Assembly (NCBI GenBank): GCA_964589775.1
Contig: CAZPUN010000037.1
Span: forward strand, 14,057-46,056
DNA length: 32,000 bases
Source of the DNA: an uncultured archaeon
Lineage (GTDB): Archaea; Asgardarchaeota; Thorarchaeia; Thorarchaeales; CAZPUN01
Reading direction: 5' to 3'
Shown here: piece after piece, positions 1 through 32,000 of the stretch
How the letters are laid out: every line of letters starts with the position of its first letter
Position numbering within the stretch: position 1 is the first letter of the stretch
Notes under the pieces: generated by a model
Database searches by the model: none
The model's input: the letters and a program-made list of their open reading frames with translations, nothing else
Told to the model about the DNA's origin: nothing
Program-made: the position numbers and the translations under genes

Positions 1-290
1 ATATAGTGATTACTTAGTTCAAAAAGACCAAGAGCTTGCCCAAGTTCTAGTAATTTGTCTTCCTTTACAAGTAGGAAAGATTTTGCAAAGTGCTTGAAAG
101 CCAGCGAATGTATAATTTCCAAGATCAATAAAATAGTTTCTTGAGAGTCTTTATTGGACCATAGTTCCATAAGATTTTCAATTGGTAATTTAGACGCATT
201 TTCAAAAATCTCACTAGCCGCATCAAAATTTCCGGCATCCATCTTTTTTAGACCATCATCAATTAATTTACCGAATTCTGAGTGTAACAT
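1..290 (-). CDS. Partial hypothetical alpha-helical/TPR-like protein (N-terminal ~96 aa; runs off left edge)
   Basis: Manual translation from ATG at 290 is open to position 1: MLHSEFGKLIDDGLKKMDAGNFDAASEIFENASKL... The G..kM..GnfdaA.e.Fe.A pattern is TPR-like. GTGA-like RBS upstream. Divergent from the 378 ORF. Not in the ORF track because it has no stop in the window. Confidence 0.75.
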   Translation of the reverse strand, partial: MLHSEFGKLIDDGLKKMDAGNFDAASEIFENASKLPIENLMELWSNKDSQETILLILEIIHSLAFKHFAKSFLLVKEDKLLELGQALGLFELSNHY

Positions 291-377
291 AGAACATCAC
301 AAATAAGGATATAATGAAAACATATTTAAAATAATAGCAGTTTGAAGACTTGAATTGAAACATGGAAGTGGGAAAAT

Positions 378-1736
378 ATGACGATTATGAAATATAATCC
401 CGACGAAATTCAAGATTTACTAAAATCAGGCAAAATAACAATTGCAGTTATAGGTCTTGGGAGAATTGGATTACCAACTGCGGTTTTATTTGCAAATGCC
501 GGAGCTAAAGTAATTGGTGTAGATGTTGATGAAAAGAAAGTCGAAATGGTAAATAATGTGCAAAACTATATTGATGAACCGGGACTTGACGAATTATTTG
601 AAAAAGTTGTAAAGAGCAAAAATCTTGTAGCAACTACAGATGGAGTAGATGCTGTAAAGAAAGCACACGTATCAATTATATGCGTTCCTACACCAGTAAT
701 TGAGACAAAAGCACCAGATTATAGATGGGTAATTAGTGCAACTGAGACTATTGCGAAAGGAATTCAGAAAGATGCAATGGTTATCATTGAAAGTACTGTG
801 GCACCTGGGACTTTAGAAGAGTTAGTAATTCCAATTATCGAAAAGAAAACTGGAATGAAAGCAGGGATCGATTTTGGAGCTGCCAGCTGCCCCGAACGTG
901 CAGACCCGGGAACTATAATTACAAAATTCGATAAAATCCCCAGAATTGTAGGGGGTATAAATGAAAAGTCTACCCAGATTGCTAAGAACTTGTATTCACC
1001 AATTGTAAATGGCAAGATTGTTACCGTATCAAATCCAAAGACAGCAAACGCAGTAAAGCTTACTGAAAATATATTTAGAGATGTAAATATCGCTTTGATG
1101 AATGAATTTGCTGTACTCTATGAAAAATTAGGTATAAATGCTTTTGAAGTGATTCAAGGGGCATCTACAAAATGGAATTTCTTGCCACACTATCCAGGTG
1201 CAGGAGTTGGAGGACCGTGCCTACCTGCAAACTCATATTATATTGTTGAAAAGGGCTTTAAAGTCGGATTCATTCCATATATTATAAGACTTGCAAGAGA
1301 AGTTAATGATCGTATGCCTCATGAAGTAGTTAGAATCACTATGGAAGCATTAAACGAAGCGAAAAAACCACTAAATGGATCTAAAATTGCCATATTAGGC
1401 ATTACATACAAGCCAGGTGTTAAAGATACACAAATTTCTCCAGCACATATAATTGTTGATGAACTAATAGCACGGAAAGTAAATCTTCTAATATATGATC
1501 CATTGTACAAAGGAGAAGAATTCCACGGCATAAAGATAGAGAACTCAATTGATGATGCAATTAAAGATGCAGATGCAATAGTTTTCATAACTGCCCATAA
1601 GGAATTCAAGGAATTATCATTAGAATCATTAGCAAAGAAAATTAAGAGCCCACCCGTCATAGTTGATGGAAGAGGTATTTTTGCTCTAACTGAAAAACCA
1701 AGCGATATAATATATAGAGGTATAGGCCTGCCATAA
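378..1736 (+). CDS. Nucleotide-sugar dehydrogenase (UDP-glucose/GDP-mannose/UDP-ManNAc dehydrogenase family, WecC/WbpA-like)
   Basis: Rossmann motif IGLGRIGLP; CVPTP; IIESTVAPGT; PER; KLTENIFRDVNIAL; catalytic GVGGPCLP; LGITYK; DGRG. Confidence 0.93.
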   Translation: MTIMKYNPDEIQDLLKSGKITIAVIGLGRIGLPTAVLFANAGAKVIGVDVDEKKVEMVNNVQNYIDEPGLDELFEKVVKSKNLVATTDGVDAVKKAHVSIICVPTPVIETKAPDYRWVISATETIAKGIQKDAMVIIESTVAPGTLEELVIPIIEKKTGMKAGIDFGAASCPERADPGTIITKFDKIPRIVGGINEKSTQIAKNLYSPIVNGKIVTVSNPKTANAVKLTENIFRDVNIALMNEFAVLYEKLGINAFEVIQGASTKWNFLPHYPGAGVGGPCLPANSYYIVEKGFKVGFIPYIIRLAREVNDRMPHEVVRITMEALNEAKKPLNGSKIAILGITYKPGVKDTQISPAHIIVDELIARKVNLLIYDPLYKGEEFHGIKIENSIDDAIKDADAIVFITAHKEFKELSLESLAKKIKSPPVIVDGRGIFALTEKPSDIIYRGIGLP

Positions 1737-1749
1737 AAAAGGCAAGCCT
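1724..1749 (-). terminator. Stem-loop at the convergent junction of the dehydrogenase gene and serS
   Basis: Minus strand AGGCUUGCC-UUUUUUAU-GGCAGGCCU forms a 9-bp stem with one G-U pair, just after the serS stop codon. Confidence 0.5.
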
Positions 1750-1757
1750 TCAATTAT

Positions 1758-3317
1758 TTATTTTTTAGGCCATGTCAATAACTTAAGTGGCTCGGGTAAC
1801 TTATCGCCAATTATTCTGCGAATCTCTTTAGGCCAATTATCATAATCAAACCCATAGCGAATTAGAAATACATACGCCCAACGTGATGGCCCAATTCCAG
1901 TACAACCAGTCCAAACAGTTCTCTTGTTCTTATCCTTAAAGTGAAATCGATTAGCATAGAAATCAGTATGTACATGGAATGATGCAATTTCAAGTTCTGC
2001 CTCGGGACGACTAATAGTCTTGAACGGTAGAAGTGCAGTTAGATCATATGTTTTTACAAATTCGGAAGATTCAGATTCAACATTGCCAGAATGTTCAAGA
2101 TAAACTGCAGTCGTCGCATCAATTCGATATTCTAGATCAAATATTTTATCGATCACATTTTCAGCTAAATCAAGTAGTTTATCTCGGATTTCAATGACTT
2201 TTTCTGGGCTAGAAAGATATACAAATTCCAATCTGTGAAATTCATTTAGCCGCTCAATTCCTTTTAATCCACCGCCCTCATAACGCCAAGTTGGACCATT
2301 CCTATCAAAATATCGTATAGGATTTTCAATGAATTTATCAATATCCATTTTTTCGCCACTGAATATTTCATAAAATGGTTCACACTGGGCATATGCAAGA
2401 CCGTATGCAGGCGCTTTTAATTTTGTACGTAGTAATTCTTCTTGAGGCGAGCCCGTAATTTCAACTAGATCAATGTAATCTTCAAAGTCTTTTGCATTAC
2501 GGGATATAGGTGGAGATACCCAGAATAATTCGTAAGGAATTGCCAAGTGCCCTTTTTTCATTTGAACTTCAATAGGTACTAATCGGGGAAGAAAAACTTC
2601 GACAAATCCTGCAGGTTTGACTATTTTCTCAATTACTAATTGTTCAATCGCTCTAAGTAATGCAGCATATGGAGGTAAGATCTGCCACACACCAGCAGCC
2701 GGAAATTCCTTTATCCAACCTAATTTTAATAGATCACGGGTTGGATCTTTGTCTAATACATACTTATCCAATTTTGGAGAACTTCTACGAATTGTACGGG
2801 AATATGCAGCTTTACCTTTGATACTTTGAGCGCGAACTTTTTCATGAATTCGTTTAATAATACGATCAACATAATTCTTTCTAAGTCCTTCTTCATCAAT
2901 TCCTTCAATTTCTAATTTTACATGCTTTCCATCAATTTCTAAAGATTTTGAGAACGGAATAGTAATTGATTCAATGGGTTCGGTGTCTAATTCAAATTCT
3001 ACTAATAACTCATCAATCTCAATGTTTCTTAATCCAATGTGATATTTACGGCCCAGGTCGGATACCAAACTATTCTTGAAGCGAAGCACAGCTACATGAG
3101 CACGCAACCTTGTTCCGCTAATAATATGAAGATATAGACTATCATCACGAATTTCCCATGAGGTGATTTTGGCACCTTCATCAAGCTGGTCTTTAGGAAT
3201 TCCTTTCGTAAATAACTTTTCATTTGCATTGTCGACAAATTCCTTTATGAACTCTGCACCTTCTTTCGGGAATGGACCACTGAATTTCATATGAACTTTC
3301 ATATCAATTTTGAACAT
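1758..3317 (-). CDS. serS: Seryl-tRNA synthetase, methanogen (type 2, Zn-dependent) form
   Basis: Large N-terminal tRNA-binding domain (SGTRLRAHVAVLR...GRKYHIGLR). Motifs AQCEPFY, DRNGPTWRYEGGG..GIERLNEFHRLE and WTGCTGIG..RW...GFDYDNWP. Start moved from the ORF-track 3356 to ATG 3317 (MFKIDM). Confidence 0.93.
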   Translation of the reverse strand: MFKIDMKVHMKFSGPFPKEGAEFIKEFVDNANEKLFTKGIPKDQLDEGAKITSWEIRDDSLYLHIISGTRLRAHVAVLRFKNSLVSDLGRKYHIGLRNIEIDELLVEFELDTEPIESITIPFSKSLEIDGKHVKLEIEGIDEEGLRKNYVDRIIKRIHEKVRAQSIKGKAAYSRTIRRSSPKLDKYVLDKDPTRDLLKLGWIKEFPAAGVWQILPPYAALLRAIEQLVIEKIVKPAGFVEVFLPRLVPIEVQMKKGHLAIPYELFWVSPPISRNAKDFEDYIDLVEITGSPQEELLRTKLKAPAYGLAYAQCEPFYEIFSGEKMDIDKFIENPIRYFDRNGPTWRYEGGGLKGIERLNEFHRLEFVYLSSPEKVIEIRDKLLDLAENVIDKIFDLEYRIDATTAVYLEHSGNVESESSEFVKTYDLTALLPFKTISRPEAELEIASFHVHTDFYANRFHFKDKNKRTVWTGCTGIGPSRWAYVFLIRYGFDYDNWPKEIRRIIGDKLPEPLKLLTWPKK

Positions 3318-3438
3318 TTTTTTCCGTCCCACATTTATTTTTGTATAAGAGTACAATAAATGAAATATAAGTCTTTTAATGCAGATAATAAATTGTGGTG
3401 TTTATCAATATTTTTCTTGTTAACAAATTGATTAAAAA

Positions 3439-4395
3439 ATGACGGCGCGTAGGAAAATCAAAGATGCGGATGTTAAGAAGATTTCGGATATTATATTAAA
3501 TCAAGGATTTACAACCATAAATGGGCTTGCAAATGCAACTGCACTAACATATACTACGATTAAGAAACTCCTTTTTGATCGCTTAAAACTAAGAATCAAA
3601 GGTTATATTGATTGGAAACGATTAGGATTAATTCCAATAATTATTAAATTTAGACACCCAAGACAATTACTCACAGGTGATTACGTCCTGGGAACATTCA
3701 TTTCAAATTTTCCAATTGGAGCATACTTTCAATATATGTTACTCCCACCAGAAGTTATTTTAGACTTAAAGCGAGCACTGCACTTAGTAGATGCGCAAGA
3801 TACAACAATGTACGATATTTCATTAATTAATTATGAAGTAAATTTACATAATGATTTTAATTTAAATTTAAGAACATTCAAGTATACTCCACTTGATGAA
3901 TGGAACGTTCACCAGATTACGCAAAAACATCTAGAAATATTGAGAGAACTCCATAAAAATTACTTAATACAAAATAAAATCATCTCAAGATTAATCAAAT
4001 TAAGCACGATAACAACGTCCAAGTATAAACAAGAATTAATAAAAAACAAAATATTGATTCCACTTTTTGTATTCTCTGAGGAACAAAAGGAATGGTATAT
4101 CTCAATATTTTCAAAGAGAAATAATGAAAAATCTTATTCTTTTCAAGATAAGTATGTCTTTGAACTGAGCAATTTGCAAACGGGAGAAAAGGAATATTTG
4201 ACTGTTTTTGGAGCTAAATATGTAAGTCCAAGAAAAATCATAGAGATATATTATGAAAAGAAAAAACAAGAAGAAGATCTATATTTATTCATGAATATAA
4301 ACAAGCTTAGATTTCCAGATATCAAGTTGTATGATGAAAAAAATAAAAAATGGATTTGGAATTATGAAAGCATTGGACTTTCTGATATCATCTGA
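3439..4395 (+). CDS. Putative transcriptional regulator with two winged-helix domains (Lrp/AsnC-like archaeal family)
   Basis: N-terminal HTH TTINGLANATALTYTTIKK followed by IDWKRLGL (Lrp-like 'vDy.klGl' linker). Second HTH ILRELHKN...ISRLIKLSTITTSKYKQELIKNKIL. Divergent from serS. Confidence 0.6.
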   Translation: MTARRKIKDADVKKISDIILNQGFTTINGLANATALTYTTIKKLLFDRLKLRIKGYIDWKRLGLIPIIIKFRHPRQLLTGDYVLGTFISNFPIGAYFQYMLLPPEVILDLKRALHLVDAQDTTMYDISLINYEVNLHNDFNLNLRTFKYTPLDEWNVHQITQKHLEILRELHKNYLIQNKIISRLIKLSTITTSKYKQELIKNKILIPLFVFSEEQKEWYISIFSKRNNEKSYSFQDKYVFELSNLQTGEKEYLTVFGAKYVSPRKIIEIYYEKKKQEEDLYLFMNINKLRFPDIKLYDEKNKKWIWNYESIGLSDII

Positions 4396-5869
4396 TTCCA
4401 AATAATTTTCGGATCTTTTTGATAGGAGATGCATGAACAATACGTACCTGTAATAAACTCCATGACTCTTTTCTCATCGGATAATAGTCTAATGCAGCAA
4501 TACGATTCTTATTCCTAAGCTCATAAATTGTACGGAAAAGAAATTCGATCCATGCGCGCTCACTCATAGAACTAACTTTGAACAGAGTATCAAATAATGA
4601 ATAGCTCATATCAAAAACTAATGCACCATCTTCCAATAGGTCTGCAAGCTTATCTGTAACATATTTTTTATCTTCAACCTCAGATGATGCAAGAATTGGA
4701 ACGATTGAAAAATTATCAAATTGATTTATTAAAGTATCAAATACATTAGTTGATAGCTTGTATTTGAGTAAATTAATAAACGAATCGTATATTAGGGTCA
4801 CACGAGGAATAATAGCATTATTTTGCGATGCTTCATTAGATTTTTCGATATTTTCATTTGTTTCACTATTCGCTTCATCTGTAATTTCCTCGTTCTTTTC
4901 AGATTCTTGCTTTTGCGCGCCTAAGTCGTATAAGATATTTTCAATTAATAATGGAGCAAAAATCTCATAGATCGTTTTCTTTGTATCATTAAAAATAATT
5001 GTAATTCTATGATTTCGAATTGCTTCAATTAACTGCTCATGCTCATCATCAGAAATAAATTCCTTGAGCTTTTCGGGAGCATAACCTTCACGAACGCGAT
5101 CATCCCATTCTTGAAATACTTGCTGAACTTCTTTCTTCCTACGGTCCTTAACTAAACTCATAAATCGTGACAAATATTTTACGCCTTTAGAAACAGCAGT
5201 TCCGGGACTTACAAACACCGTTAAAAGTGTAAGAGCTTCACCTGCAACATCAGAGGACTCTGCTTCTTTTATTTTACCCATCAATTCGTCGGTAATGGAA
5301 GGAGGACCCAGTTGCTCTACCAATAACTCATATAGATCTTCAAAATTGCTTATTTGAGCTTCTTCTTGAGATACGTCACGCATAACAGGAGATGCATCAG
5401 TCAATATTTTTGCGAGCTCATCTGAATGTTTTGATAACCAATCCATTGATAGTTTTGCATGCGGAAATTCGTTTAACCACGGTTTAACATTATTGTTGAT
5501 ACCCAGACGAAATATAGTGTAGTCTTCTAATTCTCCAGAGAGAATAGACATGAACTGCTGAAATCCCTCTAATGTAGATAAATTATATTCATGATTATGA
5601 AGGGTATCTAAGAAAATTATAATATGCGATTGATTATCAAGAATCCAATTTGTAAGTGCAATTGTTGCTTGTTCAGAAGTCATTAATGCATCTTCACTAT
5701 CATGAAAAGGTTGATCATAATAGGTAAGAATTGAAAAGCGCTTTATATCTCTTTTAGTAACTTTTTCAAAAAGATGTTTGAATACAGCGTAACCTGATTG
5801 ATATCGCGACAACATTTCTGCATTCAATTCAAAGGTATCGGACATTTCATCATTCAATTCGTCTGACAT
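4388..5869 (-). CDS. Hypothetical protein; probable inactive HerA/FtsK-like P-loop derivative
   Basis: Long ORF with GGGA RBS-like sequence. Segments HIIIFLDTLHNHEY, PRVTLIYDSFINLL and FSIVPILASSEVED occur in the same order as HerA motifs, but there is no GxxGxGKS. Confidence 0.55.
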   Translation of the reverse strand: MSDELNDEMSDTFELNAEMLSRYQSGYAVFKHLFEKVTKRDIKRFSILTYYDQPFHDSEDALMTSEQATIALTNWILDNQSHIIIFLDTLHNHEYNLSTLEGFQQFMSILSGELEDYTIFRLGINNNVKPWLNEFPHAKLSMDWLSKHSDELAKILTDASPVMRDVSQEEAQISNFEDLYELLVEQLGPPSITDELMGKIKEAESSDVAGEALTLLTVFVSPGTAVSKGVKYLSRFMSLVKDRRKKEVQQVFQEWDDRVREGYAPEKLKEFISDDEHEQLIEAIRNHRITIIFNDTKKTIYEIFAPLLIENILYDLGAQKQESEKNEEITDEANSETNENIEKSNEASQNNAIIPRVTLIYDSFINLLKYKLSTNVFDTLINQFDNFSIVPILASSEVEDKKYVTDKLADLLEDGALVFDMSYSLFDTLFKVSSMSERAWIEFLFRTIYELRNKNRIAALDYYPMRKESWSLLQVRIVHASPIKKIRKLFGIR

Positions 5870-5928
5870 AAGCTATCCCGTGTCTAAAATAGTACATTTA
5901 CTATTAAAAAGCTATCTAAATCGCAACA

Positions 5929-5950
5929 AAATAAAAAAGAAAAAAGAATA
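5929..5950 (-). terminator. Oligo-T archaeal terminator after the prenyltransferase-repeat gene
   Basis: Minus strand TATTCTTTTTTCTTTTTTATTT immediately after the stop at 5955. Confidence 0.55.
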
Positions 5951-5954
5951 GATT

Positions 5955-7097
5955 TTATTCTATTTTTAGACCAATTCCAATCAATATAACAGCAATTGCA
6001 ACAAGCATAATCAAAGTAATATATTCCCATGGGAATGGTCCTTCAGGAACTAATGGATTTGGTTCAGAAAGTCTGTCAATCTGCCCTAATGCATTAAGTG
6101 ATACAATTGCATTATATATATGATGTAATGAGCCAATGGAATTTAGTGGAGATAATGTAAAGCTGCCATCTGCTAATTGGCACTTTAAGATAAAATCAAC
6201 AACGGCATTATTGATTAACTGTAAGGAATCTAACGCTTGTAATGTTAAAATTGCGAATGTAGTAGATTGTAAATTGGTAGTATTGGAAATGTCAGATTCC
6301 ACAAAACCACCATAAGTAGTTGAGTTTTCATTGAGATCTTGAAGACTGAGAACCCAATTTATAATTGATGTGCGATTAGGTAACTGATCTAATGTGCCAA
6401 GGGCTTGTAAAGTTAAAACGCCCATCATTGTATTATATAGACTTGTAATGTTCTCATCAGGTTTAAACTTGAGACCATTTGCAGTTGTACAATTGATTAT
6501 CCAATTTGTAATTGCAGTTTTATTGACATATTCATTAAGATAATTTTCACCTAATGCAGAATAACTTTTTACTACAAGGAAAATAGATTCCATTGTGACT
6601 GTACCATTTGCATCGGTATATGTAAATAATCCATCATTTGTTTTTGTTTGGTTTAGCCATAAAGCTGCAGCTGTGATATTAGGCGATACTGTTGTTACAG
6701 ATTCAAGGTATGTCAATGCTTGCGCAGCATGAAACATACCATAAATATCAGGGGTACCACCTTCAACATTTGCAAAACCACCATAATGGCGAGTCCCAGT
6801 CGTCTCAACCCATTGAGAATCATTTATGAATTCTTTAGCTTGCGTAATGTTAAGATTGTCTCGGTTCAGAGCATTCAAAGCATCCAATGAAGCTATTGCC
6901 CAATGGGTTGCTGAAATACTCGCAATAGCGCCAGATTTTACACCATATCCACCAGTATCAGGTACCCATAAGTCTTTCAAATAAGATAGTACAGTATCGC
7001 GGCGGGAGGTGGGAGAAGCCGCAGCGAATGAAATAGATGATCCTGAAATCACGATTACTAATAATAATGTCGCAAATACATATCTTGATACTTTCAA
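5955..7097 (-). CDS. Secreted, C-terminally membrane-anchored prenyltransferase/squalene-cyclase-repeat (alpha/alpha toroid) protein
   Basis: Signal peptide MKVSRYVFATLLLVIVISG..AAA. About six repeats of the type WVLSLQ...GGF / FILKCQLADGSF. C-terminal TM helix YITLIMLVAIAVILIGIGL. 11 N-X-S/T sequons. TTG start with GGAGG RBS. Confidence 0.8.
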   Translation of the reverse strand: MKVSRYVFATLLLVIVISGSSISFAAASPTSRRDTVLSYLKDLWVPDTGGYGVKSGAIASISATHWAIASLDALNALNRDNLNITQAKEFINDSQWVETTGTRHYGGFANVEGGTPDIYGMFHAAQALTYLESVTTVSPNITAAALWLNQTKTNDGLFTYTDANGTVTMESIFLVVKSYSALGENYLNEYVNKTAITNWIINCTTANGLKFKPDENITSLYNTMMGVLTLQALGTLDQLPNRTSIINWVLSLQDLNENSTTYGGFVESDISNTTNLQSTTFAILTLQALDSLQLINNAVVDFILKCQLADGSFTLSPLNSIGSLHHIYNAIVSLNALGQIDRLSEPNPLVPEGPFPWEYITLIMLVAIAVILIGIGLKIE

Positions 7098-7182
7098 ACT
7101 GTAAGCCTCCGTGAGCTTGAGATTTTAGCTTCTCGGAATAGGAGCCGCTTTTGAAAACGACGTTGTGACAGCATCTTATAAT
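7098..7182 (-). promoter_or_regulatory. Promoter (TTATAA at 7176-7181) and GC-rich structured 5' leader
   Basis: The leader AAGCGGCUCC...CCGAGAAGCU-AAAAUCUCA-AGCUCACGGAGGCUU can pair so that the GGAGG RBS is hidden. Confidence 0.4.
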
Positions 7183-7263
7183 TCTTTTGCATTAAAACAA
7201 AATTCACTCTTAAATATTTTCATTATATAATCTTATCACAATAAAAAAGAAAAAGAGAGAAGA

Positions 7264-8229
7264 TTATTTCTTAGCGTACCAGCCACCTTGAATGTGAAGA
7301 TAGGCGGAGTTTGCAGCAGTTGCACCCTGACCAACTGCAACAGAGATCTGTTTAAATCCTAAAGACACATCACCCGCAGCATAAACACCAGGAATATTTG
7401 TTTCCTGTTGCATATTTGTTATAATTTCACCAGACTCATTAACTTTGACACCAGCCTCAGCTGCAATCTTACTTTCGGGAATTTCACCAATTTCTACAAA
7501 AACACCATCACATTCAATTGTTCGTTCTTCACCCGTCTTATTATTTATTATTCTCACACCTTTGACTCTATCTTCACCAAGAATCTCCTTGACCTCGGTA
7601 TTCCAGAGTACTTCAATATTGCTAGCTAAAACTCGCTCTTTTAATACTTTTTCAGCTCTAAAATCATCACGCCTATGAACAAGATAGGTTTTTGAAGCCA
7701 CATCTTTTATGTATAGTGCATCTGTTAAGGCAGTATTTCCTCCACCAACTACGACAACTGTTTTTCCACGAAATAGAGGTGCATCACAAGTTGCGCACTG
7801 ACTAACACCACGTCCTTGCAATTCTTCCTCACCAGGAACACCTAATTTTCGGTGATGCGTTCCGGTAGCAATAATTATTGCTTTAGCCGTGAAAACTTCA
7901 GAACCAACATACACCTTTTTAGAATCTCCGTTTAACTCCAATTTTGTAACTTCAGTAATTTCTTTAATAGTTGCACCCGCTCGCTTAACTTGATTCTTCA
8001 TACGATCAGTAAGTTCAGAGCCAGATATTTCTTCAAATCCAGGATAATTCTCAATTAATGGTGATACTGCTTGATTCCCGCCAACTACTGCTTTTTCCAT
8101 TATTAATGTTTTTAATCCATAGCGTGCACCATAAATTGCAGCAGTCATACCGGCAGGACCACCACCAATAATAATAAGGTCCCAATCTTTTTCAATACCA
8201 GTACTTGTTCCCAATCCTAAACTAAACAT
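7264..8229 (-). CDS. trxB: Thioredoxin-disulfide reductase
   Basis: IIGGGPAG; GRGVSQCATCD (CxxC); GGGNTA; HRRDDFRA (NADPH-type); GVYAAGD. Oligo-T tract follows at ~7241-7260. Confidence 0.96.
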   Translation of the reverse strand: MFSLGLGTSTGIEKDWDLIIIGGGPAGMTAAIYGARYGLKTLIMEKAVVGGNQAVSPLIENYPGFEEISGSELTDRMKNQVKRAGATIKEITEVTKLELNGDSKKVYVGSEVFTAKAIIIATGTHHRKLGVPGEEELQGRGVSQCATCDAPLFRGKTVVVVGGGNTALTDALYIKDVASKTYLVHRRDDFRAEKVLKERVLASNIEVLWNTEVKEILGEDRVKGVRIINNKTGEERTIECDGVFVEIGEIPESKIAAEAGVKVNESGEIITNMQQETNIPGVYAAGDVSLGFKQISVAVGQGATAANSAYLHIQGGWYAKK

Positions 8230-8277
8230 TTTAATCGACCTCTTTTAATTTTATTCAATATGATATTCTATTATATC

Positions 8278-9153
8278 TCATCTTTTTATTATTTTATGAA
8301 TGTATTTATATAGCTCATCTTTTCGATTTGCCTCAGGAGATAAATACAAAGGAATCTCACTTTTCAAATAAGACATAGCTTCTTGTGCCTTAATAGTATA
8401 TATTTTTGAAGAATCTGGTGAAATGTAGTCTATGGCCTTCTTAAAGCGTTCACCACTATAAGGAAATACATGACCTGGAGCAACTACAAGTACTAAATCA
8501 ACACTATTTATTTCTTGAAAAGGCCATGCCAAATTATTAAAGCTTTCAATAATCAGAAAATCAGACTTGCCTTTTAAATAATTAAAAGTACTATAAATTG
8601 ATTCCTCATAATATCTATAAAATAAACTATTCAATTGTGCGATACTATCTACAACAATCAATTCATTAACATTTGAAAGTAATGCATCAGTCTCCTCATC
8701 AGATAAGAAAGTAACTCCTGTTTCGATAGGTTGCTTAGCATATAGAAAAATATTATGGATCGTGTTGTTTTTGTAAAGAGAATACCGTTCGATTGCAAAT
8801 ATAGAAACCCAGCTAGTCAAAAACAAATTATACATTGCAAAAGGTTCTGTAGGTGATTGTAATCTTGCAGGTACAGCAAGGCGATGATTTGGATTTATTA
8901 TTTCATATGGGATTCCACTTTTGGCTATGGTTTCTAGCTGGTCAATATCGCTACTGAATAACCTTTTTTGATCGATACACTTTTTTGTGTGGTCATATTT
9001 AAACCAATAATGGTGACCACTCTTAGGCTTATACGGAATAACTGAATAGCCCATTTCTTTAATGGTCTGAATGACGCGTTTAGCAACTGTAGTTTTTCCG
9101 GAATCAAACTCAAGCATACCTGTGATCAAGATTGTATAAGTCATCAAGCTCAC
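8278..9153 (-). CDS. Archaeal predicted P-loop ATPase (COG4028-like; BioD/CobQ-type Walker A)
   Basis: LITGMLEFDSGKTT, PYKPKSGHHYW, E.INP, LIIESFNN.AWP and VLVVAPG, all typical of this uncharacterised family. Confidence 0.75.
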   Translation of the reverse strand: MSLMTYTILITGMLEFDSGKTTVAKRVIQTIKEMGYSVIPYKPKSGHHYWFKYDHTKKCIDQKRLFSSDIDQLETIAKSGIPYEIINPNHRLAVPARLQSPTEPFAMYNLFLTSWVSIFAIERYSLYKNNTIHNIFLYAKQPIETGVTFLSDEETDALLSNVNELIVVDSIAQLNSLFYRYYEESIYSTFNYLKGKSDFLIIESFNNLAWPFQEINSVDLVLVVAPGHVFPYSGERFKKAIDYISPDSSKIYTIKAQEAMSYLKSEIPLYLSPEANRKDELYKYIHKIIKR

Positions 9154-9178
9154 CTATAAAATATACACAACAATACAA

Positions 9179-9226
9179 AGAAAAATAAAAATATAAGAAA
9201 ATTTATCGCGGATTAAAACCGCGATA
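9179..9226 (-). terminator. Hairpin plus U-tract closing the hdr-sdh operon
   Basis: Perfect 8-bp inverted repeat TATCGCGG-N7-CCGCGATA (9204-9226), 5 nt after the stop codon, followed on the minus strand by TTTTCTTATATTTTTATTTTTC. Confidence 0.7.
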
Positions 9227-9231
9227 TGCAT

Positions 9232-10866
9232 TTAGAAAATGTCAATTGTTCTTGCAATAGTTTCTTTTCTGCGATAATCAGGCAGTAACATAGGAGCTTT
9301 ACGAGTGGGCGGGATTCCGGCGTTTTGAAGTTCAGTGATATAGTCTTTGACATGTTGTAAAGTGAGCTTGCCAAGCTTTACCTTCTTCGCTTTCTTTGCA
9401 GCATGAATTCCAGCACGTCTGCCAAATACACTGATTTCAAGTAATGAGTTACCCATCAGACGGTTTCTGCCATGAACACCACCACTTGTCTCACCAGCGG
9501 AGTATAGATTAGGAACCTGTGTTTCAGCATTTGCATTAATTATTATTCCACCGTTCATATAATGTAATGTTGGAAATACAAGGATTGGATCTTCAGCCAT
9601 ATTAATTCCGAATCGCTTAAACATACGAAACATAGCCGGTAGTTCTTTTTGAATGGTTCCTTCACCATGAATTACTTCAATCAATGGAGAATCCAGCCAC
9701 ACTCCACGCATGCCGGTAGGAGTGATAATGCCATTATTTCGCTCATAACATTCACGTATTATAACAGAAGACTCAACATCTCGTGTTTCCAGCGGATATG
9801 TAAATTGCTCGCCAAATTTGTTTAATAGCTGCCCACCTAAACCACGGACCTTTTCAGTAATTAATAATCCAACAATCTGCTCAGGATAAGCAGCACCTGT
9901 TGGATGATACTGTACGGCGTCTAAGAATATTGTTTTTGCGCCAGCACGATATGCCATAACTACGCCATCCATTGTAGCACCATAGTGGTTTGTTGTTGGA
10001 AAGCCTTGTACATGTAATCTGCCAAATCCACCAACGGCCATAATTGTAGTTTTTGCACGTACAACATGATACTCTTCAGTTTCCATATTGAATAATACTG
10101 CACCTGCAACTTGTCCTTTATCGTCTTTAATTAATTCAACTGCAGGAGAGAATTCAATAACAGGAATGTCAAGATTCTGTACTTCATCACGTAATGTTTT
10201 CATGATTTCTCCGCCAGAGTAGTCACGTGCAGAATGCATACGTTTTCTACTAGTTCCACCACCGTGTTTTGTACGCATGGTTCCATCAGGTTCTTTATCG
10301 TACATGACTCCAAGTTCTTCATGCCATTTAATAATTAAAGGAGCATCCATAACAAGAGCTTCTACAAGTTCAGGAATGTTATAGAAGTGTCCGCCACCCA
10401 TTACATCAAGATAATGAATCATGGGAGAATCATTTGGTTTATCTGCAGCTTGAATTCCACCTTGCGCCATCATAGTATTAGCGTCGCCATGGCGTAATTT
10501 TGTTGCAATCATTACATCTGCGCCATTGTATTTTGCCCAAAGTGCAGCAGTAGAACCTGCGCCACCACCACCTAGAACAAGCACATCCACGTCATATTCG
10601 ATATCAGTAAGATCAATTTCATCAGGATCAATATGTGGATATGCTTCTAACAAGTCGACAACTTCGTGATTCATTTTGTCGCCCTTATTGGGACCAACTT
10701 TAACAGCACGCTTTGCTTCAGGTTTGTAGTCAGGGTGGTACTTGTGAAGAACTTCTTGAATCTCATCTTCAGTCAACCGGCGATATACTTCATTAAGTCT
10801 TTTATCCCGGGTAGAATGAACTTTTTCAATTAATTCACGCATATAATCAGGATATCCATCACTCAT
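9232..10866 (-). CDS. Fumarate reductase/succinate dehydrogenase flavoprotein-like subunit (SdhA/FrdA/TfrA/NadB superfamily)
   Basis: GGGGAG; ANTMMAQGGI; QYHPTG; LITEKVRG.GG; LETRD; HYMNGG; AGE.SGGVHGRNRLMGNSL. About 90-aa N-terminal extension and a short C-terminus. Start ATG 10866 follows GAGGTGA RBS (ORF track starts at 10875). Confidence 0.9.
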   Translation of the reverse strand: MSDGYPDYMRELIEKVHSTRDKRLNEVYRRLTEDEIQEVLHKYHPDYKPEAKRAVKVGPNKGDKMNHEVVDLLEAYPHIDPDEIDLTDIEYDVDVLVLGGGGAGSTAALWAKYNGADVMIATKLRHGDANTMMAQGGIQAADKPNDSPMIHYLDVMGGGHFYNIPELVEALVMDAPLIIKWHEELGVMYDKEPDGTMRTKHGGGTSRKRMHSARDYSGGEIMKTLRDEVQNLDIPVIEFSPAVELIKDDKGQVAGAVLFNMETEEYHVVRAKTTIMAVGGFGRLHVQGFPTTNHYGATMDGVVMAYRAGAKTIFLDAVQYHPTGAAYPEQIVGLLITEKVRGLGGQLLNKFGEQFTYPLETRDVESSVIIRECYERNNGIITPTGMRGVWLDSPLIEVIHGEGTIQKELPAMFRMFKRFGINMAEDPILVFPTLHYMNGGIIINANAETQVPNLYSAGETSGGVHGRNRLMGNSLLEISVFGRRAGIHAAKKAKKVKLGKLTLQHVKDYITELQNAGIPPTRKAPMLLPDYRRKETIARTIDIF

Positions 10867-10876
10867 TTGATTCACC

Positions 10877-11602
10877 TCATTTTTCTATGTCCCTTGCTTC
10901 ATAGAGTTTCAAAAGCTCTTCCCGGGACATCTTCTTTAGTTTCTCCATTTCTTTGTCAAACTTTCCAGATTCTATTTCCTTTACACGCTCAGCGAGGTGC
11001 TTTGCAGGCTTTGCAATATGTCGAGCATATAACCGCCGTGCAAGTAAGGCAATATAATATTGAGGCATTTCAGCGGGACAACGTGATGCACAAAGACCAC
11101 ACATAATACAATCAAATGATAGATCTGCTGTCTTTGCAATGTCACCACGAAGTGCCGTATTTATATAGTCCATGACTGAAAGTTCCTGAGGACATATTTT
11201 TGTACAAGAGTTACAACTGACACATCGTGCCGCTTCAGGGTAATATTTCAAAATTGTATTTACAGTTGGTTCGAGTTCTTGAATGTTGTATTTTGCTTTA
11301 TTTGCAGGTACAAAAGGTATCTGCGCAAGATACATGCCATCTTGTACAACAGTCTGACAGGCTAATCCACTTCGTAACTTATAGTCACCTTTTAACCGAT
11401 ATATTGTTGCACATGCACCGCAAAAACCAGCTCGGCAACCGGCACCTCGTATATATCGATAACCTGCATACTCAACGGCTTTCATAATGGTAAGATTTTC
11501 AGGAACTTCATACTTCTTACCCATTATGAAAATATTTACCATCTTTACAGGTATAGATTCATCTTGTGATTTTTTCTTAGTTTTTGATGCAGCCTTAACC
11601 AT
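10877..11602 (-). CDS. SdhB/FrdB-like iron-sulfur subunit ([2Fe-2S] + 2x[4Fe-4S])
   Basis: GCRAGFCGAC...LACQ ([2Fe-2S]); CVSCNSCTKICP and CIMCGLCASRCP. Start could be 11602, 11605 or 11611. Confidence 0.88.
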   Translation of the reverse strand: MVKAASKTKKKSQDESIPVKMVNIFIMGKKYEVPENLTIMKAVEYAGYRYIRGAGCRAGFCGACATIYRLKGDYKLRSGLACQTVVQDGMYLAQIPFVPANKAKYNIQELEPTVNTILKYYPEAARCVSCNSCTKICPQELSVMDYINTALRGDIAKTADLSFDCIMCGLCASRCPAEMPQYYIALLARRLYARHIAKPAKHLAERVKEIESGKFDKEMEKLKKMSREELLKLYEARDIEK

Positions 11603-11612
11603 CATTAACACC

Positions 11613-12746
11613 TTACAATGGTTCTAGCTCGTGTTCTTTAAATGTACTTAGAGGGACTGGCTCATCTAAGCTACGACCGGCGACATAGTCAAACACATTC
11701 TGTACATTGAATGCAACTGTCTTAAATATACGGCCAATTGGAATATCCGATGGACATGCTTGTTCACACATACCGCAACTGACACATGATGTTGCCATGT
11801 GTGCCATTCTGCCAATATGGAACAGGAATCGATCAGTAGGCATTGTCATTGCATCTCTTGCATCGAGCCACATATCGAATGTTCTGCCTTCGTATTCAAC
11901 AGCTGATGATTCAAAGAAACATTCTTTACAGAAACAAATAGGACATGCAGTCTTACAGTTATGGCAGTTGATACATGATGCAAACGTCTTTGATAATCCT
12001 TCGACTCCAGCAATGGATTTATTGAATTCATCGAAATACTCATCTCGAACCTTTGTTCTACGGTCTATCCACTCAGTCACCGCGTCCTCTCGGCCCACAG
12101 GGGGCTTTTCTTCTATTTGTATTTCCATCGCACCTAGCAGCGATAGTCCCTTCTCAGTAGTCACTTTAAGGAGGACTTCCTTATTGAAGTCCAAGCCAAT
12201 TAATCCTAATACAAAATCAGTATTTAAAGGCTCAGGATATTCACACATTTTACATATTTCGCGTGAATTTTGTATATTTTGTCCCGATGAAAATGCGTCA
12301 AAAACCCACGAGGACGTGTCTGTACCACCCTTAATAAGCGCTTTATACGTAGAAATATTGATTGTTCCAGGGCAATCAACGCCAAAAAATATCAAATTTT
12401 CAGGGTTTATTTGCTTTAATTTAATTAATTCAATCGTAGCACGCATTTCGCATGGTTTTAGAACAACCGCAATTTTCTTAGATGGGGCGCCATTCCTTGT
12501 TAAATTCTTGAGTAACGTTGCACTATTTACAGCCATAACTGGACTGAATGCATTAGCATTCTCAAGTTCTTTAGGATTCGTAATTAGGCGCTGCATGTAA
12601 GAGGTTTTATCAAGTGTTTCTACTGGGATCATAACTGCATCTACAATTTTCTTCTCAAGAAGAGATTTGAAAAATGCATTCACTGAAGTTCTAGGGTTGC
12701 TATCGGTTACTGGTATCTTTGCATATTTTGTCAACTTATTCACCAC
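11613..12746 (-). CDS. FdhB/FrhB-like (F420 hydrogenase/dehydrogenase beta family) Fe-S protein
   Basis: LLEKKIVDAV; KPCEMRA.IEL.K..QI; GVDCPGT; CKMC; CINCHNCKTACPICFCKEC; FHIGR..HM..SCVSCGMCEQACP. Confidence 0.88.
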   Translation of the reverse strand: MVNKLTKYAKIPVTDSNPRTSVNAFFKSLLEKKIVDAVMIPVETLDKTSYMQRLITNPKELENANAFSPVMAVNSATLLKNLTRNGAPSKKIAVVLKPCEMRATIELIKLKQINPENLIFFGVDCPGTINISTYKALIKGGTDTSSWVFDAFSSGQNIQNSREICKMCEYPEPLNTDFVLGLIGLDFNKEVLLKVTTEKGLSLLGAMEIQIEEKPPVGREDAVTEWIDRRTKVRDEYFDEFNKSIAGVEGLSKTFASCINCHNCKTACPICFCKECFFESSAVEYEGRTFDMWLDARDAMTMPTDRFLFHIGRMAHMATSCVSCGMCEQACPSDIPIGRIFKTVAFNVQNVFDYVAGRSLDEPVPLSTFKEHELEPL

Positions 12747-12747
12747 C

Positions 12748-13170
12748 CTAAATCGTACCTAGCTTTTTAATTTCGCTTGGACCTAATTGCTTCAATTCTT
12801 CAGTAAATTCGGTTACTACATCTGCAAATCGCTTTCCTTCACTTGCAGAAATCCATTCAAGCCTAACGCGCTTTTCATTTAGCCCAAGTGTTTTTAGAAT
12901 TGATTTTACTATCGCAACTCTACGGCGAGCTTTATAGTTTCCAGAAACATAGTGGCAATCGCCAGGATGACAACCTCCAATCATTACACCATCAGCGCCT
13001 TCTAATAGTGCTCTAATGATGTAAGAGGTGTCTACGGAACCACTACACATAACACGAATAGGTCTAATATTAGGTGGATAGTGAATTCGAGATGTACCCG
13101 CAAGATCTGCTGCAGATGAAGTACACCAATTACAGAAGAATCCAACAATTTTTGGTTCAAATTCGCTCAT
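12748..13170 (-). CDS. mvhD: MvhD (hydrogenase delta subunit, [2Fe-2S] adaptor to HdrA)
   Basis: FEPKIVGFFCNWC..AADLAG; IRVMCSG; GADGV.IGGCHPGDCHY..GN; R.RLEWISASEG. Confidence 0.96.
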   Translation of the reverse strand: MSEFEPKIVGFFCNWCTSSAADLAGTSRIHYPPNIRPIRVMCSGSVDTSYIIRALLEGADGVMIGGCHPGDCHYVSGNYKARRRVAIVKSILKTLGLNEKRVRLEWISASEGKRFADVVTEFTEELKQLGPSEIKKLGTI

Positions 13171-13194
13171 TATGGATATTCCTCCAGTTAATTA

Positions 13195-16100
13195 TCATGA
13201 TTCTTTATTATTATTAGTTGAACCCCAAATGAGTGAATCAATAGCTGCGAACATTTGTGGTTCAGTAAATAATCGTAATTTAGCAGCTCCGCTGGGGCAT
13301 GCAGCCGCACATGCACCACAGCCATCACATATAGTTTCACGTACAACTGAGACTTTACGCTCAGGATCAATAAAGCGCGCATCATAAGGACACGCATCAA
13401 CACATAATGCACAACCAGAACAGAAACGTTCAATTGTATATGCGATTAGTCTTCCAGAAGGTGCTTGAACTTTCTTCTTTGATACAATGAATAATGCACT
13501 TTGGGCTGCGGAGTCAGCCAAACGTATAGTGTCTTCAACTGTCCGAGGCGAATAGGAAAGCCCAGCAACAAATACCCCATGTGTTCCAAGATCATATGGT
13601 CTGAATTGAATGTTTATGAATTCATATGGATCATCAGGCGTATCGAAAAAGCCTTCAGGGTCCAGATATGTTTCAAACTTTGTTGCAAGCTCTTTACTTA
13701 CGGAAATGTCTGGGAGGACCGATGTGGCAATCAGTAAGGTATTTACTGTAAGTTCTTGTTGCTTTCCAGAGTAGAAGTCTGTTAAAGATATTGTTACATT
13801 GGAACCATCTGAATTTATTTTTACACCGTAATCAGGATCAATTTTCATGAATTTAACACCCATATCCAGAGCTTTTCGATAATATTTATCAAATAGTCCA
13901 TATGAAATAGTCTTGTTATAAATTACAAAGACATCCTGCTCTGGATTTTGTTCTTTGACATGTATTGCACTACGTAGCATGTGTGGCGTGCATAATCGAG
14001 CGTTTGATACATAGTTTGGTTTTCTAATGCATTCATCATTTATAATCACAATAGAACCAAGTTTCTTCGAATATGATTTATCTTCACGTATATGTTTATC
14101 AAAATCTAAAAGGCTGATGATATTCTGATCATTGATTAGATCAAGTGATTTTGGCTTTGCACCAATTGCGATTATTACTACACCGTATTTTATGGTAACT
14201 CTCTTATCGCCTTCATCAGTCTTAATTAATAGATTTGATTGAAATCTTCCAGCCCATCCGGTGACATCTAATACAGATGCATTAAGATATATGGAAACAC
14301 GCTCATGAGTAGATATTTTATTTACTAAGTTTTTAGTGTATTCAGATATTTTTACATCATCTAATTCCAAAGATATTTCACTAGCAGTCCCACCAAGATG
14401 GTCTGAAGATTCAACCAGAATTACCTCATAACCACGATCTGCGAGAATTTCAGCAGACCTAAGTCCAGCTAAACCGCCACCAATAATGAGAACATGCTTA
14501 TCGTATTCTTCAGTAGGGATGCCATATGGCTCAGAATGAATTGCTTTTTCAATGGCAAATCTTGTCAAATCTATAGCTTTTTGTGTTGCCGCATCTTTAT
14601 CATCATGAACCCATGCGACAAATTCGCGTATCTGAACAAGTTCGCTTAATGCAGGATTTAGACCACCTTGTGCAACAACTTGTTGTAATTTACGACCTTT
14701 TGCGTTTATACCACAACCAGCTAGAATTACACGATTAATTGAAGGATCTGCAGATACTTGTTTTACTTTCGCAATGCCATCTTTGAGACATAGATAATCA
14801 ACAAATTCAACTTTTGAAACACTATAGACAGAAGATAATGCATCTTTCACTCTATCATAATCAATTGTTTTATCGAATTGGCCTCCACATTTACAGAATA
14901 AGACTGCTGTACTAGGTTCTTCAAATTCAACATTACGGAATTTTGGTTGTGGCTTAGGTTTGACATATTTTGAACTTAGATTCGAAATAACGTGAGGAAT
15001 TACAGCAGTACCATCATAAATCGATTCAGAATCGCCCAAAGGACGCACGAATTCACCTATTGCAAAAATACCATCACGTGTAGTAGCACCGGAACTTAGA
15101 GGGCGTACTTTGCAGAATCCAGTTTCGTCCAATTCAATTCCAAATCGTTTAGCCAATTCATTCCAATTAGGGTCAGGTTTTTGACCGGGAGATATTACTA
15201 AAAGGTTTACAGAGAGTGATTTTGGTTCGCCATGATCAACATATTCTATTAAAATATCATCATTTGATTTGGAAACATCAAGCTTATTCGTTTCAATAAT
15301 TTTTATTCCGTTATTCTGCGCACGCTCATAGTAAGCGATGTGCCCCTTACCATATATGCGCAGATCTTTTACAAAAACATATACGTCAATTTCAGGATTT
15401 AATTTCTTTATTTGCATTGCTTCTTCAAGAACTAACATATCAGAACTATAAGAAGCAACTTCAGTATCTGAAAAGCCAACTGTTGAAATTAATCCGACTG
15501 ATCCGGGAATTTTACCATCAGATGGACGAGATAAAGATTCCAACTGAGGCCCCGTACCCATATACCAAAGCTCAAGCTCAGAACTTTTTATGACATTTGG
15601 ATGAGACCCGTATAGGAATTTAGGCAACATTTCATCGGATTCATGATATTCTGGACCAAGAACGATCGCACCAACATTTAGTGTTTCCTCAACTTCCTTA
15701 GGTTCGAGATTTATTGCATTGGTTGGACATACGTTTACGCATTCGCCACATTTCGTGCAATTGTCAAAATCCACATAATAATCAATAGGAGTAACAGGTC
15801 GCAATACGGCAACCATAGCCTTCCTTTCAATGGCTCTACCACGTATATCTTGATCAGTTACAGAAATAGGACATACATCCAAACATTTGTTACAGCCAAT
15901 ACAAAGGTTGGGATCTACAGATTGCTCAGTTCTTTTGATTTTTACTTGGAAATTACCAGCTTCGCCAGTTACGGAAATAACATCGGCTTGATTGATAAGT
16001 TCAACATGTGGAATCTTGTTGATTACAAATCTTAAACAAGTATTACAGATCGCACGAGGATGTTGTAAGCCTAATTGAGACGGAATCTCACCAAGAAACT

Positions 16101-16209
16101 TTCCTTTATTTATAATGAGTGCGCGATATCCAGATTTTCCAAGATTCGCTGCTGCTCTCTGGGCTGCAACATTAGTTCCATATACGAGTACCGTATCCAT
16201 ATTGCTCAT
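13195..16209 (-). CDS. Large tandem HdrA-like flavo-Fe-S protein with degenerate motifs
   Basis: Module 1: degenerate Rossmann VYGTNVAA, CNTC, inserted ferredoxin (CIGCNKCLDVCP, CTKCGECVNVCP). Central HdrA N-domain (FCKCGG, LC, AGC, IRE). Module 2: IIGGGLAG. C-terminal ferredoxin (CSGCALCVDACPY, CDGCGACAAACP). Confidence 0.85.
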   Translation of the reverse strand: MSNMDTVLVYGTNVAAQRAAANLGKSGYRALIINKGKFLGEIPSQLGLQHPRAICNTCLRFVINKIPHVELINQADVISVTGEAGNFQVKIKRTEQSVDPNLCIGCNKCLDVCPISVTDQDIRGRAIERKAMVAVLRPVTPIDYYVDFDNCTKCGECVNVCPTNAINLEPKEVEETLNVGAIVLGPEYHESDEMLPKFLYGSHPNVIKSSELELWYMGTGPQLESLSRPSDGKIPGSVGLISTVGFSDTEVASYSSDMLVLEEAMQIKKLNPEIDVYVFVKDLRIYGKGHIAYYERAQNNGIKIIETNKLDVSKSNDDILIEYVDHGEPKSLSVNLLVISPGQKPDPNWNELAKRFGIELDETGFCKVRPLSSGATTRDGIFAIGEFVRPLGDSESIYDGTAVIPHVISNLSSKYVKPKPQPKFRNVEFEEPSTAVLFCKCGGQFDKTIDYDRVKDALSSVYSVSKVEFVDYLCLKDGIAKVKQVSADPSINRVILAGCGINAKGRKLQQVVAQGGLNPALSELVQIREFVAWVHDDKDAATQKAIDLTRFAIEKAIHSEPYGIPTEEYDKHVLIIGGGLAGLRSAEILADRGYEVILVESSDHLGGTASEISLELDDVKISEYTKNLVNKISTHERVSIYLNASVLDVTGWAGRFQSNLLIKTDEGDKRVTIKYGVVIIAIGAKPKSLDLINDQNIISLLDFDKHIREDKSYSKKLGSIVIINDECIRKPNYVSNARLCTPHMLRSAIHVKEQNPEQDVFVIYNKTISYGLFDKYYRKALDMGVKFMKIDPDYGVKINSDGSNVTISLTDFYSGKQQELTVNTLLIATSVLPDISVSKELATKFETYLDPEGFFDTPDDPYEFINIQFRPYDLGTHGVFVAGLSYSPRTVEDTIRLADSAAQSALFIVSKKKVQAPSGRLIAYTIERFCSGCALCVDACPYDARFIDPERKVSVVRETICDGCGACAAACPSGAAKLRLFTEPQMFAAIDSLIWGSTNNNKES

Positions 16210-16221
16210 TTTTGTACCTCC

Positions 16222-18165
16222 TTAATAGTCCCTCGCAAGAATTTCCACCATATCGAGAATTTGGTCCTTTCTGAAGTTTTGTACTTGTGCCGCACCTGAA
16301 GGACATGCAGCAGAACATGCAGCACACCCTTCACAAAGGGTTTCATTAACTTCTGCTTTCTTAGTTTTTGGATTCACTTTTATTGCGCCATAAGCACATG
16401 CGGCTTCACAAAAACCACAGCCTGCGCAAATAGTATGATCAACGGTTGCAACAATTGGTTCATGCTCAATTTGCTCCTTTGAGAACAATGCCAATACCTT
16501 TCCAGCAGCACCACTAGCTTGTGAAACAGTATCAGTAATATCCTTTGGAAATTGAGCTACTCCTGCTATGTAAATACCGGGCGTCATTGTTTCTAAAGGT
16601 CTAAGCTTAAGATGAGCCTCCTTTAACCAGCCATATTCATCAGTTGTAATTCTTAACTTGGAAGCTAGCTCTCTGATACCCGCACTTGGGAGCATCGCAG
16701 GAGCCAATACAACTAGATCTGCATCAACCTCAATGCTACGACCAGTTAATGTATCTGAGCCATATACTTTTACGACACCGTTTTCCTCAATCACTTTAGA
16801 AACTTTACCTCGAAGATACAATACACGGTCTTCTTCCATGACACGTTGCACAAATTCTTCGTATCCCTTACCATTAGAACGTATATCTATGTAGAAAACA
16901 TAGGCCTGCCCATCAGGCACAGCATGCTTGTATAATAAAGCTTGTTTTGCAACATACATACAACAGATACGAGAACAATATGCTACACCTAGATTTGGAT
17001 CTCTAGATCCAGCACATTGAATAAATACAACATCTTTTGGAACCTTTTTATCAGATGGTCTAAGAACTTCACCACCAGTTGGTCCAGATGCTGCCAATAA
17101 TCGTTCGAATTGTATTGCATCAATTACGTCAGGATATTCTCCGCCACCATACTCTTTAAAGTGCTCCATAGGCATTAAGTCAAATCCAGTAGCTACAATA
17201 ATTGCACCTACTTTGACATCAATATATTCATCAGTCTGGTCAAAATTAATTGCTTTAGGTTCGCATTTTCTCATACATACCTTACACTTAAGACAATTTT
17301 CCATATCAATGGTATATACACTTGGTACGGCTTGATCAAATGGACGATATATTGCTTTACGAATACTCAAATTACGATCAAATTCATTTGGAACTTTCTT
17401 CGGACAGATCTTTGCACATTCACCGCAGCCAAGACATTTATCATAATCAACATATGATGCTTTCTTCTTTATTGTAACATCAAAATTGCCCACAAATCCA
17501 TTAACTTCTTCAACTTCAGAGTATGTATAAAGATGTATATTGGGGTGCTGGCTCACAGCAGTCATTTTGGGAGTCATTATACATTGCGGACAATCAAGTG
17601 TTGGAAACGTTTCAGATAATTGTGCCATTCTACCGCCAATAGTAGGACTCTTTTCAACTAAATAGACTTCATATCCACCATCAGCAATATCTAAGGCGGC
17701 TTGCATACCTGCAATACCACCACCAATGACAAGTGCTTTACGAGTCAATGGTACCTTTAATGGAAGTAAAGATGCATTCGATTTTAGCCGCTCAATGGTG
17801 GCTTGAATGATCCTAATAGCTTTTTTAGTTGCAGTCTCGGGCTCATGTTCATGTGGCCATGAAACTTGTTCACGAATATTTGCAATTTCAACACGATAAG
17901 GATTCAAACCAGCTGCAGCCGCAGCATTGCGAAATGTCTTTTCATGTAATGTAGGAGAACAATTCGCGACAACTACACCATCTAAATTAAACTCTTTTAT
18001 GCGGTCGCGCATAAGCTTTTGCCCGGGTTCAGAACACATATAAACATAAGTCTCAGCATGTACGACATTAGGATAATCTTTGATAACATCACGAACTTTG
18101 TTTACATCAATAGTACCAGCTATGTTTAAACCGCAATGGCAGATGAAAACACCAATTCTCTTCAT
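16222..18165 (-). CDS. hdrA: Heterodisulfide reductase subunit A (canonical)
   Basis: IGVFICHCG.NI; NCSP; NIREQ.SW; IGGGIAG; TFPTLDCPQCI; inserted ferredoxin; QFER; QCAGSRD...YCSRICCMYVAKQA; C-terminal 2x[4Fe-4S]. Confidence 0.96.
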   Translation of the reverse strand: MKRIGVFICHCGLNIAGTIDVNKVRDVIKDYPNVVHAETYVYMCSEPGQKLMRDRIKEFNLDGVVVANCSPTLHEKTFRNAAAAAGLNPYRVEIANIREQVSWPHEHEPETATKKAIRIIQATIERLKSNASLLPLKVPLTRKALVIGGGIAGMQAALDIADGGYEVYLVEKSPTIGGRMAQLSETFPTLDCPQCIMTPKMTAVSQHPNIHLYTYSEVEEVNGFVGNFDVTIKKKASYVDYDKCLGCGECAKICPKKVPNEFDRNLSIRKAIYRPFDQAVPSVYTIDMENCLKCKVCMRKCEPKAINFDQTDEYIDVKVGAIIVATGFDLMPMEHFKEYGGGEYPDVIDAIQFERLLAASGPTGGEVLRPSDKKVPKDVVFIQCAGSRDPNLGVAYCSRICCMYVAKQALLYKHAVPDGQAYVFYIDIRSNGKGYEEFVQRVMEEDRVLYLRGKVSKVIEENGVVKVYGSDTLTGRSIEVDADLVVLAPAMLPSAGIRELASKLRITTDEYGWLKEAHLKLRPLETMTPGIYIAGVAQFPKDITDTVSQASGAAGKVLALFSKEQIEHEPIVATVDHTICAGCGFCEAACAYGAIKVNPKTKKAEVNETLCEGCAACSAACPSGAAQVQNFRKDQILDMVEILARDY

Positions 18166-19055
18166 TCCGAGCCAGCTCCTAACAAATTCTTTTCAAGTAA
18201 TAATGGTTTGGGATCTGTATAATTATACTCGAGACCTAATGCAGATTCATCTAGTCCAAATGCAAGAGCCATCAATTGTGTGAAATAAAAGACCGGAATT
18301 GGATGAAAACCGGGATGCTCTCTCGCCACATCCATCTGAAATTTATCTAAATTATAATCACACAGTGGACATGAGAGTACCAATGCCTCGCCACCTCTTG
18401 CCACTGCAGAGGAGATAATTTTGTATGTTCGTTCCTTAATAATATGTTTACGTTCCACTGTATGATATGCACCACAACATTCAGTTTTCATTGGATCATT
18501 GATTACTTCAGCACCAAGAGCCTTCAATAATTTCTCCATTATAGTTGGAGATTCAGCATCGTCAATACCGACATCTCTAGGACGAAGTAATGTACATCCA
18601 TAATATGGTACAACTTTTAGACCTTTTAGTGGCTTTTTAACGAATTGCTTTATTTTTTCGAATCCAACATCTTGGTCTAAGACTTCTAGAAAATGAACTA
18701 CTTCAACGCCTGCTTGATATTTTTCAGGTTCTTCATACATGTAATTGTTAATTTTATCAAGCACTTCCTTATTTTTTTTCACTAACAAATTTGAACGCTT
18801 TAATGTGTTATAACACATAGAACATAAAGTAACCACTCGGTCTTTCTTCATTTCTTGAACACGCAACAAATTACGAATAGGAGCAACTTGATGCATTACA
18901 TCATCACTTGCAAGAGAGAATACAGTACCACAGCAAGTCCAGCGTGGTAATTCAATAAATTCAATGTCAAGAACCTTTGCAGAAGCAATAGCTGAGATTT
19001 CAAAGTTCTTAGCAGTACTCTTAACAGTACATCCTGGATAATATGCTAGCTCCAT
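18162..19055 (-). CDS. hdrB: Heterodisulfide reductase subunit B
   Basis: Two complete CCG domains: YYPGC/WTCCG/CSMC and YYGC/ECCG/CPLC. C-terminal PVFYFTQL..LA. ATGA overlap with hdrA. Confidence 0.95.
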   Translation of the reverse strand: MELAYYPGCTVKSTAKNFEISAIASAKVLDIEFIELPRWTCCGTVFSLASDDVMHQVAPIRNLLRVQEMKKDRVVTLCSMCYNTLKRSNLLVKKNKEVLDKINNYMYEEPEKYQAGVEVVHFLEVLDQDVGFEKIKQFVKKPLKGLKVVPYYGCTLLRPRDVGIDDAESPTIMEKLLKALGAEVINDPMKTECCGAYHTVERKHIIKERTYKIISSAVARGGEALVLSCPLCDYNLDKFQMDVAREHPGFHPIPVFYFTQLMALAFGLDESALGLEYNYTDPKPLLLEKNLLGAGSE

Positions 19056-19095
19056 TTTATTGCCTCATTCAAATTGTTTTGTTTATTAAAATAAA

Positions 19096-19503
19096 TTAGG
19101 GGGTATATTTCCTAAATGCGCTAACAAGTGCAATTGGGGGTAATGATTCTAAATCCTCTGAAGGCAAATCTCTAACTCTACTCATATCAATATTTTGTCT
19201 TAATTTTAATACACGTAATGCTTCCATTATTTTTGCCAGATCAACATCTTTGGGACAACGAACAGTACACGTGTAACAGGAAGCGCACATCCAGATAGAT
19301 TTCGAATTCAAAACTTCATCTTGTAATCCTAGTTGTACATATCGAATAACTTGATTGGGAAGTAAATCCATCTCTGAAACAATAGGACAACCTGCTGAAC
19401 ACTTACCACAATGATAGCATGCAAAGACATTTTGCCCACTGATTTCTTCGACTTTCTCGATAAATTCTTTTTTTGTCAATTTAGAAGATAATATGGTTCG
19501 CAT
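19096..19503 (-). CDS. hdrC: Heterodisulfide reductase subunit C (short form)
   Basis: CYHCGKCSAGCP and IWMCASCYTCTVRCP. Start ATG 19503 after GGTG (ORF track extends to 19548). Confidence 0.92.
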   Translation of the reverse strand: MRTILSSKLTKKEFIEKVEEISGQNVFACYHCGKCSAGCPIVSEMDLLPNQVIRYVQLGLQDEVLNSKSIWMCASCYTCTVRCPKDVDLAKIMEALRVLKLRQNIDMSRVRDLPSEDLESLPPIALVSAFRKYTP

Positions 19504-19662
19504 GGTAAACACCAAACCACTTAATGATGATAGCCACCAAAAAATCACGTAAAAGATTTTCGGTATAAAATAATTTTCATACTAATTTACAAATAGATTA
19601 ATAAAATCCTTAGCTAATGATTATGGAAATAATAAAAAAAGAAGGAAAATATGATGTGTTTC

Positions 19663-21339
19663 TTACATCATGCCTGGGTAGCCACCGCCCATGCCACCCA
19701 TACCGCCCATGCCGCCAGGACCGCCCATGCCACCAGCACCGGCACCTTCATTGCTGGACTTCTTACTTGCAATGACATCATCGATTCTAAGAATCATTTG
19801 AGCAGCTTCACTGGATGCTTTGATGGCTTGTGACTTTACACGAAGTGGCTCAATAACACCAGCAGAAAGCATATCAGAAACTTTACCATCGAATACATTT
19901 ACACCGTGCCATAGTCCGGATTCTGAAGAATGTGCCTTACGAAGGTCAACAAGAATGTTCAATGGATCATGACCGGCATTTTCTGCAAGGGTCTTTGGAA
20001 CAATTTCGAGAGCTTTTGCAAATGCTTCGATAGCTAATTGTTCACGACCTTCAACTTTCTTTGCAAGATCATTAAGTCTTCTGGATAGCTCGATTTCAAC
20101 TGCGCCACCGCCAGCGACATACTTGCCATCTTCGATTACATCACGAACTACACATAGTGCATCATGAAGCGCGCGTTCTGCTTCCTCAACTACGTGCTCA
20201 GTACCACCACGAATGACAATACTGACAGCCTTTGGATCCTTGCATTCACGAACATATACTAGTTTATCATCACCAAGCTTGACTTCTTCAACTAATCCAG
20301 CTTCACCTAAAGCACTTTCATCAATATCATCAAGGCTTGTAATAATCTTAGCACCAGTTGCACGAGCAAGTTTCTCCATTGTACTCTTCTTTACTCTGCG
20401 AATTGCCATAATGCCAGCTTTTGCAAGATGGTGCTGTGCGACGTCATCAATTCCCTTCTGGCAGAATACAACATTTGCACCGCTGTTGATAATCTTTTGA
20501 GACATTTCGGTTAAGATGCGTTCTTCTTCATCAAGGAATGCCTTAATTTGGCTTGGATCGGTAATACGAATTTCAGCATTAAATTCGGTCTTTTCAACTT
20601 CAATTGGGGCGTTGATCAATAAGATCTTAGCACCAGAGACTTTCTTGGGCATTGCAGGATGTACGACTTCTTTATCGACAACCATACCCTTTACTAGTTC
20701 GCTCTCTCTGAGATGCTTTCCTTGTTTCTTGATGACTTCAATCATGTCAATATTTGCAATCTTTTTGCCATCACGAACTTCGGTAATTTGCTTCACAGCC
20801 TCAACAGCAATCTTTGAGAAGAAATCGCGCTCGCCAACGATTGATTTGCTATTCATAGAAGTACCTGCAATTGCAAGAAGCGTCTTCTCATCATCAGCTT
20901 CCACATCAAGAGCAATTTCCTTCAAGATTTTGTTAGCTTCGTCTGCTGCTTTCTCATATCCACTTACGATAATTGTTGGGTGAATCTTCTTTTCTAACAA
21001 GTCTTGAGCTTGCTTGAGTAATTCACCAGCAATTACTACACTAGTGGTTGTACCATCGCCAGTTTCTTGATCCTGACTCTTTGCGACTTCAACAAGCATT
21101 TTTGCAGCGGGGTGCTGAACATCAATTTCTTTCAGAATTGAGGCACCATCATTTGTAATGGTAACGTCACCCAAACTGTCTACTAACATTTTATCCATTC
21201 CACGAGGACCAAGTGTAGATTTTACGGCATCAGCAATAATAATTGCAGCCATAATATTATTCATCTGAGCACTTCGTCCCTTTGATCTTTCAGTACCTTC
21301 CTTAAGGATAAGGATTGGTGCGCCTGCGAACTGTGCCAT
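19663..21339 (-). CDS. ths: Thermosome (group II chaperonin) subunit
   Basis: PILILKEGT; [12 protein letters not shown]; TNDG; GDGTTT; CQKGIDD; GGGAVE; ILRIDDVI; GGM-rich tail. GGAGG RBS. Oligo-T terminator at ~19630-19650. Confidence 0.98.
19675..19745 (-). repeat. 9-bp coding repeats encoding the thermosome GGM tail
   Basis: Variants of ccgcccatg/ccacccata encode [18 protein letters not shown]. Confidence 0.8.
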
Positions 21340-21344
21340 TTTTT

Positions 21345-21430
21345 AAATCCTCCTTTAAGTTCATAATAATAGTAAACTTAAAGTCCATATATTTTCATCA
21401 AAAATGTACATGTACTTCACAGTTATAAAC
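21345..21430 (-). promoter_or_regulatory. Thermosome promoter (TTTATAA 21423-21429) and 5' UTR inverted repeat next to the RBS
   Basis: CTTTAAGTT-N13-AACTTAAAG (21353-21383) is a perfect 9-bp inverted repeat. Its 3' arm runs into AAGGAGG on the mRNA. Confidence 0.55.
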
Positions 21431-21525
21431 ATTATCATATATACACGCAAGAAAAAGCCATGTAGTAAAACAAATATGTTCATTAATAAAAATTCCGAAA
21501 TAACAAAAAAAGAAAAAGAGAAAAA

Positions 21526-22806
21526 CTATATCTCTTTGGACAGTAGAGCACCCAAGCGTCGAATGCCTTTATCAATTAGATCTTCCTTTAGATATGAGAA
21601 ACCAAGTCTCATACAATTTGTTGAATAATGTCCTTGAACAATATCTTCTTTTTCTGGATCGTATGTATATCCGTTAAGAGGATAAAATGCTCGACCAGGA
21701 ACATATAAAATATCATTGGGCAATGCAACATCTTCAAGGAATTTACTTGAATCAAAAGGCTTATCGCTTTCCCACCAAATAAAGAAACCACCACTTGGGT
21801 CGGTTCGTACACCAGGTGGAAATGTCTCATCCATTGCTTTGCTCATTGCTTCATAACGCTTGCGATACTCATTTCTTACATTATCAATTACTTTATCAAA
21901 ATAGTCTCGATAATAAATATTAAGAATCTTTTGAAGAATTGTACTAGTACATAAATCTAGGTAACCTTTGTCTTTTAGAACTTCCTCTCGCAATGCATCA
22001 GGAAGAACAGAATAACCAACACGAAATACAGCAGCTTCTTTTGATGTTGATGAAAGATAAGCAACACGCTCGTTATTTTTGTCGAACGATTTTATTGGGG
22101 GTATGCGTTCGCCCTTAAATTGTATCTCTTTATATGCCGCATCTTCAATAATGAGAATATCATATGTTTCCGCAATATCAAATAATGCCTTTCGACGAGA
22201 TAGTGGTAGTGTTGTACCCTTAGGATTATCAGAATCGGGAACTATATAAATAATATCTGGAGTTTTGTTCCAACGCGCAATGGATTTTTCAATTGCTTTT
22301 TCGAGATATTCTGGAATAATCCCGTCCAAATCCGTTGGGACTGTAACAATGTTTGACCTTAATTTTACTGCAGGAACCAAGAATCCAAGATACGCGGGAC
22401 TCGGTGTTAAAATGATGTCACCAGGATCTATTAAGGTATCAAGTATGGCATACAAAGCTTGTTGAGATCCTGAAGTAAGCGTAACTTTGCTCCACCCGTC
22501 ACTCCCAAGAGGAACATGATCACGTTCTTTCAAACGAGACGCAAGAGTTTCCAAGAACCATTTCTTACCACCAGTAGGGCCATAATTATAATCATCGATT
22601 ACAAGTGTCTCATTACCTGAGTGGATATTATTCAATTGCTCATTGCCAAGTTCAATGAGAATCTTAGCAAAAATTTCCGTAGGAATTACACCAGGCTTGC
22701 CACCTGCAAAATAGTAAGTCACATTATACCGCAGCAGACGCCTGATTTCGCTTTCTGGGATGAATCCGGTCCATTCGGCAAAATCCCAACCTTGCTTAAT
22801 GCCCAT
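21526..22806 (-). CDS. PLP-dependent class I aminotransferase (LysN/Aro8/MocR-like catalytic domain)
   Basis: FAGGKP; YGPTGG; TSGSQQAL; P.YLG; DNPKG; IIEDAAY; STSK (PLP lysine)...RVGY; GGFFIW; MRLGFS. Confidence 0.92.
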   Translation of the reverse strand: MGIKQGWDFAEWTGFIPESEIRRLLRYNVTYYFAGGKPGVIPTEIFAKILIELGNEQLNNIHSGNETLVIDDYNYGPTGGKKWFLETLASRLKERDHVPLGSDGWSKVTLTSGSQQALYAILDTLIDPGDIILTPSPAYLGFLVPAVKLRSNIVTVPTDLDGIIPEYLEKAIEKSIARWNKTPDIIYIVPDSDNPKGTTLPLSRRKALFDIAETYDILIIEDAAYKEIQFKGERIPPIKSFDKNNERVAYLSSTSKEAAVFRVGYSVLPDALREEVLKDKGYLDLCTSTILQKILNIYYRDYFDKVIDNVRNEYRKRYEAMSKAMDETFPPGVRTDPSGGFFIWWESDKPFDSSKFLEDVALPNDILYVPGRAFYPLNGYTYDPEKEDIVQGHYSTNCMRLGFSYLKEDLIDKGIRRLGALLSKEI

Positions 22807-22900
22807 TTTTGGTTTTCTCCTTAGGCTAAACTTATCGATTTAATGCTTATTTTATTTATTTTTATTGGTTTCGAAATTAACCATAGACCAAAGTGAAAAT

Positions 22901-23701
22901 TTAAGTATAAAAGAATTTTTGCGTAACTTTTTTGAATTCGTAAGCAGCTTGTTGGGGATCCTTACTTTGAAAAATCGCTCGTCCAATAATGCCGAAATCA
23001 CAGCCATTTTTAAAAGCTAATTCAAGTGACCCTCCTTGTGCACCGATTCCAGGAGAATAGATATCAACTTTATTTTTTAACATCTGAGAAATTTCAGATA
23101 ACTTTTCGATGTGTGTTGCACCTACGATTACACCATCGGCATTCCACTCAATCGCACGTGACGCAAATATCTGATAAAGTGTCTTAGTTTTTGATTCATT
23201 AGAACATTTTAGTCCATACCCTTCAATTGCGCCGGGATGAGACATATACGTCAAAAGGATTACACCACGATCATTTCCGGCCTCGTCAAATACATGTTCC
23301 ATAGCGCCCTTCCAGCCAACAAAAGGATTTGCAATGATTGCATCAAATCCCACACTGAAATAATGCTTTGCAATCCATGTGTTTGTATGTCCTACGTCAT
23401 TTATTTTTGCATCCATAATTTTCAGTATATCCAGATCAGTAGCTATATCCAATAGTTCTGGAAGCCGATCAGTCAGACCAAGAGGAAGAACCATTTGTCG
23501 GTTTATTTTTACAGCTACAATATAGTCAGCAGTTAATTTCAAAACATCAATAGCTTTTTTCAAAAGTTCTTTTTTATATGAATCCCATTTTTCTCGATTT
23601 ACAGGGATTTCTTTTGATATGTCAAGAGCTAAAATGACTCGACTCTGTTTTTCATCAGCATATCTATTTATTTTTTTCATAAATTTTCTTTCGCGAATCA
23701 T
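22901..23701 (-). CDS. pyrF: Orotidine-5'-phosphate decarboxylase
   Basis: ILALD; VAVK; DAKINDVGHT (DxKxxD); MSHPG; VGAT; SPGIGAQGG; IIGRAI. Confidence 0.95.
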   Translation of the reverse strand: MIRERKFMKKINRYADEKQSRVILALDISKEIPVNREKWDSYKKELLKKAIDVLKLTADYIVAVKINRQMVLPLGLTDRLPELLDIATDLDILKIMDAKINDVGHTNTWIAKHYFSVGFDAIIANPFVGWKGAMEHVFDEAGNDRGVILLTYMSHPGAIEGYGLKCSNESKTKTLYQIFASRAIEWNADGVIVGATHIEKLSEISQMLKNKVDIYSPGIGAQGGSLELAFKNGCDFGIIGRAIFQSKDPQQAAYEFKKVTQKFFYT

Positions 23702-23771
23702 GATATGACTGTTTATTTTTGTATCTAAAAACCTTCTGTATTAATATTTTTAAACTAGAAATATCCTACAT

Positions 23772-24833
23772 ATGACTGGAGGAATCATCACATTGTCAAG
23801 AATCAAAATTCCAAACTTAATATTAGTTATCATTGCAATACTTATGCCAATCTATGCAACATTATTAACGATCATTTTACCGTTTAGACTGACAACAACG
23901 GGAAATATGATTTTAGATCTTTTTGTAAATGAAGCCTTATTACCAATTATTATCACGTTACCATGGTGGTATATAATATATGAAGGGCGGTATAGATTAG
24001 TAAATGCGATGCGAACTACATGGAATTCTACCAGCATGATTCCTCTAAGATGGCGATTATTTTATGGTATTAATGCATTTGTTGTACTAATAGCTTTTGT
24101 TATTCCATTTATATCATTACCAATTGCAATAATAGCAGGTATTCTATTAGCAGGAAAGATTAAACAATATATAAGCCGCATTGGAATTCACGGCGGTGTT
24201 AGAACTATTGCTGCAATATTTATTGAGATTTTACTACTTGTTATTCCAGCAGCATATCTATTTTACTTTTACAATGCATACTATCCAGTATGGCAAACAA
24301 TTGAAACTGTATGGAATACAATATGGGTAGATATTGTATATGGAATCGCACAATGTGTTGTGAACGCCCTTAGTTTCGGTTCAGTAGTTTATTTCATATA
24401 TTATGGTGCTGCAGAATACGAGCGAAACATGATAGGTATAGAAATTACAAAACCGCCAAAGACGATAATAAAAATTATAGAGACAATTTTATTCTTCGTA
24501 TTCATCTATTTATGGATTGATCAATTACCAACACCGTTCGGTATAATATATATGGGAAATATGAGATACTTATTCCAGACAATCATTAATCCAATTTCAT
24601 TAGGGATTGTAGGAATTGTGTTCATATTGAAAATAATTAGTGGAAAATCACCTACAAGCTCTAGAAAATCCGCGTTGGGAATAATTTTAGTTGGAGCTTT
24701 TCTTGCAGTTGAGATTTTCAATAGATTTAACATACTTATGATAAATACAATCATTTTCCTATCATTTGCAATATTTGCAGGTGCGTTTATAATTAATGTA
24801 ATTAGAGCACCAAAAAGTGAAGTCTATTACTAA
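23772..24833 (+). CDS. Hypothetical polytopic membrane protein (~9-10 TM)
   Basis: Many long hydrophobic segments. I recognise no family motif. Confidence 0.8.
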   Translation: MTGGIITLSRIKIPNLILVIIAILMPIYATLLTIILPFRLTTTGNMILDLFVNEALLPIIITLPWWYIIYEGRYRLVNAMRTTWNSTSMIPLRWRLFYGINAFVVLIAFVIPFISLPIAIIAGILLAGKIKQYISRIGIHGGVRTIAAIFIEILLLVIPAAYLFYFYNAYYPVWQTIETVWNTIWVDIVYGIAQCVVNALSFGSVVYFIYYGAAEYERNMIGIEITKPPKTIIKIIETILFFVFIYLWIDQLPTPFGIIYMGNMRYLFQTIINPISLGIVGIVFILKIISGKSPTSSRKSALGIILVGAFLAVEIFNRFNILMINTIIFLSFAIFAGAFIINVIRAPKSEVYY

Positions 24834-24845
24834 AGGAGAGAAGAA

Positions 24846-25292
24846 TTGTTGAAATACAAAAATCCAGCACTCGCGGTGGATATAATAATTGAACATGAGA
24901 ATGAAATCGTTTTAATCACCCGAAAACATGAACCATATAAGGATACATACGCGATTCCAGGGGGATTTGTAGAATATGGCGAATTAGTTGAACATGCAGC
25001 AATACGAGAAGCATACGAAGAGACCAAATTAAGAATCGAACTAAAAGAAATTTTAGGCTGTTATTCAAAAGCAGACAGGGATCCAAGGAAACATGTGATT
25101 TCAATAGTATTTATCGCATCTACAAATGATCACACACCAGAAGGCAGCGATGATGCTAAGACTGCTCAATTTTTCCCAATTTCAGAAATTAATCAATTAA
25201 ATTTAGCATTTGACCATAAACAAATACTACAAGACTACATCATCTGGAAAAAGAAAGGAGGAACCTATTGGTCAACAAAAGAAAAAGAATGA
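24846..25292 (+). CDS. NUDIX hydrolase (ADP-ribose pyrophosphatase-like)
   Basis: Nudix box GGFVEYGELVEHAAIREAYEETKL; RDPR.H; SDDA; LAFDH. TTG start with AGGAG RBS. Confidence 0.93.
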   Translation: MLKYKNPALAVDIIIEHENEIVLITRKHEPYKDTYAIPGGFVEYGELVEHAAIREAYEETKLRIELKEILGCYSKADRDPRKHVISIVFIASTNDHTPEGSDDAKTAQFFPISEINQLNLAFDHKQILQDYIIWKKKGGTYWSTKEKE

Positions 25293-25302
25293 AAAATAAT
25301 AC

Positions 25303-25665
25303 TTAGATCGCAATAAATGCGGGCTTTCGCTTTAATTTTATTATTGGAAAATAGAATTTTCCAGGTGAACTTGCATTATCTACACAACTTGCTTTATCTT
25401 GATTTGATTCATATTGCAAGAAATGACCATTTGGCTCTTCATCTAAAGAGACATATATGAAAATAGGTAGCCCGTAAAAATCATACCACCCGTGCATAGT
25501 GGAGATAGTTCCTAAAATAAATTTAGTATCATCTTTGAAAAGCAATATACTAGGAGCTTGTTCTCTAGGCCCTCGCGCTGCTAACATTCGTGCAAGGTCA
25601 GAAAGGCTATCCAATTCGAAGGATTGTGATACGCCAACATCACGTTTTTTATTTTCGTCTGTCAT
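25303..25665 (-). CDS. Conserved archaeal hypothetical protein (resembles the small 'cren protein' family)
   Basis: SLSDLAR.., YYDF/YGLPIFIYV-type segment, FLQY and C-terminal PIIKLK..P. GAGGG RBS. Family assignment is from recollection only. Confidence 0.65.
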   Translation of the reverse strand: MTDENKKRDVGVSQSFELDSLSDLARMLAARGPREQAPSILLFKDDTKFILGTISTMHGWYDFYGLPIFIYVSLDEEPNGHFLQYESNQDKASCVDNASSPGKFYFPIIKLKRKPAFIAI

Positions 25666-25734
25666 GATGTTCCCTCATTTGTTTATTATATTAAATAGCA
25701 ATAATTACGTTATTTAAGTAAACCGATTCAAAGC

Positions 25735-27813
25735 TTATTTTAGAATTTTCAGGATTTTTGAAACTTCAGATTTTTCGCCAACGATTAGTATAGAGATCAC
25801 ATGAGTGCCAGATGATGCACCAACAGTTATCGCAATTGATAAGTTTCCGCCATTGCAAATAATAAACGGATATGTTTCGACCTCTACATACTTGAAATCT
25901 GAAATACCAAAGGAATTAATCTTTTGCAATATTAGTGAAATTTCATCTATTGGGTCGTTTTTAGGTAATATACTATAGACCTTATAATAACTAAATAAAT
26001 TATTATTAAGATGATCATGGAGTTTTCGAGAATATAGTAATTTTCGCTCAAGAACATCCGTCAATAATTCTATTGGTAAGTAGCTAAATAATTTTATGAT
26101 TACTTTATCAAGAACTTCAAAATGCTCGAGGCGTTTTGATGATACTTTATCTTTTTCCTCAAAAGAACTAGTGGCTCCTGAAGATTCATCAAAAGATAAT
26201 TCAGGTGTCTCGGGGGTTCTTAATGGAGTTTCATACATCTCAGATTTATCTTCTGAAAGTTCTTCTTCAGAAGACTCTTCGTCAAGCCGTTCGGGAAGTA
26301 AATCAATTGTTTTTAGAATGTCTGAGAGCTTATCTTCACCACCATGGCGACTAACACGAGGTCGAACTTGCATTATGAATCCACGAGTGTTTTCTGTCAC
26401 TTGATCGAAAACAATAGCTACACCACTAGGTAAGCTACTAATGAATGCTTTACTTTTTAGTTCCTCGGGAAGATATGCAGGAGCTCGTTCACGCAATGCA
26501 CGAATATCAGCATCATAACTTAAATTATGTGATATAAGTATGTCCGCCTGTGAAATAACTTGATCATTAACTGAAGCGGGTTGTTGCGTGCATAAAACCA
26601 AGCTACAACCAAATCGACGCCCCAATTTTGCATAGGATATCAAAGCATCCGTCGCGGGAGTTCGTCCAGTTCGAGGCACTAATGTCTGAGCTTCATCAAC
26701 AATCAACCAAGTGGGAGGTAATTCATCTCGCTTAGTAATACCAGTATCATCCCACTCCATACGATGAGCAAGAATCTGACGACTCAAAATGCTTGTAAGT
26801 ATAGATAACGCACGCATTGCATTAGCACCTAATGAAGACACATCTATTATCGTGATCGTGTTTTCGCGTGCAATTTCATTAATACTAGTACCATCTTTAT
26901 GAAAAATCCCAATTTTCTTAGCTGTTCTAAGTCGTTGAATTATAGCAGTTCTAGTAGAGAATGAATAAAATCTATTTAATTCAACAGAACTGTCGATACA
27001 CTCAATCAAATCATCAATACTAAATTTCCGTTTAGGAGGACGTTTTATGGTTTCTCCGGATATATTAGCGGTATAACCCTTTTTCAGTAAGTCGATTGCT
27101 TCACCCAGAAGATTTTCTTGCGAAGTACTAAAACGACCTTCTTTTTCTAAAATGTAAGTCCAGTCCCCAGTACTTAATTCAGCAGGCGATATCTTTAAAG
27201 GATACAAATGATTTTCTCGAACTATGTTGGGGGGTAATTTATTATAATTTTTATATGGGATAAAAACAATAAGATTATCAAAAGTAGAAGGTTCAAGTCC
27301 CCATTTTTTTAATAATTCAGACTGATCTACATTTGGATATACCATCTGGCGGAAAACATCAACGGTATCAATTATAATAACAGATACACGAATATCTTTT
27401 TTCTTAATTGAAAATCCTAATGATTCAGCAATTACACCTAAAGTATAACTTTTCCCACTTCCGCGTTTTCCAGCAACAAATATTACATGGGGTTTAATAA
27501 AATCAAGATACACAGGAACTGTAAACAAAGAGCCATATTTTGATTCAGATTTTTCAGACACTGCACCAATTAATTCTAAGCCGTGATTCAAATATTTCGC
27601 GTGAAAATTTTGGGAACGCCCTAAAATAACGCCAATATTTTTATCAATATGCATTGACAATGGTTCTGAAACACGTGGATAAAATGAGAAACATGCCTCG
27701 TCGATTTTAGGGATAGAAGCAGCTTCCGTGTCATTCGTCAATTCTTCTGAGAATATAATGCTATCTTGTACATCCATATCTGTATCTTTAATAGGCTCTT
27801 CATCATGCGTCAA
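25735..27813 (-). CDS. HerA/FtsK-like (DUF87) P-loop ATPase with acidic linker and C-terminal domain
   Basis: PHVIFVAGKRGSGKSYT (Walker A); IIIDT; IIDVS; WLIVDEAQ (Walker B); GRRFGCSLVLCTQQP. TTG 27813 after GAGGG preferred over the ORF-track start at 27867. Confidence 0.88.
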   Translation of the reverse strand: MTHDEEPIKDTDMDVQDSIIFSEELTNDTEAASIPKIDEACFSFYPRVSEPLSMHIDKNIGVILGRSQNFHAKYLNHGLELIGAVSEKSESKYGSLFTVPVYLDFIKPHVIFVAGKRGSGKSYTLGVIAESLGFSIKKKDIRVSVIIIDTVDVFRQMVYPNVDQSELLKKWGLEPSTFDNLIVFIPYKNYNKLPPNIVRENHLYPLKISPAELSTGDWTYILEKEGRFSTSQENLLGEAIDLLKKGYTANISGETIKRPPKRKFSIDDLIECIDSSVELNRFYSFSTRTAIIQRLRTAKKIGIFHKDGTSINEIARENTITIIDVSSLGANAMRALSILTSILSRQILAHRMEWDDTGITKRDELPPTWLIVDEAQTLVPRTGRTPATDALISYAKLGRRFGCSLVLCTQQPASVNDQVISQADILISHNLSYDADIRALRERAPAYLPEELKSKAFISSLPSGVAIVFDQVTENTRGFIMQVRPRVSRHGGEDKLSDILKTIDLLPERLDEESSEEELSEDKSEMYETPLRTPETPELSFDESSGATSSFEEKDKVSSKRLEHFEVLDKVIIKLFSYLPIELLTDVLERKLLYSRKLHDHLNNNLFSYYKVYSILPKNDPIDEISLILQKINSFGISDFKYVEVETYPFIICNGGNLSIAITVGASSGTHVISILIVGEKSEVSKILKILK

Positions 27814-27900
27814 TAAAGTTCCCTCAATAATAATAATGCTATAGATTAAATAAAAACCTTTATTCATATTAAAAATTTAGAAATATTAGAGGCGGCATAT

Positions 27901-28686
27901 ATGGATCTAATTCAAGATGGAGATTACGTACTTATTTATCTTGATGCGAAAAGAAATTGGATTAAAAAAATCGAATCAGGTAAAGAATTTCATACGAACA
28001 AAGGTGTAATTAAATTTGATGACATAATCGGAAAGCCATATGGTTCTTTATTAAAAAACCAAGCAAATGTAACATTTGGATTCTATAAACCAATAGGTTC
28101 AGACTGGGCATATCAATTGGGAAGGGCTACACAAATAATATACCCAAAAGATGCGGGAGCAATTATTATCAATGCAGGTATAAAATCAGGTTCAAGAGTT
28201 GTTGAATCGGGTACAGGTTCAGGTGCATTAACCCAAATTCTAGCACAAGTTGTTGGACCTACAGGACATGTATATACCTATGAAATTAAAGAATCAAATT
28301 ATAAAACAGCACAGAAAAATTTGCGTAAGGTTTTAGACGATTTAGAAAATATAACCATGAAATTAAAAGACATTTGTGAAGGTATTGATGAGGACAACCT
28401 AGATGCAATTATTTTAGATATGGCTACGCCGTGGGAAGTCGTACCGCATGCATGGGAAAAATTAAGAAATAGTGGTATTTTCGCAAGCTATTCACCAACA
28501 ATTGAACAAATAATGAAAACAGTAAAAGCACTGACAGAAGATAAAAAATTTGGAATGATCAAAACAATAGAAGTATTAGAAAGAGAAATTATGGTCCGTG
28601 AAGGAAAAACTAGACCAGTAACATGGATGGTCGCTCATACAGGATATATGGTATTTGCTCGAAAAAATCAAAATTCATCCATATGA
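27901..28686 (+). CDS. trmI: tRNA (adenine-57/58-N1)-methyltransferase (TrmI/GCD14)
   Basis: FHTNKG; R.TQIIYPKD; VVESGTGSGALT; VYTYE; ILDMATPW; YSPTIEQ; TRP...MVAHTGY. Confidence 0.95.
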   Translation: MDLIQDGDYVLIYLDAKRNWIKKIESGKEFHTNKGVIKFDDIIGKPYGSLLKNQANVTFGFYKPIGSDWAYQLGRATQIIYPKDAGAIIINAGIKSGSRVVESGTGSGALTQILAQVVGPTGHVYTYEIKESNYKTAQKNLRKVLDDLENITMKLKDICEGIDEDNLDAIILDMATPWEVVPHAWEKLRNSGIFASYSPTIEQIMKTVKALTEDKKFGMIKTIEVLEREIMVREGKTRPVTWMVAHTGYMVFARKNQNSSI

Positions 28687-29084
28687 TCTGAACCTTTCTT
28701 AATAGTTTTGAATTTAATAGAGCGACCATCCTGATACTTAATTAATAATCCTTTACGTACTAATTGATTTAACATTTCACTTGTTCTAGATCTACTTCGA
28801 CCCCAAATCTTAGCGACTTCTTCCGCTGTTACACCGGTTCCTGAAGTATCAGCCTTAGATACAATGTTTAACATTTCATTATACAGAAAATTTTGAAAAT
28901 TATATCGGGATACAGTCTGATTAATATTGAATGTACCAAATTTCGAAGCATCATTATTAAGTACTGCAGGTGAATTTATGTTTGTTTCTAATAGTTCTGT
29001 AAGCCTATCAATTCGAGCTGTAAGTGATTCAACAATACCTCTTAATAATTTTATTTCTTCTTTAATGGACTCTAATTCGTCCAA
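28668..29084 (-). CDS. Coiled-coil plus winged-helix DNA-binding protein
   Basis: N-terminal heptads (LESIKEEIKLLRGIVESLTARIDRL). C-terminal VTAEEVAKIWGRSRSRTSEMLNQLVRKGLL.K..DGR.IKF. TTG start with GGTGA RBS. Confidence 0.85.
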   Translation of the reverse strand: MDELESIKEEIKLLRGIVESLTARIDRLTELLETNINSPAVLNNDASKFGTFNINQTVSRYNFQNFLYNEMLNIVSKADTSGTGVTAEEVAKIWGRSRSRTSEMLNQLVRKGLLIKYQDGRSIKFKTIKKGSDHMDEF

Positions 29085-29093
29085 TTATCTCAC

Positions 29094-29534
29094 CTATAAA
29101 AATCTCTTTCGTGACTTTTTAATATGATAAATATTTGTTTTTTCACGTGTTTCGCGCATACATTCTTCAATTTTGACATGAACACGGCGCATGGTTACAT
29201 ATCCGGAAGTCATTTCAACAATTTCCCCACGCTGGACAACTACATTTACTGCATCTAACGACTGAGAGGGGTTTACACGTACAGAATGATCTGGATTGTG
29301 CGAAGCAACTTCAATAGAGTTACTATTGTCAATATCATTAATTTCATACAAGTCGTCATTATCAAATTTGTTTACTTCACCATTTTTTACAATTACATCT
29401 CTTGATGCTGTCACAATAAAATCTAAATCATACAAACTTGATAAAGTCAAGTAAATCGGATTTACATTTAGTCGTAATTCCTTAAGCCATTTCAAAAGAC
29501 GATCTTCACGTTGTTTATTATGTCGATATATCAT
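29094..29534 (-). CDS. Hypothetical protein, first gene of a two-gene operon with the wHTH protein
   Basis: ATG 29534 preceded by GGTGA. Its stop lies 9 bp before the wHTH start and overlaps that gene's RBS. Confidence 0.6.
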   Translation of the reverse strand: MIYRHNKQREDRLLKWLKELRLNVNPIYLTLSSLYDLDFIVTASRDVIVKNGEVNKFDNDDLYEINDIDNSNSIEVASHNPDHSVRVNPSQSLDAVNVVVQRGEIVEMTSGYVTMRRVHVKIEECMRETREKTNIYHIKKSRKRFL

Positions 29535-29546
29535 TTCAATCACCAA

Positions 29547-29568
29547 TTGTCGACGATTCCGTCGACAA
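29547..29568. promoter_or_regulatory. Perfect palindrome; candidate operator
   Basis: TTGTCGACG-ATTC-CGTCGACAA sits between a minus-strand TATA (TTTAAAT, ~29587-29595) and the RBS of the 29534 gene. Confidence 0.65.
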
Positions 29569-29741
29569 CAAAGTACACCTTAAAGAATTTAAACTTTTGG
29601 GTGTATTCTTAAAAATAGTATATAATTATTTTTAGAGGGTTTTATTAAAAAGTTTTTGTTAGAATATACGCACGAGCAAAGATTAATTAGATTGAAGATA
29701 CTAAATTATTTTTATATTTAGAAATATGTGAGGGATTAATA

Positions 29742-32000
29742 TTGAGCCAAGAACCATTATATACAGATATAATTCTTCAGTTAGAAGAAACGGCACAAAA
29801 AAGCATTCATGATTTCGCAACCCACGACGTTACAGACTTGCAGGGATTAGAAGAAAAAAGAAAAATAATGCATGAAAGCTTTTACAACATATATTCAAAA
29901 ATTTTGGACCTTGTAAAAATAGTTCGATCTGAAATCCAATTTGATATTGAGTATACAACAAAAAGATTTTCATACACAAAAAATGAACAGGAACAAGCTC
30001 AAATCAAGCAGGCCCTAGAAAAATTAAAGATGGAATATTCAAATAATTTAGCAGTGGAATGGCGCTTTAGAGTCTTTGCGTGGGCTCATAAACATGCAAC
30101 AAGCAAGGGAATATTTACAGAAGATATTAATGAAGATATAAAAAAGGAAAGTATCAGACTGTTTAGTGACCTATACGATATGCTAGATTTGCCATTCAAT
30201 ACTGTAGTTAGCAAGACCGATGGCGCACAAAAATTAAGACAAGTGGCAATTACATATAAAATAAAATCATTACTAGAAGCAAATGACGCAGCGGATGATA
30301 AAGAAATAAGTGATATCACAACAAAGAATTACATTTCAGAGGGAGAATTTTACGACGACTACCTAAATGAACTATTAGAAGATGAAAGTATATTACGTGG
30401 TGCATTTAATCCATACGACGATATAGTTTGGAAGGACATTCTTTCTATTTTTGCCTACGAAGAAGCTATGAAAAGATACGAAAATGCAATGGACTCCTTA
30501 AAGAATTCAGCCCAATTTGGAGATCGAGAACGATCATTAGTACGACAATGGAAAACAAATGTTGAGGGTCTAATTCACATATATAAAGCAGCTCTATATT
30601 CAGACATTGCAAATATACACATAGAAATAGGAAATTATTCTAATGCAGGTTTAATGTTCAAAAAGTCATCAGATGAGTTCAATCTTGCAAAGGAAGCCTT
30701 TTCTAAAGAATCCCAATTAAAAGAAAATGCGGCTCGTGCTCAAAAAGATTCAGAAGGCACATTCGCAGAAGGATTATTAGCAGAAGCCGTATCTTACGAG
30801 AAAGAATTCGAGCAAGCTATTGAAACAGGAAATAAAGATAAAGCAAATGAATTGATTGAAAAAATTCTGAAAAATTTGGATGACGCAGATAAGTTAAATA
30901 GCTCTCCAGAGATCTCTCGTGCAATAGATGAGGACAAACGTACATATAGTTTCATAATGGATATGCTCAAGAAATCAGATAATGATATTAAAAACATAAA
31001 GCAGCAATTAGATTTTGCAAGAGGGTTACGAAAAACTGGACTTGTACAAACAATAGAGTCACTAATAAAAGATACTGAATCAGATATGGAACGAAATCCT
31101 TCCGAAGCATTAAATTCAATTAAGAAGGCACTAAAGAATTTAGGATTGCTTGAAATCATGGCACCAGATGATGAAAAAACAAAAGTTTTGTCAAGCCATA
31201 TTCATGCACTATTAAATCACGTGAAGTACTTAATACAATATGAAATCTCATCGAAAGTGTCTTCACAGATCATTTTCGTAATATCTCGAATTATTGAATA
31301 TCTCACATTGAACGAATCTGCAAAATATTATAGAGAAATAAAAAACACAGAACAAGCAGAACGATTAGAAGATTTTGCGAATTTAGCTTTATCAACAGCA
31401 TATACGACAGAAGCAAACATATTTTTGAAAAATTCCGAACAGAACACTTTCAAAGCGCGACTAATAAGAGAAGAAACAATGGATGAATTAAAAGCAATAG
31501 AAAATGTAAATATTACTGAAGATAAATTCAAAACATCAATTAATAATGCTTCAGAAGCCCATGATGAAGTCATTGCAAGCGCAACTAAGAGTCTTAATGC
31601 CTTTAAGAAAACCGCAGAGCAACTTAAGAAAATAAAAACAAACAAAATAAAGGAACAAAATAAAACAGATATTCAACTACAACAACTAGAAATATTCATT
31701 TTGAAATTAGAGGCAGATATTAATAGATTTAATGCAGCAAAGCAGATCCTCATTGGAGAAATATATGCTAAGAAAGGAGATTATCTTAAGGCAGGGCGAT
31801 ATTTTTCAAAAGCTACAGATTACCTAAGAGCCGCATCGCAAATTTACGGCGAGTCCGCTACACAACTAAGTCGAATCGGCCAAACAAAAATTGCAGAATC
31901 AATAGCATCCAAGGCACAAAGTGCAGATCTATTATCAAGAATAACATGGGACAATAAACAAAAAGCACAACTTCAACAAAAAATAAGATTCTTTGGAGAT
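29742..32000 (+). CDS. Partial large alpha-helical solenoid protein (>=753 aa, TPR/SNAP-like repeats; runs off right edge)
   Basis: TTG at 29742 after GAGGG. Manually read frame is open to 32000 (MSQEPLYTDIILQLEE...KIRFFGD). Repeats DIANIHIEIGNYSNAGLMFKKS and IGEIYAKKGDYLKAGRYFSKA. Absent from the ORF track. Confidence 0.85.
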   Translation, partial: MSQEPLYTDIILQLEETAQKSIHDFATHDVTDLQGLEEKRKIMHESFYNIYSKILDLVKIVRSEIQFDIEYTTKRFSYTKNEQEQAQIKQALEKLKMEYSNNLAVEWRFRVFAWAHKHATSKGIFTEDINEDIKKESIRLFSDLYDMLDLPFNTVVSKTDGAQKLRQVAITYKIKSLLEANDAADDKEISDITTKNYISEGEFYDDYLNELLEDESILRGAFNPYDDIVWKDILSIFAYEEAMKRYENAMDSLKNSAQFGDRERSLVRQWKTNVEGLIHIYKAALYSDIANIHIEIGNYSNAGLMFKKSSDEFNLAKEAFSKESQLKENAARAQKDSEGTFAEGLLAEAVSYEKEFEQAIETGNKDKANELIEKILKNLDDADKLNSSPEISRAIDEDKRTYSFIMDMLKKSDNDIKNIKQQLDFARGLRKTGLVQTIESLIKDTESDMERNPSEALNSIKKALKNLGLLEIMAPDDEKTKVLSSHIHALLNHVKYLIQYEISSKVSSQIIFVISRIIEYLTLNESAKYYREIKNTEQAERLEDFANLALSTAYTTEANIFLKNSEQNTFKARLIREETMDELKAIENVNITEDKFKTSINNASEAHDEVIASATKSLNAFKKTAEQLKKIKTNKIKEQNKTDIQLQQLEIFILKLEADINRFNAAKQILIGEIYAKKGDYLKAGRYFSKATDYLRAASQIYGESATQLSRIGQTKIAESIASKAQSADLLSRITWDNKQKAQLQQKIRFFGD

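What the first reader, a model, noticed from the sequence alone, without database searches (positions are those of the whole stretch)
9232..19503. Eight-gene Hdr-MvhD-FdhB-SdhBA operon: candidate soluble, possibly electron-bifurcating, heterodisulfide reductase wired to a fumarate/succinate flavoprotein
Seen: hdrC, hdrB, hdrA, a second 1004-aa hdrA-like gene, mvhD, an fdhB/frhB-like gene, an sdhB-like gene and an sdhA-like gene are co-oriented, with gaps of -4 to 40 bp, and closed by a hairpin/U-tract. The operon lacks mvhA/mvhG, fdhA, flxABC and sdhC/D. Established: in characterised HdrABC complexes MvhD docks a donor module (MvhAG or FdhAB) and HdrA bifurcates electrons to ferredoxin and to the disulfide at HdrB; methanogen thiol:fumarate reductase TfrAB links CCG-domain thiol oxidation to an SdhA-like subunit. 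Inference: here the SdhAB-like pair takes the place of FdhA on the FdhB-MvhD arm, giving a cytoplasmic complex that couples thiol/disulfide, ferredoxin and fumarate/succinate. It could use fumarate as a high-potential sink or drive succinate oxidation without a membrane. I know of no biochemically characterised complex with this composition, though similar clusters may have been noted in genomes.
Basis: partly seen in the sequence, partly recalled or inferred. Interest (0 to 1): 0.9.

Follow-up and report, generated by a model that had tools for sequence, protein, structure and literature searches.

The report
Hdr-linked soluble fumarate reductase operon
An uncultured non-methanogenic archaeon carries one tight eight-gene operon joining a membrane-free fumarate-reductase-like enzyme to heterodisulfide-reductase (Hdr) electron-splitting proteins; the linkage is real and widespread, was already proposed from other genomes, and I found no biochemical test of it.

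Summary
Eight co-oriented minus-strand genes (gaps -4 to 40 bp) run from 19503/19548 to 9232 and end in a hairpin plus T-tract: HdrC, HdrB, HdrA, a 1004-aa fused double HdrA, MvhD, an FdhB/ElpB-like Fe-S protein, a TfrB-N/SdhB-like Fe-S protein and a FrdA/TfrA-like flavoprotein.

The flavoprotein keeps the dicarboxylate active-site motifs. The genome has a separate true NadB. In other genomes the Fe-S/flavoprotein pair sits beside fumarase, succinyl-CoA synthetase and 2-oxoacid:ferredoxin oxidoreductase genes, so fumarate/succinate is the likely substrate.

In 45 related loci with enough flank, the constant set is HdrC-HdrB-FeS-flavoprotein. The donor genes vary: MvhAG, a FlxA-like NAD(P)H module, the double HdrA with FdhB-like protein, or none.

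The idea is published as a hypothesis for tubeworm symbionts and Pseudoclostridium thermosuccinogenes. This scan has also found the same kind of cluster at least 12 times on other DNA. I found no biochemical characterisation.

The window's variant has no evident electron-donor site. I rate it a new variant of a known, predicted kind, of moderate interest.

The parts
19096..19548 (-). HdrC-like subunit with two [4Fe-4S] motifs. The likely true start is the ATG at 19503 (135 aa).
   Evidence: Fer4_8 45.5 bits; CoB_CoM_SS_C 81.7 bits, below the cut-off of 160. Eight Cys. Homologues are 118-139 aa. A TATA-like TTTATA lies about 60 nt upstream of 19503.
18162..19055 (-). HdrB-like subunit with two CCG domains, the sites of the non-cubane [4Fe-4S] clusters
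   Evidence: CCG 74.8 bits in two stretches; it scores alike to HdrB (174 bits) and to the type-E SdhE anchor (171 bits), both below cut-off; all ten CCG cysteines are invariant in 26 homologues; it belongs to the lineage of HdrB found beside the Fe-S/flavoprotein pair elsewhere.
16222..18165 (-). Canonical HdrA: FAD, N-terminal cluster domain, inserted and C-terminal ferredoxin domains
   Evidence: 705 bits against 5odc_A over residues 3-646. A Lys aligns with Lys409 of 5odc_A. HdrA2 model 809 bits (cut-off 1100; that model includes a fused MvhD domain which is a separate gene here).
13195..16209 (-). 1004-aa fused, domain-permuted double HdrA (BamE-like architecture)
   Evidence: three stretches match HdrA, namely residues 51-359 to chain 190-511, 430-612 to chain 2-185, and 855-993 to chain 511-649. 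Module 1 has a degenerate GxGxxG (YGTNVAA) and Glu where HdrA has Lys409. Module 2 keeps GGGLAG. BamE of class II benzoyl-CoA reductase is described as a fused HdrA dimer with one bifurcating FAD.
12748..13170 (-). MvhD-type [2Fe-2S] adaptor
   Evidence: FlpD 189.2 bits over the full length. VhuD 136.8 bits.
11613..12746 (-). FdhB/ElpB-like Fe-S protein, probably without flavin; a relay on the MvhD arm
   Evidence: AF2 pLDDT 83.7. Foldseek 7bkb_E (FdhB in Fdh-Hdr-Fmd) TM 0.76 and 8rvu_E (ElpB in Elp-Hdr) TM 0.73; profile E 1e-55 to 1.7e-48 to FdhB/ElpB; 15 invariant Cys. The GGAVT motif of FdhB is not kept (window has PRTSVNAFF).
10877..11611 (-). Fe-S subunit of the fumarate reductase module: one [2Fe-2S] and two [4Fe-4S] motifs, like the N-terminal half of TfrB
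   Evidence: CRAGFCGAC...C plus two CxxCxxCxxxCP motifs, all invariant in 27 homologues; weak match to TfrB residues 18-172 (37 bits). It lies next to the flavoprotein in 45 of 45 loci.
9232..10875 (-). FrdA/TfrA-like flavoprotein: non-covalent FAD, about 76-95 extra N-terminal residues, shortened C-terminus
   Evidence: FAD_binding_2 234 bits over residues 97-478, with no Succ_DH_flav_C hit; best model TfrA 327 bits (cut-off 718). HPTG His, TE, TRD Arg, HY His and NRL Arg are kept, and the covalent-FAD His is Asn. Z 35.8 to soluble flavocytochrome c3 fumarate reductase and Z 33.4 to E. coli FrdA.
9204..9226 (-). Terminator-like hairpin with T-rich tail closing the operon
   Evidence: 8-bp stem with 5 GC pairs.: -13.2 kcal/mol, z -3.8. 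The sequence was read.

Best explanation
The operon encodes a cytoplasmic fumarate reductase complex with no membrane anchor.

The Fe-S protein and the flavoprotein together are a split relative of methanogen thiol:fumarate reductase TfrAB. They reduce fumarate to succinate at a non-covalently bound FAD. A dedicated HdrC-HdrB pair feeds them electrons, and that pair is fed by a canonical HdrA.

As in solved Hdr complexes, HdrA would take electron pairs from a mid-potential donor on its MvhD arm. It would send one electron downhill through HdrC/HdrB to the Fe-S protein, the FAD and fumarate. It would send the other uphill to ferredoxin. Fumarate thus stands in for, or follows, the CoM-S-S-CoB disulfide of methanogens.

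In this window the MvhD arm consists of MvhD, a probably flavin-less FdhB/ElpB-like relay and a BamE-like fused double HdrA. The donor is not identified. Candidates are F420H2, NAD(P)H or a protein partner.

Shown here: gene content, operon structure, conserved cofactor motifs, conserved linkage and pathway neighbours. Inferred: subunit contacts, direction, bifurcation, and whether HdrB passes electrons directly or through a thiol.
For: Substrate:
- The dicarboxylate active-site motifs are kept.
- The fold is that of fumarate reductases (Z 35.8 and 33.4).
- TfrA is the best-scoring curated family.
- The genome has its own NadB, class I fumarase and SucCD.
- In other genomes the pair lies directly beside fumarase (7 loci), SucCD (3-4 loci) and 2-oxoacid:ferredoxin oxidoreductase subunits (12-16 loci, several phyla).

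Wiring, in 45 loci with at least 8 kb upstream: FeS 45, HdrB 41, HdrC 40, MvhD 31, FdhB-like 22, HdrA 20.
- Eleven loci have only HdrC-HdrB-FeS-flavoprotein.
- The donor genes differ between lineages: MvhG/MvhA in Thermoplasmata, and a Fer4_22 protein with a PyrK/FlxA-like NAD-binding protein in Heimdall.
- HdrB and HdrC next to the pair elsewhere are closer to the window's copies than to this genome's Mvh-linked copies. Their HdrA and MvhD show the opposite pattern.
- All ten CCG cysteines of HdrB are invariant.

Bifurcation capacity:
- HdrA is 705 bits to solved HdrA, with a Lys at the position of Lys409.
- The FdhB-like protein matches the subunits that dock MvhD in two solved Hdr complexes.

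Precedents in print:
- TfrB is a fusion of an FrdB-like part and CCG domains (Heim 1998, cited in PMC11237513).
- BamD, an HdrBC-like protein, hands the high-potential electron directly to a partner flavoprotein (preprint).
- Flx-Hdr with tfrAB or frd clusters have been proposed to act this way.

The organism has no McrA (genome 96.75% complete), so CoM-S-S-CoB is not expected.
Against: - No donor site is evident in the operon. It has no MvhAG and no FlxA, and the FdhB-like protein lacks the GGAVT motif of F420-oxidising FdhB.
- In this window and in Chloroflexota the Fe-S/flavoprotein genes follow the FdhB-like gene, not hdrB.
- The Chloroflexota HdrB in the same eight-gene order is only 31-35% identical to the window's HdrB.
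- All scores to curated TfrA, HdrB and HdrC models are below their cut-offs.
- There is no transcript, protein or activity evidence.
- The direction (fumarate reduction or succinate oxidation) is not determined.
- The fully conserved CCG sites would equally suit a thiol/disulfide intermediate.
Confidence: 0.55

Rival explanations
1. First reader's wiring. The Fe-S/flavoprotein pair docks on the FdhB-like protein in place of FdhA. Succinate/fumarate then sits on the MvhD arm, while HdrB handles an unknown disulfide and HdrA handles ferredoxin. The complex would oxidise succinate without a membrane, or reduce fumarate with thiol plus reduced ferredoxin.
For: - The gene order FdhB-like, FeS, flavoprotein, with 1-bp gaps, is seen here and in Chloroflexota loci.
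- FdhB/ElpB in solved complexes bind a partner (FdhA/ElpA) at one end and MvhD at the other.
- This FdhB-like protein seems to lack its own flavin site, so it needs a partner.
Against: - Eleven of 45 loci have the pair with HdrCB and no FdhB-like or MvhD gene. The pair abuts hdrB in three of the four main architectures.
- In Heimdall loci the FdhB-like gene is followed by an NAD(P)H-type module instead.
- Succinate/fumarate at about +30 mV cannot be the mid-potential couple of an Hdr-type bifurcation.
- Confurcation of thiol and ferredoxin electrons onto fumarate would waste energy.
Confidence: 0.12
2. Thiol-mediated two-step system. HdrC-HdrB-FeS-flavoprotein is a true thiol:fumarate reductase, a split TfrAB, that oxidises an unknown low-molecular or protein dithiol. 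HdrA, MvhD and the other proteins re-reduce the resulting disulfide at the same or another HdrB.
For: - Both CCG motifs are fully conserved.
- TfrB works this way in Methanothermobacter (Heim 1998, cited).
- Bacillota carry the four-gene core without HdrA nearby.
- A Culexarchaeia cluster with SdhA and HdrBC also holds a GcvH-like gene.
- A DsrC-like mediator has been proposed for the symbiont cluster.
Against: - No thiol-carrier or cofactor-biosynthesis gene lies in or beside this operon.
- There is no McrA, and no ComA hit above the cut-off.
- Only one HdrB is in the operon, so oxidation and reduction of the same thiol pair at one site would be futile.
- BamD shows that HdrB-type clusters can serve a protein partner directly.
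Confidence: 0.17
3. The flavoprotein acts on another substrate, such as L-aspartate, another C4/C5 dicarboxylate or an enoate, and the fumarate reading is wrong.
For: - Its scores are below every curated cut-off.
- It has a unique N-terminal extension and a shortened C-terminus.
- Structural neighbours include urocanate reductase and ketosteroid dehydrogenases at Z 30-33.
- NadB models score 265 bits.
Against: - The fumarate/succinate catalytic motifs are all kept.
- A bona fide NadB is present elsewhere.
- Fumarase, SucCD and KOR genes are neighbours in many genomes.
- P. thermosuccinogenes, which makes succinate, expresses an operon of this composition. I could not test whether its genes are orthologous to the window's.
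Confidence: 0.08
4. A type-E-like, membrane-associated succinate:quinone oxidoreductase in which the HdrB-like protein is the monotopic anchor, as with SdhE. HdrA and its partners would be unrelated neighbours.
For: - HdrB scores 171 bits to the SdhE anchor model, equal to its HdrB score.
- The Fe-S subunit has a second [4Fe-4S] motif in place of a [3Fe-4S] motif. From memory, type E SdhB shares this.
Against: - The eight genes are packed with gaps of 40 bp or less, and HdrA, MvhD and the FdhB-like gene lie between hdrB and the Fe-S gene.
- HdrA or MvhD is linked in most archaeal and Chloroflexota loci.
- The covalent-FAD His typical of succinate-oxidising enzymes is absent.
- No SdhF-like gene is present.
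Confidence: 0.04

Closest known systems
Flx-Hdr-linked putative fumarate reductase clusters: flxABCD-hdrABC + korABCD + tfrAB of tubeworm symbionts and Thioflavicoccus mobilis (PMC6315080, PMC11636981), and the 'succinate operon' of Pseudoclostridium thermosuccinogenes (PMC7282089, citing Koendjbiharie and van Kranenburg 2019 preprint)
   Same: HdrABC plus an MvhD-type adaptor are encoded with a two-subunit, anchor-less fumarate reductase. The proposed role is the same: fumarate reduction coupled to ferredoxin reduction. They show the same pathway neighbours (fumarase, KOR) that I see around homologues of the window's genes. Like this operon, they are predicted and, as far as I found, never assayed.
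   Different: Those clusters have FlxABC, an NADH-oxidising module. The window has no FlxA-like or other donor-binding subunit. Instead it has a fused double HdrA and an FdhB/ElpB-like relay. The host here is an archaeon. I could not test whether their frd/tfr genes are orthologues of the window's pair, because those named genomes could not be fetched.
Thiol:fumarate reductase TfrAB of Methanothermobacter (Heim et al. 1998)
   Same: It is soluble, and TfrA is the best-scoring curated model for the flavoprotein. The same set of cofactor motifs is present, namely one [2Fe-2S], two [4Fe-4S] and two CCG domains. It serves the reductive branch towards succinate and 2-oxoglutarate.
   Different: TfrB is one polypeptide. 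Here the Fe-S part, an extra HdrC and HdrB are separate genes. Scores are far below the TfrA/TfrB cut-offs (327 against 718, and 37 against 385). The host has no McrA, so CoM-SH/CoB-SH are unlikely substrates. The flavoprotein has an N-terminal extension of about 76-95 residues.
MvhAGD-HdrABC, FdhAB-MvhD-HdrABC and ElpABC-HdrABC of methanogens (5odc, 7bkb, 8rvu; PMC12350162)
   Same: HdrA is about 58% identical over its full length. MvhD, HdrB and HdrC are present. The FdhB/ElpB-like subunit has the same fold and cysteine motifs.
   Different: There is no hydrogenase, FdhA or ElpA. The FdhB-like protein lacks the GGAVT motif. A fumarate-reductase pair and a second, fused double HdrA are added. 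The host is not a methanogen.
BamDEF module of class II benzoyl-CoA reductase (preprint 10.64898/2026.04.10.717634)
   Same: It contains a fused, domain-permuted HdrA dimer (BamE) with an MvhD-type adaptor. An HdrBC-like subunit passes the high-potential electron directly to a partner flavoprotein.
   Different: In BamE the N-terminal module carries the bifurcating FAD. Here the N-terminal module looks FAD-less, and a separate canonical HdrA is also present. The output enzymes differ. No BamE chain turned up in the PDB sequence search.

Membership tests
Thiol:fumarate reductase TfrAB | TfrA-type flavoprotein scoring above the curated TfrA model cut-off | tested here: not met
   NF004900 scores 327.5 bits against a cut-off of 718. 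It is still the best-scoring model.
Thiol:fumarate reductase TfrAB | Fumarate/succinate catalytic residues (two His, two Arg, Thr-Glu) in the flavoprotein | tested here: met
   alignment to E. coli SdhA 1nek_A: QYHPTG, LITEKVRG, TRD, PTLHYMNGG and GRNRLMGNSL are present. The TRD Arg was placed by eye, because HMMER offset that segment by four residues.
Thiol:fumarate reductase TfrAB | TfrB as a single polypeptide with an FrdB-like Fe-S part fused to two CCG domains | tested here: not met
   the Fe-S part (244 aa) and the CCG protein (297 aa) are separate genes about 6.5 kb apart. No CCG-fused form of this Fe-S subfamily was found at E <= 1e-20.
Thiol:fumarate reductase TfrAB | Uses CoM-SH and CoB-SH as reductant | not testable with these tools
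   Indirect only: there is no McrA and no ComA above the cut-off in a genome that is 96.75% complete.
HdrABC-type flavin-based electron-bifurcating complex | Full-length HdrA with FAD motif, N-terminal cluster domain, two ferredoxin domains and the Lys near the flavin | tested here: met
   705 bits against 5odc_A over residues 3-646, with a Lys aligned to Lys409. That Lys409 contacts N5 is from memory; the preprint read names such a lysine as a hallmark.
HdrABC-type flavin-based electron-bifurcating complex | HdrB with two complete CCG motifs and HdrC with two [4Fe-4S] motifs | tested here: met
   ten invariant Cys in HdrB and eight in HdrC. Scores to the curated HdrB and HdrC equivalogs are below their cut-offs.
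HdrABC-type flavin-based electron-bifurcating complex | A donor module on the MvhD arm with its own substrate site (MvhAG, FdhAB, ElpAB or FlxABC) | tested here: not met
   the operon has no hydrogenase, molybdopterin or NAD-binding subunit. The FdhB-like protein lacks the GGAVT motif. MvhAG lie in a separate cluster on contig C7.
HdrABC-type flavin-based electron-bifurcating complex | Demonstrated coupling of ferredoxin reduction to reduction of the high-potential acceptor | not testable with these tools
   This needs anaerobic enzyme assays.
Flx-Hdr-linked fumarate reductase ('succinate operon' type) | FlxABCD NADH-oxidising module encoded with HdrABC | tested here: not met
   Only the FlxD/MvhD-type gene is present. 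FlxA-like PyrK-type genes exist elsewhere, on C18 and C30, and inside the Heimdall versions of the cluster.
Flx-Hdr-linked fumarate reductase ('succinate operon' type) | Anchor-less two-subunit fumarate reductase in one operon with HdrABC | tested here: met
L-aspartate oxidase NadB | Scores above the NadB equivalog cut-off and is the genome's NAD-pathway enzyme | tested here: not met
   TIGR00551 scores 265 bits against 452.75. The genome's real NadB is at C55 (744 bits against 629). The window protein always has an Fe-S partner.
Type E succinate:quinone oxidoreductase (SdhABEF) | SdhE-type CCG anchor above the model cut-off, an SdhF subunit, and quinone as partner | tested here: inconclusive
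   NF042965 scores 171 bits against a cut-off of 500. No SdhF-like gene was seen. Quinone use cannot be tested here.

The most novel reading that the evidence does not exclude
Fumarate is the physiological high-potential acceptor of Hdr-type bifurcation in this and many other non-methanogens. The window's version would run two HdrA-type modules in series, a canonical HdrA and a BamE-like fused dimer, fed through a flavin-less FdhB-like relay by a donor of a kind not yet seen with Hdr. That would give a membrane-free way to make reduced ferredoxin from fumarate reduction in an Asgard-like archaeon.
Probability: 0.25. Interest if true: 0.7.

Novelty: new variant of a known kind. Interest (0 to 1): 0.5.

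Why it matters
Genome papers on Asgard, Thermoplasmatota, Bathyarchaeia and many anaerobic bacteria report abundant, highly expressed HdrABC with 'an unidentified heterodisulfide' as acceptor (for example PMC11291895).

If fumarate is that acceptor, these organisms gain reduced ferredoxin from a common metabolite without a membrane or quinones. The same enzyme would supply both succinate and the ferredoxin needed by 2-oxoglutarate synthase. This would change carbon and energy budgets drawn for such lineages.

The family is large and well conserved, at 60-73% identity across domains. Cultured carriers exist, such as Desulfofundulus thermobenzoicus and D. australicus, so the question can be tested directly.

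Tried and rejected
1. Complex prediction. I submitted HdrC + HdrB + FdhB-like + Fe-S protein, with the Fe-S protein as the scored partner. The tool's verdict was 'no answer'. Scores were 0.70, 0.73 and 0.64. Replacing the partner gave 0.00, but replacing the FdhB-like chain still gave 0.70, so the job failed the tool's specificity mark. I do not use it for or against any binding. The cap left no second job to test the Fe-S protein with each chain alone.

3. A link to serine biosynthesis. In D. thermobenzoicus the core cluster follows SerC, SerA, a His_Phos_1 phosphatase and SerS. These neighbours occur in that locus only. A His_Phos_1 gene does follow the flavoprotein in nine Heimdall/Thor loci, which remains unexplained.

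4. Rosetta-stone fusions of the Fe-S protein. I found only two: one with the flavoprotein and one with an FNR-like NAD-binding domain. Neither was with HdrB or the FdhB-like protein, so they say nothing about the wiring.

5. Recent transfer from Chloroflexota, which share the gene order. The flavoprotein tree places the window as sister to all other archaeal sequences, not inside a bacterial clade. Still, only 3 of 40 genomes of the same order carry it, at 54-55% identity, so its history is unresolved.

6. Sigma-70-type promoter scan. It found fewer sites than chance (33 against 38.9) and does not apply to an archaeon.

7. Orthology with the P. thermosuccinogenes and symbiont frd/tfr genes. 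I could not fetch those genomes by name.

Full report
**Observation**

The window belongs to a 2.16-Mb archaeal metagenome-assembled genome, 96.75% complete. The archaeal assignment rests on neighbouring genes: a thermosome, an archaeal-type ThrRS and HerA. A 97%-identical sister genome has an Arf-family GTPase gene nearby, which hints at Asgard.

Eight minus-strand ORFs run from 19548 (or the ATG at 19503) to 9232. The gaps between them are 40, -4, 12, 24, 1, 1 and 1 bp.

Upstream, the thermosome gene ends in a T-tract and is followed by AT-rich, TATA-like sequence. Downstream, an 8-bp GC-rich hairpin with a T-rich tail lies at 9226-9204 (folding z -3.8). The sister genome has the same eight genes in the same order.

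**What each gene is**

- **HdrC:** two [4Fe-4S] motifs.
- **HdrB:** two CCG domains. All ten cysteines are invariant in 26 homologues.
- **HdrA:** the 647-aa protein aligns end to end with solved HdrA 5odc_A (705 bits). It keeps a Lys at the position of Lys409.
- **Double HdrA:** the 1004-aa protein matches HdrA in three permuted stretches. Its first module has a degenerate dinucleotide motif and Glu at the Lys409 position. Its second module keeps GGGLAG. This fused, permuted HdrA-dimer layout is what a 2026 preprint describes for BamE of class II benzoyl-CoA reductase.
- **MvhD:** full length (189 bits).
- **FdhB-like protein:** the 377-aa protein was only a weak Pfam FrhB hit. [quoted passage not shown] A profile of 20 homologues hits these at E 1e-55 to 1e-48. 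It keeps 15 invariant cysteines. It does not keep the GGAVT motif of FdhB. From memory, that motif belongs to the flavin site, so this protein may be a pure Fe-S relay.
- **Fe-S protein:** the 244-aa protein has one [2Fe-2S] and two CxxCxxCxxxCP motifs, all invariant. This is the cluster set of the N-terminal half of TfrB.
- **Flavoprotein:** FAD_binding_2 covers residues 97-478. The best curated model is TfrA, at 327 bits against a cut-off of 718. The fumarate/succinate catalytic motifs are kept, and Asn replaces the covalent-FAD His. The fold matches soluble fumarate reductases at Z 35.8 and E. coli FrdA at Z 33.4. The first 76 or so residues are unmatched.

**Substrate**

- The genome has a true NadB elsewhere (744 bits against a cut-off of 629). 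The stand-alone aspartate oxidase reading therefore fails.
- The genome also has class I fumarase, SucCD and several 2-oxoacid:ferredoxin oxidoreductases. It has no McrA.
- In related loci the Fe-S/flavoprotein pair lies directly beside pathway genes:
  - fumarase in 7 loci (Bacillota, Anaerolineae);
  - SucCD in 3-4 loci;
  - KOR-like alpha, beta and gamma subunits in 12-16 loci (Thermoplasmata, Heimdall, Thor, Bathyarchaeia).
- These are the steps malate to fumarate to succinate to succinyl-CoA to 2-oxoglutarate.

**Conservation and wiring**

The flavoprotein family is large: 591 confirmed hits among species-representative genomes. It is 60-73% identical across archaeal and bacterial phyla, including cultured Desulfofundulus.

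In 45 loci with at least 8 kb upstream, the counts are:

| Gene upstream of the flavoprotein | Loci (of 45) |
|---|---|
| Fe-S gene (adjacent) | 45 |
| HdrB | 41 |
| HdrC | 40 |
| MvhD | 31 |
| FdhB-like | 22 |
| HdrA | 20 |
| Double HdrA | 12 |

The main architectures are:
- HdrC-HdrB-FeS-Flav alone (Bacillota).
- KOR-HdrA-MvhD-MvhG-MvhA-x-HdrC-HdrB-FeS-Flav (Thermoplasmata).
- MvhD-FdhB-like-Fer4_22-PyrK/FlxA-like-HdrA-HdrC-HdrB-FeS-Flav (Heimdall).
- The window's order (Chloroflexota).

So the acceptor side is constant and the donor side is modular.

This genome also has a second cluster on contig C7: KOR-HdrA-MvhD-MvhG-MvhA-protease-HdrC-HdrB, with no Fe-S/flavoprotein pair. The HdrB and HdrC that sit beside the pair in other genomes are closer to the window's copies than to the C7 copies. 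Their HdrA and MvhD are closer to the C7 copies.

From this I place the fumarate reductase on the HdrCB arm. This is a split, extended TfrB arrangement.

Thermodynamics, using textbook potentials, agree. Fumarate at about +30 mV suits the high-potential branch. It cannot be the mid-potential couple of the MvhD arm.

Gene order in this window alone would fit either wiring. The complex prediction gave no usable verdict.

**Prior knowledge**

- Rubin-Blum et al. 2019 (PMC6315080) described conserved interspersing of flxABCD-hdrABC with korABCD and tfrAB. They proposed direct electron delivery to both enzymes.
- A 2024 study added expression data for that cluster (PMC11636981).
- Koendjbiharie et al. 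2020 (PMC7282089) describe a 'succinate operon' of fumarase, Flx-Hdr and fumarate reductase in P. thermosuccinogenes. It is induced about 4-fold under CO2 limitation. They cite their 2019 preprint on a novel, possibly bifurcating fumarate reductase.
- The Culexarchaeia paper notes SdhA next to HdrBC.
- My searches found no purification or assay.
- Earlier reports of this scan reached the same reading on at least 12 other genomes, including one with the double-HdrA/FdhB-like architecture.

**What is particular here**

- The host is an archaeon, and the flavoprotein branches as sister to all other archaeal members in my sample.
- Distribution in its own order is patchy: 3 of 40 genomes, at 54-55% identity.
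- The operon has no recognisable donor site.
- A CofE gene suggests that F420 is made, but the FdhB-like protein lacks the motif expected for F420H2 oxidation.
- The donor, the direction, the role of the intact CCG sites and bifurcation itself remain inferences.

**Verdict**

The operon is real and conserved. It is a new variant of a predicted but untested kind. Interest is moderate.

Noticed in passing
G000 contig C7:40500-49800 (L085:7501-16810, minus strand): A second Hdr cluster in the same genome: KOR delta/alpha/beta/gamma-HdrA-MvhD-MvhG-MvhA-protease-HdrC-HdrB. This is the order that in Thermoplasmata ends with the Fe-S/flavoprotein pair, but here it stops at HdrB. The genome's only pair is the one in the window.
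   Followed up: partly
L002:1447-3063 and 3269-4174 (G000 contig C55): The genome's true L-aspartate oxidase NadB is followed directly by an FrhB/FpoF-like gene with an N-terminal 2x[4Fe-4S] domain. This may be an F420- or ferredoxin-linked electron outlet for NadB in an anaerobe.
   Followed up: no
window 13195-16209 (-): The fused double HdrA has a probably FAD-less first module (YGTNVAA, and Glu at the Lys409 position). By my manual alignment, its second module has an intact FAD motif and Arg at that position. It always co-occurs with MvhD and the FdhB-like gene in the 12 loci that carry it.
   Followed up: partly
window 8278-9153 (-): A 291-aa protein just downstream of the terminator has no Pfam or NCBIfam hit. 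It carries a P-loop-like DSGKTT motif. It is conserved in the sister genome only and is not linked to the cluster elsewhere.
   Followed up: partly
L057:11719-12288 and eight other Heimdall/Thor loci: A His_Phos_1 (phosphoglycerate-mutase-like phosphatase) gene directly follows the flavoprotein gene in nine Asgard loci. Its role is unknown.
   Followed up: partly
P0125 (521 aa, ENA metagenome): In one metagenomic protein, a homologue of the Fe-S subunit (57% identity) is fused to an FNR-like FAD_binding_6/NAD_binding_1 module. If real, this is a directly NAD(P)H-fed form of the enzyme.
   Followed up: no
window 19503-19548: The longest HdrC ORF starts at a GTG and adds a hydrophobic 15-residue N-terminus that homologues lack. 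The ATG at 19503 is the more likely start, so HdrC is not a membrane protein.
   Followed up: partly
L083:21004-21564 (sister genome): An Arf/Ras-family small GTPase gene lies about 10 kb from the operon in the 97%-identical sister genome. This is consistent with an Asgard host. The taxonomy of the window's genome was not otherwise established.
   Followed up: no
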